Shown: positions 1-60,675 of the stretch, in pieces
Layout of the letters: each line of letters begins with the position of its first letter
Numbering within the stretch: the first letter of the stretch is position 1
From: Candidatus Uhrbacteria bacterium CG10_big_fil_rev_8_21_14_0_10_48_16
GTDB taxonomy: Bacteria > Patescibacteriota > Patescibacteriia > UBA9934 > GWF2-40-263
Direction of reading: 5' to 3'
Length of the DNA: 60,675 nt
Assembly: GCA_002793515.1 (NCBI GenBank)
Contig: PFEU01000008.1
Coordinates: 73,952 to 134,626 of the forward strand
Notes under the pieces: model-generated
Databases searched by the model: none
What the model was told of the DNA's origin: nothing
Seen by the model: only the letters and a program-made list of their open reading frames with translations
Translations under genes and position numbers: made by a program

Positions 1-1762
1 TTTTCTTAATTTGTGCTGGAGTTCCTTCGGCGACAATCTGACCTCCATACTCTCCCGCGCCTGGTCCGACATCAAACACGTAATCTGCTGCCTCAATCAT
101 CGCTTCATCATGCTCGACCACAATAACCGAGTTTCCAAAATCTTTGAGCGCGCGGATCGTCTCAATCAAATGATCATTGTCGCGTGGATGAAGTCCAATC
201 GAAGGTTCGTCGAGAATATAAATGACTCCTGAAAGCTGACTCCCCAGTTGCGTGGCAAGTCGAACACGCTGAGACTCACCACCTGAGAGCGTCATAGCGC
301 TTCGATCAAGCGTAAGGTATCCCAACCCCACCTGCATCAACTGTTTAATGCGAATCCGCACCTCCTTTGCCACGCGGTCGACCACAAGACGCTCGTCACT
401 CGTAAGGCCATTTGTGAGCAGATCTTTTTTATTTGTCAGGGTATCAAAATGTGCCTGAACATCCTCGATAGGCATGTTCACCAAATCGGCAATAGATTTA
501 TCCGCAATCGTGATCGCGAGCACCGCAGGCTGAAGACGTTTTCCAGAACACCCAGGGCACGTCATGCGACGCATGTATCCTTCGAGCTCACTGCGAACAT
601 ATTCGGAATCTGTTTCCCGATATTTTTGTTCAAGTTGCATCAAAATTCCTGGAAACGTAATTCTCTCTCCTTTATAGGTATATTCATCCTCCCCTGTCCC
701 ATTTAACAAAAGATCAAGTTTTGGTTTTGGAAGTTTTCCAATAGGGATACTCATGGAGATACGGTGCTTCTTTGCCACGATCTTCAAAATATCCATGTAG
801 CTCGTCTGATTCCCCGCAATCCTTGTCCAAGGACGAACCGCCCCTTCTGCAAACGTAAGACGTCGATTTGGAATCACAAGCTCTGACTCGAGAACCAACT
901 TTTCTCCAAGGCCCATACAATCTCGACACGCCCCAAATGGAGAGTTAAACGAAAACAGTCTCGGCTCTGGCTTTGGAAGATTGATGCCACATGCCGCACA
1001 CATATAACTTTGAGAGAGCGACAATTCATCCCCTGTGTCATCATTCAATAACGTCACAAACCCATTTCCGTACTCAAGCGCTTTGGTCACCTGTTGAGTC
1101 ACCTGTTCGGTTGAATACGATTGCTCTGAAGTAAATGCAAAGATCACCACATCAATATCATGTGCCTTCTTCTTATCTTTGCGCATGATGAGCGCCTCCT
1201 TCGTATCCATGAGAAGACCATCAAAACGAATCTGCGTGAACCCGGCATTTAATGCCGTTTGAAGAACTTGTTTATGCTCTCCCTTTAACTGATGAACAAC
1301 TGGAGCGAGTAAAAGAATCTCCTTTGTTCCCATGAGTGTTTCAACATGAGACACAATCTGCGGGAGAGTTTGTTCACTGACTCCGGCTCCACACTCCGGA
1401 CAATGCGGGCGACCCGCTCGAGCAAACAGCACGCGGAGGAAATCATAAATCTCCGTCACCGTTCCCACGGTTGAGCGTGGGTTGTGTGACGAAGATTTTT
1501 GATCAATCGCAATGGTTGGAGAAAGACCGAGAATCTCATCTACATCAGGCTTATCCTGAAGTTCGAGAAACTGTCGTGCATATGAAGACAAAGACTCCAT
1601 ATACCGACGTTGCCCTTCGGCATAAATCGTGTCGAAGGCAAGAGAAGATTTTCCTGATCCTGAAAGACCCGTAATAACGACAAGTTGATTCTTTGGAATA
1701 TCAACATTGATATTCTTAAGGTTATGCGCGCGAGCCCCCCGGACGGAAATCTTGTTGGACAT
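1..1762 (-). CDS. uvrA: Excinuclease ABC subunit A, 5' part; runs off the left edge of the window
   Basis: Absent from the ORF track (no stop in window). Manual translation from ATG 1762: MSNKISVRGARAHNLKNINVDIP...GLSGSGKSSLAFDTIYAEGQRRY...GLSPTIAIDQK...HNPRSTVGTVTEIYD...CPECG...FSFNSPFGACRDCMGLG...TLSGGESQRVRLATQLGSQLSGVIYILDEPSIGLHPRD; frame open to position 1. Confidence 0.97.
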   Translation of the reverse strand, partial: MSNKISVRGARAHNLKNINVDIPKNQLVVITGLSGSGKSSLAFDTIYAEGQRRYMESLSSYARQFLELQDKPDVDEILGLSPTIAIDQKSSSHNPRSTVGTVTEIYDFLRVLFARAGRPHCPECGAGVSEQTLPQIVSHVETLMGTKEILLLAPVVHQLKGEHKQVLQTALNAGFTQIRFDGLLMDTKEALIMRKDKKKAHDIDVVIFAFTSEQSYSTEQVTQQVTKALEYGNGFVTLLNDDTGDELSLSQSYMCAACGINLPKPEPRLFSFNSPFGACRDCMGLGEKLVLESELVIPNRRLTFAEGAVRPWTRIAGNQTSYMDILKIVAKKHRISMSIPIGKLPKPKLDLLLNGTGEDEYTYKGERITFPGILMQLEQKYRETDSEYVRSELEGYMRRMTCPGCSGKRLQPAVLAITIADKSIADLVNMPIEDVQAHFDTLTNKKDLLTNGLTSDERLVVDRVAKEVRIRIKQLMQVGLGYLTLDRSAMTLSGGESQRVRLATQLGSQLSGVIYILDEPSIGLHPRDNDHLIETIRALKDFGNSVIVVEHDEAMIEAADYVFDVGPGAGEYGGQIVAEGTPAQIKK

Positions 1763-1860
1763 AGTTTAAAAAGAGGAGAAATAAGAAGCGTCTGCAAGGC
1801 TACCACAAAAATAAACACCAGGCAAGAGTCCCGCCTGGTGTTTGATCTACAAAAAAGAAC

Positions 1861-3366
1861 TTAGTCGAAGATTGTATAGAACCAAGATGTTGTATCTGGT
1901 GCCGTATTACAATTGTAATCCGCGGTGGTAAGAGCCGATGCAACAGAATCGGTAATAGCCCCAAAACTGAATGACCCGAGATAACACGCTTTTTCTGCCT
2001 CCGTACGATTCCACGCACACATATCATTGAGTGTTCCACCTCCACCGCAAAACGATCCTAATGTCAGGTCTCCAAGATTATCGTACAGGACTTTTCCTGC
2101 TCCAGAATCTGTTCCTGGAAGACCGGAATTTTTTCCAAGATCAATATTCTCAAGAGTTGTGTTTCCACTCGAAGAAAAGACTGGAAGCGTCTCATAGTCT
2201 TCACATGTTTTAACCTGTGAACAATTGACGACAACACGCGCACACGCAGCCGTTCCCGTTGGATCTCCTCCTCCATCAGGATCTCGTGTAAGAAAACAGG
2301 CTTCATATTTTTGCACAACCGTCTCCTCCCATTGAATCGTCTTTCCTGCATTTGGACCAACCGTTGGTGTGAAACTTGCCGTCTTCGGTGAAATATCCGT
2401 TTCATACCGAGGCAAACTATTAAATGCCGAACAGATGGAAGCCGTTGGAGGAAGGACCGTATTATCAGACGTTAATTCCTCACAAGCCATACACGTCGGC
2501 GTCTCTCCCGGAATACACATCTCTCTGTCATTCGCACAAAACGCAAAGTTACAAACAACTCCATCTACGGTTGCATTTCCTTCTGGATCTTTTGTCACGG
2601 TTCCCACCGTTCCACATGCCTTGGGACCAGAATACTCAATGGCATATCCCTCTTTGATCAAGTCATCGCAAGAAGCATTATCAACAAGACTCACGGTTTT
2701 AATCATGGGAAAATCCGGAACGGACATCTTCAAAAGCTGTGGATTCACGGTAAATAGAATGAGGTAGGTTGAGAGAAGCAACACCAGCCCCATGACGGCA
2801 TTTTTAATCGTCGTCTTTGCCTTCCCGACCTGTTCAGAGCTCAACCCTCCCAATGACCAACGAATTCCAGCAACCATTAACATCACGATTGCGATCGTGG
2901 TAGCAGCTCCTAACATCCACTGATAGGCTTTCGCAACATACTCCCCTAAGTCCCCCGCCACAGTCAGTCCGCCTATAGATGTTGAGAGCGTAAGTTTCGC
3001 AGCCTTCGATGGATCAGGAAAACAATAGTGATACCCATTCGGACACTCAGGAGGCTGATACCCATCGAGAACCCCATTATGTTCTGCACACTGATCTGCC
3101 GTGAAACAATTCAAACTTCGGGATGGATGTTGATTCGCCGTACAAGCAAAAGCCGCAATATTTTGACCGCTCGCCTTACACGCAGTATCACATGCCGTAC
3201 GTTCAATTTTGGTGGTTGCGTCTGGATACTGTTTCGCTCCCGTGGGACTTGTGCAATAACACGAACAACTATCTGTTGCCGCTTGCACAGATGGAACGGC
3301 TCCAAAAACCCCGATGATCATCAAGGTCATCAACATGGCACCAAAAAATCGCTGAGTCTTTCTCAT
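1861..3366 (-). CDS. Cys-rich secreted/membrane protein with CPR-type pilin-like (TrbC/VirB2-like) hairpin domain
   Basis: Signal peptide; two hydrophobic helices (MLGAATTIAIVMLMVAGIRW...AKTTIKNAVMGLVLLLSTYLILFTVNPQLL) typical of CPR pilin-like proteins; many Cys in the flanking domains. Confidence 0.65.
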   Translation of the reverse strand: MRKTQRFFGAMLMTLMIIGVFGAVPSVQAATDSCSCYCTSPTGAKQYPDATTKIERTACDTACKASGQNIAAFACTANQHPSRSLNCFTADQCAEHNGVLDGYQPPECPNGYHYCFPDPSKAAKLTLSTSIGGLTVAGDLGEYVAKAYQWMLGAATTIAIVMLMVAGIRWSLGGLSSEQVGKAKTTIKNAVMGLVLLLSTYLILFTVNPQLLKMSVPDFPMIKTVSLVDNASCDDLIKEGYAIEYSGPKACGTVGTVTKDPEGNATVDGVVCNFAFCANDREMCIPGETPTCMACEELTSDNTVLPPTASICSAFNSLPRYETDISPKTASFTPTVGPNAGKTIQWEETVVQKYEACFLTRDPDGGGDPTGTAACARVVVNCSQVKTCEDYETLPVFSSSGNTTLENIDLGKNSGLPGTDSGAGKVLYDNLGDLTLGSFCGGGGTLNDMCAWNRTEAEKACYLGSFSFGAITDSVASALTTADYNCNTAPDTTSWFYTIFD

Positions 3367-3368
3367 AC

Positions 3369-4103
3369 TTATTCTTCGCGATTCAAAATCGACTGAATAA
3401 CCGCTTCTAAAATATCCGCAGGAATGGCTCCGGCAATACGGTTTCCATTAATAAAAAATGTTGGTGTTCCTCGCACCCCGGCTTCGACCCCCGCGAGATA
3501 ATCTTCTGTGACTTCATCCGCATACCGACCAGATTGTACGCACGACTCAAACTGAGCCACGTTCATATTTAGACTTTCGGCAAACTCCATAAATGCTTCT
3601 TCGCTCAGCGCATTCTGATTTTGATACAGCTTGTCGTGAAACTCCCAAAACTTTCCTTGATCATCTGCACACTCCCCTGCCTCAGCGGCCTTTTGCGCAA
3701 TCGGGTGAAGTTCTGTCAGAGGAAAATCTCGATAAATAAACTGCACCGTATCTGGATACTGCACCGCAAGCTCACGGATGATAAAACTCGACTCTCGTGA
3801 AAACGGACATCCAAAATCTGCAAACTCCACAATCGTCACAGGAGCCGACGGATTTCCTAATCGAGGATCATCCGTCGTGACGAGATCAAACGTCCCATCT
3901 TTCACCGGTCGACTTGCTAGGCTCGTAATCGTAGAAAAACTCCCTCCAAAACTCAATGCGCTTGAATCCACCTCACCTGTCCGAATCAAATTTGCGAAAT
4001 ACAGAACGCGGTAGACGAATATTCCTAAAAGGGAAAGCACAATAATAGTCACAATCGTAGCAACCCAACTCCGCTTTCGATGAATATGTTCGTCAGCCTC
4101 CAT
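3369..4103 (-). CDS. Membrane-anchored DsbA/thioredoxin-family protein, CxxS variant
   Basis: N-terminal TM helix; LGNPSAPVTIVEFADFGCPFS, FIYRDFPL, cis-Pro loop GVRGTPTFFING. Confidence 0.85.
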   Translation of the reverse strand: MEADEHIHRKRSWVATIVTIIVLSLLGIFVYRVLYFANLIRTGEVDSSALSFGGSFSTITSLASRPVKDGTFDLVTTDDPRLGNPSAPVTIVEFADFGCPFSRESSFIIRELAVQYPDTVQFIYRDFPLTELHPIAQKAAEAGECADDQGKFWEFHDKLYQNQNALSEEAFMEFAESLNMNVAQFESCVQSGRYADEVTEDYLAGVEAGVRGTPTFFINGNRIAGAIPADILEAVIQSILNREE

Positions 4104-4157
4104 AGTATCTTCTTTAAAAAAAGTATATCATGAATCATGTTGCCTCTATAGAGACCG

Positions 4158-4186
4158 TTGACGAGATACGAGGAATCTGATAGTCT
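4158..4186 (+). promoter_or_regulatory. Sigma70-type promoter for secG
   Basis: TTGACG-N17-TAGTCT. Confidence 0.55.
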
Positions 4187-4207
4187 TTGCACGAAATCAA
4201 TTCTCCT

Positions 4208-4429
4208 ATGAACTTGGAATCTGTACTAAATATCGCTCAAATCGTCCTTGCTATTCTTCTTGTCGCTTCCATTTTGCTTCAAGCTCAAGGAACAGGACTC
4301 GGAGCGGCTTTTGGAGGAGGCGGTAATGTCTACCGAACAAAACGTGGAGCTGAGAAGAAAATCTTTCAGCTCACCATTATCCTATCTATCCTATTTTTTG
4401 GCGTCGCTCTGGTTAACGCTCTGATCTAG
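4208..4429 (+). CDS. secG: Preprotein translocase subunit SecG
   Basis: ILLQAQGTGLGAAFGGGGNVYRTKRGAEKKIFQLTIIL with two TM helices; ATG 4208 preferred over the track start. Confidence 0.92.
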   Translation: MNLESVLNIAQIVLAILLVASILLQAQGTGLGAAFGGGGNVYRTKRGAEKKIFQLTIILSILFFGVALVNALI

Positions 4430-4455
4430 CAAAAAAAGAGACTCTTCTCTATCTT

Positions 4456-6291
4456 GTGCTTGATATCCGTACATTCTTCAAACGTTTTCGAAAAGACTCA
4501 AGGTCTTCCGCTCGCGACCTGACTATGCGCCAGGTTCTTTCCGTTCGAAAGACGGGAGGAATCCCTTCTTGGAAACAATGGAAGCAACTTCCAAGCGTCC
4601 TTACCCGTTCAGAAAAAAACATCCTGATCGGAGCCACAGGAATTATTGTGCTTTCTCTTCTCATCGCAGGTGTGAGTTACGTGACCACACATCAAATTGT
4701 CATTCCAGCGGTTGGAGGAGAGTACACAGAAGGACTTGTGGGAGAACCTCAGTTTATCAATCCGCTCTATGCCGTCAGTAGTGATGTAGACCAGGATCTC
4801 GTAAGTCTGATCTACTCTGGACTTGTCCGATGGGATCAAGAAGAAGGATTTATTCCAGATCTCGCAGAATCGATTGAAGTAAATGACGAGGGAACAATCT
4901 ACACATTGAAAATTCGTGACAACGCGAAGTTCCACAATGGAGAAGATGTGCTTGCACGCGATGTGGTCTTTACGATCAATGCCATTCAGAACCCTTCTTA
5001 CCGAAGTCCCCTTGCCGATCATTTCTACAACGTGACGGCCGTTCAAGAAGATGACAAAACGGTTTCTTTTATCTTAGAAGAAGCGTTCGCTCCGTTCATA
5101 CAGCACCTGACCGTCGGAATCCTTCCATCAAGTCTCTGGGCAGAGATTCTGCCACAAAATGCTCCTTTGGCCGCGTTCAATTTACAACCCGTTGGTTCAG
5201 GTCCTTACACATTCGCAGAATTTACAAAGGATAAGAAAGGATCCATTCGAAGCTATAGCATCAAACGCAATAGCAACTATTATTTCGAGGCTCCATACAT
5301 TGAAGATATCCATTTCAAATTCTATCCTGACATCTTCGCACTTCACGAAGCACTCCAAAACAAAAACATCGAAGGGGTCAGTGTGGTCGGATTTGATCAA
5401 CGTGAAAAAATACTCACAAATAGAAATGTCGAATTGCTTGAACCATTCCTTCCAAGAGAGACCGTCCTATACTTCAATCAAGACTTGAGCCCTGCCCTGA
5501 AAGACGATTCTGTACGCCAGGCCATTGTTTCAGCGATTGATAAAGGGGCGATCGTAAGCGATGTCTATCAAGAGACAGCACGTGTGATTCATAGCCCCAT
5601 ACTCGAAGGCATGATCGGATACGATGAACTCCGAGTGGACATCTACGATCCAACTCAATCCGAAACACTTCTCGAGGAAGCGGGGTATGCCAAACAAGAA
5701 GGAACCGAAATCCGTCTCTTGAAAAAGAGTCTACGCACCGAAGAAACGAGCGATGAAGAAGGAACGGAAACTCCCCAGACACTTCGCTTTACCCTCACGA
5801 CCGTTGACCGAACAGACCTGCGTTTGGTTGCTGAACAGATTGCAGAAGACCTCCATGCGGTTGGCATCGATGTGACTGTGAACCTCGTCCCTTCTGAGCG
5901 GATTGGAATTGACATCATTGATCCTCGAAACTTCGAGCTTCTGTTGGCTCCCATCATGCTCGAAGCAGATCCAGATCCCTACCTGTTCTGGCACTCTTCC
6001 CAAACAAAAACATCTGGGTTAAACCTCGTCGGATATAGTAATGCGGATGTCGATACCCTTTTAGAAGAGGCTCGTATAGAACGTGATCCTGAAATCCGAT
6101 CGCAAAAATATCAAGAGTTCCAAGAACTTCTTGCCACAGATGCTCCAGCGGTCTATCTCTATCAATCGACCTACGGATACGGACTCGATACAAAAATTCA
6201 GCATCCTGCACTCAACTCGATTCTTATTCCCTCCGATCGATTCGTCGATATCACCCAGTGGTATATCAAAACCAAAAAGGCTCTCCAGTAA
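4456..6291 (+). CDS. Peptide/nickel ABC transporter substrate-binding protein (family 5) with N-terminal TM anchor; no permease genes adjacent
   Basis: GGEYTEGLVGEPQFINPL, IYSGLV, PDLAES, KFHNGEDV, PVGSGPY motifs. Confidence 0.88.
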   Translation: MLDIRTFFKRFRKDSRSSARDLTMRQVLSVRKTGGIPSWKQWKQLPSVLTRSEKNILIGATGIIVLSLLIAGVSYVTTHQIVIPAVGGEYTEGLVGEPQFINPLYAVSSDVDQDLVSLIYSGLVRWDQEEGFIPDLAESIEVNDEGTIYTLKIRDNAKFHNGEDVLARDVVFTINAIQNPSYRSPLADHFYNVTAVQEDDKTVSFILEEAFAPFIQHLTVGILPSSLWAEILPQNAPLAAFNLQPVGSGPYTFAEFTKDKKGSIRSYSIKRNSNYYFEAPYIEDIHFKFYPDIFALHEALQNKNIEGVSVVGFDQREKILTNRNVELLEPFLPRETVLYFNQDLSPALKDDSVRQAIVSAIDKGAIVSDVYQETARVIHSPILEGMIGYDELRVDIYDPTQSETLLEEAGYAKQEGTEIRLLKKSLRTEETSDEEGTETPQTLRFTLTTVDRTDLRLVAEQIAEDLHAVGIDVTVNLVPSERIGIDIIDPRNFELLLAPIMLEADPDPYLFWHSSQTKTSGLNLVGYSNADVDTLLEEARIERDPEIRSQKYQEFQELLATDAPAVYLYQSTYGYGLDTKIQHPALNSILIPSDRFVDITQWYIKTKKALQ

Positions 6292-6346
6292 ATGGGAAGT
6301 CCTTCAAACGAGCCTATGACTCGCTCCTTTGAAGAACTTCCCCCAT

Positions 6347-6432
6347 GCGGATGTGGTGGAACGGTAGACACGCAGGCCTCAGAAGCCTGTGGGAGCAATC
6401 TCGTGAGGGTTCAAGTCCCTCCATCCGCACCA
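6347..6432 (+). tRNA. tRNA-Leu(CAG), CCA encoded
   Basis: Acceptor GCGGATG/CATCCGC, anticodon arm CAGGC-CTCAGAA-GCCTG, long variable arm, T-loop GGTTCAAGTCC, 3' ACCA. Confidence 0.97.
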
Positions 6433-6450
6433 CCATGTGATTTTTTACCG

Positions 6451-6481
6451 AGCAGATGAGATCATCTCTCTCATCTGCTTT
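6451..6481 (+). terminator. Hairpin downstream of tRNA-Leu, likely terminator
   Basis: 11-bp stem AGCAGATGAGA/TCTCATCTGCT with a short T tail. Confidence 0.5.
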
Positions 6482-6570
6482 CAAAAGATCACCCACCATG
6501 CTTGAGGAGAAAAGCCTGTCCTTTCACAACTGAACTTTTATTATTACTACAACAAACTATTGTTTTATTT

Positions 6571-8382
6571 ATGGTTACACAAAATTCACCACGCAAACCC
6601 GCACCAGCAGGTGCCGGAAAGCCCAAACACCGCGGTCGTGTCTTTCGATCAAATAAGCCACAAACGGCTCGAAGAAATATCCCGACCCAACAGGTCCGCT
6701 CAAAAATACTCCATGCACCAAACGGCGACAAACTTCGCATCATGGTCCTTGGAGGATGTGAAGAAGTTGGACGCAACTGTACGCTCATCGAATATAAAAA
6801 CGACATCGTGATTGTCGACATGGGTCTCCAGTTTCCAGAAGAAGGAATGCCGGGAGTGGACTACATCATTCCAAACATGACCTACCTCAAAGGAAAAGAA
6901 AAAAACATTCGAGGAGTCATTATTACCCACGGTCACTATGACCACATTGGAGCCATCCCTCATACCGTTCCGAACATCGGAAATCCACCGATCTATGCGC
7001 TCCCCATGTCTGCAGCCATCATCAAGCGTCGCCAGGAAGACTTCCATACACGCCCACTGAACCTCAAGGTCACCAAAGCGAGCGACAAACTCAAACTGGG
7101 TTCCATGACGGTTTCCTTCTTCCACATCAATCACAGCATTCCAGACGCCGTCGGGATCGTGATCGATACCCCTGTCGGGCGTGTCTGTCATACGGGAGAC
7201 TGGAAGTTTGATTTTCATCCATCTGGGACGGAACACGCAGACTTTCAGCATATCGCCGCGCTTGGAAAAGAAGGGGTCCTCGTACTGATGGGAGACTCAA
7301 CCAACGCCAACCACGAAGGTCACCAGGTCTCTGAAAAAGTCATTGGAGCAGAACTGACCACGATCATCGAGAAGGCTCCTGGTCGCGTGATCGTCGGAAC
7401 ATTCGCTTCGCTCCTCGCTCGCGTTAAACAAATTATCGAAGCATCAGAAAAACTTGGAAAGAAAGTTGCCATCGATGGATACTCCATGAAAACAAACGTG
7501 GAGATTGCCAAAGCCATGGGCTTCATTAAATGCAATCAATCAACCTTGATCAAACCGGAACAAATGGACTCCTATCCGGATAATAAGGTCGTCCTTATTT
7601 GTACGGGAGCGCAAGGAGAAAAGAATGCTGCCCTCAATCGTATTGCCAACGGTGAACATCGAAGTGTCAACGTCGGAGAAGGCGACACCATCATTTTCTC
7701 CTCATCCGTAATCCCTGGAAACGAAGGATCTGTCCAACGTCTGATGGACTCGCTCTACCGCAAGGGCGCAAACGTCATCAACTATAAGATGATGGACGTG
7801 CACGCGGGAGGACATGCCAAAAAAGAGGACATCAAGCTCATGCTCGCCCTCTTCAAGCCAACGTACTATGTTCCGATCGAAGGAAACCACTTCTTGCTCC
7901 GAGAGAATGCGAGCGTGGCCTATTCCATGGGATGGGACAAAGACCATGTATTCGTCGTTGATAACGGTCAAGTAATGGAATACTGGAAAGATGGAGGACG
8001 ACTCACAAAAGAGAAAGTGCCAACCGATTATGTCTTTGTGGACGGGCTCGGTGTGGGAGATGTGTCTCAAGTCGTTCTCCGTGACCGTGTCGTGCTCGCC
8101 GAAGACGGAATGGTCATTGTCATTGTGCAAGTCGAAAAGAAAACCGGAAAACTTGTCGGGTATCCTGATATTGTCAGCCGAGGGTTCATTTATATGAAGG
8201 ACCATCAAGAGCTGATCAAAGAGACCCGTGACCAAGTTAAGAAGGCCGTCATCGACAACGATCCAAAGTCCGCAGCAGATCCAAAGTACATTCGTGATCG
8301 CATTCGTGATCACATTGGAAAGTTCCTCTTCCAAAAAACAGAACGTCGACCAATGATCCTTCCGGTCATTATCGAAGTCTAG
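6571..8382 (+). CDS. rnj: Ribonuclease J
   Basis: LGGCEEVGRNC, ITHGHYDHIGA, HTGDWKFD, CTGAQGE, VHAGGHA, RRPMILPVIIEV; start at ATG 6571 is a judgement call. Confidence 0.95.
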   Translation: MVTQNSPRKPAPAGAGKPKHRGRVFRSNKPQTARRNIPTQQVRSKILHAPNGDKLRIMVLGGCEEVGRNCTLIEYKNDIVIVDMGLQFPEEGMPGVDYIIPNMTYLKGKEKNIRGVIITHGHYDHIGAIPHTVPNIGNPPIYALPMSAAIIKRRQEDFHTRPLNLKVTKASDKLKLGSMTVSFFHINHSIPDAVGIVIDTPVGRVCHTGDWKFDFHPSGTEHADFQHIAALGKEGVLVLMGDSTNANHEGHQVSEKVIGAELTTIIEKAPGRVIVGTFASLLARVKQIIEASEKLGKKVAIDGYSMKTNVEIAKAMGFIKCNQSTLIKPEQMDSYPDNKVVLICTGAQGEKNAALNRIANGEHRSVNVGEGDTIIFSSSVIPGNEGSVQRLMDSLYRKGANVINYKMMDVHAGGHAKKEDIKLMLALFKPTYYVPIEGNHFLLRENASVAYSMGWDKDHVFVVDNGQVMEYWKDGGRLTKEKVPTDYVFVDGLGVGDVSQVVLRDRVVLAEDGMVIVIVQVEKKTGKLVGYPDIVSRGFIYMKDHQELIKETRDQVKKAVIDNDPKSAADPKYIRDRIRDHIGKFLFQKTERRPMILPVIIEV

Positions 8383-8390
8383 GGAAACAT

Positions 8391-8420
8391 CCACCCCATC
8401 ATGGGGTGGTTTTCTTTTTT
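8391..8420 (+). terminator. Intrinsic terminator after rnj
   Basis: CCACCCCAT/ATGGGGTGG stem followed by TTTTCTTTTTT. Confidence 0.75.
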
Positions 8421-8447
8421 AGGCACGATTGCTATGATGACGAACGT

Positions 8448-9434
8448 ATGAACCGTATCCTTACTGCCCTTCAACCTTCAGGAATTCTCCATATCGGAAA
8501 CCTCTTTGGCGCCATTGAACCCATGGTAGGCCTTCAATCTGATGAGAATGAGAACCTGCTTTTCGCCGTGGATTATCACGCCATCACCGTTCCACAGAAG
8601 CCCGCAGAACTCCGTCGAAATATTCTGTTCGCGACAGCCACCTATCTTGCGGTAGGCATCGATCCGACAAAAACGATTCTCTTTCAACAGTCTCGTGTAA
8701 GCGAGCACACAGAACTCGCATGGATTTTGAACTGCATCGCTCACATGGGTGAGCTCGAACGCATGACGCAATTCAAAGACAAGAGTCAGGGGAATGATCT
8801 GTCTGTCTCCGTTGGACTCTTCGACTACCCTGTTCTTATGGCCTCGGACATCTTGCTGTACGACACAAACGTGGTTCCTGTTGGGGCAGATCAAAAACAA
8901 CATGTAGAACTCGCACGTGATCTCGCAGAGCGTTTCAACAACCGTTTTGGAGAAACCTTTGTCGTCCCAACTCCACAGATCAGAAAAGAAGGAGCGCGTA
9001 TCATGGGGCTCGATGACCCAGAAAAGAAAATGTCGAAGTCTGCCACAAGCGAGAAAAACTATATTTCGATCATGGATGATGAAGCGACCGTTCTCAAAAA
9101 GATTAAGTCCGCCGTCACAGATTCACAGTCTACGATTATGTATGACGAAAAACGCAAGGGCCTTGCGAACCTCCTAACCATCTACTCTCTGGTGACGAAC
9201 ACGCACGTCAATCAAATCGCAAGCGAGTACGAAGGAAAAGGCTACGGCGATTTCAAAGTTGGTCTAGCCGAAGCGATCAGTGACTACCTCACTCCCCTTC
9301 AAGAAAAAATCAAAGGATATCTCGCAAACGAGGACGAACTCATCAACATCCTCGACCAAGGAGCCCAGCGCGCAAAAGCGATCGCCAGCAAAAAAATGGA
9401 AGTCGTACGACAAAAGATTGGTGTTCAACTCTAA
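8448..9434 (+). CDS. trpS: Tryptophan--tRNA ligase
   Basis: LQPSGILHIGN (HIGH), YPVLMASDIL, VPVGADQKQH, KMSKS. Confidence 0.97.
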   Translation: MNRILTALQPSGILHIGNLFGAIEPMVGLQSDENENLLFAVDYHAITVPQKPAELRRNILFATATYLAVGIDPTKTILFQQSRVSEHTELAWILNCIAHMGELERMTQFKDKSQGNDLSVSVGLFDYPVLMASDILLYDTNVVPVGADQKQHVELARDLAERFNNRFGETFVVPTPQIRKEGARIMGLDDPEKKMSKSATSEKNYISIMDDEATVLKKIKSAVTDSQSTIMYDEKRKGLANLLTIYSLVTNTHVNQIASEYEGKGYGDFKVGLAEAISDYLTPLQEKIKGYLANEDELINILDQGAQRAKAIASKKMEVVRQKIGVQL

Positions 9435-9441
9435 ACCTTAC

Positions 9442-9466
9442 AAAAACAGGCAAAAAGCCTGTTTTT
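9442..9466 (+). terminator. Intrinsic terminator after trpS
   Basis: AAAAACAGGC/GCCTGTTTTT inverted repeat. Confidence 0.7.
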
Positions 9467-9568
9467 AGGTTGACAAACTCAACTTTCTCTGGCAAAGTCG
9501 CCGGTCATAGTCACCCTGGCTATGCCCCGAGAAATCGGTTCGTTCTTCCCCAAAGAAAGGAGAGTGGC

Positions 9569-10915
9569 ATGCGACATGTCCTCGACTGCATCGGTCTCGA
9601 TGGCGAGACCACTCAGGTTCGCCGAGAAGACCTGTTCCCTCGCGTGAACCGCATCGCCAAGCTGATCGAGGTCCTCAAGACCCAGGTCGTCGGCCGCGAC
9701 ACGCTCATCGACCGCATCCTCTTCGCCCTGTGCACCCGCGAGCACGTCCTCACCTGGGGACCGCCTGGAACGGGCAAGAGTCTGATCATGCGCAAGATCG
9801 TCCGTGCGAGCCGGGGCATGCGATCCTTCTCCATCGGCCTGAGCGCCGAGACGACGGAGAGCAAGCTCTTCGGCGATCCTGACGGCGCGCACTTCCGCGA
9901 AACGGGCGAGATCCGCCACCTGGTGGAGGGCTCCATCCTGGACGCCCACCTCGTGCGCCTGGGCGAGTGCCTCAACGGCGGCTCCCAGCTCCTGGAATCA
10001 CTCAACGACGTTCTGGAGGAGCGCGAGTTCCATCGCGGGAAGCAGATCGTGCGTGCGCCGCTCATGACCACCCTCGCCGACACCAACGTCGACCCGATGG
10101 AAGCCGTGGGAGCGAACCGGGATCTGGAGCCCTTCATCGACCGCTTCGTCTTCCTGATGCCCGTCGGCTACGTGGAGGGAACCGAACAGCGCCTGCGTAT
10201 GTTGCGCAAGTACAAGTCCCGCGCCGTGCATGCACCCCTGCCCGAACTGACCCTGGAAGACCTCGTCACGGTCTCAGGTGTCATCATCAAATCGGACCTG
10301 GCCGAGGACACCGTCATCGAGCAGGCGTACGAAGAGTTGGTGCGTGTCTTCTGCGACGCCACCGGCGAGACCATCGGTGACCGCACCTGGTTGCGCATGT
10401 CCCAGCTCATCGAGCTCAGCGCACTCTTGAACGGTCGCACCCACGCCACGTTGGACGACCTCCGCCTCACCGGTGCTGGCCTCATCCGCCGGCCTGGCGA
10501 GGAAGAAGCGTTCGAAAACGCCCTGGCCCAAGTGGTCGATGGCAAGTGGAAGCGCGCCGAGCACCAGGAGCGCATCCAGGCAGAAGAAGAGATCCTCGCG
10601 CGCATTGAGGCTTCGCTCCCGAGCGAAGATGAGATCGCCGAACGTTCCGTCAACGCGTTCCCGCAACTCCTGCGCCGTCTCAAAGCGGCCACGTCCCGGC
10701 TCAACCAGCTCACCATGAGCTCGCAGACCAACCGCGATCGGCTCCAGATGCTGCTCGCCGACATCGAGGTGCGTCAGACCATGCTCTTCGGAGTGGTCCA
10801 GAAGGCCACGGACCCGGAGGACCTGGCCGAGGCGGACGAACTGATCGCTGCCGGCACCTCGCCCGACGATCCCACCGAGCCCAAGAGCGGTGAGGATCCC
10901 GACGAGGCATCCTGA
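9569..10915 (+). CDS. MoxR/RavA-like AAA+ ATPase with C-terminal helical extension; GC-rich
   Basis: Walker A WGPPGTGKS, LFGDP, Arg-finger region PFIDRF; Walker B position reads VRLGEC; SD AAAGGAG upstream of ATG 9569. Confidence 0.85.
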   Translation: MRHVLDCIGLDGETTQVRREDLFPRVNRIAKLIEVLKTQVVGRDTLIDRILFALCTREHVLTWGPPGTGKSLIMRKIVRASRGMRSFSIGLSAETTESKLFGDPDGAHFRETGEIRHLVEGSILDAHLVRLGECLNGGSQLLESLNDVLEEREFHRGKQIVRAPLMTTLADTNVDPMEAVGANRDLEPFIDRFVFLMPVGYVEGTEQRLRMLRKYKSRAVHAPLPELTLEDLVTVSGVIIKSDLAEDTVIEQAYEELVRVFCDATGETIGDRTWLRMSQLIELSALLNGRTHATLDDLRLTGAGLIRRPGEEEAFENALAQVVDGKWKRAEHQERIQAEEEILARIEASLPSEDEIAERSVNAFPQLLRRLKAATSRLNQLTMSSQTNRDRLQMLLADIEVRQTMLFGVVQKATDPEDLAEADELIAAGTSPDDPTEPKSGEDPDEAS

Positions 10916-12147
10916 TGGATCCCATCACTCTCGCTATCATCGCGACACTCGCAACGAGCGGAACGATCGGGACCGCAGCCGGAGCCGTCGCCCTCTACCG
11001 GGCGATTGAACGTGCTGGTTTCCCCAAGACGACACCGTCGGGTAAGCCCATCATGTACGAGCGTCTCACTCCCGAGGAGATCGCCATCCAGATGGCTCGC
11101 CGCGTGGTCATCACCCACACGCTCATCACCATCGGACACGATCGCACCGGCCAGAAGGCTGTAGGCGAACGTATCATCGGCCACCGCAAGGTGGGCGAAC
11201 GCAAGGTGGGCGAGAAGGTCGTTGGTTACAATGTCGTCAGCCACCGCAAGGTGGGTGAACGACAGATCGGTGAGGAACAAGTCGGCGTACGGACAACCGG
11301 TCACCGATGGAAGGAATCACCAATCCCCGCTGACCGTGTGCGCCTTCGCGCCATCCGTGGACTCGAAGAGTTCCACCGTCGCCTTCCGGCCGAGCTCCTG
11401 CTTCCACCAGACATGCAGGAACTCCGCATCCTGACGGGTGAGGCGCAAGTCCTCGCCTTCGAGCGTCGCCTGCCAATCATCGAACCCATCATGGTTCCGA
11501 TCATGGAGGATGTGACCGAGCCTGTCACCGAACCGGTGGTGGAACCCGTTATGGAAGACGTGATGGAAGCTGTCACGGAAACCATCTGGGAACCCGTCTA
11601 CGAACCAGTGACACGCAAGAAGACACACGGCGTCTACATGTTGATCGACTACTCCCAATCCGCGCGGGTCGGCTTGATCGGCTCCATAGGCCGATACTCC
11701 AGACCTGGCCACCCCTGGCGTGGGAAACTCAGCGACCAAGCGGCGGTCGAAACACTCAAACGCTGCCAGCAGGAGGGGATCCCCTTCTACTGCCGTGCAT
11801 TCCACAACGAAGCCCTGAAGCTCTTCACTTGGAGGCCTGGCGACCCTCCGGGGAACGTCATGGACTATCTCAACGGATGCAGACACGGCGGCACAAACAT
11901 TGCCGTAGCCATCGAGACAGCCATCGGCGACCTCACTGGAGAGGGACTCGACTCCGCTGACCTCATGTTGCACACTGACGGAGAAGACAACCTCGACGAA
12001 TCACTCCGTCGACGACTCGACCAAGCCAACGTGCGTCTGCACGTCCAGCTCTATGGTGTAGAGAACGAGACGCTTCGGCGACTCGCCCACACCTGGAGCC
12101 TGTGCCCCACCAATCGCTACCTCTCGCAGGTAGTCACGAACTCCTGA
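10915..12147 (+). CDS. ViaA/CoxE-like von Willebrand A domain protein with N-terminal hydrophobic helix and internal repeats
   Basis: MIDAS motifs IDYSQS, GGTNIAVAI, HTDGED; ViaA-like RRLPAELLL motif; start overlaps the ATPase stop. Confidence 0.8.
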   Translation: MDPITLAIIATLATSGTIGTAAGAVALYRAIERAGFPKTTPSGKPIMYERLTPEEIAIQMARRVVITHTLITIGHDRTGQKAVGERIIGHRKVGERKVGEKVVGYNVVSHRKVGERQIGEEQVGVRTTGHRWKESPIPADRVRLRAIRGLEEFHRRLPAELLLPPDMQELRILTGEAQVLAFERRLPIIEPIMVPIMEDVTEPVTEPVVEPVMEDVMEAVTETIWEPVYEPVTRKKTHGVYMLIDYSQSARVGLIGSIGRYSRPGHPWRGKLSDQAAVETLKRCQQEGIPFYCRAFHNEALKLFTWRPGDPPGNVMDYLNGCRHGGTNIAVAIETAIGDLTGEGLDSADLMLHTDGEDNLDESLRRRLDQANVRLHVQLYGVENETLRRLAHTWSLCPTNRYLSQVVTNS

Positions 12148-12179
12148 ATGCACAAATAGGAGAACCCACCTCCTACCTC

Positions 12180-12252
12180 CCCACCACACACGCTGGTGGG
12201 ATTTTTATTTTCATCAAAAAGAAAAGCACCCGGACTCCGTGGAGTTGGGTGC
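12180..12252. terminator. Back-to-back terminators between convergent accessory operons
   Basis: CCCACCA/TGGTGGG plus T tract (+ strand); GCACCC...GGGTGC preceded by an A tract (- strand). Confidence 0.7.
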
Positions 12253-12262
12253 GCGTGTGTGA

Positions 12263-13447
12263 TCACTCGTAGTGTCTGCTTCGACTTGACGTCCACTCTT
12301 CGTGACGATTGTTGATGATCCAGAAGCTCAGGCCGAGGTTGATCAAAAGCGTCAGGAAGTAGGAGAGGACGACCGCCCAGCCGGGTGGCTCCACCGTAAG
12401 GTAAGAGAAGTCAGCGAAGGGCTTACGAACGAAGCGCTTGCGCACTTCTGGGACCATGTAGTCCACGAGATCAACGAGGTCGAGCGTCCCCTGGTTCAGG
12501 GCGTACTCACGGACATCGATCTTGAGACGATCCTGTTCGGTCCACGAGATGACGTGGGTCCAGGTAACCTTGCCAGATCGGTCGGTGCCAAGGGCGAGGA
12601 TGAACTCGTTCTTGTTCCCACCCTTCCAGTAGCTCTCCTGAGCAAGTCCAGTCTCGAGGGTTGATTCGGGTCCGAAGACCAGTACGAACATCTTGACTTG
12701 CTTGTTCCTTCCAATCTTGGCGTTCCAGAACCGTAGGAGCGTATCCGCTTCCCTCGTTTCTGACCCACCATTCCCCAGGATGGCTGGTTGATCCCAGCTT
12801 CCGATCCCTGGGTACTCATAGAGACCCCAGACCTTCGGATTCACCTCTTCGAAGTTGAAGACGGAAGTGGAGGCCTGAACGCGGTTCTCGTAGGTGTGTC
12901 TTGTTGTGACCTCGACGAAGCTCGCGTCGTCCTTCGTGTTCCACGTAGCGACGTACTTGTCACCGTCGATAGAGTGGTAATCACGGTGCATGTCCACGAA
13001 GACACGACTATGCCACTTGCTGACAAGACCTTCGAACTGGCCTGAGCTGATGGACTGCGATTCTCCGTTGGAGTCGTGGAGAACCCAACGTGGTGGATGG
13101 TCGTCTACATCGTAGAGATGCTCCGTGCCGCAGGCGACACGTTCGGTGCAGGAGTAGGTGCTCCCATCTGAGTTGGTACAGGTAGACGGTTGGTCACAGT
13201 ACTTCGTGTGCGTACAAGGAACCTCCTCGTCCCAGCGCTCGAAGTACTCGGCATGCGTTGCCCATCCGCCCCAGAACTCGGTATCCGCCGTCTGCACCAT
13301 CTCGGTCCCATACTTGAACCCAGCGATGCACACGATCGAAACCGCGAACGGAACGATGAACTCCCAGGCGACCGTCTTGTGACGGAACCAGGCATACAGA
13401 ACGATTGCCACAACGATCGGGATCGCCATGGCTCCCCAGATGATCAT
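12263..13447 (-). CDS. Hypothetical membrane protein (2 N-terminal TM, Cys-rich insert, alpha/beta TPM-like region, C-terminal TM); GC-rich
   Basis: 394-aa ORF with SD AGGAG and GC-rich codons; TPM-like call is by eye only. Confidence 0.75.
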   Translation of the reverse strand: MIIWGAMAIPIVVAIVLYAWFRHKTVAWEFIVPFAVSIVCIAGFKYGTEMVQTADTEFWGGWATHAEYFERWDEEVPCTHTKYCDQPSTCTNSDGSTYSCTERVACGTEHLYDVDDHPPRWVLHDSNGESQSISSGQFEGLVSKWHSRVFVDMHRDYHSIDGDKYVATWNTKDDASFVEVTTRHTYENRVQASTSVFNFEEVNPKVWGLYEYPGIGSWDQPAILGNGGSETREADTLLRFWNAKIGRNKQVKMFVLVFGPESTLETGLAQESYWKGGNKNEFILALGTDRSGKVTWTHVISWTEQDRLKIDVREYALNQGTLDLVDLVDYMVPEVRKRFVRKPFADFSYLTVEPPGWAVVLSYFLTLLINLGLSFWIINNRHEEWTSSRSRHYE

Positions 13448-13482
13448 GACGATCTCCTACTGTGGTGGGGGGGGTAGAAGTT

Positions 13483-14034
13483 CTAGTTCTTGCCGTTGCT
13501 GAACAGGTCAACGTCGTTCTCCTGACCGGACGAGAAGGCCTCGTCGGTCTTCGCACTCGTCACGAGCTGGATCTTGATCTCGGGTCGACCGCCGACGAAG
13601 ATGGAGCTGGGAAGCGTCTCGCGGAGGTTGTCGTGCTGTGCCTTGATGTCGATCAGCTTCTTCTGCTCACGCGCGAACTTGGTCCGCTCAGCTTCGATGG
13701 AGCGCATCAGGTCCTGGTAGAGCGCAGTGTCGAACTCCGGATTGTGTTCGGTGATCCAGCTCATGAGGGCACCACCGCGGTCATTGCCGTAGCGACCCTC
13801 CATCAGCTCGGGGTAGATCTCCTTGAAGTCCTTCGCGTACTGGCTGCTGACGCCGGCCTTCTGCTGGATGATCTTCCAGGTGGCATCGAACACCACCTCC
13901 AAGTTCTCTTGCTGAGCCTCGGCCAGATTGCGCGTACGCACCTCAGCATTAGTGTAGTTGACGTACATCCCGATCGTCATCATGGCGATGACAGCCAGGC
14001 TCAGGAGGCCGACGAGAAGTCCCTTGTTCTGCAT
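13483..14034 (-). CDS. LemA-like single-TM helical protein; GC-rich
   Basis: N-terminal TM then amphipathic helices ending TLPSSIFVG, reminiscent of the LemA C-terminal FP-x-N-IVA segment. Confidence 0.65.
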   Translation of the reverse strand: MQNKGLLVGLLSLAVIAMMTIGMYVNYTNAEVRTRNLAEAQQENLEVVFDATWKIIQQKAGVSSQYAKDFKEIYPELMEGRYGNDRGGALMSWITEHNPEFDTALYQDLMRSIEAERTKFAREQKKLIDIKAQHDNLRETLPSSIFVGGRPEIKIQLVTSAKTDEAFSSGQENDVDLFSNGKN

Positions 14035-14107
14035 GATCTCACTTCCTTCTGTTTCTCACACATCCGACATCCATGCGCGGTCATCGCGACACAGATACGG
14101 ATGCCAG

Positions 14108-14136
14108 ATAGTAACGAAACATCACTCGCCTGTCAA
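14108..14136 (-). promoter_or_regulatory. Sigma70 promoter for the LemA-like operon
   Basis: Minus strand TTGACA-N17-TACTAT. Confidence 0.7.
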
Positions 14137-14180
14137 CCAAAAACCTCCCTTTAAAGATAAAAGTCCCTTTCTTTTTTCCA

Positions 14181-14209
14181 TTGACAAAAACAGGGAAAAG
14201 TCGTATTCT
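14181..14209 (+). promoter_or_regulatory. Sigma70 promoter for rnpB
   Basis: TTGACA-N17-TATTCT, 6 nt before the RNA 5' end. Confidence 0.75.
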
Positions 14210-14215
14210 TCTGTT

Positions 14216-14650
14216 GTCTCAGGATGGTCGGATGGCTACGTGCGCTTTGCGTGCGAGGAAAGTCCGAACACCCGTTTTATCGCAAGATAAGACGATAAAG
14301 AGAGTCGCTAACGGCGACCAAGGATACGTTTGAGGGTTCGCGGAATTGGAGAAATTCATTCCATGACTCCTGATTCAAACTTTAGGGAAAGTGCCACAGA
14401 GACAATACTAGCCTCGTGCAAACGGGGTGAAAGGTGAAAAGTGATGCTGAGGTTACTCGATCAGTCGGTTGAGTCAGCCACACATCTCGCTCCATGGCGA
14501 CATGGATGCGTGGTAAACCCTCTCTGGTGAAAGAGCAAATTTGGTAGCTCGATGGAGCCCTTCAGCAATGTTGGGACTAGATAGATTGCCATCTCCCTTT
14601 GCGAGTTCGTAGAGGTAGACAAAATTCGGCTTACAGACCAGCCCTGGGAC
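14216..14650 (+). ncRNA. rnpB: RNase P RNA
   Basis: GAGGAAAGTCC, AGTGCCACAGA, GGTAAACCC and ACAAAATTCGGCTTA conserved blocks; P1 helix GTCTCAGG/CCTGGGAC. Confidence 0.96.
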
Positions 14651-14653
14651 ACC

Positions 14654-14682
14654 AAAAATTCTCGCATAACGCGAGAATTTTT
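14654..14682 (+). terminator. rnpB terminator
   Basis: AAAAATTCTCGC/GCGAGAATTTTT. Confidence 0.75.
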
Positions 14683-14687
14683 GTTAC

Positions 14688-14812
14688 CATAACGAATACC
14701 GTCAGCACATTTTCGGCTTATGGGGCCCCACCACCTCATCATCGTACGCCTGAGTACGACTCTTTCGGTGGTACCCCATGCACCAAAACTGCACTCGACG
14801 GTATTCGTTATG
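14688..14812. other. 125-nt long imperfect hairpin closed by a perfect 16-bp inverted repeat, function unknown
   Basis: CATAACGAATACCGTC (14688-14703) / GACGGTATTCGTTATG (14797-14812); inner helices ATGGGG/CCCCAT, ACCACC/GGTGGT, TCGTAC/GTACGA. Confidence 0.7.
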
Positions 14813-14823
14813 AACTTCCCACT

Positions 14824-16236
14824 ATGAAACGCTCAGAACTCACCTTTACGCTCGCGCTTGTTCCCTTTGATTTCCTTGCTCTGTTAGCGGCAGCGATCAC
14901 GGCGTTCTTTGCTCGATTCCATTCGGTATTCACGGCGATTCGTCCGGTCATCTTCGATCTAAACCTTCAAAGCTACCTGAAAGTCGTGGCCCCGATGGTC
15001 CTGGTCTTCTTGTTGGTCTTTGCGCTCTCTGGTCTGTACGGTGTCACGAGACGGTCCATCGCCAATGAATTTTCTCGCATCATTCTTGCGTGTTCGTCAT
15101 CCATGGCACTCGTGTTTGCCATTTCGTTTTTCTCTCTCACCCTATTCGAATCACGCTTCATCGCAATCGCCGCATGGGGACTCTCCATTTTTTTTGTGAC
15201 CGCAGAACGTCTTGTTGTCCGTGGTCTCCAACGAAGCTTGTTACACTTTGGAATCGGAACTCACCGTGTCGTCATCATCGGGAAGACCTCGGCTTCCGAG
15301 GCCCTCGCAAAAGAATTTACCCAAAAGAAACGTCTTGGTTTTCGTATCGTAAGCCACCACAAATCATTTACCAAAGCCCTTGCAAAAGAGCTACGGGAGC
15401 TCAAACGAGCTGATAAAATTGACGAAATTATTCTTGCGGATCCAGAGGCTTCACGCCAAGAGACGCTTGAAATCATCGCTTTCACCGAACAAGAACATTT
15501 AGGCTTTCGCTATTCAGCCGACCTCTTCACCGCAGCAGTCGGTCGGTCGATCATTCATACCTACGCAGGTATTCCTGTGATCGAAGTGCGTAAAACCCCT
15601 CTGGATGGATGGGGAGCGATTTACAAACGACTCTTCGATGTGATGGGGGCACTCATTCTCATCGTCCTCGCTTCTCCGATCATGCTTCTGACCGCCATCG
15701 CGATTAAACTCGATTCACGCGGTCCCGTATTTTTTGCCAAGCTTGATGACGGGAGTGTCTCAAGACGTGTTGGGCAAGGAGGAAAACCTTTCACCTACTT
15801 CAAGTTCCGTTCCATGCGACCAGGGACACATGCGCTCCGCTACCATGAACTCGCAGAAGCAGATACCCGCAAAGGAAGTCCTCTGGTGAAAATTAAAGAC
15901 GATCCTCGCATCACACGCGTTGGAAAATTTATTCGAGCCTTCTCCATCGACGAGCTTCCTGAATTCTTCCTTGTCCTCAGGGGCCACATGTCCCTCGTTG
16001 GACCACGCCCTCACCTTCCAGAAGAAGTCGATGACTACAAACCCGAACAACGCAAAGTTCTCACCATTAAACCGGGAATCACCGGTATGGCGCAAATATC
16101 CGGACGCGCCGATCTCGACTTCGATGATGAAGTACGGCTCGATACCTACTACATCGAACATTGGAGTCCGTGGCTAGATTTCTACATCCTCCTAAAAACC
16201 CCGCTCGTCGTCCTTTTCGGCAGAGGAGCTTCCTGA
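14824..16236 (+). CDS. Undecaprenyl-phosphate sugar phosphotransferase (WcaJ/WbaP family, initiating glycosyltransferase)
   Basis: N-terminal TM helices; KRLFDV, FKFRSM, DPRITRVGKFIRAFSIDELP, SLVGPRP, KPGITGMAQISGR; the track start at 14599 overlaps rnpB and is rejected. Confidence 0.93.
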   Translation: MKRSELTFTLALVPFDFLALLAAAITAFFARFHSVFTAIRPVIFDLNLQSYLKVVAPMVLVFLLVFALSGLYGVTRRSIANEFSRIILACSSSMALVFAISFFSLTLFESRFIAIAAWGLSIFFVTAERLVVRGLQRSLLHFGIGTHRVVIIGKTSASEALAKEFTQKKRLGFRIVSHHKSFTKALAKELRELKRADKIDEIILADPEASRQETLEIIAFTEQEHLGFRYSADLFTAAVGRSIIHTYAGIPVIEVRKTPLDGWGAIYKRLFDVMGALILIVLASPIMLLTAIAIKLDSRGPVFFAKLDDGSVSRRVGQGGKPFTYFKFRSMRPGTHALRYHELAEADTRKGSPLVKIKDDPRITRVGKFIRAFSIDELPEFFLVLRGHMSLVGPRPHLPEEVDDYKPEQRKVLTIKPGITGMAQISGRADLDFDDEVRLDTYYIEHWSPWLDFYILLKTPLVVLFGRGAS

Positions 16237-16312
16237 AAATAAAAGCATCCCTATCGGATGCTTTTATTCTTACTTTGCCCAAAATGCAAGGAATTGCTAG
16301 GATGCTTGGGCT

Positions 16313-17416
16313 ATGAAACTCGCGCTCGTCCATGACTATTTGATCCAGGACGGAGGGGCTGAAAAAGTTGTAGATGTCATGCATGGTCTTTGGCCAGAAG
16401 CTCCCCTCTACACACTCCTCTTTGATCCAAAATCTCTCCCGACCTTCAAAGGTCGGGATATTCGTACTTCCTTTATCGAGAAGCTTCCCTTGGGTCGACG
16501 GAAATACCAGTGGTACCTTCCCTTAATGCCAACCGCCACAGAACATTACAACCTCTCTGAATACGATGTTGTCCTTTCCTCGACCAGCGCCTTTGCCAAA
16601 GGAATTCTCACGCGTGAAGATGCTCTCCATATCTGTTACTGCCATACCCCAACACGCTACCTTTGGAGTGACACCCACAGCTATATCGAAGAACTTCGTG
16701 TCCCAGGAATCGTAAAAAAAATGCTTCCACCGCTCCTCTCCTATCTGCGCATGTGGGACCGACAGTCCGCCGATCGCGTTGATCTCTTTATTGCAAACTC
16801 AGAAACTGTTCGTCGGCGCATTCAGAAATACTACCGACGAGACGCCGTCGTTATTCATCCTCCAGTAGACACCGATCGTTTTTCCATTTCCAAAGAACCG
16901 AAAACCTATTTTCTCACTGGTGGGCGTCTTGTCGCCTATAAGCGTTACGATCTTGTCATTGAAGCAGCAAACCGCACAGGCCTTCCCCTCAAAATTTTTG
17001 GATCTGGTCCCGTTGAAAAAGACCTCCAAAAAATGGCTCGACCCAATGTCGAATTCCTTGGACGTGTGAGCGACGAAGAACAAGCACGACTCTACGCCGG
17101 CGCACGCGCATTTATTCATCCGCAAGAAGAGGACTTTGGGATTACTCCTGTTGAATCCATGGCCTCAGGTCGTCCCGTCATCGCTTGGCGAAAAGGAGGT
17201 GCCACAGAAACCGTCCAAGAAGGAGTCTCTGGGCAATTTTTTGATGAACAAAGTTGGGAAGAGCTCGCCGACTTCATGATTCGTTTTGATGATCGCCAGT
17301 GGGATCCATCGGCGATCAAATCCTATGCAGAAACATTTTCTCGTAAACGCTTTGAATCAAAACTCACTGAATTAATCGAGCAAACCTGGAAGCAACACAA
17401 CCAACAATCCCTATGA
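16313..17416 (+). CDS. Glycosyltransferase family 4
   Basis: MKLALVHDYLIQDGGAEKV, YCHTPTRYLW, EDFGITPVESMASGRPVIA. Confidence 0.92.
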   Translation: MKLALVHDYLIQDGGAEKVVDVMHGLWPEAPLYTLLFDPKSLPTFKGRDIRTSFIEKLPLGRRKYQWYLPLMPTATEHYNLSEYDVVLSSTSAFAKGILTREDALHICYCHTPTRYLWSDTHSYIEELRVPGIVKKMLPPLLSYLRMWDRQSADRVDLFIANSETVRRRIQKYYRRDAVVIHPPVDTDRFSISKEPKTYFLTGGRLVAYKRYDLVIEAANRTGLPLKIFGSGPVEKDLQKMARPNVEFLGRVSDEEQARLYAGARAFIHPQEEDFGITPVESMASGRPVIAWRKGGATETVQEGVSGQFFDEQSWEELADFMIRFDDRQWDPSAIKSYAETFSRKRFESKLTELIEQTWKQHNQQSL

Positions 17417-18549
17417 GAATCTTGGTTGATATTCGGCATCTTTCCTCATCACATCCCGCAGGCGTGGGGGGATATACGACATCTCTCCTCCAGGCACTTT
17501 TTCGTATTGATACAGAAAATGAATACGTCCTCCTCTCAACTGGAAGTCAGTCACCAACCCTTCCTCCTGGTCCATTTACCCATCTCCACATTCCGGTTCC
17601 CAACAAACTCCTGAATCTCCGTACCCTGCTTTTGCGTCATCCAACCATGAACTGGCGCGTGCGTGAACCGGTAGATCTCATTTTCCTGCCAAACCTCAAC
17701 ATCACCACCCTTCCAACCGACATTCCCACCGTTCTCACGGTTCATGATCTGAGTTGGACGTTGTATCCTCAGTTCTATTCCAAAAAAATGCAGTTGTGGC
17801 ACAAAGCGACCCGGGCTCAAGAGCTCATCGAACAAAGCCGTTCAATCATCACCCCATCACAATCCACAAAGCACGATCTTGAACGAATCTTTTCCACCAT
17901 TCCAAACAAAACACATGTAATTCCACATGGACTCACCCCAAACTTTGATGCAAAAATGCTTGCCTCTGACCATGGCGTTCGCTCTCGCCTCAAACTTCCA
18001 AAACGGTTTGTGTTGTTTGTGGGAACCATCGAACCACGGAAGAACATTCTGGCTCTGATCGAAGGAATGAAAGACTATCGAGAGCGCACGCATGACGACC
18101 TGCATCTTGTGATTGTTGGATCCTGGGGCTGGCGGTCGCATGGCGTGCGACGTCGACTGTGGAAGCGAGATGTAAGCGCTTGGATTCACCAAAAAGGGTA
18201 CGTGGACGTAAAAGACCTTCCTGCCCTCTATCGATCGGCTCAAGCAACCGTATTCCCCTCAATCTATGAAGGTTTTGGACTCCCCATTCTTGAGTCGATG
18301 GCATGCGGAACACCCGTCATCACCTCTCACACATCGTCGATGCCAGAGGTTGGAGGGAATGCCTCAATCTACATCGACCCCTACAACAGTCGAGACATCT
18401 CTGAGGCTTTACGAGGCCTTCTGAACTCCTCAAGTCTTCAAAAGCGCTTACGTGATTATGGAATTGATCGCGCAAAGACGTTTTCCTGGGAAAAAACAGC
18501 AAGAGAGACACTAAATGTCTTCAAGAACTCAGCAAACACTTCTTCGTAA
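17413..18549 (+). CDS. Glycosyltransferase family 4 (mannosyltransferase-like)
   Basis: FVGTIEPRKN, FPSIYEGFGLPILESMACGTPV. Confidence 0.92.
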   Translation: MRILVDIRHLSSSHPAGVGGYTTSLLQALFRIDTENEYVLLSTGSQSPTLPPGPFTHLHIPVPNKLLNLRTLLLRHPTMNWRVREPVDLIFLPNLNITTLPTDIPTVLTVHDLSWTLYPQFYSKKMQLWHKATRAQELIEQSRSIITPSQSTKHDLERIFSTIPNKTHVIPHGLTPNFDAKMLASDHGVRSRLKLPKRFVLFVGTIEPRKNILALIEGMKDYRERTHDDLHLVIVGSWGWRSHGVRRRLWKRDVSAWIHQKGYVDVKDLPALYRSAQATVFPSIYEGFGLPILESMACGTPVITSHTSSMPEVGGNASIYIDPYNSRDISEALRGLLNSSSLQKRLRDYGIDRAKTFSWEKTARETLNVFKNSANTSS

Positions 18550-18613
18550 AATGACAGAGACTTCGTGTGGATATCCTGGGAACAAAACCAGGATTTTTTG
18601 CTATAATTAGGGC

Positions 18614-19726
18614 ATGAGAATCGGTATCGACACCAGAATGTTGGGTCCAACAGTGGGGGGTGGCGGTCTTGGAAGGTATGTTGAAGAGCTTTCTCATGAA
18701 CTCTTACAACTCGACCACAAGAACCGCTATGTTTTGTTCCTGAAAAAAGAGAACTTTGAGTCGATTCAGGGGGATTGTGAGAAGCGTCTTGCGGACGTGC
18801 ACTGGTACACCGCAAAAGAGCAACTAGTTCTCCCGAAACTGATTGACCAAGAGGGTCTAGACCTCATTCACTTCCCTCACTGGAATGTTCCTCTCCGATT
18901 GCGAACACCATTTGTCGTCACAATCCATGACCTCATTCTTCTCGAAGAGCCACGATCAGCAAAAGCAACGACCCGACACCCGCTTATCTACGCCCTAAAA
19001 TACCAGGCCTACCGATTCGTCCTTCGATCAGCCCTGAAACGATCACGTGCCATCATCGCCGTCTCTGAATACACCAAGTCTGCCATTTTGAACCATTTCC
19101 CCTGGGTCCCATCAGAAAAAATTCATGTCGTCTACGAAGGAATCACAAACCTATCCTCGCTCCAACCCTCAAACACATCTCCGAAAAACGCTCCCTACTT
19201 TCTCTATGTGGGAAACGCCTATCCGCATAAGAATCTCGAAAGTCTCCTGCACGCCTTCTCGTTCTTTCATAAGATTCATCCAGAGGTTCAACTCATTCTC
19301 GCGGGGCGCGACGACCTTTTCTATCAGCGTCTCAAAAAAGAACTTTCCGAGATCGATGTTCACCCAGAGGCTGTTACATTCGTCTTGAACCCAACGGATC
19401 AAGAGCTCGCTGACCTTTACCGAAATGCGACCCTCTACCTCTTCCCTTCTCGCTCAGAAGGCTTTGGCCTTCCTCCTCTTGAAGCGATGAGCTTCGGCGT
19501 TCCCGTCGCGGCTGCACGAAGAACATCTCTTCCTGAAATCCTAGGTGAGGCCGCTCTCTACTTCGATCCAGACGACATTGAAGACATGGTTGCAACCATG
19601 GAACAGGCCCTGACAGACAAACCTCTTCGTGAACACCTGACCCAAAAAGGACACGAACAGATCAAACGCTACTCATGGAAAACCATGGCTGATAAAATAC
19701 TCGAGATCTACGCATCCTGTGCCTAA
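18614..19726 (+). CDS. Glycosyltransferase family 4 (mannosyltransferase-like)
   Basis: YVGNAYPHKNL, FPSRSEGFGLPPLEAMSFGVPV. Confidence 0.92.
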   Translation: MRIGIDTRMLGPTVGGGGLGRYVEELSHELLQLDHKNRYVLFLKKENFESIQGDCEKRLADVHWYTAKEQLVLPKLIDQEGLDLIHFPHWNVPLRLRTPFVVTIHDLILLEEPRSAKATTRHPLIYALKYQAYRFVLRSALKRSRAIIAVSEYTKSAILNHFPWVPSEKIHVVYEGITNLSSLQPSNTSPKNAPYFLYVGNAYPHKNLESLLHAFSFFHKIHPEVQLILAGRDDLFYQRLKKELSEIDVHPEAVTFVLNPTDQELADLYRNATLYLFPSRSEGFGLPPLEAMSFGVPVAAARRTSLPEILGEAALYFDPDDIEDMVATMEQALTDKPLREHLTQKGHEQIKRYSWKTMADKILEIYASCA

Positions 19727-22457
19727 AAAAATCGCCAAAACGAAAACAAAAAAAACCCGCTCACCGAGCCGGGCTCGTTCAACGGTTTCAGAGGTCGTTA
19801 CAAGTAAAACAGAAGACACACAACTCAAACGAGCGCTTTCCCGCCGTCGGGCTCGCCGGACATCAACGGAACTTATTGATCATGCCGTTCCAGAAACCTT
19901 CCTCTTCCAAGGAATCCTTGGAAAGTACACCACAACCAGTAAACCATTTATCGAGTACGGAGATCACGAACTTTCTCCATTCATCCTTTCTTTGAAGCAT
20001 GGGGTTCCCTCCCCAGAGGAAGTCCTTAATGAGCGCTCTCTCCCATCGCTATCCGTAAATTTTCTTCTCCATCACCAAACCGAAGAAGCCCACAGAGCCC
20101 TTTCTCCGAACCTGACAAATGACCTCATCCTCAGTCCCCAAGAACTTGCCTCTCAAATGACCGAAGGAATGCTTCCTCATAGTCACAAGCATGCGATCAT
20201 TCTTCCGTTCACCTCACACCGAGAAACCCCGCCTTTAGAAACCATTGCCGTTCCTCAGATACATCACGCACTCAAGTACGAAACAACGGCATTTGAATCA
20301 TTTGCCTCAGAAGCATTTACTCCCCATGCCGTTCCTGAGGATATTTTTGCCTACTTCGACTTTCCAGAAACAGAGCACGCAGAAGAAGCAGAGATCGTAA
20401 GCCTCGAAGACCTCGAAGGCGAACCGGAAGAAGAACTTCCATACACCGCTCCAAAACCTTCCTTCACCTGGAAACTTCCAGCCCTAGACTTTGGGTGGCA
20501 ACGAGCCATTGCGTCATTCGTCGCTCTCTCATTTGTGTTTGTGCTTCCCTTGCACGCCATGAACGTCGTCCAAGATCTCCGTGGAGCAAAAGGAGAACTG
20601 GAACGCTCTGGAGAAGAAGCCGTTTCATTCTTGTCTGCAGGGGCCCAAGCCGCACTCGCTCGCGATGTTGGGCAAGCTGGTACAGATTTCCGCAACGCAA
20701 GTGATCGATTTCAAAATGCCAAAAACACTCTCGACCAACTTGGAGCCGGAGCGGACCTCTTACTCAGCGTCCTCCCTACCACGCAGGACACCTACAGCTC
20801 AGGACAGGCTCTCGTGGAAGCAGGACGGGCACTTTCCATTGCAGGAAGTCGACTAAGCGCAGGGTACACCGCCATTGAATCTGAAATCTCTCCAACACCC
20901 ATATCGCGACTCAATATTCTAGAGGCCTATCTCACCTCTGCCGTTCCTCACCTGCAAACAGCATCGGAAGCTCTTTCAAAGGTGCATATGGAAAGCGTTC
21001 CAGAAGACTATCGTGGAACTCTTCTTGCCACACAAACGAGTCTCCCCGCCCTCATCGAAACGATTGAAGAATTTCAAACATTTTACGCGCTCGCAAAAGA
21101 ACTCTTAGGAGCAAATGGCACAAAGCGCTACCTCATCATCTTCCAGAACAACACAGAAATCCGACCAACGGGTGGATTTATCGGAAGTTTCGCAGAAGTA
21201 AAAGTCCACAATGGAATCATTGAAAACTTAAACGTCCCAGGAGGGGGTTCGTACGATCTTCAAGGAAGTCTGAAGGAAAATTTGATCGCACCTGGTCCTC
21301 TCCAAATTCTCTCTGCCCGATGGGAATTCCAAGACGGAAACTGGTTCCCTGACTTCCCAACCTCTGCGCGTCAGCTCATGCAGTTCTATCAAGATGCTGG
21401 AGGCGGAGATGTAGATGGAGTCTTAGCCGTGAACGCCACCTTTGTTTCAGACCTCATCGGACTCCTGGGTCCCATCGAAATGGAAGAATACGGCCGAACG
21501 ATCAATGCAGAGAATTTCCTCTTTGAGGCCCAAAGAATTGTCGAGTATGAGTACGACAAGGAGGAGAATACCCCAAAGGCATTCATCGGAGACCTTGCTC
21601 CAAAACTCGTTGAGCGAACCATCGAAAAAACCTCAAGCGACTTCCTCGCAGTCGTTGACTACTTGAACAACGGACTCTCTCAAAAGGACCTCCAACTGTA
21701 TCTTGATGATGAGACGCTTCAACGTGAAGTGATTGCGCAGGGATGGGGAGGAGAAATGAAACAAACCGATGGAGACTATCTCATGGTCGTTGATACAAAC
21801 CTTGGTGGAGGGAAAACGGATGGCGTCATTCAAGAGAACGTTGATCTCCAAGTTGATATCGATGAAGATGGAACCATCACAAATACGCTCACAATTTCGC
21901 GAACACACTTTGGGATCCAAGGGCTCCTTTTCACGGGCGTAAATAATGTAGATTATCTTCGTGTCTACGTCCCGAAAGGAAGCACCCTTTTGGAAGCGAG
22001 TGGATTTAGCATGCCGGACCGATCGCTCTTTAACATCCCTGACGAGGAATGGGCCATTGATGATGACCTTGCCTATGGACTTCTCACACAAGAAATCGAT
22101 CCGTTAAGTGGAACGGTTATTGGGGAAGAACTTGGAAAGGCGGTGTTTGGAAACTGGATCCAAACCAAACCCGGCACAACATCCATCGCGACATTCCGAT
22201 ACACGCTTCCATTCAAAATGGAAACACTTCAAGAGCCTTCTGGTCTTCTCTCAAGTCTCAAAGCGTTTGCCGGATTCCCAAACACCGCTGAGTATACCCT
22301 CACGCTTCAAAAACAATCTGGGGTTCTTGATCGAACAACCCGTGTACGCGTTGATACTCCAAACCGACTCAATACGCTTTGGTCGTCGCATGATGGCGAA
22401 ATCGAATTTACAAACCGTACAGATGATCTGTTTGCTATTCTCTTTGAATCTCTATGA
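19719..22457 (+). CDS. DUF4012-type membrane-anchored protein with long N-terminal low-complexity region
   Basis: RYLIIFQNNTEIRPTGGFIGS, DGNWFPDFPTSA, VDGVLAVN, YLMVVDTNLGGGKTD, DYLRVYVPKGS. Confidence 0.85.
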   Translation: MPKKIAKTKTKKTRSPSRARSTVSEVVTSKTEDTQLKRALSRRRARRTSTELIDHAVPETFLFQGILGKYTTTSKPFIEYGDHELSPFILSLKHGVPSPEEVLNERSLPSLSVNFLLHHQTEEAHRALSPNLTNDLILSPQELASQMTEGMLPHSHKHAIILPFTSHRETPPLETIAVPQIHHALKYETTAFESFASEAFTPHAVPEDIFAYFDFPETEHAEEAEIVSLEDLEGEPEEELPYTAPKPSFTWKLPALDFGWQRAIASFVALSFVFVLPLHAMNVVQDLRGAKGELERSGEEAVSFLSAGAQAALARDVGQAGTDFRNASDRFQNAKNTLDQLGAGADLLLSVLPTTQDTYSSGQALVEAGRALSIAGSRLSAGYTAIESEISPTPISRLNILEAYLTSAVPHLQTASEALSKVHMESVPEDYRGTLLATQTSLPALIETIEEFQTFYALAKELLGANGTKRYLIIFQNNTEIRPTGGFIGSFAEVKVHNGIIENLNVPGGGSYDLQGSLKENLIAPGPLQILSARWEFQDGNWFPDFPTSARQLMQFYQDAGGGDVDGVLAVNATFVSDLIGLLGPIEMEEYGRTINAENFLFEAQRIVEYEYDKEENTPKAFIGDLAPKLVERTIEKTSSDFLAVVDYLNNGLSQKDLQLYLDDETLQREVIAQGWGGEMKQTDGDYLMVVDTNLGGGKTDGVIQENVDLQVDIDEDGTITNTLTISRTHFGIQGLLFTGVNNVDYLRVYVPKGSTLLEASGFSMPDRSLFNIPDEEWAIDDDLAYGLLTQEIDPLSGTVIGEELGKAVFGNWIQTKPGTTSIATFRYTLPFKMETLQEPSGLLSSLKAFAGFPNTAEYTLTLQKQSGVLDRTTRVRVDTPNRLNTLWSSHDGEIEFTNRTDDLFAILFESL

Positions 22458-24280
22458 GCTCTTCCCGTAAACCACAGAAACGACGCTCCTCCCGAGAAAT
22501 TCGAAAACAACTTCGATCTATTTACGAAGGAATCGACGGAAAGGTCCCTGACCTCACCAAACTAGATCGAAGAGATCGTTCAAAGCTCACACGAGTTCTT
22601 TTAACAGTCGTTGGTCTCTTAGCGGTTCTTTCTGCAGTTGCCTGGGTTGGCTTCTTTCTCTTCACCCAAGGATTATTCCAAGGGAATGAAACCATGAACA
22701 TTGAGATCGAAGGACCAGAGGAAGCAAAATCTGGAGAAGAGGTTTCTTACACCTTGCGATATGAAAATGTCGGGGATGTCCCTGTCGCATCTCTCGTCGC
22801 CAAACTCAATATCCCTTCTACCTTCCATGTCTATTCAACGGTTCCTGAACCTGACGAAAGTCTCGAATGGACGATTGGAAGTTTAAGTGCCGGTTCAGAC
22901 GGAGCGATTACGATCACGGGGGTCTTCTTAGCGGATGTACCCTCTTCACAAAGACTCCAGACATTATTTACGTATAAGCCAGCGAACTTCAGTTCTGACT
23001 TTCAAGAGATCGTCACCCAAACCGTCGAGATCGAAGACTCTGTTGTTGCGCTCTCATTCGTAGGCCCCGAAAAAGCCCTTGCCGGAGATACCTCTGAATA
23101 TGTCATCAACATTCAGAACTCTGGTACCGACCCCGTCTACAACGTGCGTGTGACCTCCTCCTTTCCTGAAGACTTCACCCTCGCCAATGCAGAACCTGCC
23201 CTGGAGGAAGGAGAAACCTATTGGTTCGTTGATTCCCTTGAGCCAGGTGAGCTCAAAGCGATTTCCATAAACGGATCCTTCACCTCCACAGCCTCAGGAG
23301 AACAAAATCTTTCAGTCGCCGTCAGCTTTGTTGAAAATGACGAGGTCTACACGCAACGCACGGAAGAACTCATGACAGATGTCTTAGGGGGATCTCTTTC
23401 CTTCTCGGTCATTGTGAATGGCTCCAATCAGAGCCAAACCGCCAACCTTGGTGAGACACTCCGTCTAAGTCTGGACTACGCCAACAATAGTAAGGAGACC
23501 GCACAGGACATGAGCTTCACCCTCTCCCTCTTCAGCGATCGTGGAACTATTCCGGTCGACTGGAGTCGAGCAAATGTAGGAGGAGGAACTCGAGTCGGGA
23601 ATGAGATCAGTTGGGAAAATCTGAAAGCCCTCGATCCAGAAAGTTCTGCGGTCATTGATCTCAGCCTTCCGTTGTACAGCTCGCTGGATGAAGGCGAGGC
23701 TGATCAATTTGCCATCGAGACCGTTCTGACGCTCAATAAAGTTGGGACCGTCACCTCGACCCGCACACTAGAGGTCACCCCCATCGTCATCACCCTGAAC
23801 TCCGACACATCCGTGAGCGCTCAGGCAAGATACTATGCGGAAAACGGCTCCTCGATCGGATCAGGACCAATCCCTCCACAGGTTGGTGAAACAACGACGT
23901 ACCGCACATATTGGAACCTTTCAAACTCCCTCCACACCCTCGAAAACGTCAAAATGTCCGCCACGCTTCCGCAAGATGTCACATGGCTTGAAAACACCGA
24001 TACGGACATTGGTACCATAAGCTACAACCCGACCACGCGACAGATCACTTGGTCTGTGCCCAAGCTTCTTGCAGAACTTAATCATGCGGGCGCCTGGTTC
24101 GAAATCGCGATCAATCCTGATTCTGGTGATGTCGGACACTTCGTAAAACTCACCAGCGCAACCAGCTTTGAAGGGCGCGACGCATCTACGGGTGACAACC
24201 TCAACCAATCGCTCACGGAACTCACCACGGAACTCCCAGAGGACGAATACGCGACCGGACAAGGAGTTGTTATCGAATGA
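22454..24280 (+). CDS. Hypothetical single-TM protein with tandem Ig-like (DUF11-like) beta domains
   Basis: TM helix then repeated beta segments such as VSYTLRYEN.G, EYVINIQNSG, TYRTYWNLSN. Confidence 0.7.
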   Translation: MSSSRKPQKRRSSREIRKQLRSIYEGIDGKVPDLTKLDRRDRSKLTRVLLTVVGLLAVLSAVAWVGFFLFTQGLFQGNETMNIEIEGPEEAKSGEEVSYTLRYENVGDVPVASLVAKLNIPSTFHVYSTVPEPDESLEWTIGSLSAGSDGAITITGVFLADVPSSQRLQTLFTYKPANFSSDFQEIVTQTVEIEDSVVALSFVGPEKALAGDTSEYVINIQNSGTDPVYNVRVTSSFPEDFTLANAEPALEEGETYWFVDSLEPGELKAISINGSFTSTASGEQNLSVAVSFVENDEVYTQRTEELMTDVLGGSLSFSVIVNGSNQSQTANLGETLRLSLDYANNSKETAQDMSFTLSLFSDRGTIPVDWSRANVGGGTRVGNEISWENLKALDPESSAVIDLSLPLYSSLDEGEADQFAIETVLTLNKVGTVTSTRTLEVTPIVITLNSDTSVSAQARYYAENGSSIGSGPIPPQVGETTTYRTYWNLSNSLHTLENVKMSATLPQDVTWLENTDTDIGTISYNPTTRQITWSVPKLLAELNHAGAWFEIAINPDSGDVGHFVKLTSATSFEGRDASTGDNLNQSLTELTTELPEDEYATGQGVVIE

Positions 24281-24281
24281 T

Positions 24282-24318
24282 AAAAAGAAACGAGACCTTT
24301 ATCAGGTCTCGTTTTTTT
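24282..24318. terminator. Bidirectional terminator
   Basis: AAACGAGACCT/AGGTCTCGTTT flanked by A and T tracts, between convergent genes. Confidence 0.75.
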
Positions 24319-24330
24319 GTTTCCACACGC

Positions 24331-24999
24331 TTACCACGGCAAAAGTTCTCCCATGTGCCAGAATCCTCCGGTCTCGGGGGGATCAATGGCCGTTTGATAA
24401 ATTCCATCCGCTGCCTGTTCTGGAGTCAGTGTTGCCTCCTCCCCTCCCATGTCCGTCTGCACCCATCCGGGATGCACGGAAGATACGGTCACTCCCTGCT
24501 CCTTTAACTCAAGCGCAAGCGTGCGCGTATACATATTCAAGGCGGCTTTCGAAATTTTATACGCAGGGTAATGCCCCATAAAATGCGAGACTTTTCCAAC
24601 CAGCCCAAGAGACCCTGCCGTTGAAGAGATGTTCACGATATGCGCCCCTTCATGCAAGAGAGGCAAGATACGTTGTGTGAAATCAATCGTCCCTATGAGA
24701 TTGACTTCAAGTGTCTTACGAAGTTTTTCAGCGACCACAGAAGTTTCTTCTTCATCCGCAAGAATCCCAGCATTGTTAATCACGATATCGATCTTTTTTC
24801 CAAACGCAGAAATCTCCTGAATACAAGACACGATCGATTCTGGTCGCGAAAGATCTAGTGCCACACCATGCATTCTCTCATGTGTGTGCGGACAGGCTCC
24901 ATAACAAGTGGCAATCACCTCGTGGCCTTCTGCAAGAAACTTCTGACAAAGGGCATATCCAATCCCCTTATCGGTACCGGTAATAACGATGGTTTTCAT
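24331..24999 (-). CDS. SDR-family NAD(P)-dependent oxidoreductase (C-factor-like)
   Basis: ITGTDKGIG, INNAG, NISS, YKISK, HPGWVQTDMGG. Confidence 0.92.
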   Translation of the reverse strand: MKTIVITGTDKGIGYALCQKFLAEGHEVIATCYGACPHTHERMHGVALDLSRPESIVSCIQEISAFGKKIDIVINNAGILADEEETSVVAEKLRKTLEVNLIGTIDFTQRILPLLHEGAHIVNISSTAGSLGLVGKVSHFMGHYPAYKISKAALNMYTRTLALELKEQGVTVSSVHPGWVQTDMGGEEATLTPEQAADGIYQTAIDPPETGGFWHMGELLPW

Positions 25000-25925
25000 A
25001 AACTTCTTCTTACGCGACGAGCAAGTTGATAGACATAATAAGATACACGCTTAAGAACTTTATCATGTGTGCCTAAGGTTCCAACCTCCTCTCCTCCAAA
25101 CCCCCGTTTAAATCGCGAAATCCCTGCCCAAGGATGATCAGGCGGAGCTCCTTGCGGAGCCACACCCCACCAATCATAGTGAGACAGACCTTTTTCTTTC
25201 GCTTGACGCATCAACTCCCAATGTAAGAGATAGGGTCCCATCAAATTTCGATCTTCATTTGAGGATGCCCCATGGAGATACGTACGTGTGTCACCGAAAT
25301 CGATCATGATAGTAGCGGCAATGACTTTTCCGCCGTGGGAAGCCGTTGCAAGAAACGCTTGGCACGCTCCTTCTTGGAAAAATGCAATCATTTTTTGGTA
25401 ATAGGGTTTTGCATGCAATCGAAACTGCCCCCGTGAAGACGTTTGTTCAAAGAGCCTCCACACCTGATCGAAATCTCGTGCGCATAGATCAATCTCCACG
25501 CCATGCTTTTTTGCAACCCGAATATTGTATCGCGTCTTTTGATGCATGTTGGCAAGAAGCACATCTTCCTCTGCAGAGAGGTGTGAAATGAACGTATGAG
25601 CAGGATTCACATCGATAGACTTCTGCGTCTGTTGAATCAATATCTTATCCTCCGGCTCAATGCGCAAAAACACCTGTTGCCCATGTCCTTCTAGGCTATT
25701 TTTCCCAATAGGCCCTTTCGGACAAAAGGCGTACGTTCCAAACATCGGAAGTTTTCGATCCAGCCACTGGGCTACGCCAACGACTTCACCAGCCTCGTTG
25801 ATCTCTTCACGTCGCACCGACTCTCCAACAGCTTTTTGAAACTCTCCCCACTCCCACGATTGCAAAAAACGACCAGATGCTGGTCCATGTTGCAAAACAA
25901 ATTGATTCCAAGAAGTCTGATGCAT
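24996..25925 (-). CDS. FemAB/FemX-family peptidoglycan bridge aminoacyltransferase
   Basis: FLQSWEWGEFQK, HQKTRYNIRVAKK, YLHGASS, YDWWG, GISRFKRGFGG. Confidence 0.9.
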   Translation of the reverse strand: MHQTSWNQFVLQHGPASGRFLQSWEWGEFQKAVGESVRREEINEAGEVVGVAQWLDRKLPMFGTYAFCPKGPIGKNSLEGHGQQVFLRIEPEDKILIQQTQKSIDVNPAHTFISHLSAEEDVLLANMHQKTRYNIRVAKKHGVEIDLCARDFDQVWRLFEQTSSRGQFRLHAKPYYQKMIAFFQEGACQAFLATASHGGKVIAATIMIDFGDTRTYLHGASSNEDRNLMGPYLLHWELMRQAKEKGLSHYDWWGVAPQGAPPDHPWAGISRFKRGFGGEEVGTLGTHDKVLKRVSYYVYQLARRVRRSL

Positions 25926-25927
25926 AC

Positions 25928-26473
25928 CTAACGACTAAGTCGTTTTAATGCGGCACGAATTCGATCATCCGTTCCTTCCGCTTCAAGCCCAGACAGCGCC
26001 ATCTCTGCATCACGGCGTGAATACCCAAGTCCAACAAGCGCTTCAATCGCATCTAGATCTAATGCAGAGATATCTGGCTCGTCCGCAAGCGCGCCTTTGA
26101 GTTCGAGAATGATTTTCTGAGCCGTCTTCTTTCCGATCCCTGGAACACTTGTGAGAAAGGTTAAATCCCCAACCATGATCTTCGCCTTCACCTGTTCAAT
26201 CGCCTCAGCATAGACAATTTTCTGCCCGCTCTTTGGACCTACCCCTGAAACGCCCACGAGTTTCCAAAATAACTCCAGCTGAGCGATGGACGTAAAACCA
26301 AATAACTCACGTCCATCATCTCGAATCGCCTCGTGAAGATACAATGTTCCTTGATCTGGAACCTCATAGACCATCTTCTCTGGAAGCGTAATTTTATAGC
26401 CTAATCCTTGATTTTCAACGATCACATATCCTGTTCCGCGATACACCATTGTTCCCTGAATAGAGATGAGCAT
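25928..26473 (-). CDS. ruvA: Holliday junction branch migration protein RuvA
   Basis: ENQGLGY, ELFGF, VSGVGPK, VPGIGKKTAQKIILELK, IEALVGLGY. Confidence 0.95.
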   Translation of the reverse strand: MLISIQGTMVYRGTGYVIVENQGLGYKITLPEKMVYEVPDQGTLYLHEAIRDDGRELFGFTSIAQLELFWKLVGVSGVGPKSGQKIVYAEAIEQVKAKIMVGDLTFLTSVPGIGKKTAQKIILELKGALADEPDISALDLDAIEALVGLGYSRRDAEMALSGLEAEGTDDRIRAALKRLSR

Positions 26474-26475
26474 AG

Positions 26476-27693
26476 CTATTCCCCTGTTTCAAACATCTTT
26501 TTATAAAACGCTTCCGCACGATTCTGAATCTCCACGGAAATCTCCTTTCCAAATTTCGGCATTTCCCCCTGACCTAACACAGCCGACTGAATCCGTCTAA
26601 GCATACGTCCAAACTCTGGACCTGGATCCATGCGCAGGACGTCCATCAATGAAACTCCATCAAGACCGACATCACGAAATATCCGATTCTGCCTCTTCTT
26701 CTCCTGAGCAAGACGCATGGCTTCTTTTTCTACACGCACGTGTGGAGCATAATCATGCTCACTTTGAAAAAAGTTTATGAGTGCGCTTGTCTCATGCCAG
26801 TAGCCATGAGGGCCCAACCGTTTTGACCCCACGACTTGATCGAGCAATAAACACGCTTGAGCTAAATCGACAAAATCGTCTGCATCATACCCTCTCTTTG
26901 AGGCTAGATGTACGTAGCGACGAATCCGTTTTGGGCGCACCTGAGTGAAATCTCTATTGATTTCCATGTGATGCGAAATGAGGTCCTCGAGCAGATCACG
27001 ATCACGCCCAGGGAGCCTATGAGCCATGCAATAACGACTCAATAAATCTTCAAAGACTGGCGCATGAATTTTTCGAGCATGTTGCGGATAATGAACCTGA
27101 ATTCCGTACACAAAATAAAACTGCGCTTGCGTCTCTTTCGGAGATCCTCGAAACTCTCTCACGGAAAATTGCTCATAGAGTGCCAAATACTCTCCGAGCT
27201 TGGCCAATCGTTCATGAGCCATTTCATCAAAATGATGCGATCGAGGCGTATGGAATCCTAATGCTTCACCTTTAGAGCCAGGCTCTGCGGAAAACGTAAT
27301 GGATGGCCATTTCGCCACGTCATGACACAAAATAAACACTTGAAAGAATGCGATGTTCTCTTTGATGAGATCCTCTAGCTCTTGAATTTCCCCTTCATAC
27401 CCTTTCAGGCGCCGAAATTCTTCGATATCAATAAGATGAATTTTCTCCTCGGCAAGAGCAAATAAAAACATCAGCATGATTCGCAGATGATCTCGTAAAA
27501 ACGGACCTTCTGCGTGATAACGAACATCCTGCGGAGTTCGCAAGCTCTGCGCAATAAGGGGTTCTTGTGCCGTAGCCGCTTGAAGAAGCGCCTCCGCATG
27601 GCGAGACAAATGCGCATCGACCTCAATCTGCTCGATTAACGGATCAAGAAAGATACTCTCTGCTTGTTGATGCGTAGACTCAAATCGCCACAT
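26476..27693 (-). CDS. Putative HD-domain phosphohydrolase with CCA/poly(A)-polymerase-like C-terminal tail
   Basis: YHAEG...DH, LCHDVAK, ISHHM; C-terminus GLDGVSLMDVLRMDPGPEFGRML. Confidence 0.6.
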   Translation of the reverse strand: MWRFESTHQQAESIFLDPLIEQIEVDAHLSRHAEALLQAATAQEPLIAQSLRTPQDVRYHAEGPFLRDHLRIMLMFLFALAEEKIHLIDIEEFRRLKGYEGEIQELEDLIKENIAFFQVFILCHDVAKWPSITFSAEPGSKGEALGFHTPRSHHFDEMAHERLAKLGEYLALYEQFSVREFRGSPKETQAQFYFVYGIQVHYPQHARKIHAPVFEDLLSRYCMAHRLPGRDRDLLEDLISHHMEINRDFTQVRPKRIRRYVHLASKRGYDADDFVDLAQACLLLDQVVGSKRLGPHGYWHETSALINFFQSEHDYAPHVRVEKEAMRLAQEKKRQNRIFRDVGLDGVSLMDVLRMDPGPEFGRMLRRIQSAVLGQGEMPKFGKEISVEIQNRAEAFYKKMFETGE

Positions 27694-27705
27694 AGTCGTT
27701 TCATT

Positions 27706-28305
27706 TTACGCTATCGAGCCATCAATCCCAAGGAATCTCTGGATAATCTCATCGGCCGTCTCCGTCACCGTTTTGATCGATTGAGAACCATCAATAATTC
27801 CGTGAGCATAGGCCTTGAATGGGACAACGGTTTTTCGTTGAGCGGGAAGAGCTACAAGACGATGATATTCAACATCATAATCTGGTTGACGTTCTAAACG
27901 ACGAACAAGAGCCGTCTCTTCATCAATATCAAGCCAGAGTCGCAGATCAAAAAGATTCCGGATTCCCGTGTCTGCAAACAATTGCATCCCTTCAACAAAC
28001 AACACTGGGGTTGGTTTAAACAAAAGTCGTCCTGTGCGATCACAAAGACGACGATTATAGACAGGGATAAATACATCATTCCCTTCACGCAACTCACAAA
28101 GCGCCTCATAGACCTCGTCCAGGTACAGACTCTCAGGAAGATCCCAGTGTGGGCGACCGTTGGTAAGCGTGGGGCAGTCTTTTGCCGTTTTATAATACGC
28201 ATCGAATCGAAAACGTTTCACGCCCCCTTGGGCCTCAAGATGCTCAGCAAGGGTTGATTTTCCCGCCCCAGAAATTCCAGCTAATCCAATAAGAAGTGGT
28301 CGCAT
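27706..28305 (-). CDS. Uridine kinase-like P-loop kinase
   Basis: LIGLAGISGAGKST, DAYYK, HWDLPES, FVEGMQLF, FDLRLWLD; ATG 28305. Confidence 0.8.
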   Translation of the reverse strand: MRPLLIGLAGISGAGKSTLAEHLEAQGGVKRFRFDAYYKTAKDCPTLTNGRPHWDLPESLYLDEVYEALCELREGNDVFIPVYNRRLCDRTGRLLFKPTPVLFVEGMQLFADTGIRNLFDLRLWLDIDEETALVRRLERQPDYDVEYHRLVALPAQRKTVVPFKAYAHGIIDGSQSIKTVTETADEIIQRFLGIDGSIA

Positions 28306-28375
28306 AACGTTGACTAGTTTAACGTGTGAAAGAACTTGGGGCAAGAAAAAACCGGATAGCCACATCTATCCGGTT

Positions 28376-28699
28376 TTACTTTTTTCCTAACACGGCATAT
28401 GTCACCCCTCCCACGGCATGAACCGCTTGTGCGTCACGTGAGTAGTCAACGAGTGGATGTGTTTTAAGAATTCGATGAACTGTTTCTCGAAGTGCTCCTG
28501 ACCCACGGCCATGAATAATTTTGATAACTTCCTCCCCTGCCATAAATGCGTCATCAATAAATTTCTCGACCATTTGCCTAGCATCAAATGCATCCATTCC
28601 ATGCAAATCTACGGATAGTGGATCCCCAAGCTCTGCTCCAAAAATAAGCGTCTCTGCTTCAGCAATTCTTTGCTCTTCTGGAGAAGTTGGTTTATCCAT
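28376..28699 (-). CDS. Smr/MutS2 C-terminal domain protein
   Basis: VDLHG, IIHGRGSGALR, GGVTYAVL; ATG 28699. Confidence 0.9.
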   Translation of the reverse strand: MDKPTSPEEQRIAEAETLIFGAELGDPLSVDLHGMDAFDARQMVEKFIDDAFMAGEEVIKIIHGRGSGALRETVHRILKTHPLVDYSRDAQAVHAVGGVTYAVLGKK

Positions 28700-28706
28700 A
28701 AATATC

Positions 28707-29672
28707 TTACACCTCATCATTCTCATCATGAATCTCACGACCAATGATTTCTTCAAGCACATCCTCAAGCGAAACAATACCGACAAAACTTCCTCCCTTT
28801 TCTGTCACAAGCGCCATGTGTGCACGACGAACAATCATGAGATTGAGTACTTCATCAAGTTTTCGAGTAGGAGTCACGCGCACCATCTTGTCTGTTCGCA
28901 TCAAATCTTCTATGCGTCTAGATCCTTCTAACCCAAGAAGATCCTTTGCAAAAAGAAGCCCTACAATATTATCTGTGTCCTCTGAGTAGACAGGGATTCG
29001 CGTGTATCCCTCTTCTCGAATCTTAAAGAGGAGACGGTCTCCGAGCGTATCCCCAATCGCTAAAGAGAACACCTCCTCATAAGGAGTCATCACTTCTTTC
29101 GCGGTCTTTTCTGAAAATCGTAACGCTCCTAAAATAATCCGTTCTTCATCTTCATCCACAACAGAACGTGGATCATCCTCATGCATGGCGATAATGTGTT
29201 CCAACTCTCGTTTAGACCAAATCGTCTTTAATTCTTCACCTAATGTTTTATCAAGAACCCACGCAATTGGTTTTGCTACAGGATACAAAACAATCATCGT
29301 AATCTCGACAATCCATGCCGTACGAGAACCAATAGACAACGCATAACGAGCACACGTGGCTTGAGGAATAATTTCACCAAACACCACAATCAATCCGGTT
29401 GCCACAATACCTGCAATAACCCCACTCGCAATATCTCCTAAAATAATTGAAATGGCTGAATTCACAGCGACATTTCCTAAAAGAAGTGAAACGAGAAGGA
29501 GATTCCCTCGTTTTCGAACACGCAGGACGCGTGAAGCTTGCTTGTTTCCAAGCTCAGTCTTCCGTTCAAGATCTGTCCGGTTAAGACTGTAGAGACCTAG
29601 GTTTAGACCAGAAAAAATGGCGGAAAAGGCGATCAACAAAATGATCGCCAATCCTATCAGTGGATCAATCAT
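28707..29672 (-). CDS. CNNM/CorB (DUF21 + CBS pair) membrane protein
   Basis: SAIFSGLNLG, LLGNVAVN, IVVFGEIIPQ, VMTP, GYTRIPVY, HMALV, GIVSLEDVLEEIIGREIHDE. Confidence 0.92.
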   Translation of the reverse strand: MIDPLIGLAIILLIAFSAIFSGLNLGLYSLNRTDLERKTELGNKQASRVLRVRKRGNLLLVSLLLGNVAVNSAISIILGDIASGVIAGIVATGLIVVFGEIIPQATCARYALSIGSRTAWIVEITMIVLYPVAKPIAWVLDKTLGEELKTIWSKRELEHIIAMHEDDPRSVVDEDEERIILGALRFSEKTAKEVMTPYEEVFSLAIGDTLGDRLLFKIREEGYTRIPVYSEDTDNIVGLLFAKDLLGLEGSRRIEDLMRTDKMVRVTPTRKLDEVLNLMIVRRAHMALVTEKGGSFVGIVSLEDVLEEIIGREIHDENDEV

Positions 29673-29716
29673 AGATATAGAAAACGAGGAGCATCATAGC
29701 AGAACCACCCTAAAAG

Positions 29717-30583
29717 TCAAACCACCTTGCGGTACACCGTTTCAATCGCCTGTTTTACTTCCCGTAACGTCACCTGCTTCTTCCCTTTTTCATTCTTGTG
29801 ACCCCAATTACGGTCCAAGCCAAACGTAAATCCTCCAAAGCGCTCAAATAACTGAATGGCATACGGAGATTCTTGAACATAAATGAGGCCTCGACCGTGT
29901 TCAACAATAATCATGGGGGTAGGTTTCCCAATTTCCTGGACGACAATCCGAGACAAACGAGGACGTAACTGAATATCAGCTCGTGTGCTAATAACGAAAA
30001 ATTCACGCCATTTCTTTTTTCGATCCCACGCCGATTTGGCAAGTTGTTCTTTACGAGCCTCTGTCTTTGGATTGTGCAAATGGGCAACGAGAGAATCGTG
30101 AAATGCCATCACGTCTTGAATTTCTTCCTTTGAATATCCCTCGTCTTGAAGCGCCCACACATATCCTCGATCTTGAATTCCAATCCCTCGAACAAGTTTT
30201 GGCTTATATCCCCATGTTGTTAGTTGCGCATCGGTCACCTTAAACATCTTAAGAAATTGCTCAAGCGAACTTGGAAGAAGTTTCCCATGCTCATCATGTG
30301 CCCGCGAAAGCCCCGTGTAGTGATGATGGTCAATCACATCGAGTTTCACCCCCATCTTTCTCAATTTCTTTTCTGCTTTGAGTCCAGGCATCTCAACCAC
30401 AATCACACGGGAATACCCCCCATCTTTCACATCCTTCACATAATCATGCCCTTTATCCAAAGAAGATCCATGAAACTGTTTGGACTCAATAATAGGAAGT
30501 CCGAGCTTCTGTGCAATCTGCTGAATCATCACAGCCTCTGCATCGTTTGGGGGAATGATTAAAACCGTTTTCTTATATGCCAT
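29717..30583 (-). CDS. DHH-superfamily phosphoesterase, NrN-like
   Basis: Motif string ND-A-E...VVE...IDHH...SSLEQ...QDRGY...GYSKEEI. Confidence 0.65.
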   Translation of the reverse strand: MAYKKTVLIIPPNDAEAVMIQQIAQKLGLPIIESKQFHGSSLDKGHDYVKDVKDGGYSRVIVVEMPGLKAEKKLRKMGVKLDVIDHHHYTGLSRAHDEHGKLLPSSLEQFLKMFKVTDAQLTTWGYKPKLVRGIGIQDRGYVWALQDEGYSKEEIQDVMAFHDSLVAHLHNPKTEARKEQLAKSAWDRKKKWREFFVISTRADIQLRPRLSRIVVQEIGKPTPMIIVEHGRGLIYVQESPYAIQLFERFGGFTFGLDRNWGHKNEKGKKQVTLREVKQAIETVYRKVV

Positions 30584-30723
30584 ACAACGGCATTATAGCA
30601 AGAATACACACGAATGGTCGTTCTCGGTTCCTGTCCACTCAAACTGGACAGGGGTTTTGTGGAGAAGAGACTTTAGAAATTTCATCAAACCGATACACTT
30701 AATGAAGAACCTACCAGGAGACA

Positions 30724-30858
30724 GTGCCCAGGAACTGCTATGAATGGATAAAACTGGATGGTGCCAAGGTACGACGAGTCAGAAAAAAGGAGACAACATC
30801 CTTTTCTTACGAGGAACTCTCCTCGAACCGGTCCCCGGAGGATCCCATGGGTGGCTAA
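30724..30858 (+). CDS. Small protein, 44 aa (MPRNCYEWIKLDGAKVRRVRKKETTSFSYEELSSNRSPEDPMGG)
   Basis: GTG start 3 nt after AGGAG; own terminator at 30886-30914; below the ORF-track cutoff. Confidence 0.5.
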   Translation: MPRNCYEWIKLDGAKVRRVRKKETTSFSYEELSSNRSPEDPMGG

Positions 30859-30885
30859 CCCAACGCCGACTCTTTCCGAGTCCCT

Positions 30886-30914
30886 ACCGATCTACGCAGA
30901 TCGGTTTTCTTTTT
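30886..30914 (+). terminator. Intrinsic terminator after the 44-aa ORF
   Basis: ACCGATCT-ACGC-AGATCGGT followed by TTTCTTTTT. Confidence 0.7.
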
Positions 30915-31043
30915 ACACAAAAACGGCTATCAAGGATTGCCGTTTTTGCCTCTCGTGCTCTTCCTGAATACACGAGCAAATCTTGAACTCAGGAAGAGTA
31001 CCCCAGTGCGTGAGCGTGTTCTGAAGTCTCTTCCCCTTTGCAC

Positions 31044-31280
31044 TTATTGGTGCGTGAGAGGGAAGATGTCTCTCTGAAGCCAAACGGCCTCATCGAGAAA
31101 CTGCTGAATCAGCGAGTCCCCGTTCTTGCGAACGCGGGCCCATTCGATCAGCTGTGCGAGCGTACCGGCACGCACCTTCTTCTCATCGTCCTGCAAGGTG
31201 ACCTGCGGGTCAGCGAGAGTGAGGTACGAATCACTTCCCTCTGGGAAGCACCGGACGACGAGGTAACTCGGATGCGCCAT
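31044..31280 (-). CDS. Small hypothetical protein, 78 aa
   Basis: AAGGAG five nt before ATG; GC-rich third positions. Confidence 0.6.
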   Translation of the reverse strand: MAHPSYLVVRCFPEGSDSYLTLADPQVTLQDDEKKVRAGTLAQLIEWARVRKNGDSLIQQFLDEAVWLQRDIFPLTHQ

Positions 31281-31559
31281 GGATTCTCCTTGAGGTTGAA
31301 TTCCACTCTCTTGCGACCGACCGCGACAAGCTCATCGATCGAAAGGGAGTGGAGCAGGACCTCGGCGACGTTGATTCGCGTTGGTCCCGCAGGAGAAAGG
31401 GAATGGATGCCTGTTACCTCATCCTTCACACAACGAACCCCACAGCAGTGGTCTTCGTTGGATGCTCTTACTAAACTTCCATCACTCGAGGCGATGAAAT
31501 AGTTAGTGTACCGACGTCCCCACGCCGGAGTTTTGAGCAACAGCGTCTTGCAACGATGT

Positions 31560-32338
31560 CATTCACCACCTATCAGTGATGCTCACTACAGGAACACGAT
31601 CAGATCGTGTTAGGCGCGACCAGAAGAGGTCGCCTCACAGGATGGCAGACCATGGGGGTCTGCTTGGACAGTCACCTCCTGAATGAAATCTGCTGACCGA
31701 CCAAAGGGTGTCCAGCCCTAAAGTCGGAAGGAAGGCCATTCACGATCCGTAGATCGATCTGGCGACAGACTTGTCTTGCGTAAGAACACGGTCTGTCAGC
31801 GTTCCGAGACTCTTTAACGAGCCCACCTTCGGATGAGGTCCCCTTGCATAGGGGCTGTCGATAACTCCACGTCCGCCGACGCAGAACGACACAACACTCA
31901 AGTCTGGGTCTGCCTCCCATATTTGTGACTCAACGAACGAGCCACCTCTGTACTGGGTGAACGGGGGGTGTCTTGTCCCGCTCTTCCAACCATCACTATG
32001 CGTCGTTGCCAGCAACACATAGTTTGGCCCCAGGGATTTGACCCCTCTGAAGACACGGCTGGGGTTCCGTATCTCAGATGGAATCAAATCTCTGGGGCAA
32101 TAGGCCCCCAGACTCATTTCTCTCTTACTTGTCGGAAGCGAAGCGTCCGACCTGGTTACAGATAATTCGCTTCAAGTCCTTTGACTTGGGAATTACTGCC
32201 AGAGTGCCGTGAAAAGACGGATAACGCGATATATTGCGATTTTTTCTACGATATTCAGGGGCGTCTTTTAAACAAACAGTCCAGAATGAGAGTTATTTGA
32301 ATGTGATGTACTTGTTTGTTGTCTCTGACATGAGTCAA
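31560..32338 (-). ncRNA. Candidate large structured RNA or very long structured leader; boundaries approximate
   Basis: Downstream of a consensus promoter; at least 10 hairpins in 31593-32151; G-U pairs and a cUACGg loop fit the minus strand. Confidence 0.5.
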
Positions 32339-32344
32339 CCCAAT

Positions 32345-32373
32345 AAGCTATCATGGATAGAAAATACTGTCAA
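32345..32373 (-). promoter_or_regulatory. Sigma70 promoter, leftward
   Basis: Minus strand TTGACA-N17-TAGCTT with TG extension. Confidence 0.65.
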
Positions 32374-32491
32374 GGGTTTCTGGATCGATATTTAGTATTT
32401 AGCTAAATATAGCTAAAAATAATGTTCAAAGTGAGCGAACATATAAAAGCCTAGAGAAATACTGTTGGCTCATATATCTGTCTATTAATCC

Positions 32492-32520
32492 TTGACATTG
32501 AGACGAAAAGCTGTTATAGT
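32492..32520 (+). promoter_or_regulatory. Sigma70 promoter, rightward
   Basis: TTGACA-N17-TATAGT with TG extension. Confidence 0.75.
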
Positions 32521-32526
32521 CTGTTG

Positions 32527-33035
32527 TTCTGTAAATCTGACGACGTGGGTGCACAAGTGCCCAACCGTCCGCCAGACAGACAGGGAGCGGACCATGAACG
32601 GATGATGTAAAAGTCGAAAGACAAGATCGAAACGACCTGAAATACGGTCGACATCGCCAGTTCATGGCCACAAGTTTTTAGTCACCCCCAACCCAAACCA
32701 GGAGAAATCAATTCCATAACCCAACAGAAGTCCTCTTCAAACGCCAATCCACCCTGGATTCGGCCCAGATCAGGACTCTTCACGTTCGACGCCCGAACAA
32801 CGAAAGGAGTTCAAGCGTCAACATGGTCTCCCTGAGACCATCGTACGAGACAAGGATGCGTACGGACGTGTAAATCTGTTGGGAGGTGGTACATGGGTGG
32901 CTAGCCCGCGCGCGTTGATCCCGGGTTCCGGATGAGCATCTCGCTTGTCCGGACCCGGGGGAGCCGCCTACCCTTCTCTACAGAACACACGACCTTACGC
33001 GAGCCGACTCCACGAAATGGGTCGGTCTTGTCTTT
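32527..33035 (+). ncRNA. Candidate ~500-nt structured non-coding RNA; boundaries approximate
   Basis: Promoter at the 5' end, terminator-like hairpin 33004-33035, multibranch helices, GAAA tetraloop, no ORF of 60 aa or more. Confidence 0.55.
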
Positions 33036-33169
33036 ATAAAAGAGAAAAACACATCGTCAGGAACCGCTAAACGAGATGAGATGCGCCGTCCTGGAAAGAA
33101 AAAATTGCCTCATCGTACCAATACGTACGTTGAGGCAATTTTTTCTTGAAGGACAAGCAGATCACTCGT

Positions 33170-33925
33170 TTAGCGGTTCCTGTAGGGATCGACACGACAG
33201 ACGGCCCATGAGGCATTAAACAAAACACGTGCCATCTCCGCGAATGTTTTACTTTCAATAATCACGGTCACCATCTTTCCAACGAACTCCACAAACGCCA
33301 CGCGATTCTCATAAATCCAGATCTCTCCACTAAACTCTCCAAACTCTGGAAGGAGCCGACAGTACTCTGCATTCTTTCGCGGGTTTCGAAGTTCTCCTCG
33401 ATGAAGCATTTTGATCTTTACCCGAGAATCATCTAGCGCTTTACGCGCATCGAGTAACATATTCTCATCCATCCCCTCATACACCACATCAATGTTTGCG
33501 AGTTCTAATAACTCTTTCGGATGCACGGAAACCAGATCGGTAAACAACGCATAAATCGCTTCACGCCCCTCAAAAAATCGCACCGTAGGACGTTCCCCTC
33601 CTGACATCATCTTCATCTCAACGAGAGACCGAGAAAACGTATCAATCCGTTCCTCAAGATCATGCACGCGACTTTTAAAATACGCGACTGCTCGCTCAGG
33701 ATCTTCCGCACTAAAAAATTTCTTCTTCCCTCGCTCAAACGTGGACATAAGTCCTCGGTCCTGAAGACCCGCAATCACATCGTACGTTGCCGTTCGAGAG
33801 AGTTTGGCGTGCTTGGCAATTTCTTGCACGGACGTCGGACCAAGTTTTAAGGAGGCGAGATACACACGAGTCTCTGTGGGAGAAAGTCCAAGCTCGGTAA
33901 GGAGCTTCATGAAATCCATGGCCAT
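33170..33925 (-). CDS. TrmB-family transcriptional regulator
   Basis: LGLSPTETRVYLASLKLG...IAKHAKLSRTATYDVIAGLQDRGL HTH; C-terminal EIWIYENRVAF...IIESK sensor-like domain. Confidence 0.88.
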   Translation of the reverse strand: MAMDFMKLLTELGLSPTETRVYLASLKLGPTSVQEIAKHAKLSRTATYDVIAGLQDRGLMSTFERGKKKFFSAEDPERAVAYFKSRVHDLEERIDTFSRSLVEMKMMSGGERPTVRFFEGREAIYALFTDLVSVHPKELLELANIDVVYEGMDENMLLDARKALDDSRVKIKMLHRGELRNPRKNAEYCRLLPEFGEFSGEIWIYENRVAFVEFVGKMVTVIIESKTFAEMARVLFNASWAVCRVDPYRNR

Positions 33926-34068
33926 ACAAAATACATTTCTACGTTGAGCACTTTTAAATACTGTTTGTAAAGTAAGTGTTAACAGTATAGCAAGGAAAAC
34001 TCACAGAACAAAAGAGCCATGAAGATCAGAGCGATCAACATGACTCATTTTGCGTGTAAACACGTTAT

Positions 34069-36924
34069 CTAGAACCCAATGGTAATCTCTAATTCATTTG
34101 CTTTAAACACGTTCTGTGTCGCAGGAACATCTCCGTCTGTACGGAGGGAAACAGCAAGTGTCCCTTGAAGAAGGACTGTCTCGTGCTCACGTACGGCCTG
34201 CAAAATATCCTCTGACCCACCGACATACAGATCAATGCGATCCTCGAGAGTCAACCCTTCTTTCTTTCGCAAGTCGTTCACACGACGAATAATCTCACGT
34301 ACGGTTCCTTCACGAACAAGTTCTGGGGTAAGCACGAGATCTAATTCTACGGCGTAATCCCCCTTCTTCACTTCTATCGATTTCACATTAACTTCATCCA
34401 TCACCAATGCCTGATACGCAGAAGCAAATTCTCCAGACGGAACCGTAACGGTCATTCCTCCGAGAGCCTGTCGCACATTGATTCCAGCGTCTGATCGGCG
34501 TTCAAGCGCTTTTGAAACAACCGATCGAGTACGTCCCATTTCTTCAAGGACGTTCGCATCAATAAGCCCCTCATCTGCGATCGGCCACTCCTCAAGATGG
34601 ACCGACTCCAATGTCCCACCAACCTGCTTGTAAAGCGTCTCGGCAAAAAACGGAGCAAATGGTGCCAAAAGTTTTGAGAGGGTAATGAGCGTGCTCTGCA
34701 ATGTCGCAAGCGCAGCTAATCGATCTCCTTCGTCCTCCCCCTTCATACGATCACGAGAGCGTCGGACATACCATGTCGAGAGATCATCAATAAATGCACT
34801 GAGTTCTCGAACCGTCTCTGTAACGACATACTTCTCCAAGCGTTCTGTCGTATCTTTCACAAGACGATGTAAACGCGCGGAGATCCATCGATCAAGAACG
34901 TGCGTTGGGCTCACGGTTTCTGGAACTCCTTCATCAGCAAACATCTCATAGAACGTCGCCACGTTCATCAAAATCGTAAAGTTCTTTCGAACCATGTCGT
35001 TCAAGGTTTTCTCATCAAAACGCTTAGCCTCTCCGGGTTGGTTAATCGTGTACATGTACCAACGCACCGCATCAGCCCCATAGGTGTCGATCATCTCCAT
35101 AGGCTTCACGATGTTCCCCAACGATTTACTCATTTTCTTTCCCTCTGCGTCCAGAACATGCCCCAAACAAATAACGTTCTTGTACGGTCGCTCTCGATCA
35201 AGAAGGGTTGAGACCGCTAATAGGGTATAGAACCATCCACGTGTCTGATCAATAGCCTCAGAAATGTAATCCGCTGGATACGCTTCTCCTGAATCAACAA
35301 GTTCCTTGTTCTCAAACGGATAGTGCCACTGCGCATACGGCATACACCCTGAATCAAACCAAACATCACATACGTCCAGGACGCGGGTGAATTCTTTTCC
35401 CTCTTTCACCAAAATAATCTCATCCACAAACGGACGATGCGGATCAAATGTATCCCCCACAAGCGAAGGATCCTTCGCCAGACTCTTCAACTCTTCAAAT
35501 GAACCGATACAGATGCGATCTCCATCTTCGCTCTCCCAAAGTGGAAGCGGAGTTCCCCAATACCGTTCACGAGAGAACGCCCAATCTTTTACTTCACGGA
35601 GCCATTCTCCAAACCGACCGTCACGAATATGCTCAGGCTCCCAGTGGATATTCGCGTTTTGTGCCAGAAGTTCATCACGCAATTCACTCATGCGGATGTA
35701 CCAGGAATCTTTTGCGTAATAGATCACCTTCGTCTTGCAACGCCAACAATGTGGGTAGGAGTGTTCGTATTTTGCCTTTGTAAACAAGCGTCCACGATGG
35801 GCAAGATCCTTGATCACATCCACTGCCACCTGTTCATCGGCCACAAATCGTCCCTCAAAAAAACCTGTTCCTTTTACAAACGTTCCATCGAGATTTACCA
35901 GATGATGCTTTGGCAAACCTACTTCATTTCCGAGCTGGAAGTCATCGGCCCCGTACATTACAGCCGTATGAACAATTCCCGTTCCGTCTTGCGTGGTCAC
36001 AAAGTCCGCCGGATGCACACGAAACGCCGTATTCTCAAGCTTCTCCTTTTGCTCTCCCTCGACGAGCTCCCCCATAAACGGGTAGAGCGGTTCGTACATC
36101 TTTCCAACAAGCGATGCCCCCTTCAATTCCTCCACAATCTCACCGCCTTCGGGCAACACGCTTCCAATCAAATCTTTTGCGAGCCATAAAAACTCCTCCC
36201 CCACCTTCACTTTGGCATAGGTAATCGCATTCCCAACAGCAAGCGCAACGTTTCCCGGAAGCGTCCATGGGGTCGTGGTCCATGCAAGCAAATACTCATT
36301 CTCTGCTCCAACGATTTTGAACTTTGCGGTCACGCTCAAATCTTTTACATCCTTATATCCTTGAGACAATTCGTGACTTGAAAGGGATGTTCCGCAACGT
36401 GGACAATGCGGAGTCACGCGATAATCTTTATACAGCAATCCTCGCTCCCAAATCTGCTTCACCACCCACCAGAGCGATTCAACGTACTCCGGCTTATACG
36501 TAATATATGCCTCATCAAAATCAACCCAGAATCCAAGACGTTCGGTGAACTCTTCCCAATCCTTCTTATACGCCCAAACCGATTCTTTACACATGGCATT
36601 AAACTTGGCGATGCCATACTCCTCAATCTGAGCCTTCCCGGTAAACCCAAGTTGCTTTTCTACCTCAAGCTCAACAGGAAGCCCATGGGTATCCCACCCA
36701 GCCTTTCGCACCACTTTATATCCCTGCATGGTTTTGAATCGAGGAATACAATCTTTGAATGCTCGACTTTCTGCATGATGAATTCCTGGTTTCCCATTTG
36801 CCGTTGGTGGACCTTCATAAAAGACAAAAGAGCCCTTTGGGGCCGGCTTCTCGATTGTTTTCTTAAAAATATTGTTCTCTTTCCAAAATGCGAGAACCTC
36901 GTTTTCTTTTTCAGGGAAATTCAT
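34069..36924 (-). CDS. ileS: Isoleucine--tRNA ligase (type 2)
   Basis: EGPPTANGKPGIHH, GWDTHGLPVE, AWTTTPWTLPGN, DWAFSRERYWGTPLP, DQTRGWFY, KMSKS. Confidence 0.97.
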   Translation of the reverse strand: MNFPEKENEVLAFWKENNIFKKTIEKPAPKGSFVFYEGPPTANGKPGIHHAESRAFKDCIPRFKTMQGYKVVRKAGWDTHGLPVELEVEKQLGFTGKAQIEEYGIAKFNAMCKESVWAYKKDWEEFTERLGFWVDFDEAYITYKPEYVESLWWVVKQIWERGLLYKDYRVTPHCPRCGTSLSSHELSQGYKDVKDLSVTAKFKIVGAENEYLLAWTTTPWTLPGNVALAVGNAITYAKVKVGEEFLWLAKDLIGSVLPEGGEIVEELKGASLVGKMYEPLYPFMGELVEGEQKEKLENTAFRVHPADFVTTQDGTGIVHTAVMYGADDFQLGNEVGLPKHHLVNLDGTFVKGTGFFEGRFVADEQVAVDVIKDLAHRGRLFTKAKYEHSYPHCWRCKTKVIYYAKDSWYIRMSELRDELLAQNANIHWEPEHIRDGRFGEWLREVKDWAFSRERYWGTPLPLWESEDGDRICIGSFEELKSLAKDPSLVGDTFDPHRPFVDEIILVKEGKEFTRVLDVCDVWFDSGCMPYAQWHYPFENKELVDSGEAYPADYISEAIDQTRGWFYTLLAVSTLLDRERPYKNVICLGHVLDAEGKKMSKSLGNIVKPMEMIDTYGADAVRWYMYTINQPGEAKRFDEKTLNDMVRKNFTILMNVATFYEMFADEGVPETVSPTHVLDRWISARLHRLVKDTTERLEKYVVTETVRELSAFIDDLSTWYVRRSRDRMKGEDEGDRLAALATLQSTLITLSKLLAPFAPFFAETLYKQVGGTLESVHLEEWPIADEGLIDANVLEEMGRTRSVVSKALERRSDAGINVRQALGGMTVTVPSGEFASAYQALVMDEVNVKSIEVKKGDYAVELDLVLTPELVREGTVREIIRRVNDLRKKEGLTLEDRIDLYVGGSEDILQAVREHETVLLQGTLAVSLRTDGDVPATQNVFKANELEITIGF

Positions 36925-36985
36925 ACCATAGGAGTATGCCAAGCCTTGAGAGAAAAATCAAAGATTATGGTAATATTCGTTCACT

Positions 36986-37453
36986 ATGAAGAAATCAACG
37001 ATCTATATAGGGGCTGACCATGCAGGATGGAAACTCAAAGAGATTTTGGAGGAGTATCTTAAAAAGAAAGAATTCAACGTCATAGACATGGGGAACCAAA
37101 ATCTGGTCGATGGCGATGATTATCCGGACTTTGGGTATGCCGTTGCAAAACGAGTCGTGACAGACGAAGGATCACACGGCATTGTCATTTGCGGAAACGC
37201 GCAAGGAATTTGCATCGTCGCAAATAAAGTTCGAGGCGCACGAGCCGCCACCGGATTCAACACAGACGTCGCAAAAAGCGCGCGCGAAGACGATAATTCA
37301 AACGTTTTGTGTCTACCTGGTCGTCACATCAACACCAAAGAAGCAAAAGCAATCGTCGATATGTGGCTCACAACAGAATTTAGCGGAGAAGATCGCCATG
37401 TCCGACGACTCAAAAGAGTTCAAGACATCGAAAATCAAGAATTTGGATTATGA
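36986..37453 (+). CDS. rpiB: Ribose-5-phosphate isomerase B
   Basis: IGADHAG, DYPD, ICGNAQGICIVANK, AREDDNSNVL, RHVRR. Confidence 0.93.
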   Translation: MKKSTIYIGADHAGWKLKEILEEYLKKKEFNVIDMGNQNLVDGDDYPDFGYAVAKRVVTDEGSHGIVICGNAQGICIVANKVRGARAATGFNTDVAKSAREDDNSNVLCLPGRHINTKEAKAIVDMWLTTEFSGEDRHVRRLKRVQDIENQEFGL

Positions 37454-38124
37454 TCGAAATTGTTCCGGCCTTTTTGGTCAAAAGTGAAAAAGAGTTTGAA
37501 CGGAATCTGCGTTTGGTTGAGAACGACTGTCGGTTAATCCAAGTGGATGTCCTTGATGGAAGCCTATTTCCAAATACCTGTTGGTACGACGCAGAACGCA
37601 TCGGTGCGCTTAAGACGAACGTCGAAATGGAACTACACCTGATGGTCGAGAACCCGATTCCCATCATCGAAGCGTGGAAAAAGTATGTTCCCACCTTCAC
37701 GCGTGCCATTGTGCACACAGAAATGCATCGACCGTCTGGAGTCATAACAGGATATATCAAAGATGAACTTAAACTCGAAACTGGGATTGCCCTAAATCCA
37801 GAATCCCCTCTTTCAGAAGTCGAAGAAGTGCTCCATTCCGTCAACCAACTGACGATCATGAGTGTTCACCCAGGTTACCAAGGGCAAACCTTCGGAGACC
37901 CAAAGCATGTCGGGGATGCCCATTTCATCTTTGAAAAAATTCGTTCCTCACGCGCCCACCAACCCGATCTCCTGATCGAAGTCGACGGGGGCATTACCCA
38001 GGATCTCATAGAACCAATCGTCCGTGCTGGTGCCAATCGTCTCTGCATCGGTTCTGCCATCTTCAAAACAGACGACCCAACTGCGACACTCAAATCACTC
38101 AACACTCTAATCGCCTCATTATGA
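37450..38124 (+). CDS. rpe: Ribulose-phosphate 3-epimerase
   Basis: QVDVLDG, ELHLMV, MSVHPGYQGQ, EVDGGI, IGSAIF. Confidence 0.93.
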   Translation: MIEIVPAFLVKSEKEFERNLRLVENDCRLIQVDVLDGSLFPNTCWYDAERIGALKTNVEMELHLMVENPIPIIEAWKKYVPTFTRAIVHTEMHRPSGVITGYIKDELKLETGIALNPESPLSEVEEVLHSVNQLTIMSVHPGYQGQTFGDPKHVGDAHFIFEKIRSSRAHQPDLLIEVDGGITQDLIEPIVRAGANRLCIGSAIFKTDDPTATLKSLNTLIASL

Positions 38125-38915
38125 CCCGACCATTCTTGCCTCTGCTGGCCCTTCTCCTCTTTGTTATTCCATTCTCCCCTGCGCACGCAGAAACGCTTAC
38201 TTCTGAAGATACTCTTCAGTCAGGAGACCTTATTCGCGGAGAATCCTTTGCATCCGTCTATTACCTTGGAGAAGATGGATTTCGATACGTCTTCCCAAAT
38301 GAACAAACGTACTTCACTTGGTACACAGATTATTCAGAAGTTCGCATCATTTCTGATGAAGCTCTCTCTCACATCCAGATTGGCGGGAATATCACCTACA
38401 AGCCTGGAGTAAAAATGGTGAAATTTCCTTCTGACCCAACCGTATATGCCGTCTCAGCTGGAGGAACGCTCAATCCAATTGTTTCTGAAGATATCGCTCG
38501 TGAACTCTATGGAGCCAACTGGAACGAATATATCGATGATCTTTCAGAAAGCCTCCTAAACACCTACACCATTGGCACACCCATTGAGCTCGCCTCACAA
38601 TTCGACCCAACCACAGAGCAAGCACAGTCTTACTCCATCAATTCAGACAAACAACTCAACGCCTACACCTTGATCGAGATTACAGACGAGGGTTATGACA
38701 GCGCAACGATTACCCTTCAATCTGGCAACACCGTTCGCTGGCTCAACACCTCCTCTGAAACAAAAACAGCCACAGAATGGGACCGTGTCTGGGGATCCGG
38801 AACACTCAACCCATCAGAACATTACACCCGCATGTTCACACTCCCGGGAGTATGGCATTACTACGCGATGGGAGCAGATCGCAATATATTTGAAGGAGCA
38901 ATCATTGTTCAATAG
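38121..38915 (+). CDS. Secreted protein: CPR-type repeat domain plus cupredoxin-like domain lacking copper ligands
   Basis: Signal peptide; paralogous to 38994-39809; C-terminal G.L.P.E.Y...F..PG.W.Y beta pattern without His/Cys/His/Met. Confidence 0.75.
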   Translation: MTRPFLPLLALLLFVIPFSPAHAETLTSEDTLQSGDLIRGESFASVYYLGEDGFRYVFPNEQTYFTWYTDYSEVRIISDEALSHIQIGGNITYKPGVKMVKFPSDPTVYAVSAGGTLNPIVSEDIARELYGANWNEYIDDLSESLLNTYTIGTPIELASQFDPTTEQAQSYSINSDKQLNAYTLIEITDEGYDSATITLQSGNTVRWLNTSSETKTATEWDRVWGSGTLNPSEHYTRMFTLPGVWHYYAMGADRNIFEGAIIVQ

Positions 38916-38993
38916 CTGGGGAAAAATGGACTTCAGATCGAGTCTGCCCTGTGGTATACTTCTCTCGTTCACCTTTAACAACTGCAAAATCGT

Positions 38994-39809
38994 ATGACAA
39001 AAACATCTACTCTTTTGTCAGCAATCGGACTCGCGACAGCGATTGGGCTTACGCTCACGCTTGCAAGCATCGTCCCTTCTGCTGGCGCCCAAAGCCTTGT
39101 AGATCTTGAAGATATTGAGGCGGGAGACCTTATCCGAGGAGAATCTTACAGCGCCGTCTATTACTATGGGCTCGACGGATTTCGCTACGTCTTTCCAAAC
39201 GACAAAACCTACTTTACTTGGTACGAGAACTTCGACGACGTAAAGTGGATTTCAGACAGTAACCTCTCTGATATTCAGATCGGAGGAAACGTCACCTACA
39301 AACCAGGATCAAGAATGATCAAGATCAATTCTGACCCAACGGTTTACGTCGTTGCTGCAGGAGGAGAAATTCTCGGAATTCCTTCAGAAGCGATCGCCTC
39401 AGAGCTCTATGGAGCATCTTGGAACACAGAGATTGATGACGTTCCAGATGGATTCTTCTCAAACTACACCATGGGATCAGAACTCGAATTTGCTTCACAG
39501 TACAGTGCGTCATCTGAGTCTGCGAGTGCCTACTCAATCGATTCAGATAAGGGATTGCAAACATACATTACGATCAGCGTGACGGATGGAGCGTATGACC
39601 CAAGTGAGCAAACACTCGAAGCAGGACGTGCCATTCGTTTCGTGAATGACGGTTCAACCAAGCACACCGCGAGTGCAGATGATGGTTCATGGGGAACAGG
39701 AACGATGAATCCTGGAGAAACCTTCTCACGGTACTTTGATGAGGAAGGAGAATATAACTTCCACTGTGCGTATCACTCAGACATGACAGGAACACTCATT
39801 GTTGAATAG
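38994..39809 (+). CDS. Secreted protein: CPR-type repeat domain plus plastocyanin-like cupredoxin domain
   Basis: KHTAS...FHCAYHSDM type-1 copper ligands H, C, H, M. Confidence 0.82.
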   Translation: MTKTSTLLSAIGLATAIGLTLTLASIVPSAGAQSLVDLEDIEAGDLIRGESYSAVYYYGLDGFRYVFPNDKTYFTWYENFDDVKWISDSNLSDIQIGGNVTYKPGSRMIKINSDPTVYVVAAGGEILGIPSEAIASELYGASWNTEIDDVPDGFFSNYTMGSELEFASQYSASSESASAYSIDSDKGLQTYITISVTDGAYDPSEQTLEAGRAIRFVNDGSTKHTASADDGSWGTGTMNPGETFSRYFDEEGEYNFHCAYHSDMTGTLIVE

Positions 39810-39862
39810 AAGCAAAACCGGAGCGTGTGCTCCGGTTTTTTGTTTGCTACAATAGATACACT

Positions 39863-40762
39863 ATGACAAATCTCACTCTGGGTCCTAAAGTTCGTCTTCC
39901 TTTGCATCTCCACGACAAGAAACTAAGGACGCTTGAAAAAAAGGCTTTCGAAATTCGAGAGGATCTTATCGACATGCTTGTCGAGGCTGGATCAGGACAT
40001 TCGGCGGGGCCACTCGGGATGGCCGATATCTTTACGGCTCTCTATTTCCACATCCTTGTTCAAAACCCAAAAAAGCCAGATTGGAAAGATCGCGATCGTC
40101 TCATCCTTTCAAACGGTCATATCTGCCCTATTCGATACGTGGCCATGGCTCATGCCGGATACTTCCCAAAAAAGGAACTCATGACGCTCAGAAAATTCGG
40201 ATCCCGTCTCCAAGGACATCCTGAACGCGAATTTCTCCCGAGTCTTGAAACCACCTCCGGTCCATTAGGAGAAGGGGTTGCCCAGGCTGTCGGAATGGCG
40301 TACGCGGGACTCATGGACCAAAGCCCTTGGCGCGTGTATTGCATCATGGGAGACGGAGAACTGGATGAAGGAATTGTTTGGGAGGCTCTCCAGTTTGCGG
40401 GAAACCATAAGCTCTACAATCTCACATTCATTCTTGATCGAAATAATATCCAAATCGATGGAGCAACAGAGACGATTTCTCCCCTTGAACCCCTCGCAGA
40501 TAAGTTCGAAGCATTTAACCTGAACGTGATCCGATGTGCCGGAAACAGCATTCGAGACTTTGTCACCGCCGTTGAACACGCACACGGTGTCAGTGAAAAA
40601 ACCACAGTAATCATCGCAGATACCATTCCAGGGTATGGGATCGACTTCATGGAGTATAACTTCGCATGGCACGGCATCCCTCCCGCAAAAGGAGTCCAAG
40701 CAAATGATGCCATTAATCAATTACGCACCCTCGCTGGGCGCATACGTAGCGAACACGAATAA
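39863..40762 (+). CDS. tkt: Transketolase, N-terminal (TPP-binding) subunit
   Basis: GSGHSAG, DRLILSNGH, LQGHP, SGPLGEG, GDGELDEG, DRNNIQIDG. Confidence 0.93.
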   Translation: MTNLTLGPKVRLPLHLHDKKLRTLEKKAFEIREDLIDMLVEAGSGHSAGPLGMADIFTALYFHILVQNPKKPDWKDRDRLILSNGHICPIRYVAMAHAGYFPKKELMTLRKFGSRLQGHPEREFLPSLETTSGPLGEGVAQAVGMAYAGLMDQSPWRVYCIMGDGELDEGIVWEALQFAGNHKLYNLTFILDRNNIQIDGATETISPLEPLADKFEAFNLNVIRCAGNSIRDFVTAVEHAHGVSEKTTVIIADTIPGYGIDFMEYNFAWHGIPPAKGVQANDAINQLRTLAGRIRSEHE

Positions 40763-40763
40763 T

Positions 40764-41690
40764 ATGAAACTCGCATCAACTCTCACATGGATCACCAGAG
40801 GCTTTGCGCTCATTGGACTCATCGCCATCGTTGGCTATGTCAGTCAAAACCTCTTTTACTCGTACACCACCTCAACAAGCACCTCCTCATTCGGGGGCTA
40901 CCCAGAGATGGCGGTCATGGAACTACAAATGAATGAGGACGAAGTGAGTATCCGCTCATCCGCACCGAACACCCTTCTTTACGATGAAGCGATCGCTGCC
41001 GAAGTTGACCAAAAAATTATCAAAACAGGAACCCTTGATCTTGTCATCGATCAGGCTGAGGAAAGCATCTTGTCCATCACGACCCTCACGGAAGGACAAG
41101 GAGGGTATGTGCAAAGTAGCTCTCTTCGGGAACACGAAGATGGAACAAAGTCTGGGTACATCATCGTTCGCGTCCCAGCCGACACCTTTGAAAGCTCCCT
41201 CGAAGAACTCAAAGCGATGGCTCTTGTGGTCGAGCGCGAGACTACCAGTGCAGAAGACGTAACAGAAAATTACATTGACCTCTCTGCCCGCCTCAAAAAT
41301 GCCCAAGTCCAAGAAGCCCGATATGTCGAAATTCTCGATATTGCGACAACGGTTGAAGAAATTCTCCAAATCGAGCAGGCACTTGGGAACATCCGTGGCT
41401 ACATTGAATCTCTCACAGGACAACTCCAGTACCTTGATAGCCTCACCGGATTCTCTACCATCACCATCAATCTCTCTGAAGAACCTGTCCTTACGATCGG
41501 AGGAAAAGAATTCCGTCCTGGTACAACCGTCAAAGAAGCCGCTCAAGCGGTTGTCGCGATTGCACAATGGTTGGTCATAGCAATCATCTGGATCGTCATC
41601 ATTGGTATCGGTATCGGTATTCCTCTGTCTCTTCTTGGGTGGCTTGGCTGGAAATTGGTTAGAAGCATTCGTCAACGTATGAACCGTTAG
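40764..41690 (+). CDS. DUF4349-type membrane protein
   Basis: IIKTGTLDL, GGYVQSS, IVRVPA, EDVTENYIDL, LDSLTGFSTITI, C-terminal TM. Confidence 0.82.
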   Translation: MKLASTLTWITRGFALIGLIAIVGYVSQNLFYSYTTSTSTSSFGGYPEMAVMELQMNEDEVSIRSSAPNTLLYDEAIAAEVDQKIIKTGTLDLVIDQAEESILSITTLTEGQGGYVQSSSLREHEDGTKSGYIIVRVPADTFESSLEELKAMALVVERETTSAEDVTENYIDLSARLKNAQVQEARYVEILDIATTVEEILQIEQALGNIRGYIESLTGQLQYLDSLTGFSTITINLSEEPVLTIGGKEFRPGTTVKEAAQAVVAIAQWLVIAIIWIVIIGIGIGIPLSLLGWLGWKLVRSIRQRMNR

Positions 41691-41693
41691 CCT

Positions 41694-42866
41694 ATGGCAA
41701 AGATCACCAAAAAAACGGGAATCAACCGCGAAGCGTGGCTTGTCCGACATCTATTTGATGAAAAAAAGCTCAAACAGATCCCTACCCGCAATGGCTATGG
41801 AGATGGTCTTGTTGAAGCGGGAAAAAAGAATAAGAACGTGGTTGTGCTCTGTTGCGACCTCACAGAATCAACCCGGTCTGACGAATTTAAAAAAGCCTTT
41901 CCAGACCGCTTTATCCAATTAGGTGTGACCGAACAAGCCATGGCATCCATGGCAGCTGGGCTCTCACTCGTTGGAAAAGTTCCGTTTATTTCAAGCTATG
42001 CGGCATTCTCTCCAGGCCGTAACTGGGAACAAGTTAAAACGAACATTGCCATACAGCGATCCAACGTAAAAATTGCCGGTGCACATGCGGGACTCTCTGT
42101 TGGCCCCGACGGAGCGACACATCAAATGCTTGAAGACATCGCCATTATGCGAGCCGTTCCTCACATGACGGTTGTTGCTCCTTGCGACTATGAAGAAACC
42201 CGAAAAGCCACACTTGCAGGAGCCGTCTTCAAAGGACCTTTCTACTTCCGATTTGCCCGCGCTTCCTCCCCGGCTTTCACGACAGCAAAAACCCCATTCA
42301 AAATCGGTCGAGCAGAACTCTACCGCCATGGCGATGATCTCACCATGATTGCATCCGGTCCCCTCGTCTACGAAGCGCTCCTCGCTGCTGAACGGTTAAG
42401 CCAAGATCATGGCATTGAAGCCCGTGTTATTAATTGCCACACCATCAAACCTCTCGACGAAAAAATGATCGTGAAATGTGCAAAAGAAACAGGAGCAATC
42501 GTAACCATCGAAGAAGCTCAGGTTACTGGCGGACTTGCGGGAGCCGTCTGTGAGACGCTGGCACTCACCGTTCCCGTCCCGGTTGAACGCATTGGAGCCC
42601 AAGATCGTTTTGGAGAAAGTGGCGAACCGCGCGAAGTTCAAGATGGACTAGGCGTTACCGCTCCATTCATCGCTCTCGCCGCTGACCGCGTCTTGCAACG
42701 CAAACTTGGAAATAGGGTTCCTCCCATTCCCGCCCATATTCTCTCTGCACAAAACGACCTCGCCCTTATTCAAAAAGAAGTTCTCGCAGAGTCTCTCGCA
42801 CGAGCCCCGAAAAAATGGGGAGGAACAAAACCAAATAACACGCTTAAGTCCAGAAAGAACTCGTGA
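41694..42866 (+). CDS. tkt: Transketolase, C-terminal subunit
   Basis: PTRNGYG, DLTEST, GVTEQ, GPDGATHQ, PFYFRFAR, TIKPLD. Confidence 0.93.
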   Translation: MAKITKKTGINREAWLVRHLFDEKKLKQIPTRNGYGDGLVEAGKKNKNVVVLCCDLTESTRSDEFKKAFPDRFIQLGVTEQAMASMAAGLSLVGKVPFISSYAAFSPGRNWEQVKTNIAIQRSNVKIAGAHAGLSVGPDGATHQMLEDIAIMRAVPHMTVVAPCDYEETRKATLAGAVFKGPFYFRFARASSPAFTTAKTPFKIGRAELYRHGDDLTMIASGPLVYEALLAAERLSQDHGIEARVINCHTIKPLDEKMIVKCAKETGAIVTIEEAQVTGGLAGAVCETLALTVPVPVERIGAQDRFGESGEPREVQDGLGVTAPFIALAADRVLQRKLGNRVPPIPAHILSAQNDLALIQKEVLAESLARAPKKWGGTKPNNTLKSRKNS

Positions 42867-42867
42867 T

Positions 42868-43323
42868 ATGTCCGATTGTATCTTCTGTAAAATCGTTGCG
42901 GGTGAACTCCCGTGCCACAATGTATGGGAAGATGAACAGCATCTTGCGTTCCTCTCAATCTTTCCAAACACACCTGGGGTTACGGTCGTTATTCCAAAGC
43001 AACATCACGCAAGTTACTTCTTTGCTCTTCCCCAAGACGTACAGCAGAATCTCATGCACGCGACGGGGATCGTTGCCAAAAAAATCGACTCTGCTTTTCC
43101 GGACGTTGGTCGTACAGGCCTCGTATTTGAAGGGTTTGGTGTCGATCATGTCCATGCAAAACTCTTCCCTCTTCACGGCACAGCGCGCGAGGAGTGGAAA
43201 CAACACATCTCAAAGATCAACACGTACTTTGATCAGTATCTAGGCTATATTTCCTCACACGACTCAGATCGAGCAGATGATGAAGTCCTGGCCGAAATCG
43301 CAAAAAAAATCCAGAACCAATAA
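42868..43323 (+). CDS. HIT-family nucleotide hydrolase
   Basis: CIFCKIVAGELP, PGVTVVIPKQH, VDHVHAKLFP. Confidence 0.9.
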   Translation: MSDCIFCKIVAGELPCHNVWEDEQHLAFLSIFPNTPGVTVVIPKQHHASYFFALPQDVQQNLMHATGIVAKKIDSAFPDVGRTGLVFEGFGVDHVHAKLFPLHGTAREEWKQHISKINTYFDQYLGYISSHDSDRADDEVLAEIAKKIQNQ

Positions 43324-43361
43324 AGAGCCTTACACGCTCTTTTTTGTTATACTAGTCTGGT

Positions 43362-44333
43362 ATGTATGACATTATTACCGTAGGAGACATAAAACTCGAT
43401 ACCTTTGTTGTTCTCGATGACAACAATGGCCAAATTGAACTCAAAATGCCTGAGGCAAAGCTTTGCATGGACTACGGAGCGAAGATTGGGATAAAAATCG
43501 TCGATTCACAAATGGCAGGCTCAGCTCCAAACGTCGCCGTTGGACTTGCTCGCATGAAGCAAAAAACTGCCGTTCTCTCTTATATGGGAGTAGATACCAC
43601 TCGCACACTTGCGATGGAGGTATTTAAAAATGAAGGGGTTGGAACGGAATTTATTCAAACACTTCCCGATCACCAAAGTTCCTACTCTGTCGTCTTAAAC
43701 TATAAAAGTGAAAAAACGATCCTTACCGGACACATCGAGCATGAATACAAACTCCCCGATGCCTTTCCTAACCCAAAATGGCTTTTCGTATCAGAAATGG
43801 GATATGGCTATGAACAGCTTTACAAAGACATCGTTGAATACTCGAAAAAAGATGGAGTAAAAATCGCCATGAATCCAGGAAGTATTCAAATTCATGAGCT
43901 TAAACAAGAACTCTACGATCTCATTGGCGTTTGCTATGTCCTCTTTGTAAACAGAGAGGAAGCTCAAATTATCACCAAGCTCGATACACCTGAAATCCAT
44001 AAACTTTCAGGAGCGCTCTATGAAATGGGACCAAAACATGTGGTGATTACCGATGGGAAAAATGGAGCCTACGAATTTGGGGGGCATGAGCTTCGTTTCT
44101 GTCCTATTTTTCCAGGTAAGCCCTTAGAAGCCACGGGGGCAGGAGACTCTTTTGCCACCGGGTATCTTGGAGCCCTCATGCATGGAGAAGCGTGTAGTGA
44201 AGGTCTTCGTTGGGGAGCCGTAAATGCCGCTTCCGTCGTCGCATTTGTCGGGCCTCAAAAAGGACTTCTTACGGTAGAAGAAATCAAAAAACGTCTCATG
44301 GCGCATCCTGAATACACCATCGAAAATCTCTAA
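43362..44333 (+). CDS. PfkB-family carbohydrate kinase
   Basis: GSAPNVAVGLAR, LFVNREE, ITDGKNGA, ATGAGDSF. Confidence 0.92.
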   Translation: MYDIITVGDIKLDTFVVLDDNNGQIELKMPEAKLCMDYGAKIGIKIVDSQMAGSAPNVAVGLARMKQKTAVLSYMGVDTTRTLAMEVFKNEGVGTEFIQTLPDHQSSYSVVLNYKSEKTILTGHIEHEYKLPDAFPNPKWLFVSEMGYGYEQLYKDIVEYSKKDGVKIAMNPGSIQIHELKQELYDLIGVCYVLFVNREEAQIITKLDTPEIHKLSGALYEMGPKHVVITDGKNGAYEFGGHELRFCPIFPGKPLEATGAGDSFATGYLGALMHGEACSEGLRWGAVNAASVVAFVGPQKGLLTVEEIKKRLMAHPEYTIENL

Positions 44334-44342
44334 TCGGCATCT

Positions 44343-45266
44343 ATGCTTACAACACTTACCTCAGTTCTCAAACACGCCGAGAAGCATCGATATGCAGTTG
44401 GAGCGTTTAACATAAACAACCTTGAAACCCTGCAAGCCATCATGGATGCAGCCGAGGCAGAGCACTCACCGGTCATTTTATCGACAAGCGAAGGAGCCAT
44501 TGACTATGCCGGCATGGATGAACTTGCTGCCCTTGCGCATATCGCTGCAAAGAAGACGAAACTTCCCGTTGTCTTTCATCTCGATCATGGGAAGAATTAT
44601 GATCTCGTCGTAAAAGCAATCAAAAGCGGGTGGTACACGAGTGTGATGTACGACGGCTCTTCCCTGCCGTTGAAAGAAAACATCCGTCGCACGAAAAAAA
44701 TCGTCGAGATGGCACACAAGAAAAAAATCAGTGTCGAAGCAGAACTGGGAGCAATCGCCGGCATCGAGGACTTTATTTCCGTCGAGGAGCGCGACGCGCA
44801 CCTCACCGATCCGGAGCAGGCTCGCGAGTTCGTCGCCTCAACCGGATGTGATGCTCTCGCCGTGGCTGTAGGCACCAAGCATGGCGCTTACAAATTCAAA
44901 GGCGAATCCAAACTCGACTACGGACGACTGAAACGCATCGCCGAGGCCGTCGATGTCCCCCTCGTCCTCCACGGCGCCTCAGGCATCCCGGCCAACATCA
45001 AACGTATCTGCACGCAATACGGCTGTGAAATATCAGCGGCCAAGGGTGTAAGCGACGCGGCCGTCAAAAAGGCAGTAACACTTGGCGTGCGCAAAGTGAA
45101 CGTGGATACAGATTTGCGCCTCGCCTTCGATGCTGGTATTCGTAAATTCCTGAAAGAACGTCCCGAAGTCATCGACCCGCGTGAGATTCTTAAACCTGCC
45201 AAAGAGTTGATGACGAAGGTAGTGAGGCACAAGATGAAAACACTGGGAAGTAGCGGAAAAGGCTAA
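44343..45266 (+). CDS. fba: Class II fructose-bisphosphate aldolase
   Basis: AVGAFNINN, HLDHG, SVMYDGS, EAELG, GTKHG, LVLHGASG, KVNVDTD. Confidence 0.95.
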   Translation: MLTTLTSVLKHAEKHRYAVGAFNINNLETLQAIMDAAEAEHSPVILSTSEGAIDYAGMDELAALAHIAAKKTKLPVVFHLDHGKNYDLVVKAIKSGWYTSVMYDGSSLPLKENIRRTKKIVEMAHKKKISVEAELGAIAGIEDFISVEERDAHLTDPEQAREFVASTGCDALAVAVGTKHGAYKFKGESKLDYGRLKRIAEAVDVPLVLHGASGIPANIKRICTQYGCEISAAKGVSDAAVKKAVTLGVRKVNVDTDLRLAFDAGIRKFLKERPEVIDPREILKPAKELMTKVVRHKMKTLGSSGKG

Positions 45267-45310
45267 AAAAGAAAAATCCACCGGCCGAGAGGCTGGTGGT
45301 TTCGTTTCCG

Positions 45311-46669
45311 CTACAGCGGGTAGCGAATGATGTACATCGTCCCGTTCACGAAGTGCCAGGAGAGGATCCCTTCCTCCGTGTAGACGAGGCGCTCGAACGG
45401 GGTGTAGAGCGGGTACGTGGCGAGCGGACCCACGTACCGGACGTCGTTGGTCTCGACGAGCCACTCCTCAAGATCCTCAACACGCACGACGCGGATGGAC
45501 TCGCTCCCGCACTCGCTGATCTCAAAGACCAGGTGATCGCCCCAGCGACGAAGGCTCCGGATCTCATCTGCCTGAAAGGCGTGGAGCAATCCCGGAACAC
45601 TGTCCCAATTCTCGTGGATGACCAGCAGGGCGTGGGAACCGTCATACTTGATCACACGAACGACCAGACCACTGGGAATCTCGACGATCTCGCTGAACTC
45701 CCTCACACCAAGAAGCGAAATCAGCATGTTGGTGTTGACGTCGTGCAATACCCACCCCAAATCCACACAACCATCCTGGATCAGGATCCGACCACTAGGG
45801 AGGCAGTAGATCTTACCGGATTGGTCGTCGTAGTCGAGCGACTTCTTGCTCCGGGTGCTTTCGAGAAACGCTCCGCTCCTTTCCTGGCCCATCGTCCGCA
45901 ACTGATTCCAGCCCACGAAGCTGAACTCGTCGTTGCGGAGCATGACCGAATCCACGATGATCTCATCGTACCAGTCACTGTCCCAGTGATGATCGCCGTT
46001 CAAGTCGACCAGACTCACCGACTTCTGCCCCTCACGAATCCGCAGAGTGGCAATACGGTCGCCGAACGTTCCGAGGATCTTGATCTGATTGCCGTCAGCT
46101 AGACTCTTGCTAGGCATCTTGTGACCATCAACATGCACTTTTCGCTTCCACTGAGCCTTCTGCCCATTTTCTCGTGGAGAAACCACGAAGCAAGACGGCT
46201 GGTTGTCGTCAGCGAAATAGCAGTGGATCGCCGACACGCCTTTGTCGGGCACATCGAACTTCCAATCGTCCCAGAACACGCGCGTGATCCCACCCTTGGG
46301 CGTCACTGTGAAGGCGACCTTCTCACTCTCTTCTGGGTAGTGGAGGTGATCGACGTAGAAGTTTGAAGCCGTACCGTCCACCACGTAGGTGGTCCATCGA
46401 CGATCGACGACCGTGAACTCAACGAGTTCCTTGTCACCATCAGGCTCGATGCCCAGCACCGCGATCTTGCCCTCGGGCGAGATGGCGACCTGCGCGACCT
46501 GCGCCCAGGGCGTCTCGGTCATGAGGGCGACGTAGGGCGGGAGGGGCGGGAGCTTGCCCAGGAGCGTGAGGCGAGAGGCCTCAGCGCGCTCGGTAGGCGT
46601 GCCGTTGTGGCGAGCGTCGAGCACGGCGTGGCCAAGCTCGGTGAAGACATCCGTCTTCTTACGGGACAT
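45311..46669 (-). CDS. Hypothetical protein, probable beta-propeller; GC-rich insertion
   Basis: SD AAGGAG, promoter TTGACT-N17-TAAAAT; beta-rich repeats such as VAISPEGKIAV. Confidence 0.75.
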   Translation of the reverse strand: MSRKKTDVFTELGHAVLDARHNGTPTERAEASRLTLLGKLPPLPPYVALMTETPWAQVAQVAISPEGKIAVLGIEPDGDKELVEFTVVDRRWTTYVVDGTASNFYVDHLHYPEESEKVAFTVTPKGGITRVFWDDWKFDVPDKGVSAIHCYFADDNQPSCFVVSPRENGQKAQWKRKVHVDGHKMPSKSLADGNQIKILGTFGDRIATLRIREGQKSVSLVDLNGDHHWDSDWYDEIIVDSVMLRNDEFSFVGWNQLRTMGQERSGAFLESTRSKKSLDYDDQSGKIYCLPSGRILIQDGCVDLGWVLHDVNTNMLISLLGVREFSEIVEIPSGLVVRVIKYDGSHALLVIHENWDSVPGLLHAFQADEIRSLRRWGDHLVFEISECGSESIRVVRVEDLEEWLVETNDVRYVGPLATYPLYTPFERLVYTEEGILSWHFVNGTMYIIRYPL

Positions 46670-46833
46670 GGTTCTCTCCTTGATCTTGGACAGAAGGGTG
46701 AGATAGACCCCCAAGTTTCCCCGGGCAGTCACAGAGCCTTCCTCTAAGATCATTGGGTGTCGCGGAATGCGACGGTATTATTTAGCCTTTTTTGGTAGAA
46801 AAGTCAAGGATTGAATGGTACAATGTGATCAAT

Positions 46834-47805
46834 ATGTACGACATTATTACCATTGGATCAGCGACACGAGACGTTTTCCTTATCTCTGATAAGTTCATGG
46901 CGATTCCATCGAAAAAATTTCCTTCGGGAATGGGAGAATGTGTCGCTCTTGGATCGAAAATTGAAATTCACGACATGGTCCTCACCACAGGAGGAGGAGC
47001 CACAAATGCCGGAGCGACGTTTGGATCTCTTAAGTTTCGAACCGCAACGATCACACGCATTGGAGACGACTCCATCGGAAAAGATGTCATTGAAGATCTT
47101 TCTCGATTTGGAGTCAGTACCCATCTTGTACGCATGGTAAAAGGAGGAGAAACAGCTTACTCAACCCTTCTCACCATGAAAGACGGTGAACGCACAGCCC
47201 TTGTCTATCGTGGAACGAGTTCAACATTCACAAGACGAGACATTCCAACAGAGGCACTCAAATCTACAAAGTGGATTTACCTCACCTCACTGGGAGGAGA
47301 CCTCACCCTAGCAAAATCCATTATCACAACCGCTCACAAAGCAGGGGTTCATGTCATGTGGAATCCTGGATCAACAGAATTATCGGAAGGTATTCAGGCC
47401 TTTTCAAAAATTCTTCCGATGATCGATGTTCTCAACATCAATCTGGAGGAAGCTCAACTCCTCACAACAAAGAAAAAACTTTCGGATATCTATTCAGTCC
47501 TTCATAGCGATCACATGATTTGTGTGATCACGGACGGAACTCGGGGTGCCACGGCCTATCGTGATGGCTGGATGGCTCATGCGGACACCACAGGAGTAAA
47601 GTCTATCTCTCGAACAGGAGCAGGAGATGCATTCGGATCGGGATTTCTCGCAGGCCTCATAAAAACAGAAGACATCACGGAGGCACTCCGAATCGGAACA
47701 CTCAATGCAGAGTCCGTTATTCTCAAGCACGGGGCAAAAAACGGACTTCTCACCAAGTGGCCATCCGCCTTCAAAAAACGACAAATAAAAGTCTCGATTC
47801 TATGA
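46834..47805 (+). CDS. PfkB-family carbohydrate kinase (second paralog)
   Basis: TGGGATNAG, INLEEA, ITDGTRGA, RTGAGDAFGSG. Confidence 0.92.
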   Translation: MYDIITIGSATRDVFLISDKFMAIPSKKFPSGMGECVALGSKIEIHDMVLTTGGGATNAGATFGSLKFRTATITRIGDDSIGKDVIEDLSRFGVSTHLVRMVKGGETAYSTLLTMKDGERTALVYRGTSSTFTRRDIPTEALKSTKWIYLTSLGGDLTLAKSIITTAHKAGVHVMWNPGSTELSEGIQAFSKILPMIDVLNINLEEAQLLTTKKKLSDIYSVLHSDHMICVITDGTRGATAYRDGWMAHADTTGVKSISRTGAGDAFGSGFLAGLIKTEDITEALRIGTLNAESVILKHGAKNGLLTKWPSAFKKRQIKVSIL

Positions 47806-48791
47806 CATACAATGTCTTTATCACGCGAGATATTCCTGATGAAGGAATAAAACTCTTGAAACGTGACAAGCGTTTTGCGTTGGAGATCTATAAAAAAGAC
47901 ACTCCTATTCCACGCAAAGAACTCCTTAAACGGGTTAAGAGGAAAAATATTATCCTCTCGATTCTCACAGAAAAGATCGACAAAGAAGTTATGGAGTCGG
48001 CAGGACCTGGACTGAAGATGATCGCCAACTACGCCGTGGGATTCGATAACATCGATCTCAAAGAAGCAAAAAAACGGGGGATCATTGTCACGAATGCTTC
48101 ACACCCCTGTGTAGCTGAATCGGTCGCAGAACATACGATCGCTCTCATGTTCGCACTCGCTCATAGAATTGTCGAAAGCGACGCATTCACCCGCGCAGGA
48201 AAATACAAAGCATGGGGACCAAAGCTTCTTCTGGGAACAGATCTTTTTGGAAAGACTATTGGCATCGTGGGAACGGGACGTATTGGATCAGGGGTTGTGC
48301 GTCGCTTACATGATGGATTTGATATGAAGGTCATCTATTCTGACCTCAAACGCAATCCCCTCCTTGAAAGCCAAACAGGAGCAACCTATCGATCCCTCAA
48401 TCAACTCCTTCAAGAAGCAGACATCGTCTCACTCCACGTCCCCCTTCTTCCTTCAACAAAAGGACTGATTGGGGCGAAGGAACTCAAGCTCATGAAAAAG
48501 ACCGCGTTCCTCATAAATACCGCCCGTGGTCCGGTGGTACAGGAAAAGCCCCTCACCCGCGCGCTCATGAAGGGTCAGATTGCGGGAGCAGGACTCGACG
48601 TCTATCAATGTGAACCACTCATCGACTGCGACCCAACGGATAATCTGGATCTGAGAAAACTCAAAAACGTGATTCTCACTCCGCATACAGCCTCTGCCAC
48701 ACAAGAAACCCGACAAGCCATGAGTCGAGTTACCGCAGAAAATATTCTTGCCTTCATAGACGGAAAGACGCCTCCGAACTGTGTCGCATAA
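47802..48791 (+). CDS. D-2-hydroxyacid (D-glycerate/glyoxylate) dehydrogenase
   Basis: YAVGFDNID, GIVGTGRIG, SLHVPL, INTARG, GLDV, LTPHTAS. Confidence 0.93.
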   Translation: MTYNVFITRDIPDEGIKLLKRDKRFALEIYKKDTPIPRKELLKRVKRKNIILSILTEKIDKEVMESAGPGLKMIANYAVGFDNIDLKEAKKRGIIVTNASHPCVAESVAEHTIALMFALAHRIVESDAFTRAGKYKAWGPKLLLGTDLFGKTIGIVGTGRIGSGVVRRLHDGFDMKVIYSDLKRNPLLESQTGATYRSLNQLLQEADIVSLHVPLLPSTKGLIGAKELKLMKKTAFLINTARGPVVQEKPLTRALMKGQIAGAGLDVYQCEPLIDCDPTDNLDLRKLKNVILTPHTASATQETRQAMSRVTAENILAFIDGKTPPNCVA

Positions 48792-48798
48792 GGCATAC

Positions 48799-48826
48799 AA
48801 AAAACAGGGTCGTAACCCTGTTTTTT
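48799..48826. terminator. Bidirectional terminator
   Basis: AAAAAACAGGGT/ACCCTGTTTTTT between convergent genes. Confidence 0.75.
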
Positions 48827-48848
48827 GTATGATAAAAGGCGACGAAAG

Positions 48849-50219
48849 CTAGTTCGTCGCCTGAGCGGTCGCCACGTCGTGACGACGAGCGTAGTCGGCC
48901 TGTACGGCCTTATGAGCCTCGTAGATGGTGGGCCAGGTGTTCTTCTCGACTTGCGCACGAAACGCCGGGTCGAAGAGGACTCCATGGATCCACTCGTACT
49001 TCACGAGGTAGAGCCTCGTCTCGGTCGGAAGGGTCTTGCAGGACTCGTCCCGCCAAGAGTCGCCACACGCGGTGATCGCGCGCTTGACCGTCGCGATGTT
49101 GGCGTTGTAGCCAGCCGCGAAGACCAGCTGACGCTCCCAGGTATTGGCGAGGTAGAACTCCCGCTGGGAGTCCTCCCTGAACGTCCACCACTCGGCGTCC
49201 GTGTGCGCGATCATGGTCTTGATCGCGTTGTGGTGATCGACGCGACCCCACACGTCGTCCTTGGGAAGGTCGGCGCGGGGGTACTGCTCGCGGATCGCCT
49301 TGTAGGGCGTGCCCACGATCTGGCCGATGCCACGCGCGTCCGCCCAGCTCTTGGTGTAGGAGAAGCTCTTCCACCGGTTGAGCCCGAGCGTGACGAGGGC
49401 GCGATCGAGCATCTGCAAACGCTCGAGGTCCGCACCCTTCGCAAACCAGGTGTCCGACCACATCTGCTCGGTGAGGATGAGCGTAATGATGTGGTCGGGA
49501 GTGCCGAAGTCCGTGACGAGACGTCCCTCGATGAATTGACTGCGCACATCCTTGGCGCGCATTTCGTAGTACGCCGCGAGAACCGCGTCCCGCAAGTACA
49601 TCAGCCCTGCCTCTCGGAAGGCCGGTGTATCCAGACGCGTCGAGTAGGGCACGTAGACCGCGCCGTCGACGCCATCTGGTCCGTCACCGTGCACAGCGGT
49701 GCGCACCGCAACGGCCGTCCAACCCGGGGGCGAGGAGATGATGAACGGCGGGTTGACCCCACCGTCACACGCTCCGTCGCGCTCGCAGGTGACGCTGAAC
49801 CCGGAGGGGCTCGTGGACTCACCCCCGTAGACGTCGACGACCTGGAGCTTGCCTGTCTCGTTGACGGCAGCAACCAGGTAGTCACCGATACACCGCTTCC
49901 AGCCGAGCTGGAGCGCGTGGCTGGGGACGCACTGAGCCTGGTTCAGGCGCTTGCTCGTGAGGAGCTCCTTCCCCTCGGCGACCGCATCGACCAGGTTCTT
50001 GGGGACATCCAGGAGGCGTGCGCTCCCGGGAGGAACGTAGGCCACGTAGCCATCGACCTCGATCTGACGAGGCGGGGGCGGGAGCGGAATGCTCGGGATG
50101 GAGTGAGAAACCACGGGCTCCTCATCCAACCCCATCAGCTTGTGAACCACCTTCTGCCCCAGCATCACGATCGCGAGGATCGCCAGTACGAGGAGAAGAG
50201 GCTTGAAGTAACGACGCAT
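48849..50219 (-). CDS. Membrane-anchored protein with a C-terminal divergent lytic transglycosylase (SLT-like) domain; GC-rich
   Basis: LILTEQ (catalytic Glu position), DARGIGQI, AAGYNA, LPTETRLYLVK. Confidence 0.7.
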   Translation of the reverse strand: MRRYFKPLLLVLAILAIVMLGQKVVHKLMGLDEEPVVSHSIPSIPLPPPPRQIEVDGYVAYVPPGSARLLDVPKNLVDAVAEGKELLTSKRLNQAQCVPSHALQLGWKRCIGDYLVAAVNETGKLQVVDVYGGESTSPSGFSVTCERDGACDGGVNPPFIISSPPGWTAVAVRTAVHGDGPDGVDGAVYVPYSTRLDTPAFREAGLMYLRDAVLAAYYEMRAKDVRSQFIEGRLVTDFGTPDHIITLILTEQMWSDTWFAKGADLERLQMLDRALVTLGLNRWKSFSYTKSWADARGIGQIVGTPYKAIREQYPRADLPKDDVWGRVDHHNAIKTMIAHTDAEWWTFREDSQREFYLANTWERQLVFAAGYNANIATVKRAITACGDSWRDESCKTLPTETRLYLVKYEWIHGVLFDPAFRAQVEKNTWPTIYEAHKAVQADYARRHDVATAQATN

Positions 50220-50345
50220 GAGGAACCCTCCATGTCTTTAGGCACCATGCCTGCAGAACGAACAGAAATTACATGAAACAGGGGTTTTTGTCAATGGTTT
50301 AGAGACGAATACGTTCTGTTTTCCCCATAAAAGCCCCTTGTCGCA

Positions 50346-50374
50346 TTGACGATAACTGGTTCAATTGATATTAT
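50346..50374 (+). promoter_or_regulatory. Sigma70 promoter for the tRNA-Ala locus
   Basis: TTGACG-N17-TATTAT. Confidence 0.7.
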
Positions 50375-50398
50375 TTCGCCGTTACAAAAAACTATCGT

Positions 50399-50426
50399 TT
50401 ATGATGGGCCTGTAGCTCAGCTGGTT
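50399..50426 (+). repeat. Duplicated leader and 5' fragment of tRNA-Ala
   Basis: 28-bp exact direct repeat of 50459-50486. Confidence 0.95.
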
Positions 50427-50428
50427 TG

Positions 50429-50570
50429 CCCCGTATTACAACAAAATAAAATGACGTCTTATGATGGGCCTGTAGCTCAGCTGGTTAGAGCACCTGCTTT
50501 GCAAGCAGGGGGTCAAGGGTTCGAATCCCTTCAGGTCCACCACGAGACGTTTTTTTGTTGTAATACGGGG
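50429..50570. repeat. Inverted repeat pair enclosing tRNA-Ala
   Basis: CCCCGTATTACAACAAAA (50429-50446) / TTTTGTTGTAATACGGGG (50553-50570), plus ACGTCT/AGACGT. Confidence 0.92.
50466..50542 (+). tRNA. tRNA-Ala(TGC), CCA encoded
   Basis: Acceptor GGGCCTG/CAGGTCC with G3-U70, D arm GCTC/GAGC, anticodon arm CCTGC-TTTGCAA-GCAGG, T arm AAGGG-TTCGAAT-CCCTT. Confidence 0.98.
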
Positions 50571-50614
50571 TTGCAAGCAGGGGGTCAAGGGTTCGAATCC
50601 CTTCAGGTCCACCA
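50571..50614 (+). repeat. Duplicated 3' half of tRNA-Ala (anticodon loop to CCA)
   Basis: 44-bp exact direct repeat of 50499-50542. Confidence 0.95.
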
Positions 50615-50641
50615 TAAACGGTGGTTTTTTGATAGAATAGA

Positions 50642-51949
50642 ATGACTATGAAACGATTCTGCCTCATCCTCCTCTCGCTCACGCTTCTTGTCCCTTCCAC
50701 ATCCGTTTTTGCCTATCATCAAGAATCCATTTCTCTTCAGTCTCTGGATGGGACCATCGTCACACCTCTTACGAGAGTGAACGATGTTTCTGGAGCAAGT
50801 TTTGTTGTGGCAGACCTCGGGAACGACGGGACCGAAGAGTTTATTGTGGGAAATGGAATGGGACTAGAGCCTCGTGTCCGAGTTCTCAGAAAGGATGGCA
50901 GTGAAATCGGAAGTTTCCTTGCCTATGACGCAAGTCTTGGAGTAGGAATCAATGTGATTGCCTGCGATCTTACAGGAGATGGGTACAATGAAATCGTTGT
51001 CGCGCCTCAACGCGGGGGCGGGCCACACATCCGTGTCTTTAATCGCTATGGAGAAGCGATTGATGCTGGTGGATTTTTTGCCTATGCAGAATCGATGCGC
51101 GAAGGAGTAAATCTTGCGTGTGGAGACCTTACAGATGATGCACGTGCAGAACTGGTCACCCTTCCCGCAGCCGGTGGTGGACCACATGTCCGAGTATGGA
51201 ATTGGAATACAGACGAAGAACTAACAGAAAATTTTTTCGCCTATCACATGAGTGATCGGTCTGGTCTTGTAGGTTCCATCGAGAATAAAAAACTTTTTCT
51301 TTCACAACAACACACGTCATCACCAACGATCAAAGAATTTGTTATCCACAGTTCTGTCACAATGACCGATGAAGAAACTATTTCGATTGACGGACTCGGT
51401 GTGCAATCTCTCATCCTCTTCCAGGGAGAAATTTTGCTCACCACAAGTTCAAGTGACACGCTCTACAACGTTTCAAAAGATGCGACCCAACAACTCACCC
51501 TCCCCCACGCAACGCTTGCAACAGACGATGAGATGATCTGGATCACCTCTGGCCGAAAACTCTACGCTCCCGAAACAGAACCCAAACGCATTACGATCGA
51601 CCTCTCGGAACAGCGTCTATACGCCTACGAACATGGAATTCTTCGAAATGCATTTCTCATTTCAAGTGGCCTAAATAACGCGACTCCCTTAGGAAATCAC
51701 ACGGTTTTGGCAAAAATTCCTCTCGTGCATTATGCCTGGAACTATGGAACGGGTGATTCACGCAACTACGATCTCGGATGGATTCCTTACAATCTTCGTT
51801 TCTACCCACACATCTACATGCACTATGCTCCGTGGCATAATAACTTCGGTCACAAGATGTCCCACGGATGTGTGAATGTCGGGCTCACAAATATTCAATG
51901 GCTGTACGATTGGGCAGAAGAAGAAATTCCCGTGAGCGTCCAGGAATGA
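50642..51949 (+). CDS. Secreted FG-GAP/VCBS-repeat protein with C-terminal L,D-transpeptidase (YkuD) domain
   Basis: Repeats ADLGNDG / CDLTGDG / GDLTDDA with GGGPHIRVF; IDLSEQRLYAY, KMSHGCVN; start may be 50648. Confidence 0.9.
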   Translation: MTMKRFCLILLSLTLLVPSTSVFAYHQESISLQSLDGTIVTPLTRVNDVSGASFVVADLGNDGTEEFIVGNGMGLEPRVRVLRKDGSEIGSFLAYDASLGVGINVIACDLTGDGYNEIVVAPQRGGGPHIRVFNRYGEAIDAGGFFAYAESMREGVNLACGDLTDDARAELVTLPAAGGGPHVRVWNWNTDEELTENFFAYHMSDRSGLVGSIENKKLFLSQQHTSSPTIKEFVIHSSVTMTDEETISIDGLGVQSLILFQGEILLTTSSSDTLYNVSKDATQQLTLPHATLATDDEMIWITSGRKLYAPETEPKRITIDLSEQRLYAYEHGILRNAFLISSGLNNATPLGNHTVLAKIPLVHYAWNYGTGDSRNYDLGWIPYNLRFYPHIYMHYAPWHNNFGHKMSHGCVNVGLTNIQWLYDWAEEEIPVSVQE

Positions 51950-52050
51950 TTTCGTGAGACTGATACAACAGGAAAACTTTTTTTGACAGAAAAAAATGAT
52001 GACAACATAAAAACGTTTTTCCAAAAACGTTTTTATGTTTCCCTATTCTC

Positions 52051-52079
52051 TTGTTTAGAAAAATAAATTCTTCTACAAT
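52051..52079 (+). promoter_or_regulatory. Promoter for the histone H1-like gene, giving a ~185-nt leader
   Basis: TTGTTT-N17-TACAAT. Confidence 0.55.
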
Positions 52080-52269
52080 AGATATATCGGTGATGAAGCG
52101 CGTCCTTTATCAACGATCAAAATCTGCACGCGCATTGTGTGAAGTGCAGAGCTCGATCGAGCAATACTTATTCACTAAGACATCCTCAGGAGGAACCGGA
52201 TTGCACAGCAATCAAAACGTGTTCTGACTTGGATCCGTTCTACGGATTCAGAGGAGAAGAATCGGAACT

Positions 52270-52509
52270 ATGCCAGCAAAGAAAAAGGCAGCTCCAAAGC
52301 GAAAGCCAGCGGCTAAGAAGCCAGCTAAGCGAAAGGCAGCTCCAAAAAAAGCAGCTAAGCGAAAGGCAGCTCCAAAACGTAAAGTAGCAGCTAAGAAGCC
52401 AGCAAAGCGAAAGGCAGCTCCAAAAAAAGCAGCTAAGCGAAAGGCAGCTCCAAAACGTAAAGTAGCAGCTAAGAAGCCAGCAAAGCGAAAGGCAGCAAAG
52501 CGAAAGTAA
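52270..52509 (+). CDS. Histone H1/Hc2-like Lys-Ala-Pro-rich basic protein, 79 aa
   Basis: Only M, P, A, K, R, V residues; SD-like GAGGAG upstream; terminator downstream. Confidence 0.8.
   Translation: MPAKKKAAPKRKPAAKKPAKRKAAPKKAAKRKAAPKRKVAAKKPAKRKAAPKKAAKRKAAPKRKVAAKKPAKRKAAKRK
52312..52496 (+). repeat. 78-bp tandem repeat (about 2.4 copies) inside the H1-like gene
   Basis: Unit AKKPAKRKAAPKKAAKRKAAPKRKVA starting at 52312, 52390 and 52468. Confidence 0.9.
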
Positions 52510-52519
52510 GATTCGCACC

Positions 52520-52557
52520 AAAAAACACTCTCCAAGACGCGTTCGGAGAGTGTTTTT
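52520..52557. terminator. Bidirectional terminator
   Basis: AAAAACACTCTCC/GGAGAGTGTTTTT. Confidence 0.75.
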
Positions 52558-52566
52558 AATTACCCG

Positions 52567-53790
52567 CTATATTCCCAGTGTTTTTACGGATCCAAAAATC
52601 CCATCATACCCTTCATGGATCATCACATTCCCTGTTCTCATCTGTTCAATCGCCTGTGCGAGTTTCGGATAGGTTGAAGCCTGCCGAATCTCCATGAGAG
52701 GGGTATCAAGCAATAACGTAAATTCGTCTGCAAGGGTATTTGTGAGGTGAAAATACTCAGACTCGACCTTTTTTGATTGCACGGATTTCACACCAACAAC
52801 TTCTGCAATGATTTCAGCCAGTGGCACAATCGACTTGTATGGGATCTTCGCCTCCAGAATCTCCGTGACTTCCCGATCCGCAAGCTCATCAATACGATGT
52901 CGCACTCCCAACGTCAATCGTTTCTCACACGTTGGACAACGCCCATGTAACCGTCTTGATTCACTTGGATCACAGGAAAATTTACACTCACCACACCCAT
53001 CGAGAAAATACTTCCCTTCTTCTGGATAAAACTCGATTGTATACTTCAGCCTCCTTGCATCTTTCTCACGTAGCACACGTACAAACGCATCGTATGTTGG
53101 AGGCTTTTCGAACTCAAACACGGTTGCTTCACGCCCAAGATTTCGAGGAGAATGCGCGTCTGAATTTGAAATGAGCACGACGTTATCAAGCGAAGACACA
53201 CGCCAATTCATCACAGGGTCAGACGAAAGCCCCGTCTCAATTGCATAGATGTACTTACTCATCTCTTCACCAAAGCATTCCTCAATGGAATCAAAACCTG
53301 ATTTACTTCCAAAAATTGCATACCAAGGGGTCCATGCATGCGACGGAATCACGATGATCTTCTCATCGATCTCTTTGAGAAGTTTATACAAATCTTCTGA
53401 ATCAATCCCGAGAATAGGACGACCATCCGCTTGCAGGTTAAACCCCCGATGCTTCAATGCCTTAATCACCTTCTCACACGTCTCAATCGACGGAGAAAAA
53501 ATGAGATTATGAACACGTCGCGACTTCCCTCCTTTTGAATAAATCTGACTCACCTCCTGAACGAGCATGAACTCACGCTTCCCCCCACGTTTCAACTGAT
53601 AAATTCCTTGTCGTTTTTCTTCAAGATGCTCTTTGATATGCGCAAACCATGCTGGATGCGTCCAATCTCCTGTCGCAACCACATCGATTCCTTTTCGCGC
53701 ACACCACTCATCAATCACAGGCAACTCAAGAGCACTCGAGCACGCCCGAGAATACTTTGAGTGAATGTGCCAATCAACGATGTAGCGCAT
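52567..53790 (-). CDS. Endonuclease Q-family (PHP domain) protein
   Basis: DWHIHSKYSRA, TGDWTHP, PSHAWTPW, ETGLSSDP, SNSDAHS, EEGKY, CPTC...LTLGV. Confidence 0.88.
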   Translation of the reverse strand: MRYIVDWHIHSKYSRACSSALELPVIDEWCARKGIDVVATGDWTHPAWFAHIKEHLEEKRQGIYQLKRGGKREFMLVQEVSQIYSKGGKSRRVHNLIFSPSIETCEKVIKALKHRGFNLQADGRPILGIDSEDLYKLLKEIDEKIIVIPSHAWTPWYAIFGSKSGFDSIEECFGEEMSKYIYAIETGLSSDPVMNWRVSSLDNVVLISNSDAHSPRNLGREATVFEFEKPPTYDAFVRVLREKDARRLKYTIEFYPEEGKYFLDGCGECKFSCDPSESRRLHGRCPTCEKRLTLGVRHRIDELADREVTEILEAKIPYKSIVPLAEIIAEVVGVKSVQSKKVESEYFHLTNTLADEFTLLLDTPLMEIRQASTYPKLAQAIEQMRTGNVMIHEGYDGIFGSVKTLGI

Positions 53791-53810
53791 ATATGGTAAT
53801 ATTTGAGCCT

Positions 53811-54140
53811 ATGGAACTATCTGAATATCAAAAAAAGGCCCTAACAACGGCATTATACCCTAACATGGGAAGTAATCCGTACTACCCAGCCTTAGGCCTC
53901 GGCGGAGAAGTTGGAGAGGTTCTAAACAAGGTCAAAAAGATCATGCGCGATCATGATGGCCAGGTCACTGATGAGTACCGAGAGATTCTCAAAAAAGAAC
54001 TCGGGGATGTCATGTGGTACCTCGCCAGCATGGCTCATGAGCTCGGTCTTGATTTAAACGAAATCGCCAAAGCCAATCTTGAGAAACTCGCCTCACGGAA
54101 AGAACGAGGAGTACTTGGAGGTGATGGGGATGATCGTTAA
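53811..54140 (+). CDS. MazG-like NTP pyrophosphohydrolase
   Basis: LGLGGEVGEV, ELGDVMWY, NLEKLASRKERG; ATG 53811. Confidence 0.9.
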   Translation: MELSEYQKKALTTALYPNMGSNPYYPALGLGGEVGEVLNKVKKIMRDHDGQVTDEYREILKKELGDVMWYLASMAHELGLDLNEIAKANLEKLASRKERGVLGGDGDDR

Positions 54141-54163
54141 ACATTTTCAACAGTGCCAACCCT

Positions 54164-54460
54164 ATGCTGTTCAAATTTTTTAAACAAATTTTTCTTCCAA
54201 CTGAAGAGGTACTTGCAAAAACCACTGTTAGTTTAGCTTCATGGGACCAAATTAATCTCACAGGAAGGAACAAACAAAGAGTTAAAGTATTTCTCGAAAA
54301 TAAGTACGGGGGGAAAAATCTTGCCACCAAGATGCCAAGTCTAAAATTTGGGGTGGTTGAATTTTTACCTGACAACCCAGTGATCACAGTGCATGAAAAT
54401 GAAGAAAAGTGCGTAGTGGCCTTACACATCATCGATGGAACTATCCAAGAGATGCAATAG
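54164..54460 (+). CDS. Hypothetical protein, AT-rich
   Basis: 98-aa ORF in an operon-like position; no recognised motif. Confidence 0.5.
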   Translation: MLFKFFKQIFLPTEEVLAKTTVSLASWDQINLTGRNKQRVKVFLENKYGGKNLATKMPSLKFGVVEFLPDNPVITVHENEEKCVVALHIIDGTIQEMQ

Positions 54461-54465
54461 CAAAT

Positions 54466-55386
54466 ATGCTCGCCAAAATACTCGAAACCCCATTTGGGAT
54501 CAGTAAAGCCGATTGGAAGCTTCGATTCAATGATAAGGATTGGTTCCCTGATCATCCAACCCAAAACGCATCTGGATTTACTGACCAGGTCAACGAAAAA
54601 GATGTTCATGTTGTTGGTTATTTTGTGCCTGACGAATATGAAGATCGATTGACCCGAATAGTTATCTCCTTTGAAGGACTCGAAATGGATATTCAAAGAA
54701 AGTTTCTCTATCAACACTATTTGAAAACCCTTTCTGCAGAGTATGACAAACATACAGTAAAAGAAATGGTTGGTAGGATTGATGAACTTTGCATCTCAGA
54801 AATGACCATTTGGTTCAATGAACAGTCTGTTATCAGCCTCTGTCTCGTTCTTCATGAAAACAACGAATCAAACCCTGGTGTGTACCTTGCAATCGGTAGT
54901 AAGACGCAAGATCCTGTCTCAAAAACACTTCTCCACCTAGAACCCAAACAAGAAGACGATAAAAAAGCTATTGATCTTGTATTTTCATCAAAGAGATCGG
55001 CTCCGGCACGCTTCAGCCAAAATCATAGTCGCACACAGTCGTTTTGCATCGACTTCAACCAGCTCAAAAAGGAAGCAGACGAAATCATGGCAGCTCAGGC
55101 TTGGGGAGCAATCGGATACTATCTCACTGAAAAAACACCACTTGAACAGAACCAATTTTTGGCCGTATTGAAAATTGGAGAAGATATCATGATTGGAGCC
55201 TTCATAGCAACAAAGATAAACGAGGAAAAAACCAGTCTATTAAAACAAAAAATTATCCAAAAAAATACAAATCTTTTTTCAGACGATATCCCGAATCTTG
55301 GAAGAATCCTTGATGCAGATGAGGTGCAAAGATATCTCAGTCACTGCCAAGAATTCGGCATTGATACAGCAAGAAACAATCGTTAG
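54466..55386 (+). CDS. Hypothetical protein, AT-rich
   Basis: Long ORF; ATG 54466 five nt after the previous stop; no recognised motif. Confidence 0.7.
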   Translation: MLAKILETPFGISKADWKLRFNDKDWFPDHPTQNASGFTDQVNEKDVHVVGYFVPDEYEDRLTRIVISFEGLEMDIQRKFLYQHYLKTLSAEYDKHTVKEMVGRIDELCISEMTIWFNEQSVISLCLVLHENNESNPGVYLAIGSKTQDPVSKTLLHLEPKQEDDKKAIDLVFSSKRSAPARFSQNHSRTQSFCIDFNQLKKEADEIMAAQAWGAIGYYLTEKTPLEQNQFLAVLKIGEDIMIGAFIATKINEEKTSLLKQKIIQKNTNLFSDDIPNLGRILDADEVQRYLSHCQEFGIDTARNNR

Positions 55387-55484
55387 ACCCACCAAAAAAA
55401 CATCGTGGTTGATAGAGCGTCACTAGGTCCCGGATGACGATCTGTGTTAGCACGAGTAATGAATGGCTCCATAACACGAGCGGG

Positions 55485-56423
55485 CTAGCCACTCGTTTTT
55501 ATCTTTTCCATCGCCGCATCAACAAACTGTTTATGCCAGGTTCTCATCTCTTGCTCCCTTTTATCGTTTCCATCCGCCCACTTGCGAATTTTAAAAGCAG
55601 CGCGTAGGGAAGCCATGAGGTCCCAGTATGGAAGTCCTCGATAGTCGAGGGTGGGATTTTGTGATTGATACTCTTGGGTGAATGCATCGACCATCTCAGG
55701 GCCCAACACCCACAGAAGTTCCATGCGTGCGTTTCCAACATCCTCAAGCGGCTCTCCAACGGCTGAATCGACCCAATCGATCACGGTTGGTCGGTCGCCG
55801 TTCCACATCACGTTTCCTGGCCAATAATCGCCATGGAGTAACACAGAGTCATTTCTGTATTGAAACGGCCAGTCTTGCTTAAGCACGTTACGAATCTCAC
55901 TCTCCCTGATCGAATCATCCATCTCCTTTTCACGAACAATAGACTCTCGATAGAGGTCGTCCGTGATTTGCGGAAGAAACGAAACATCATGCTTCGTTTT
56001 ATCAATCTGGTGAATCTTAGAAAGAATTCTTGCAAGATGCTTCACAAATACAAACGAATCTTCTGGTTGAAAGATCGTCTGCCCCTCAACCCAACCTACA
56101 ACCATGAATGGATCTGGCAGAGTTTTGAGCGATGTATCTAGAAAAACAGCCAGAGGCACTTGGATTCCCGAAGCTGTTAGCGTTTCTAACAAACGAAACT
56201 CTGTTGACACGACGTTTGGCAACAGCTTGAGTACTTCGAGCTTAGGGATACGCAAGGCAAAATCCATTTGTCCCTCTGATGAATGACATGAGAGGCGAAA
56301 AACGTGAGAAGAATACCCTCCCGTGAGTGGTATAGCTACTGGACTGGAATAGGATGGATCAATCGATGTGACAATTTTCTCTAACTGCTCAGTGGTTATT
56401 TCGTACATAAATCTTAGATCCAT
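55485..56423 (-). CDS. Aminoglycoside phosphotransferase/choline kinase-like phosphotransferase
   Basis: LTGGYSS, FALRIP, LLHGDYWPGNVMW, VIDW. Confidence 0.88.
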   Translation of the reverse strand: MDLRFMYEITTEQLEKIVTSIDPSYSSPVAIPLTGGYSSHVFRLSCHSSEGQMDFALRIPKLEVLKLLPNVVSTEFRLLETLTASGIQVPLAVFLDTSLKTLPDPFMVVGWVEGQTIFQPEDSFVFVKHLARILSKIHQIDKTKHDVSFLPQITDDLYRESIVREKEMDDSIRESEIRNVLKQDWPFQYRNDSVLLHGDYWPGNVMWNGDRPTVIDWVDSAVGEPLEDVGNARMELLWVLGPEMVDAFTQEYQSQNPTLDYRGLPYWDLMASLRAAFKIRKWADGNDKREQEMRTWHKQFVDAAMEKIKTSG

Positions 56424-56962
56424 CCCAAAATCGCATCGTGGTCAACGGCGGAGAGATCCGTGGTGTCCACAATTTTTGTTTTTCCGTCTAATGGGAGTGG
56501 GATGAATGTTTTGTTGAAAAAGCGCTCGTCGAATTCTTCCATTACCGAATCAAGATCATCGTTATGTCCCGGATGGCGCGCCGTTTTAGAACGCTTGATA
56601 AATCGCTCTCGTAAGACCGTCGGGTCAGCAGTTAACCAAATCTGTTTCAATTCCGCTCCATGCGTTTGTGCAAGCTCCTGAATCCAATCTGCGTCATCAA
56701 GCCAAAGAAATGTCGCATCTGCCACAACAGACTCTCCCCGATCCAGATGCATCCCAATGAGATCTCGAAAAACGGGAAAACTTAGTCGTCCAATCTCTTT
56801 AGACCACTCTCGATCTCGATACCCTCCTAAATCAAACATCGCCTCTTTGATCTCATCAAGGGCGATGCGCTGATATCCGGTTGCATCGGCAATGTGCTTG
56901 GATATAGTCGATTTTCCTGTTGCCAACGAACCTCCGACAATGATCAGCTTAGGTCGATTCAT
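56414..56962 (-). CDS. P-loop kinase (AAA_33-like)
   Basis: IVGGSLATGKST, DEIKE, VVADATF, RERFIKR. Confidence 0.82.
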   Translation of the reverse strand: MNRPKLIIVGGSLATGKSTISKHIADATGYQRIALDEIKEAMFDLGGYRDREWSKEIGRLSFPVFRDLIGMHLDRGESVVADATFLWLDDADWIQELAQTHGAELKQIWLTADPTVLRERFIKRSKTARHPGHNDDLDSVMEEFDERFFNKTFIPLPLDGKTKIVDTTDLSAVDHDAILGWI

Positions 56963-57707
56963 AACGCTTAGCCAGAAGTGCTTCGGCAATGTCTCGCTCG
57001 TCTTGGGTATTAATACCAATGACCTCCTCTGGCGCAACTTCTATGGAGGATAGTGTTTGTCCTTGTTCAACCGCCAGAGCAATCAAGTCCGTAAGGTAAT
57101 ACTCTTGTTGAGCGTTCTCATTCTTTAGAAAGGTGATATTTTTCCAAAGCCAATTTGCATCAAAACAGTACAAGCAGGGATTCACTTCTGTAATTTTCTT
57201 ATCTTCTTCTGTCGCGTCTTTATATTGAACATCGCGCACAATATGACCATCTTCTCCGCGCACGATTCTGCTCCAGTATAAAAATGCTTTTCGCCATCCT
57301 TCAAAATCTTGTAGGTGTGTTGTCATCATCGTAACGACGTTTCCTCTATCTTGATGTCGCTGAGTTAATTTCAACAATGACTCAGATGTGATAAAGGGAT
57401 GATCTCCATACAACACCATGACGGCATCCGCTGAGCCCACCGCCTCCTGCGTGACCGCAACCGCATGCCCCGTTCCTAACTGCTTCTCTTGGACCACATA
57501 GTGGCAACTCCCTCCAAACGTCTCACACAATGGCACACGCTCAGGACCAATCACAACAATAGGATCTGGATCCAGTCCCGTTGCCTGAATGGATTCGTAT
57601 AAGTACTGCAAAATTGGCTTCCCTCCAATCGGAGTAAGTGCCTTTGGGAGATCTTGCTTCATGCGCGAACCCTTGCCGGCCGCGAGAATGATAAATCGAA
57701 AAGTCAT
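56949..57707 (-). CDS. Nucleotidyltransferase, GlmU N-terminal domain only
   Basis: ILAAGKGSRM..DLPKAL, QEKQLGTGHAV, VLYGDHP, EVNPCLY, NENAQQEYYLTDLI; no hexapeptide acetyltransferase domain. Confidence 0.9.
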   Translation of the reverse strand: MTFRFIILAAGKGSRMKQDLPKALTPIGGKPILQYLYESIQATGLDPDPIVVIGPERVPLCETFGGSCHYVVQEKQLGTGHAVAVTQEAVGSADAVMVLYGDHPFITSESLLKLTQRHQDRGNVVTMMTTHLQDFEGWRKAFLYWSRIVRGEDGHIVRDVQYKDATEEDKKITEVNPCLYCFDANWLWKNITFLKNENAQQEYYLTDLIALAVEQGQTLSSIEVAPEEVIGINTQDERDIAEALLAKRYEST

Positions 57708-57787
57708 ATTGCGTCCCGTATGATAACAGTGGGAGCGGAATTTACAATATTGACAGACTCACATTCAAATGATCTGAAAAACCTCAT

Positions 57788-57898
57788 TTAAAGAAACAAG
57801 ACAGTCGCAATGATCCCCGTAAGAACCCCAAATGTATAAATAAAAACAGCTTTGAACAGCTTACAAAGGAAGCAATCTCCCTTTTTTTGTGTCTCCAT
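57788..57898 (-). CDS. Small peptide, 36 aa (METQKKGDCFLCKLFKAVFIYTFGVLTGIIATVLFL), CxxC plus hydrophobic helix
   Basis: Manual translation; ATG 10 nt after the nitroreductase stop; below the ORF-track cutoff. Confidence 0.5.
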   Translation of the reverse strand: METQKKGDCFLCKLFKAVFIYTFGVLTGIIATVLFL

Positions 57899-57908
57899 AC
57901 AACAAGCA

Positions 57909-58583
57909 TTAAAATCTCATCGCCGTAAAATTATCCATTCGAATACCCTTCTTTTTTGCAGTTTCCCACGTAGTTACTAAACGTTTTTCGATTTTCCTTG
58001 GTTTAGGTGAATAAGCTGGATATCCTATGGCAATTGATCCAACCATCTCCGCTTTTGTGTTCAGTGCCTTTTGAACAGCTTCTCGAGCGGGATAGGAATC
58101 AGCCATATAGACTGCTCCTAATCCAAACGACTTGGCTGCAAGTAATATATTCTGGACAGCAGCACCGATTCCAATAATTTCGCCCATATAGGTATACAGA
58201 CTTCTTCCACCGCGAGGATTTTTTAACACCTCATCTTTTCCACCAGATAACGGTCCCCTATTAAACACAATAATGTAAGCAAAAGCTGATCGAATCGTTG
58301 TTACGGACTCTGCAGTCGAATCGAATGCTCCTTCTGCCATCTTTCCTGTTCGAGCATCTGTTGGTCCTCTAACCAGTCTTGATTTCGCATTTTCCTCTAT
58401 CCAAGCAGCAATTTGATTCTTTGTTTTCCCTTTTGTTACAACAAAAAACCAAGGGTTACTATTTTTTGATGAGGGAGCCTGAAGACCACATTCGAGAATA
58501 GTTTTTAACACATTTGCAGGGATACGTTTCTTCGTAAACTCCCTAATACTCCGACGTTGTTGTATAGCTTGGATGATATCCAT
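57909..58583 (-). CDS. Nitroreductase-family flavoprotein; AT-rich
   Basis: IQQRRSIREF, APSSKNSNPWFF, GAAVQNILLAAKSFGLG, IAIGYP. Confidence 0.9.
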   Translation of the reverse strand: MDIIQAIQQRRSIREFTKKRIPANVLKTILECGLQAPSSKNSNPWFFVVTKGKTKNQIAAWIEENAKSRLVRGPTDARTGKMAEGAFDSTAESVTTIRSAFAYIIVFNRGPLSGGKDEVLKNPRGGRSLYTYMGEIIGIGAAVQNILLAAKSFGLGAVYMADSYPAREAVQKALNTKAEMVGSIAIGYPAYSPKPRKIEKRLVTTWETAKKKGIRMDNFTAMRF

Positions 58584-58586
58584 ACA

Positions 58587-59954
58587 CTACCCATTTTGTT
58601 GAGATCTATTAGCAGCTTGTTTTAGTCGCTGTCGTGATTTCTCCTGCTTAGCCAGATCAAGAAACCCTGTGCCAAGATACTTTTTTCCAACAACTTCAAG
58701 TCCCGTAGCAATTCGTGCTTGCAAAGTATATTTTGGTGTCTGTTGCATCATTTTAGACCACTTCCTTTTCTCTAAACCACTCGCTTGATCAAACAAATCA
58801 ATAATTTCCTGCCATTGTTCCTCAGTATTTGAGAACTTCATGATCAATTCTTTAAGTTTTTTCTCTTCTTTGCTTTTTACATCCACAACTCCAGCCTCAT
58901 CTGTAGCCACAGAAAATCCAAAAAAATGAGTTTTTGAACAAATTTCAGGACCTAATTTTTTCATAATTTCAGCGACCGACCAAATAGACGGCAACCGATA
59001 CATGCCTTGTTCAGCAAGTTCACCAACGAGTGTTGCATCTCTCACATTCATCGTCATAACAATCATTGTGTCACACAAACCATTATCCCATGCAAAACGA
59101 ACTGTCTTTTCCGCATCTTCAACTGATTCTCTCTCTGTTAAAAATGGGGGCTTAAATAATGTATGTGCAGTCGCTTTTATTCCGTATTGATGAAGTAAAT
59201 CTACCCGTTCTTTATAGGGAACGGCAACACGTTTTGCCATGGCCCCTTCTAAAATTAGCGGATCAGAACTTTCAATCCCATAACCCACATCAATCCTAAG
59301 ATCCTTTCCGATTTCGATTCCTTCATTTTCAAAAAACTGCTTCAAATCATCTAAAACCTCTGGGGTGACGTGCTTTAAACGGGATTCCGTCGTCCACTCA
59401 ACTCCTTCAGGAAATTGTTTTGATTTAACCATTTCAGCAATTCTCCGATAAACATCAAGACGAGTCTCTTTAGGAATTTCTCTTTCATCAAACATTGACC
59501 CGATAGCTGTCAGATTCACCAGTGCCCAATCCCTTCCTGCATTCTCTTTTAAAATAAGTTCGAAGGCACTCGATATTTGACCCGGAAGAGATTCCATAAC
59601 TTCCATTCGCTTCGCACCACTTGTACCATAATCACAAAATGAACAATCACCACGATGCGCATCCATGCAACCAACCGTAGAGACGGAAATAAGAGAGTTT
59701 TCACGTCCAGGTTGTCCTAACACTGGCAGCGAAAAAGACACAAAATCTGTTCCTGAAATAATAGCCCTTCTTTCTTTTCGAATCTTTTTCATCACCCGGT
59801 TCCAAATAGGGTGAGCCACTTCTAAGACATCCTCTCTTGCCACATCCTTAAGTTCACTAGGGACATTAAAATTATGATCAGGATCATTTAACATTTCAGC
59901 TACATACTCTCGATCTGGTTGGGGTCCTGGTTTATCAATTCCCATATAATTCAC
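58587..59954 (-). CDS. Radical SAM protein resembling the archaeosine-synthesis RaSEA (TIGR01210-like) family; AT-rich
   Basis: STVGCMDAHRGDCSFCDY (CX7CX2C), GSMFDEREIP, ESRL, VGYGIES, LFKPPFLTERESVED; start may be ATG 59945. Confidence 0.8.
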   Translation of the reverse strand: MNYMGIDKPGPQPDREYVAEMLNDPDHNFNVPSELKDVAREDVLEVAHPIWNRVMKKIRKERRAIISGTDFVSFSLPVLGQPGRENSLISVSTVGCMDAHRGDCSFCDYGTSGAKRMEVMESLPGQISSAFELILKENAGRDWALVNLTAIGSMFDEREIPKETRLDVYRRIAEMVKSKQFPEGVEWTTESRLKHVTPEVLDDLKQFFENEGIEIGKDLRIDVGYGIESSDPLILEGAMAKRVAVPYKERVDLLHQYGIKATAHTLFKPPFLTERESVEDAEKTVRFAWDNGLCDTMIVMTMNVRDATLVGELAEQGMYRLPSIWSVAEIMKKLGPEICSKTHFFGFSVATDEAGVVDVKSKEEKKLKELIMKFSNTEEQWQEIIDLFDQASGLEKRKWSKMMQQTPKYTLQARIATGLEVVGKKYLGTGFLDLAKQEKSRQRLKQAANRSQQNG

Positions 59955-60021
59955 TTAAAAAAATAATCTGCTTAAAGAAGTATATCAAATATAAAACCTG
60001 TGTAACAAAAAAGAACCCTTT

Positions 60022-60133
60022 GTCCTGGCGCCCACCTACTCTCGCGCAATCGCACTACCATCGGCCCAAGGAAGCTTAACGGCCGTGTTCGGGATGGGAA
60101 CGGGTGTGGCCTTCCTGGAAGTGGCACCAAGAC
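60022..60133 (-). rRNA. rrf: 5S rRNA
   Basis: CACACCCGTTCCCATCCCGAACACGG..GTTAAG, GCCGATGGTAGT, GAGAGTAGG; enclosed by AAGAACCCTTTGTC/GACAAAGGGTTCTT. Confidence 0.97.
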
Positions 60134-60348
60134 AAAGGGTTCTTTAATTTTACTAAATAAGGGTAGCGGCAAGAATCAATTACTCGTTCACGTATTTCAC
60201 GTGATGAAAGTTTGATTCGGTTTTCAAAATGGAATGAGATGCGCCGCTCTGGAGCCATGAAAGATTTTGAGACGACCAAATGGTCGTTGAAAAATTTTCA
60301 TGGCGAAGAGCAAGCAGATCGTCCATTTTGGAAATCGAATGCATGAGT

Positions 60349-60675
<327 letters not shown>

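Follow-up and report, generated by a model that had tools for sequence, protein, structure and literature searches.

How does a genome come to carry an intact tRNA gene inside a broken copy of the same gene, and what keeps the intact copy usable in such surroundings? tRNA genes are classic landing sites for mobile DNA, because an incoming element can repair what it breaks. In the window analysed here, that is, the whole stretch of 60,675 nucleotides from a groundwater Candidatus Uhrbacteria (CPR) genome, this break-and-repair bargain takes the smallest form seen so far, with a payload that is the repair itself: a whole tRNA together with an RNA helix. The structure, hereafter the nest, lies in the region of positions 50375-50640. 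An earlier note on this DNA had recognised it from the letters of the window; what goes beyond that reading is that the nest recurs in other lineages, that its stalk is kept as an RNA helix and that GIY-YIG elements occupy tRNA genes of relatives.

Architecture of the nest

All the elements that the earlier note had listed, namely the promoter-like site, the tRNA fragments around a full tRNA-Ala, the inverted repeat and the 19-bp stem, were found where it had placed them (Table 1). Two direct repeats, each 100% identical, frame the structure. The first, of 28 nt, has positions 50399-50426 recurring as 50459-50486 and comprises tRNA positions 1-20a preceded by 7 nt of leader (TTATGAT), which at 50399-50405 ends the outer leader and recurs before the inner tRNA. 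The second, of 44 nt, has 50499-50542 recurring as 50571-50614 and comprises tRNA positions 33-76 including CCA. Between the copies lies an inverted repeat, CCCCGTATTACAACAAAA at 50429-50446 with its exact complement at 50553-50570 (18 of 18 perfect), for which 0.04 matches are expected by chance and two matches arose in none of 100 shuffles. A second helix of 6 bp, ACGTCT at 50454-50459 with AGACGT at 50545-50550, can be read directly from the sequence, and the two helices together make up the stalk.

In other words, a cassette of 142 nt (50429-50570) sits between G22 and U33 of a resident tRNA-Ala(UGC) gene, in place of 10 nt of that gene (A23-U32, AGCACCTGCT). The gap had been put at 12 nt; the figure is 10 because relatives show that the 5' fragment reaches G22 (50428), with a single A21 to T change at 50427, positions 1-20a matching the inner tRNA exactly. 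The inner tRNA-Ala is the sole tRNA called by ARAGORN and Rfam; it is the working gene and the only intact copy in the nest. No ORF is found in the cassette, and Pfam searches of six flanking ORFs gave no integrase, transposase or recombinase domain. The promoter-like site is the only one within 50000-51000, and a TTGACG-17-TATNAT(+TG) site also stands upstream of the outer 5' fragment in two of the related nests described below (L212 and L013). Since one such site precedes the outer fragment and the cassette has none of its own, the sequence is consistent with the single precursor proposed in the earlier note. At the other end a terminator-like hairpin spans 50609-50624, with T6 next. Folding of the 266 nt from 50375 to 50640 gives -121.5 kcal/mol (z = -9.1), a value equalled by no shuffle, and the minimum-energy fold is the nested structure, including an outer acceptor stem and T arm.

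Table 1. Features of the nest, in positions of the window
Feature	Position	Strand	Details and basis
Promoter-like site of the resident tRNA-Ala gene	50346-50374	+	TTGACG-17-TATTAT, TG extension, 10/12 matches
Resident (outer) leader	50385-50405	+	50385-50403 pairs with trailer 50613-50631, 19 bp, two G-U
Outer 5' fragment, tRNA positions 1-22 of the broken resident	50406-50428	+	Direct repeat and alignment with L212, L021, L013
Stalk left arm	50429-50459	+	Helix 1 50429-50446, internal loop, helix 2 ACGTCT 50454-50459
Inner leader TTATGAT	50459-50465	+	Repeats the 3'-terminal 7 nt of the outer leader
Inner intact tRNA-Ala(UGC), 77 nt	50466-50542	+	G3-U70, encoded CCA; ARAGORN; Rfam tRNA, 74.8 bits
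Stalk right arm	50543-50570	+	AGACGT 50545-50550, T7 run 50550-50556, helix 1 50553-50570 (TTTTGTTGTAATACGGGG)
Outer 3' half, positions 33-76 of the broken resident	50571-50614	+	Identical to the inner copy (direct repeat)
Resident trailer and terminator	50609-50631	+	Hairpin CCACC-ATAAAC-GGTGG then T6; 50613-50631 pairs with leader

Occurrence of the nest in related genomes

The nest is not a one-off assembly product. Short-read assemblers evidently stumble at this point, since the contigs of two further samples (L002 and L003) break within the nest, which is the one observation in keeping with an artefact made from repeated tRNA sequence; the chance of such an artefact is nonetheless negligible. 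Both of the broken contigs begin inside the nest and confirm the joint of the right arm with the 3' half, and a separate, independent 20-kb JGI contig (L001) is identical over the entire nest. Mis-joining of two ordinary tRNA loci cannot yield the joints GGTTTG/CCCCG and CGGGG/TTGCAAG. Moreover, the architecture recurs in three organisms sampled in other studies, with stalk sequences that differ from nest to nest but compensate mutually. Nests do disrupt short-read assemblies (two of four contigs ended inside), and the tRNA fragments in them can mislead tRNA annotation.

In most relatives the locus holds one ordinary tRNA-Ala(UGC), upstream of a gene for a YkuD transpeptidase, and a single tRNA-Ala stands between the same neighbour genes in L008-L012, L015, L016, L211 and others; in the native locus of L016, leader and trailer are similar to those of the window. 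Nests are found at the same locus in three distant relatives (L212, L021 and L013), which with the window makes four in all, every one at a single orthologous locus. Their joints are identical in alignment in all four, G22 being followed by C.C.G on the left and CGGGG by U33 on the right, with 10 nt of the old gene gone; the right joint, CGGGG followed by TTGCAAGCA, is common to the window, L212, L021 and L013. In the window and the 1.63 Mb of related loci fetched, the stalk arms are found only at nests, and movement to other sites is therefore not seen over this span.

The outer halves are of two kinds. In the window and L212 they do not differ from the inner tRNA, and the identity takes in 7-8 nt of leader; L212 has the leader CTCATGAT in both its outer and inner copies. 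Such identity, leader included, is unpredicted by a simple foreign-cassette model, and needs later gene conversion or arms brought by the donor. In L021, the outer 5' fragment (GGGCCAGTAGCTCAGTTGGTAG) and the T arm of the 3' half (CTGGGG..CCCCA) are of the native type of L025 and L012, and the inner tRNA differs from them (GGGCCTG.., T arm CAAGGG..CCCTT). The inner type of tRNA-Ala also has one base more in its D loop. In L013, where the outer 5' fragment is GGGCCAATAGCTCACTTGGTAG, the outer halves are again of resident type, unlike the inner tRNA. The inner tRNA has both acceptor strands of the incoming type in L021 as in L013. Since the outer halves of these two nests are resident-type and unlike the inner copy, what was broken is the resident outer gene, and the inner gene is the newcomer. 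Of the two origins that had been offered for the nest, these observations, with the relatives that have one intact gene, support the first, a tiny self-compensating insertion that brings a replacement tRNA.

Three candidate lines of evidence were set aside. The type of the inner tRNA is no stand-alone proof of horizontal transfer: it is the same across hosts whose YkuD proteins are 37-58% identical, the native type is equally conserved, and with both types so highly conserved across distant hosts tRNA identity alone therefore proves no transfer. In one relative that might have counted as a 'resolved' nest (L209), the contig starts inside the 3' part of the tRNA, a part that may belong to another nest as its outer 3' half. 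Relatives also have CCCCGAC..GTCGGGG hairpins; a possible link with the stalk ends (CCCCG../..CGGGG) comes down to five shared bases, with no such hairpin in the window.

In a neighbour-joining tree of one protein, YkuD (100 bootstraps), L013 clusters with four native lineages (bootstrap 100), the window pairs with L005 (99), which retains a native-type 3' remnant, and L021 groups with L023, L024 and L031 (92), while the grouping of the window with L212 has a bootstrap of 0. Taken at face value, this tree requires that the nest was gained independently at least four times in Uhrbacteria lineages and is not common by descent.

It is in this regard that a local origin has to be weighed, in which a single template switch or inverted duplication at tRNA-Ala was followed by ordinary homologous exchange among Uhrbacteria, the cassette not being mobile and the stalk being kept only against misfolding. 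The absence from the cassette of an ORF, a target-site duplication and a second copy suits such an accident. The left arm is similar to the part of the resident leader that directly follows the -10 box, the right arm is similar to the resident trailer, and the cassette therefore looks copied from the transcription unit of an ordinary tRNA-Ala gene. Leader-trailer stems are already present at many ordinary loci of the clade (L016, L017), and in the window and L212 the identity of inner and outer copies extends to the leader heptamer. Yet the same joints occur in four lineages, with native-type lineages between them at 92-100% bootstrap, and a purely local duplication cannot give an inner tRNA that is a different allele from the broken resident, as it is in L021 and L013. 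A local accident with later exchange is, on this showing, a possible but doubtful explanation.

The stalk as an RNA helix

Across the nests the stalk measures 16-18 + 6-10 bp. Alignment of all four gives 26 pairs, in which 94% of cells are paired as against 38-60% when the partner column is slid, and seven of the 26 pairs have changed on both sides, a number reached in none of 500 shuffles. Four cells are G-U or U-G and none is A-C; the wobbles work only on the tRNA-sense strand. To judge from this alignment, the stalk is maintained as an RNA helix through compensatory change, and the helix joins 5' and 3' flanks and covaries on the transcribed strand, as a leader-trailer stalk does. In folding calculations, the inner acceptor stem has a pair probability of 0.997 in the native precursor, against a mean of 0.005-0.11 with one or both arms shuffled and 0.007 with the arms deleted. 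In silico, that is, the stalk is needed for the inner tRNA to fold beside its duplicates.

The complementarity of the spacers also bears on whether the nest is a relic of integrase-type elements, as in the second origin of the earlier note, two ordinary att duplications. Two integrative elements in tRNA-Ala, or one later deleted, would have left the 5' and 3' duplications as attL and attR and the spacers as remnants. A 44-nt repeat from the anticodon loop to CCA is indeed what integration into a tRNA gene classically leaves (PMC9897764), and duplications of the 3' part lie beside inserted genes in L213 and L221. Unrelated remnants, however, would not be mutually complementary over 18+6 bp and covary between lineages, nor would two ordinary duplications agree with joints that are identical in four lineages. 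Moreover, att recombination is conservative, whereas 10 nt of the target are missing here; the inner tRNA of L021 and L013 is not a hybrid of resident and element; the flanking ORFs (six checked) are without integrase; and no relative compared has a large, kilobase-size element between the same joints. This very unlikely reading is already largely refuted.

Another possibility is that the outer pieces are themselves of use, the nest being a composite functional RNA in which, once the inner tRNA has been excised, they are kept paired via the stalk and the outer acceptor stem. They would then form an alanine acceptor of tRNA-like kind (a G3-U70 minihelix in a tmRNA-like topology) with a role as decoy or regulator. 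AlaRS charges G3-U70 minihelices. Three of the four nests retain both outer halves in full, two of them with the sequence of the inner copy, and the predicted fold does hold the outer acceptor stem and T arm. Against this, the outer halves show degenerative changes in three of the four nests. The window has A21T; in L021 the outer pair 5:68 is broken by G68T; and L013 has both G15C and the loss of 42-76, that is, of nearly the whole 3' half. The tRNA-like decoy that had been suggested for the nest finds no support on this count, and a composite RNA seems most improbable. ARAGORN found no tmRNA, and there is no tag ORF. A tmRNA reading was likewise set aside: the only Rfam matches to it are sub-threshold, the tmRNA model scoring 26.4 bits where its gathering score is 47, over the T arm and acceptor end only.

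Origin and possible spread

tRNA genes of related Uhrbacteria hold insertions of another sort. The order in L038 is 5' fragment, full tRNA-Ala, GIY-YIG gene and 3' fragment, and in L213-L221 it is tRNA-Arg, GIY-YIG gene and residual 3' fragment, with two rounds in L221; a GIY-YIG ORF lies in or beside the inserted DNA of L029 too, and the contig of L005, the sister of the window at this locus, begins with the C-terminus of a probable GIY-YIG ORF followed by a 16-nt native 3' remnant. The Uhrbacteria GIY-YIG proteins are of 87-95 aa and consist of the catalytic domain only, their cutting of tRNA genes being putative, and their insertions have fragment boundaries at about position 40 or 10, not 22/33, and no stalk. 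With three of these proteins as queries, tblastn gave no homologue in the 60-kb window (best E = 0.75). The presence of GIY-YIG genes in relatives' tRNA genes, each inserted with a replacement copy, suggests a possible driver for the nest.

On balance we lean towards the view that the nest is a self-compensating tRNA replacement cassette, a variant of tRNA-targeted insertion with a putative spread by recombination. The resident promoter would transcribe the whole nest as one precursor of ~250 nt, from which RNase P and 3'-end enzymes would free the inner tRNA. The stalk would serve as an insulator, closing off the inner tRNA such that its acceptor strands are kept from the identical outer copies. 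Insertion would destroy the only local tRNA-Ala(UGC) gene and supply a substitute, and a cassette that both breaks and replaces the gene in one step would therefore, once in place, be lost only by a precise event. Spread between genomes would proceed by donor-templated recombination, with the conserved flanking tRNA halves as portable homology arms, and it is proposed that the joints are always the same because the halves act in this way. The initiating break, which is the weakest step, may come from the small GIY-YIG nucleases that occupy the tRNA genes of relatives, the sister lineage among them.

As regards transfer through the tRNA arms, the replacement cassette overlaps with the local accident discussed above; the two differ mainly on whether spread is actively promoted. 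The furthest extension would be an ORF-less 'tRNA homing cassette', a selfish element, of a new kind for bacteria, that is no more than a substitute tRNA gene borne on an insulating RNA stalk, moved between CPR genomes with both halves of its target tRNA as universal homology arms, mobilised in trans by GIY-YIG nucleases and addictive on arrival because the resident essential gene is destroyed. This extension is offered tentatively, and is rather unlikely to hold in full.

Should the replacement cassette spread in any such manner, essential single-copy tRNA genes in streamlined CPR genomes could be overwritten allele by allele, conserved RNA genes could be used as cross-species homology arms, and partial tRNA 'pseudogenes' beside a good tRNA could mark replacement events, not prophage scars.

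Searches of other collections were made with several parts of the nest. A metagenome scan for the right joint (RTRRTRCGGGGTTGCAAGCA) gave five matches, all by chance in unrelated sequence, in a collection that evidently lacks the JGI nest samples and hence has no bearing on frequency. Among viral contigs the joint pattern had no matches, and the 5' 26-mer of the inner tRNA had 85, all of them tRNA-Met or tRNA-Ile(CAU)-like, with no tRNA-Ala and none nested. A generic pattern of a 5' fragment followed by a full tRNA matched 24 times in phage tRNA arrays, which have a different architecture. BLAST of the whole nest against phage and plasmid collections returned the 77-nt tRNA only, with no record covering 80% of the nest. 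In open-access texts, no description was found of a bacterial tRNA nested in its own split gene, or of GIY-YIG genes inside CPR tRNA genes.

Comparison with known systems

The nest departs from a tRNA intron in that joining 50406-50428 to 50571-50614 lacks A23-U32, which form the 3' strand of the D stem and the 5' strand of the anticodon stem, and gives no complete tRNA; nor, within 50300-50700, does any Rfam intron family (group I included) reach the gathering threshold or E <= 1.

Integrative elements are nearer in kind. As described in Williams 2002 and Reiter 1989 (cited in PMC9897764), prophages, ICEs and genomic islands enter tRNA genes and restore them via attL/attR. The nest shares with them a tRNA-gene target, a self-compensating insert carrying tRNA sequence, a partial copy left behind and the 44-nt repeat from anticodon loop to CCA. 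It differs in bringing a whole tRNA, not the displaced part, such that the 5' and 3' fragments of the resident both remain, and in an insert of 142 nt, without integrase, that is flanked by a covarying inverted repeat. An att relic has one direct repeat per end and no loss of target; here two different repeats nest around a full gene and 10 nt are missing.

Freestanding GIY-YIG homing endonucleases can also lie beside tRNA genes, as segB of phage T4 does within a tRNA gene cluster. Its product, SegB, is directed at the DNA of a related genome, in which it recognises a conserved tRNA motif; repair then copies the nuclease gene along with adjoining tRNA genes (PMC2330249). The likeness is to the Uhrbacteria relatives L038, L213 and L221, with their GIY-YIG ORFs between a full tRNA and a residual fragment, whereas the cassette of the window is without a nuclease gene, and no split target enclosing a nested copy results from the homing of SegB. 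In the tRNA-Thr of Caldiarchaeum subterraneum (PMC3293823), an archaeal tRNA gene is disrupted by a mobile element, and a complete tRNA gene is preceded by a 5' fragment of that tRNA, the two being separated by inserted DNA. In contrast to the nest, that case is archaeal, its 1.8 kb insert encodes a recombinase, and its introns and scattered fragments are handled by archaeal splicing; it has neither a stalk nor a downstream 3' half.

MITEs, non-autonomous short transposons bounded by terminal inverted repeats, invite comparison because the nest cassette is short and ORF-less, with perfect 18-bp terminal inverted repeats, paired 18/18, at the very ends of the insert. In place of a target-site duplication, however, there is a 10-nt target deletion: the flanks, ..GGTTTG and TTGCAAG.., show no duplication. 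The nest is a single copy at a single site, the arm motif occurring only at nests in the window and the 1.63 Mb of related loci. The cassette also contains a cargo gene, and the wobbles and compensatory substitutions in its arms are of the sort usual in RNA helices.

The stalk itself has its counterpart in bacterial rRNA operons, in which leader-trailer helices flank the rRNAs and are cut by RNase III. In both systems a long helix of 5' and 3' flanks, conserved through covariation, closes a structured RNA in a loop within a longer precursor. The processing stalks flank rRNAs, whereas that of the nest flanks a single tRNA, and the evident need for it, as far as the folding model goes, lies in competing duplicate sequences. 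In this respect the nest would offer a clean, testable case of an RNA helix selected against misfolding between repeats in one transcript.

Architecture of the nest

In the window, an intact inner tRNA-Ala(UGC) gene sits on a base-paired stalk between two halves of another tRNA-Ala gene. All the elements that an earlier note had described here from the sequence, namely the repeats, the intact tRNA, the complementary spacers and the outer stem, were located (see table). The inverted-repeat match has a chance expectation of 0.04, and two matches occurred in 0 of 100 shuffles. Folding computation on the 266-nt stretch that contains the nest gives -121.5 kcal/mol (z = -9.1), the minimum-energy structure being the nested one. 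The loss of sequence from the broken gene, also claimed in that note, is borne out, although alignment of four nests puts it at 10 nt (A23-U32) and not 12; by the same alignment the 'TG' at 50427-50428 is A21-G22 carrying an A-to-T change. An intron is ruled out by these 10 missing nucleotides and by the absence of a ribozyme.

Positions of the nest elements in the window and of CCCCGAC..GTCGGGG hairpins in related contigs
Feature	Position	Size or match	Remark
Promoter-like site	50346-50374		brackets whole nest, 5' side
Outer leader/trailer stem	50385-50403 with 50613-50631	19 bp, two G-U	
Direct repeat 1	50399-50426 and 50459-50486	28 nt, exact	7 leader bases and tRNA positions 1-20a
Inverted repeat CCCCGTATTACAACAAAA	50429-50446, complement at 50553-50570	exact	spacers mutually complementary
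Second stalk helix	50454-50459 with 50545-50550	6 bp	adjoins inner tRNA
Inner intact tRNA-Ala(UGC)	50466-50542		enclosed by both direct repeats
Direct repeat 2	50499-50542 and 50571-50614	44 nt, exact	tRNA positions 33-76 including CCA
Terminator-like site	50609-50624 plus T6		brackets whole nest, 3' side
Hairpins, related contigs	L005 41-105; L038 about 1830-1882, 2325-2379; L213 1784-1927; L221 1808-2335; L046 2021 and 2227		

Three additional JGI contigs encode the downstream YkuD protein. One of these (L001, 20 kb, from a different sample) is identical to the window over the entire nest, and the remaining two begin within the nest and confirm its right-hand joints. Short-read assembly has trouble with these repeats, as the two contig ends within the nest show. 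An artefact of assembly is nonetheless rejected, as the novel joints cannot come from mis-joined ordinary tRNA loci and L001 is independently identical. The nest is a real feature, and a recurrent one.

Transcription and the stalk

A TTGACG-17-TATNAT site with a TG extension lies upstream of the outer 5' fragment in the window and in two related nests, L212 and L013. Promoter scans of these three found no promoter-like site inside the cassette (the 142-nt insert of stalk arms and inner tRNA), and in L021, a further nest, the scan criteria yielded no site. Since the promoter-like site is upstream only, and the resident terminator lies 3' of the outer 3' half, the simplest reading is that a single precursor would be made from the resident promoter.

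The 26 stalk pairs are 94% paired across the four nests, a figure that sliding the partner columns lowers to 38-60%, and in seven of the pairs both sides have changed (for example GTATTAC/GTAATAC, GTACCAC/GTGGTAC and GCACTAC/GTAGTGC); none of 500 shuffles reached the observed pairing and covariation values. Antisense or purely DNA-level constraint would allow A-C cells. The stalk helix is selected in the transcript, that is, at the RNA level, because every paired cell that departs from Watson-Crick is a G-U on the tRNA-sense strand and none is A-C. Folding in silico would account for the need for this helix. In the native precursor of 249 nt the inner acceptor stem pairs with a probability of 0.997, which drops to 0.005-0.11 on average when one or both arms are shuffled, and to 0.007 when the arms are deleted. 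Without the stalk, competition from the identical outer copies abolishes this pairing. Taken by itself, either the cassette or the tRNA folds normally. The stalk may be read as insulating the inner tRNA by closing it off.

The locus in relatives

The neighbourhood (PfkB kinase, 2-hydroxyacid dehydrogenase, a 456-aa protein, tRNA-Ala and YkuD) is conserved, and the source records of homologues of the YkuD/FG-GAP protein name Candidatus Uhrbacteria. When the locus was taken from about 45 related genomes, tRNA-Ala(UGC) was found to adjoin YkuD in about 30, most of which hold a single ordinary gene of the 'native' 76-nt type (GGGCCAATAGCTCAGTTGGTAGAGC..TCTGGGGTTCGA.TCCCCATTGGTCCACCA, with variants). 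Three relatives carry nests: L212 and L021 have full ones, and L013 has one in which the 5' fragment, the stalk and the inner tRNA are present but just TTGCAAGCA is left of the 3' half. In all four aligned nests the left joint falls after G22 and the right joint between CGGGG and U33.

The tRNA gene lies beside YkuD on either strand (loci L015-L094), in opposite orientation in about 12 of about 30, and in L021 the entire nest with its outer halves has this opposite orientation to YkuD. The related locus L045 (about 1930-2350, minus strand) has a different sort of 5' duplication, in which ~145 nt (a 130-nt leader and the first 12 nt of tRNA-Ala) recur upstream of the full gene, the copies being ~110 nt apart with a short hairpin in the spacer. 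The tRNA-Ala to YkuD interval of L032 (1806-2220) has a translation that by eye resembles a HicB-like antitoxin N-terminus (MQCTAVYQKHGAWYLGWIEEIPGINTQGETMKEAKEN), which would be another small insertion-prone gene at this spot. Within the window, 48825-50276 is locally GC-rich (0.58) with ORFs >450 aa on both strands, its 456-aa minus-strand product (423-482 aa in relatives) having no Pfam match. Another GC-rich stretch, 10001-14000 (0.57-0.62, about 0.47 in the rest of the window), lies directly upstream of the gene for RNase P RNA (14220-14650; 431 nt aligned with a 367-position model). Many bacteria have tRNA-Ala(UGC) in the 16S-23S spacer; here it is a separate transcription unit, 10 kb from the rRNA genes and on the other strand, with 5S rRNA and the 3' end of 23S rRNA at the window edge (60023-60675, minus strand).

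Which gene is the older, and how often nests arose

The outer pieces of L021, namely the 5' fragment (GGGCCAGTAGCTCAGTTGGTAG) and the 3' half (T arm CTGGGG..CCCCA), belong to the native type, which is intact in relatives L025 and L012, and its inner tRNA is of a 77-nt type (GGGCCTG.., an additional D-loop base, T arm CAAGGG..CCCTT). The outer fragment of L013 is likewise native (GGGCCAA..) and differs from its own inner tRNA. Because the outer halves are native-type and unlike the inner gene in these two nests, the outer gene is the broken resident and the inner gene the incomer. Degenerative changes in the outer halves (A21T in the window; G68T in L021, breaking pair 5:68; G15C and loss of the 3' half in L013) are consistent with relics.

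On a neighbour-joining tree of YkuD only (100 bootstraps), L013 falls within a clade of four native-type lineages (bootstrap 100), L021 groups with native-type L023 and L031 (92), and the window pairs with L005 (99), which retains a native-type 3' remnant; pairing of the window with L212 has bootstrap 0. Since native-type lineages are thus interspersed, and a nest does not readily give back a native gene, this single-protein tree calls for at least four gains, with the same joints every time. Identical joints across independent gains point to copying from a nest-bearing donor, by recombination via the flanking tRNA halves or beyond, as against repeated illegitimate insertion. Outer halves and inner tRNA are identical in the window and in L212, and they share even the 7-8 leader bases in which the two lineages are unlike each other (TTATGAT and CTCATGAT, respectively), which suggests gene conversion between copies or donor-supplied arms. 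The cassette itself may have started out as an entire tRNA-Ala transcription unit copied without its promoter, because its left arm is similar to the resident leader just past the -10 box and its right arm to the resident trailer.

GIY-YIG genes at tRNA genes

Other Uhrbacteria have tRNA genes into which small genes for GIY-YIG nucleases (Pfam PF01541, E = 4e-16) have entered. L038 (CALRBH010000015.1, Candidatus Uhrbacteria; 1790-2400, minus strand) is a bigger nest enclosing one, in the order promoter, tRNA-Ala 5' fragment, full tRNA-Ala, terminator, GIY-YIG ORF, 3' fragment (positions 43-76, exact) and terminator. Its 5' fragment (positions 1-23) is interrupted by a 55-nt double hairpin and followed after 25 nt by the full tRNA; the ORF has 87-92 aa, and a second hairpin separates it from the 3' fragment. 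In L029 a GIY-YIG ORF lies immediately 3' of tRNA-Ala, and in 16 contigs homologues lie immediately 3' of tRNA-Arg(GCG), and that tRNA's displaced 3' part comes after them. Such ORFs begin 8 nt past tRNA-Arg in L213 (1416-1975), L221 (1415-2350) and L214-L220, all sited between RecG and a 173-aa ORF of no assigned function (downstream of BacA). L221 has a pair of these ORFs, along with two fragments left over (positions 15-77 and 40-77), indicating that insertion took place twice in succession.

L005, the sister lineage of the window, starts with IFDGSIRMNI*, matching the C-terminus of GIY-YIG proteins, then has a 16-nt native tRNA-Ala 3' remnant and the resident terminator; L027 also has a remnant. 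These nucleases are put forward only as hypothetical drivers of the ORF-less cassette, since the window holds no GIY-YIG homologue and the fragment boundaries differ from those of its nest.

Hairpins of ~40 nt with ends CCCCGAC..GTCGGGG interrupt left-over fragments of tRNA-Ala, tRNA-Arg and tRNA-His in different genomes, recurring at tRNA positions 15/16, 43-48 and 65/66; contig L042 has two outside tRNA sequence, and the window has none. In L046 (1788-2290) tRNA-His(GUG) is followed by two tandem ~206-bp units, each of which contains an inverted T-arm-region copy and terminates with a hairpin (CCCCGACG..CGTCGGGG) and 14-19 nt copied from the 3' end of tRNA-His.

Comparison with known systems

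Viral pattern scans and BLAST against phages and plasmids found no additional nests; neither did a metagenome pattern scan, which is uninformative as the collection lacks the samples holding the known nests. Phage tRNA arrays on viral contigs (L190, L191, L193, L199, L203) do show an acceptor-strand and D-arm fragment (..TAGCTCAGTTGGAAAGC..), a hairpin and then a full tRNA whose 5' end is that of the fragment; long anticodon-region insertions occur in some of the full tRNAs (93-98 nt by ARAGORN). A tmRNA is ruled out by negative tmRNA searches, and a standard MITE by the single copy and lack of target duplication.

A precedent for the Uhrbacteria GIY-YIG genes is SegB of phage T4 (PMC2330249), a GIY-YIG homing endonuclease encoded within a tRNA cluster, whose recognition target in DNA is a tRNA motif. 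Integrative elements in tRNA genes (PMC9897764) are, like the nest, self-repairing insertions; the nest differs in having no integrase, non-conservative joints and two different repeats, and on these defining tests an integrative element is rejected. In the archaeal Caldiarchaeum case (PMC3293823) a 5' fragment also stands upstream of a full gene, but there the insert is a 1.8-kb recombinase element. No description of the nest architecture was found in the searchable literature. The best explanation, to which we give slightly better than an even chance, is a self-compensating tRNA-Ala replacement cassette inside a broken resident gene. The nest extends the range of tRNA-targeted insertions with a form previously undescribed in that literature.

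What the first reader, a model, noticed from the sequence alone, without database searches (positions are those of the whole stretch)
57909..59954. Archaeal-type RaSEA-like radical SAM gene with a nitroreductase, AT-rich, behind the rRNA operon
Seen: non-canonical CX7CX2C and KPPFLTE motifs, a 3-nt gap to the flavoprotein gene, ~30% GC in a sampled segment. Known: RaSEA works with ArcS and archaeal TGT to make archaeosine in tRNA; none of these partners is in the window. Inference: a horizontally acquired two-enzyme module doing new C-N cleavage chemistry on a nucleoside, cofactor or peptide, with the flavoprotein as reductant.
Basis: partly seen in the sequence, partly recalled or inferred. 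Interest (0 to 1): 0.6.

Follow-up and report, generated by a model that had tools for sequence, protein, structure and literature searches.

The report
Inserted radical SAM–nitroreductase gene pair
A tiny groundwater bacterium has picked up a two-gene cassette, a radical SAM enzyme related to the archaeosine and queuine C-N cleaving enzymes plus a flavin nitroreductase; the same pair recurs in other ultra-small bacteria, is not an archaeosine pathway, and its substrate is unknown.

Summary
Both genes are real and intact: a radical SAM (rSAM) ORF at 58587-59954(-) and a nitroreductase (NTR) at 57909-58583(-), 3 nt apart, just behind the 5S rRNA gene. The CX7CX2C and KPPFLTE motifs are present, but they are signatures of the whole family, not oddities. 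GC is 40%, not 30%.

The rSAM scores 128 bits against TIGR01210 (RaSEA), below the 212-bit cut-off. It lacks the C-terminal four-Cys motif found in 45 of 62 relatives. It falls in a separate clade with Parcubacteria and Saccharibacteria members. The 96%-complete, roughly 1 Mb genome gave no match for ArcS, archaeal TGT or QueA/C/D/F/G/H, only a bacterial Tgt. This is therefore not archaeosine synthesis.

The pairing with the NTR is conserved: three further loci show it directly and four more are inferred from matching contig lengths. Two fusion proteins join a distant rSAM branch to an NTR domain.

Relatives of the same genus and family have 5S followed directly by the next gene, so about 2.2 kb (57779-60006) is a strain-specific insertion. 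Its GC3 is in the lowest 1.3% of the genome.

The parts
58587..59954 (-). Radical SAM gene, 455 aa (GTG start; alternative ATG at 59945 gives 452 aa). TIGR01210-like, RaSEA/QueL-related, and lacking the C-terminal four-Cys motif.
59634..59669 (-). Codons for C96-x7-C104-x2-C107, the [4Fe-4S]/SAM cluster motif.
   Evidence: Read from the sequence. Invariant in 62 of 62 aligned relatives.
59133..59153 (-). Codons for K268PPFLTE274, a family signature shared with archaeal RaSEA-like proteins.
   Evidence: This was the pattern used; of 336 matching stretches, 329 encode relatives.
57909..58583 (-). Nitroreductase-family FMN flavoprotein gene, 224 aa, pI 10.15, starting 3 nt after the rSAM stop codon.
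   Evidence: PF00881 E 2.9e-26. Best solved relative is 3gfa, E 1.4e-20. Orthologues sit beside rSAM orthologues in L088, L090/L093 and L091. pI.
57779..60006 (.). Strain-specific inserted segment of about 2.23 kb that carries only these two genes.
   Evidence: Homology to the same-genus locus L185 stops at 60007 and resumes at 57778; L185 has 194 nt there. In L183, L184 and L185 the 5S gene is followed directly by the NTP-transferase gene. Both junctions are bridged by contigs of several runs.
60023..60131 (-). 5S rRNA gene, the upstream boundary of the insertion.
   Evidence: Rfam RF00001, 82.4 bits.
56949..57707 (-). GlmU-N-terminal-like NTP-transferase gene, the conserved downstream boundary. 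It has normal GC (46%) and is not part of the module.
   Evidence: Found in 19 of 21 relatives. GC.

Best explanation
A 2.2-kb horizontally acquired cassette sits between the 5S rRNA gene and a conserved NTP-transferase gene in a Patescibacteria (CPR) genome of about 1 Mb. It encodes a co-inherited enzyme pair.

(1) The first enzyme is a radical SAM enzyme from a distinct clade of the TIGR01210-like (RaSEA/QueL) superfamily whose named members are CPR bacteria. It keeps the single CX7CX2C [4Fe-4S]/SAM site and has lost the C-terminal four-Cys motif.

(2) The second is a basic nitroreductase-family FMN protein.

Most likely mechanism:
- The reduced cluster cleaves SAM to give a 5'-deoxyadenosyl radical.
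- The radical abstracts a hydrogen from the carbon next to a nitrogen in an N-alkyl substituent.
- The resulting radical is oxidised to an iminium and the C-N bond breaks (oxidative N-dealkylation). This is what the characterised relatives do: RaSEA converts preQ0-Lys to G+, QueL converts queuine to preQ1, and the more distant MnmL/YhcC converts cmnm5s2U to nm5s2U.
- The flavoprotein acts as the dedicated electron-transfer partner. It either primes the cluster from NAD(P)H or carries out a coupled two-electron step on the product or by-product.

Shown: gene integrity, family placement, loss of the four-Cys motif, conserved pairing and fusions, the insertion, and no detectable archaeosine or queuosine biosynthesis genes.

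Inferred: the C-N lyase chemistry, the direction of electron flow, and the substrate. My best guess for the substrate is a salvaged N-substituted nucleobase or nucleoside of the 7-deazaguanine kind; I give that guess about 0.2.
For: Family:
- TIGR01210 is the only NCBIfam hit: E 3.3e-37, residues 88-410 against model positions 17-310 of 313.
- All 73 relatives scanned hit TIGR01210, and 6 of the 73 reach its cut-off.
- A profile of 13 clade members hits queuine lyase 6p78 by sequence, E 5.9e-6.

Chemistry of the relatives, from papers:
- RaSEA converts preQ0-Lys15 to G+ in complex with ArcS (PMC11298593, passages read).
- QueL makes preQ1 from queuine (PMC7694415, passages read).
- YhcC/MnmL demodifies cmnm5s2U to nm5s2U (preprint 10.64898/2026.05.18.725915, abstract read).

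Pairing:
- NTR orthologues lie next to rSAM orthologues in L088 (rSAM 53%, NTR 66% identity), L090=L093 (37%, 42%) and L091 (32%, 39%).
- P0002/P0158, P0003/P0155, P0009/P0182 and P0008-cluster/P0180 share source and contig length, so co-location is inferred for them.
- These pairs are spread over a 20-row clade with SH-aLRT support of 99.
- Pairwise identities of the two proteins correlate, r 0.88 over 28 non-independent pairs.
- In a different major branch the rSAM is fused to an NTR domain. In P0152 that domain is 35% identical to the window's NTR, E 7e-25. P0153 is a second fusion.
- An NTR HMM run over 5808 ORFs of 170 loci found strong hits only beside this clade.

Insertion.

Composition.

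The rSAM is acidic (pI 5.65) and the NTR basic (pI 10.15).
Against: - No experiment and no substrate-level evidence exists. No conserved third gene points to a substrate. Relatives without an NTR within the flank held sit next to unrelated genes: NUDIX in L089, PanD plus a PP-loop ATPase in L008, an NRPS in L094.
- Foldseek ranks the Elp3 rSAM domain first (E 2e-6) and QueL only 17th. The VIA-align lead of QueL over generic rSAM folds is only about 1.3 Z units.
- Sequence similarity to QueL covers only the N-terminal half.
- The genome already has a flavodoxin, so a dedicated reductant is not obviously needed.
- Tgt is present in 19 of 21 relatives while the rSAM is present in 1 of 21. Tgt therefore works without the pair.
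- With no QueA/QueG/QueH match, a queuine-to-preQ1 step could not rebuild queuosine.
- The NTR family has many more close members (94 at E <= 1e-10) than the rSAM clade. An acidic Acidobacteria-like NTR group has no known rSAM link.
Confidence: 0.5

Rival explanations
1. It is a true RaSEA: the beta subunit of archaeosine synthase, making G+ (or dG+) from a preQ0-lysine adduct.
For: TIGR01210 is the only curated family hit. The KPPFLTE and CX7CX2C signatures are shared with archaeal family members. One relative, P0013, carries the source name 'archaeosine synthase beta-subunit'.
Against: - It scores 128.4 bits against a 212.15 cut-off.
- In a 96%-complete genome there is no match for DUF5591/ArcS, QueC, QueD or QueF.
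- The only TGT is the bacterial Q34 type: TIGR00430 463.7 bits against 306.75, while arcTGT TIGR00432 scores 134 against 350.
- The four-Cys motif present in the RaSEA scorers is missing.
- An AU test rejects a clade with the four RaSEA scorers, p 0.0006, although that group was named after the tree had been seen.
Confidence: 0.02
2. It is a QueL-type salvage enzyme. It trims queuine, queuosine or another N-substituted 7-deazaguanine taken from the environment or a host to a base that the bacterial Tgt can insert. The NTR reduces the cluster or removes the reactive carbonyl by-product.
For: - QueL is the only solved protein hit by the clade profile and the best VIA-align structure.
- The genome has Tgt but no match for any de novo or downstream queuosine gene, so it must live on salvaged bases.
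- It is a CPR genome of about 1 Mb.
Against: - Tgt is conserved in 19 of 21 relatives, and the other 20 relatives searched have no rSAM match.
- There is no QueA/QueG/QueH match to rebuild Q from preQ1, and no YhhQ-type transporter match.
- QueL is about 230-250 aa and lacks the N- and C-terminal domains of this protein.
- No que gene lies next to any of the related loci examined.
Confidence: 0.17
3. It is an RNA-modifying or demodifying enzyme acting on tRNA or rRNA, in the manner of MnmL or Elp3. The strongly basic NTR would provide RNA binding, much as ArcS does for RaSEA.
For: - The characterised relatives RaSEA, MnmL/YhcC and Elp3 act on tRNA.
- The NTR has pI 10.15, and 6 of 7 co-located NTRs are basic.
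- The gene lies directly behind the rRNA operon.
Against: - The window protein gives no TIGR01212 hit at E 0.01.
- The rSAM itself is acidic, pI 5.65.
- A translation-related function would not be expected in only 1 of 21 close relatives.
- The position behind the rRNA operon is a variable insertion spot that holds unrelated cargo in relatives.
Confidence: 0.1
4. It is a tailoring or detoxifying pair for a small molecule or peptide (natural product, cofactor, xenobiotic) unrelated to nucleic acids.
For: - One clade member sits in an NRPS/PPTase context, L094.
- Superfamily members are fused to ATCase/OTCase, a PaaK-like ligase and an ABC ATPase.
- Nitroreductases commonly act on small redox-active compounds; this point is established knowledge, recalled.
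Against: No precursor peptide, transporter or further biosynthetic gene travels with the pair in the window, L088, L090 or L091. CPR genomes have little secondary metabolism; this point is recalled.
Confidence: 0.13
5. It is an anti-phage defence or other conflict cassette, for example one making or destroying a modified nucleotide.
For: - It sits in a variable spot whose content differs between relatives.
- It has the same low-GC signature as this genome's restriction-modification, Shedu and IS200 genes.
Against: - PADLOC gives no credible hit. For the rSAM the only match is AbiEii at E 9.5e-4 with no stretch passing; for the NTR there is none.
- Only one distant relative was found in viral contigs, at 23% identity.
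- No neighbouring defence genes are present.
Confidence: 0.07

Closest known systems
RaSEA (TIGR01210), the radical SAM subunit of archaeosine synthase that works in complex with ArcS
   Same: It is the best and only curated family hit. The two share the CX7-9CX2C cluster motif, the KPPFLTE strand and the overall domain order, including a C-terminal helical domain. The expected chemistry is C-N cleavage next to an amidine or amine nitrogen (PMC11298593, passages read).
   Different: The score is below the cut-off, 128 against 212 bits. The protein forms a separate clade. The four-Cys motif is lost. No match for ArcS, arcTGT or preQ0 synthesis genes was found in the genome. The partner is a nitroreductase rather than ArcS.
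Queuine lyase QueL (PDB 6p78)
   Different: QueL is about 230-250 aa and has neither the roughly 85-aa N-terminal nor the roughly 100-aa C-terminal domain. The QueK/QueA/QueG context is missing here. No NTR partner is recalled for QueL; that point was not checked here.
MnmL/YtqA/YhcC (TIGR01212), the tRNA cmnm5s2U demodifying radical SAM enzyme
   Same: It is a neighbouring family: 17 of the 73 relatives scanned also hit TIGR01212 weakly. It performs an N-dealkylation on a nucleoside side chain (abstract read).
   Different: The window protein gives no TIGR01212 hit at E 0.01. MnmL binds tRNA on its own and pairs with the methylase MnmM, not with a flavoprotein.
Elp3 radical SAM domain
   Different: There is no KAT/GNAT domain, identity is 14-17%, and Elp3 performs C-C bond formation on U34.
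Radical SAM enzymes with a built-in flavoprotein electron donor, such as eukaryotic TYW1 with its flavodoxin domain (recalled, not tested here)
   Same: An FMN protein is genetically or physically coupled to a radical SAM enzyme, which fits dedicated reduction of the cluster.
   Different: Here the flavoprotein has the nitroreductase fold (PF00881), is usually a separate polypeptide, and its role is untested.
Nitroreductase superfamily members FbiB C-terminal domain, BluB and the putative nitroreductase 3gfa
   Same: PF00881 matches over the full length. The best curated hits are the FbiB C-terminal domain and BluB, 51-54 bits. Against 3gfa the E-value is 1.4e-20.
   Different: All curated scores are far below their cut-offs (54 against 249.55 for FbiB, 51 against 150 for BluB). 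The protein belongs to a subfamily with an APSSKNSNPWF signature that has no assigned function.

Membership tests
RaSEA (TIGR01210 equivalog) | Score at or above the curated cut-off of 212.15 bits | tested here: not met
   128.4 bits. The same result came from the whole-genome search, 129 bits and not over the cut-off.
RaSEA (TIGR01210 equivalog) | Co-occurrence with ArcS (DUF5591/PUA), archaeal TGT and preQ0 synthesis genes | tested here: not met
   No match for DUF5591, QueC or QueD in a 96%-complete genome. The single TGT is the bacterial TIGR00430 type; arcTGT scores 134 against 350.
RaSEA (TIGR01210 equivalog) | Radical SAM cluster motif CX7-9CX2C and the KPPFLTE signature | tested here: met
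   C96, C104 and C107 are invariant in 62 of 62 rows. KPPFLTE is at residues 268-274.
RaSEA (TIGR01210 equivalog) | C-terminal CxxC...CxC four-Cys motif, present in the members that pass the cut-off | tested here: not met
   The window has K360, E363, G393 and E395 at those columns. 45 of 62 aligned relatives, including P0069, P0044 and P0042, have all four Cys. That this motif is defining for RaSEA is my inference from the alignment, not a published criterion.
RaSEA (TIGR01210 equivalog) | Phylogenetic placement among cut-off-passing RaSEA sequences | tested here: not met
   The protein sits in a separate, starred 20-row clade. An AU test rejects union with four RaSEA scorers, p 0.0006, on a quick LG+G4 tree with the group chosen after the tree had been seen.
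Queuine lyase QueL | Sequence and structural similarity to 6p78 | tested here: inconclusive
Queuine lyase QueL | Genomic context of queuosine salvage and rebuilding (QueK, transporter, QueA, QueG/H) | tested here: not met
   No match for QueA, QueG, QueH or Vut_1/YhhQ. QueK and QueT were not searched.
MnmL/YtqA (TIGR01212) | Match to TIGR01212 | tested here: not met
   No hit at E 0.01 for the window protein.
Radical SAM superfamily | Three-Cys cluster motif, partial TIM-barrel fold, SAM-binding GGE-like motif | tested here: met
Nitroreductase family (PF00881) | Full-length match above the gathering score | tested here: met
   93.1 bits against 23.5, residues 7-188 on model positions 1-167 of 167.
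FbiB C-terminal domain / BluB | Score above the curated cut-offs | tested here: not met
   54.4 against 249.55 (TIGR03553) and 51.1 against 150 (TIGR02476).
Known anti-phage defence systems (PADLOC-DB 2.0) | Match of either protein to a defence model | tested here: not met
   For the rSAM there is only AbiEii at E 9.5e-4 with no passing stretch. For the NTR there is none.

The most novel reading that the evidence does not exclude
The pair is a new kind of flavin-coupled radical SAM N-dealkylase that works without ArcS. It would let an ultra-small, biosynthesis-poor CPR bacterium strip the side chain from a scavenged modified nucleobase or nucleoside, such as a queuine or archaeosine-type 7-deazaguanine released by hosts or neighbours, and reuse the core. 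That would be a previously unknown salvage route, moving between CPR lineages as a two-gene cassette.
Probability: 0.15. Interest if true: 0.7.

Novelty: new variant of a known kind. Interest (0 to 1): 0.5.

Why it matters
Only RaSEA in the TIGR01210-like superfamily has an assigned function; QueL is related but distant. All 73 relatives scanned hit TIGR01210, but only 6 reach the RaSEA cut-off. Annotation pipelines will therefore tend to label genes like this one 'archaeosine synthase beta subunit', which is wrong here.

A recurrent, sometimes fused, coupling of this rSAM fold to a nitroreductase flavoprotein is uncharacterised as far as my searches reach. There were 0 papers with 'TIGR01210'. 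There were 0 with nitroreductase + radical SAM + Patescibacteria. Of 3 papers with nitroreductase + radical SAM + deazaguanine, 2 were listed, seen as search listing only, and neither is on this subject.

If the chemistry is N-dealkylation with a dedicated flavin partner, it extends a small group of radical C-N lyases and may reveal a salvage trick of CPR bacteria.

The locus also gives a clean example of cassette gain in a CPR genome at the 3' end of the rRNA operon.

Tried and rejected
- **Complex prediction (rSAM + NTR dimer).** The queue was full every time and the job never ran, so there is no result on binding.
- **The look-up of encoding contigs.** Closed, so not called. Co-location of P0002, P0003, P0008 and P0009 with NTRs therefore rests on matching source and contig length, not on reading the DNA.
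- **RNA evidence.** No RNA holder was listed among 24 runs, so this says nothing about expression.
- **NTR fusions.** A search of longer proteins with the NTR found none at E <= 1e-8. The tool itself calls this weak evidence.
- **Signs of the insertion mechanism.** No direct repeats flank the insert. There is no second copy of the 5S 3' end in the window; the only other match is the inverted 5S-flanking stem. No intrinsic terminator was found between 5S and the rSAM gene. No integrase or transposase lies in the segment.
- **Viral contigs.** One distant relative at 23% identity, not followed up.
- **Other low-GC genes of the genome.** I scanned them for a functional partner such as a transporter or que/dpd genes. 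Several are restriction-modification, Shedu and IS200 genes; the rest are unrelated or unassigned, and none is linkable.
- **Downstream operon (NTP-transferase, AAA_33 kinase, APH kinase).** I considered it as part of the module and rejected that. Its GC is normal, the NTP-transferase is conserved in 19 of 21 relatives without the pair, and AAA_33 and APH have no homologues next to related pairs.
- **L090 NTP-transferase.** A homologue lies 4.5 kb from the rSAM there. I take this as background synteny.
- **X5 contig.** One contig of run X5 joins 57566 to 60010, skipping the insert, but only 22 letters lie on its short side. It is too weak to count as an empty-site allele.
- **Paper supplements.** They were closed. 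Those of the YhcC preprint and of the ArcS paper might list family members or neighbourhoods relevant here.
Full report
**What is in the sequence.**

On the minus strand the window ends with the 3' part of a bacterial 23S rRNA gene (60347-60675) and a 5S rRNA gene (60023-60131). About 70 nt further on a 455-aa ORF begins at a GTG at 59954. An ATG at 59945 would give 452 aa, the form held in the protein collection as P0001. Its stop codon is followed after 3 nt by a 224-aa ORF at 57909-58583.

The first protein contains C96-x7-C104-x2-C107 and K268PPFLTE274. It has no Pfam family at E 0.01, and PF04055 scores only E 0.33. Its single NCBIfam hit is TIGR01210 (RaSEA): E 3.3e-37, 128.4 bits against a curated cut-off of 212.15. 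The second protein is a full-length nitroreductase (NTR) family member, PF00881 at 93 bits.

GC is 40.0% and 40.7%. The two 'non-canonical' motifs are family signatures. The three Cys are invariant in 62 of 62 aligned relatives. KPPFLTE[KRE]E matched 336 stretches in the reference genomes, and 329 of them encode relatives. Of the best 80, 69 are archaeal and 11 bacterial.

**The organism and the archaeosine question.**

The window is part of a 987,517-bp assembly in 29 contigs, 96% complete, with GC 47.7%. A genome that the tool places in the same phylum is titled Candidatus Saccharibacteria, so this is a Patescibacteria/CPR bacterium.

Whole-genome family searches gave these results:

| Family searched | Result |
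|---|---|
| TGT | one gene |
| DUF5591 (ArcS) | none |
| QueC | none |
| QueD | none |
| QueF | none |
| QueA | none |
| QueG | none |
| QueH | none |
| YhhQ-type transporter | none |
| Flavodoxin | one gene |
| PF04055 (other rSAM genes) | two |

The TGT is the bacterial Q34 enzyme: TIGR00430 scores 463.7 bits against 306.75, while archaeal TIGR00432 scores 134 against 350. Each negative search worked in control genomes. With 96% completeness, absence is likely but not proven. An archaeosine pathway does not explain the gene.

**Where the radical SAM protein belongs.**

An exhaustive HMMER scan of 1.84 billion representative proteins found 921 relatives at E <= 1e-3 but only 23 at E <= 1e-30. 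The word-based search found 6, including the protein itself. All 73 relatives scanned hit TIGR01210, but only 6 reach its cut-off.

I built a tree of 74 rows (IQ-TREE quick search, LG+G4, SH-aLRT support only). The window protein sits in a 5-row clade (support 100) with P0002, P0003, P0004 and L088, at 51-59% identity. That clade lies inside a 20-row clade (support 99). The known members of the 20-row clade come from a Parcubacteria MAG (P0009), a Saccharibacteria MAG (L009, with P0007/L089 and L092 from metagenome contigs) and an 'uncultured bacterium' with CPR-like gene content (L008).

Four sequences that pass the RaSEA cut-off group elsewhere in the tree. An AU test rejects forcing them together with the window's clade (delta lnL 125, p 0.0006). 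The caveat is that I named that group after seeing the tree.

A C-terminal CxxC...CxC motif is complete in 45 of 62 aligned relatives, including the RaSEA scorers. At all four positions it is replaced by non-Cys residues in the window protein, in P0002-P0004 and in seven others.

**The pairing with the nitroreductase.**

Among the related metagenome loci, NTR orthologues lie beside the rSAM gene in three:

| Locus | rSAM identity | NTR identity | Arrangement |
|---|---|---|---|
| L088 | 53% | 66% | adjacent |
| L090 (= L093) | 37% | 42% | one 139-aa ORF between |
| L091 | 32% | 39% | overlapping |

For four more lineages, the rSAM and a close NTR share source and contig length, so I infer co-location without having read the DNA:

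| rSAM | NTR | Shared contig length (bp) |
|---|---|---|
| P0002 | P0158 | 6444 |
| P0003 | P0155 | 15285 |
| P0009 | P0182 | 35128 |
| P0008 cluster | P0180 | 10266 |

These pairs are spread over the 20-row clade. Identities of the two proteins rise and fall together, r 0.88 over 28 pairs that are not independent.

An HMM of these NTRs, run over 5808 ORFs of all 170 loci then held, gave strong hits only at these places. It also gave two weak hits in L108 and L117, each thousands of bases from the rSAM match.

Two clade members lack an NTR within the flank held. In L089/L092 a NUDIX gene follows the rSAM. In L008 a panD gene and a PP-loop ATPase precede it.

Independently, in the other major branch of the tree, the rSAM domain is fused to an NTR domain:
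- P0152 has the rSAM domain, pentapeptide repeats and an NTR domain. The NTR part is 35% identical to the window's NTR, E 7e-25.
- P0153 has rSAM and NTR domains, with 19% identity to the window's NTR, E 5e-9.

I regard the functional coupling as well supported.

The window's rSAM is acidic (pI 5.65) and its NTR very basic (pI 10.15). Six of the seven co-located NTRs are basic, while an Acidobacteria-like NTR group with no known rSAM link is acidic. This fits complex formation or nucleic-acid binding but proves neither. The complex prediction could not be run because the queue was full at every attempt.

**Horizontal acquisition.**

The next gene downstream is a GlmU-N-terminal-like NTP-transferase at 56949-57707. 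It is conserved in 19 of 21 close relatives.

- In a same-genus genome (L185) and two same-family genomes (L183, L184), the 5S gene is followed directly, after 170-280 nt, by this transferase.
- Two other relatives carry different cargo at the same spot. L182 has an ArsB/CitMHS transporter plus an unknown ORF. L186 has three ORFs without a Pfam family.
- Nucleotide homology between the window and L185 stops at 60007 and resumes at 57778. About 2.23 kb here replaces 194 nt there.

The rSAM was found in 1 of 21 relatives and in 5 of 401 sampled genomes of the phylum at E <= 1e-10. Only one of those is close, at 39% identity. A close NTR was found in 1 of 401.

GC3 of the two genes (29.6% and 29.3%) ranks at 1.2-1.3% of 607 ORFs of 600 nt or more. 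Several of the other lowest-GC genes in this genome are restriction-modification, Shedu and IS200 genes.

Contigs from several groundwater and aquifer runs bridge both junctions, so the arrangement is not an assembly chimera. I found no flanking repeats, integrase or transposase, and the mechanism of insertion is unknown.

**How it most likely works.**

The characterised members around this protein all remove an N-linked group from a modified nucleobase by radical chemistry:
- RaSEA turns preQ0-Lys into archaeosine in complex with ArcS (PMC11298593, passages read).
- Queuine lyase gives preQ1 from queuine (PMC7694415, passages read). That review's wording of the chemistry is loose. The C-N cleavage description is recalled from Yuan et al. 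2019, which I did not read here.
- MnmL/YhcC demodifies cmnm5s2U to nm5s2U (preprint abstract read).

I therefore propose the same type of reaction: SAM cleavage at the CX7CX2C cluster, hydrogen abstraction next to nitrogen, and C-N scission.

The loss of the four-Cys motif and the gain of an NTR partner suggest that the flavoprotein has taken over an electron-transfer task. It may prime the cluster from NAD(P)H, as flavodoxin domains do in some radical SAM enzymes (recalled). Alternatively it may accept or deliver two electrons on the product or on a reactive carbonyl by-product. All of this is inference.

A substrate of the 7-deazaguanine kind is attractive because the genome keeps Tgt yet cannot make any precursor. 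However, Tgt is present in 19 of 21 relatives that manage without the pair. No match for QueA or QueG/H, the genes needed to rebuild queuosine from preQ1, was found. No que gene accompanies any related locus. I give that substrate guess about 0.2.

**Comparison with what is known, and verdict.**

The gene works most like RaSEA or QueL but is a member of neither. It fails the RaSEA cut-off, context, motif and tree tests, and it lacks the QueL context. I file it as a new variant of a known kind: an uncharacterised TIGR01210-like radical SAM clade, centred on CPR bacteria, that is coupled to a nitroreductase flavoprotein and moves as a two-gene cassette.

The GC figure and the special status of the motifs were overstated.

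My searches found nothing in print on this pairing. The library does not hold most subscription journals, and supplements were closed. Interest is moderate, 0.5.

Noticed in passing
window 57779-60006; L182, L183, L184, L185, L186: The gap between the 5S rRNA gene and the NTP-transferase gene is a variable spot in this family. It is empty in three relatives. One relative holds an ArsB/CitMHS transporter plus an unknown ORF there, and another holds three unknown ORFs.
   Followed up: yes
L186:455-520 and L186:3470-3535: In the same-genus genome G405, about 30 nt of the 5S 3' end and its downstream T-run are repeated directly about 3 kb further on. After the repeat the sequence resembles the empty site of L185. 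This looks like att-type duplication from site-specific integration into the 5S 3' end. The window has no such repeat.
   Followed up: partly
G000:C15:94891-96105 (L169:6892-8106): Tgt is the only queuosine-pathway gene found in the genome and is kept in 19 of 21 relatives. Where a solved bacterial TGT reads FDEC, this Tgt reads FDDV. As I recall, that Cys-to-Val change is one of the differences seen in queuine-inserting eukaryotic enzymes. This may hint at direct queuine use; it was not tested.
   Followed up: partly
window 54409-55386 (+): A 325-aa ORF has no Pfam, NCBIfam or PADLOC match, and its GC is 40% (rank 2.5%). It may be another foreign gene close to the cassette.
   Followed up: partly
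window 55485-57707 (-): Three overlapping genes form an apparent operon with normal GC: a GlmU-N-terminal-like NTP-transferase, an AAA_33 kinase and an APH-family kinase. The kinase plus nucleotidyltransferase combination recalls AmgK/MurU-type amino-sugar salvage. That resemblance is recalled and was not tested.
   Followed up: no
P0077, P0109, P0100, P0106 (relatives): TIGR01210-like radical SAM domains are fused to aspartate/ornithine carbamoyltransferase, to a PaaK/F390-synthetase-like adenylating ligase and to an ABC ATPase. In L008 a panD gene and a PP-loop ATPase precede the rSAM. Several of these partners make C-N bonds. This would fit a general scheme in which an amino acid is attached and then trimmed by a radical, as in ArcS/RaSEA.
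   Followed up: partly
P0017 and P0018: Two paralogues of the clade (sister rows, support 100) each list a longest contig of 12,506 bp, which suggests a tandem or nearby duplication.
   Followed up: no
G000 contigs C15:20982-24106, C25:4164-7533, C16:3963-4643: Several of the lowest-GC genes of the genome are a C5 DNA methylase with an NgoFVII-like endonuclease and a UDG-family gene, a Shedu SduA-like gene with an AAA_13 ATPase and a type I specificity subunit, and an IS200-like transposase.
   Followed up: partly
L090:7658-8836: The rSAM orthologue in L090 has GC 52% in a locus of 38%, while its NTR has 37%. It is compositionally odd in the opposite direction from the window's copy. I have no explanation.
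   Followed up: no
window 14220-14650 (+): The RNase P RNA (bacterial class A) spans 431 nt against a 367-position model, so it carries insertions.
   Followed up: no
window 48825-50276: A stretch with GC 64.8% lies in a 47.7% GC genome. It has long open frames on both strands, 483 aa (+) and 456 aa (-). A second GC-rich stretch lies at about 9-14 kb, GC 55-64%. Neither was examined.
   Followed up: no
window 57566/60010, run X5: One low-depth contig joins these two places, skipping 2443 nt. This may be a co-occurring relative without the cassette, but only 22 letters lie on the short side.
   Followed up: no
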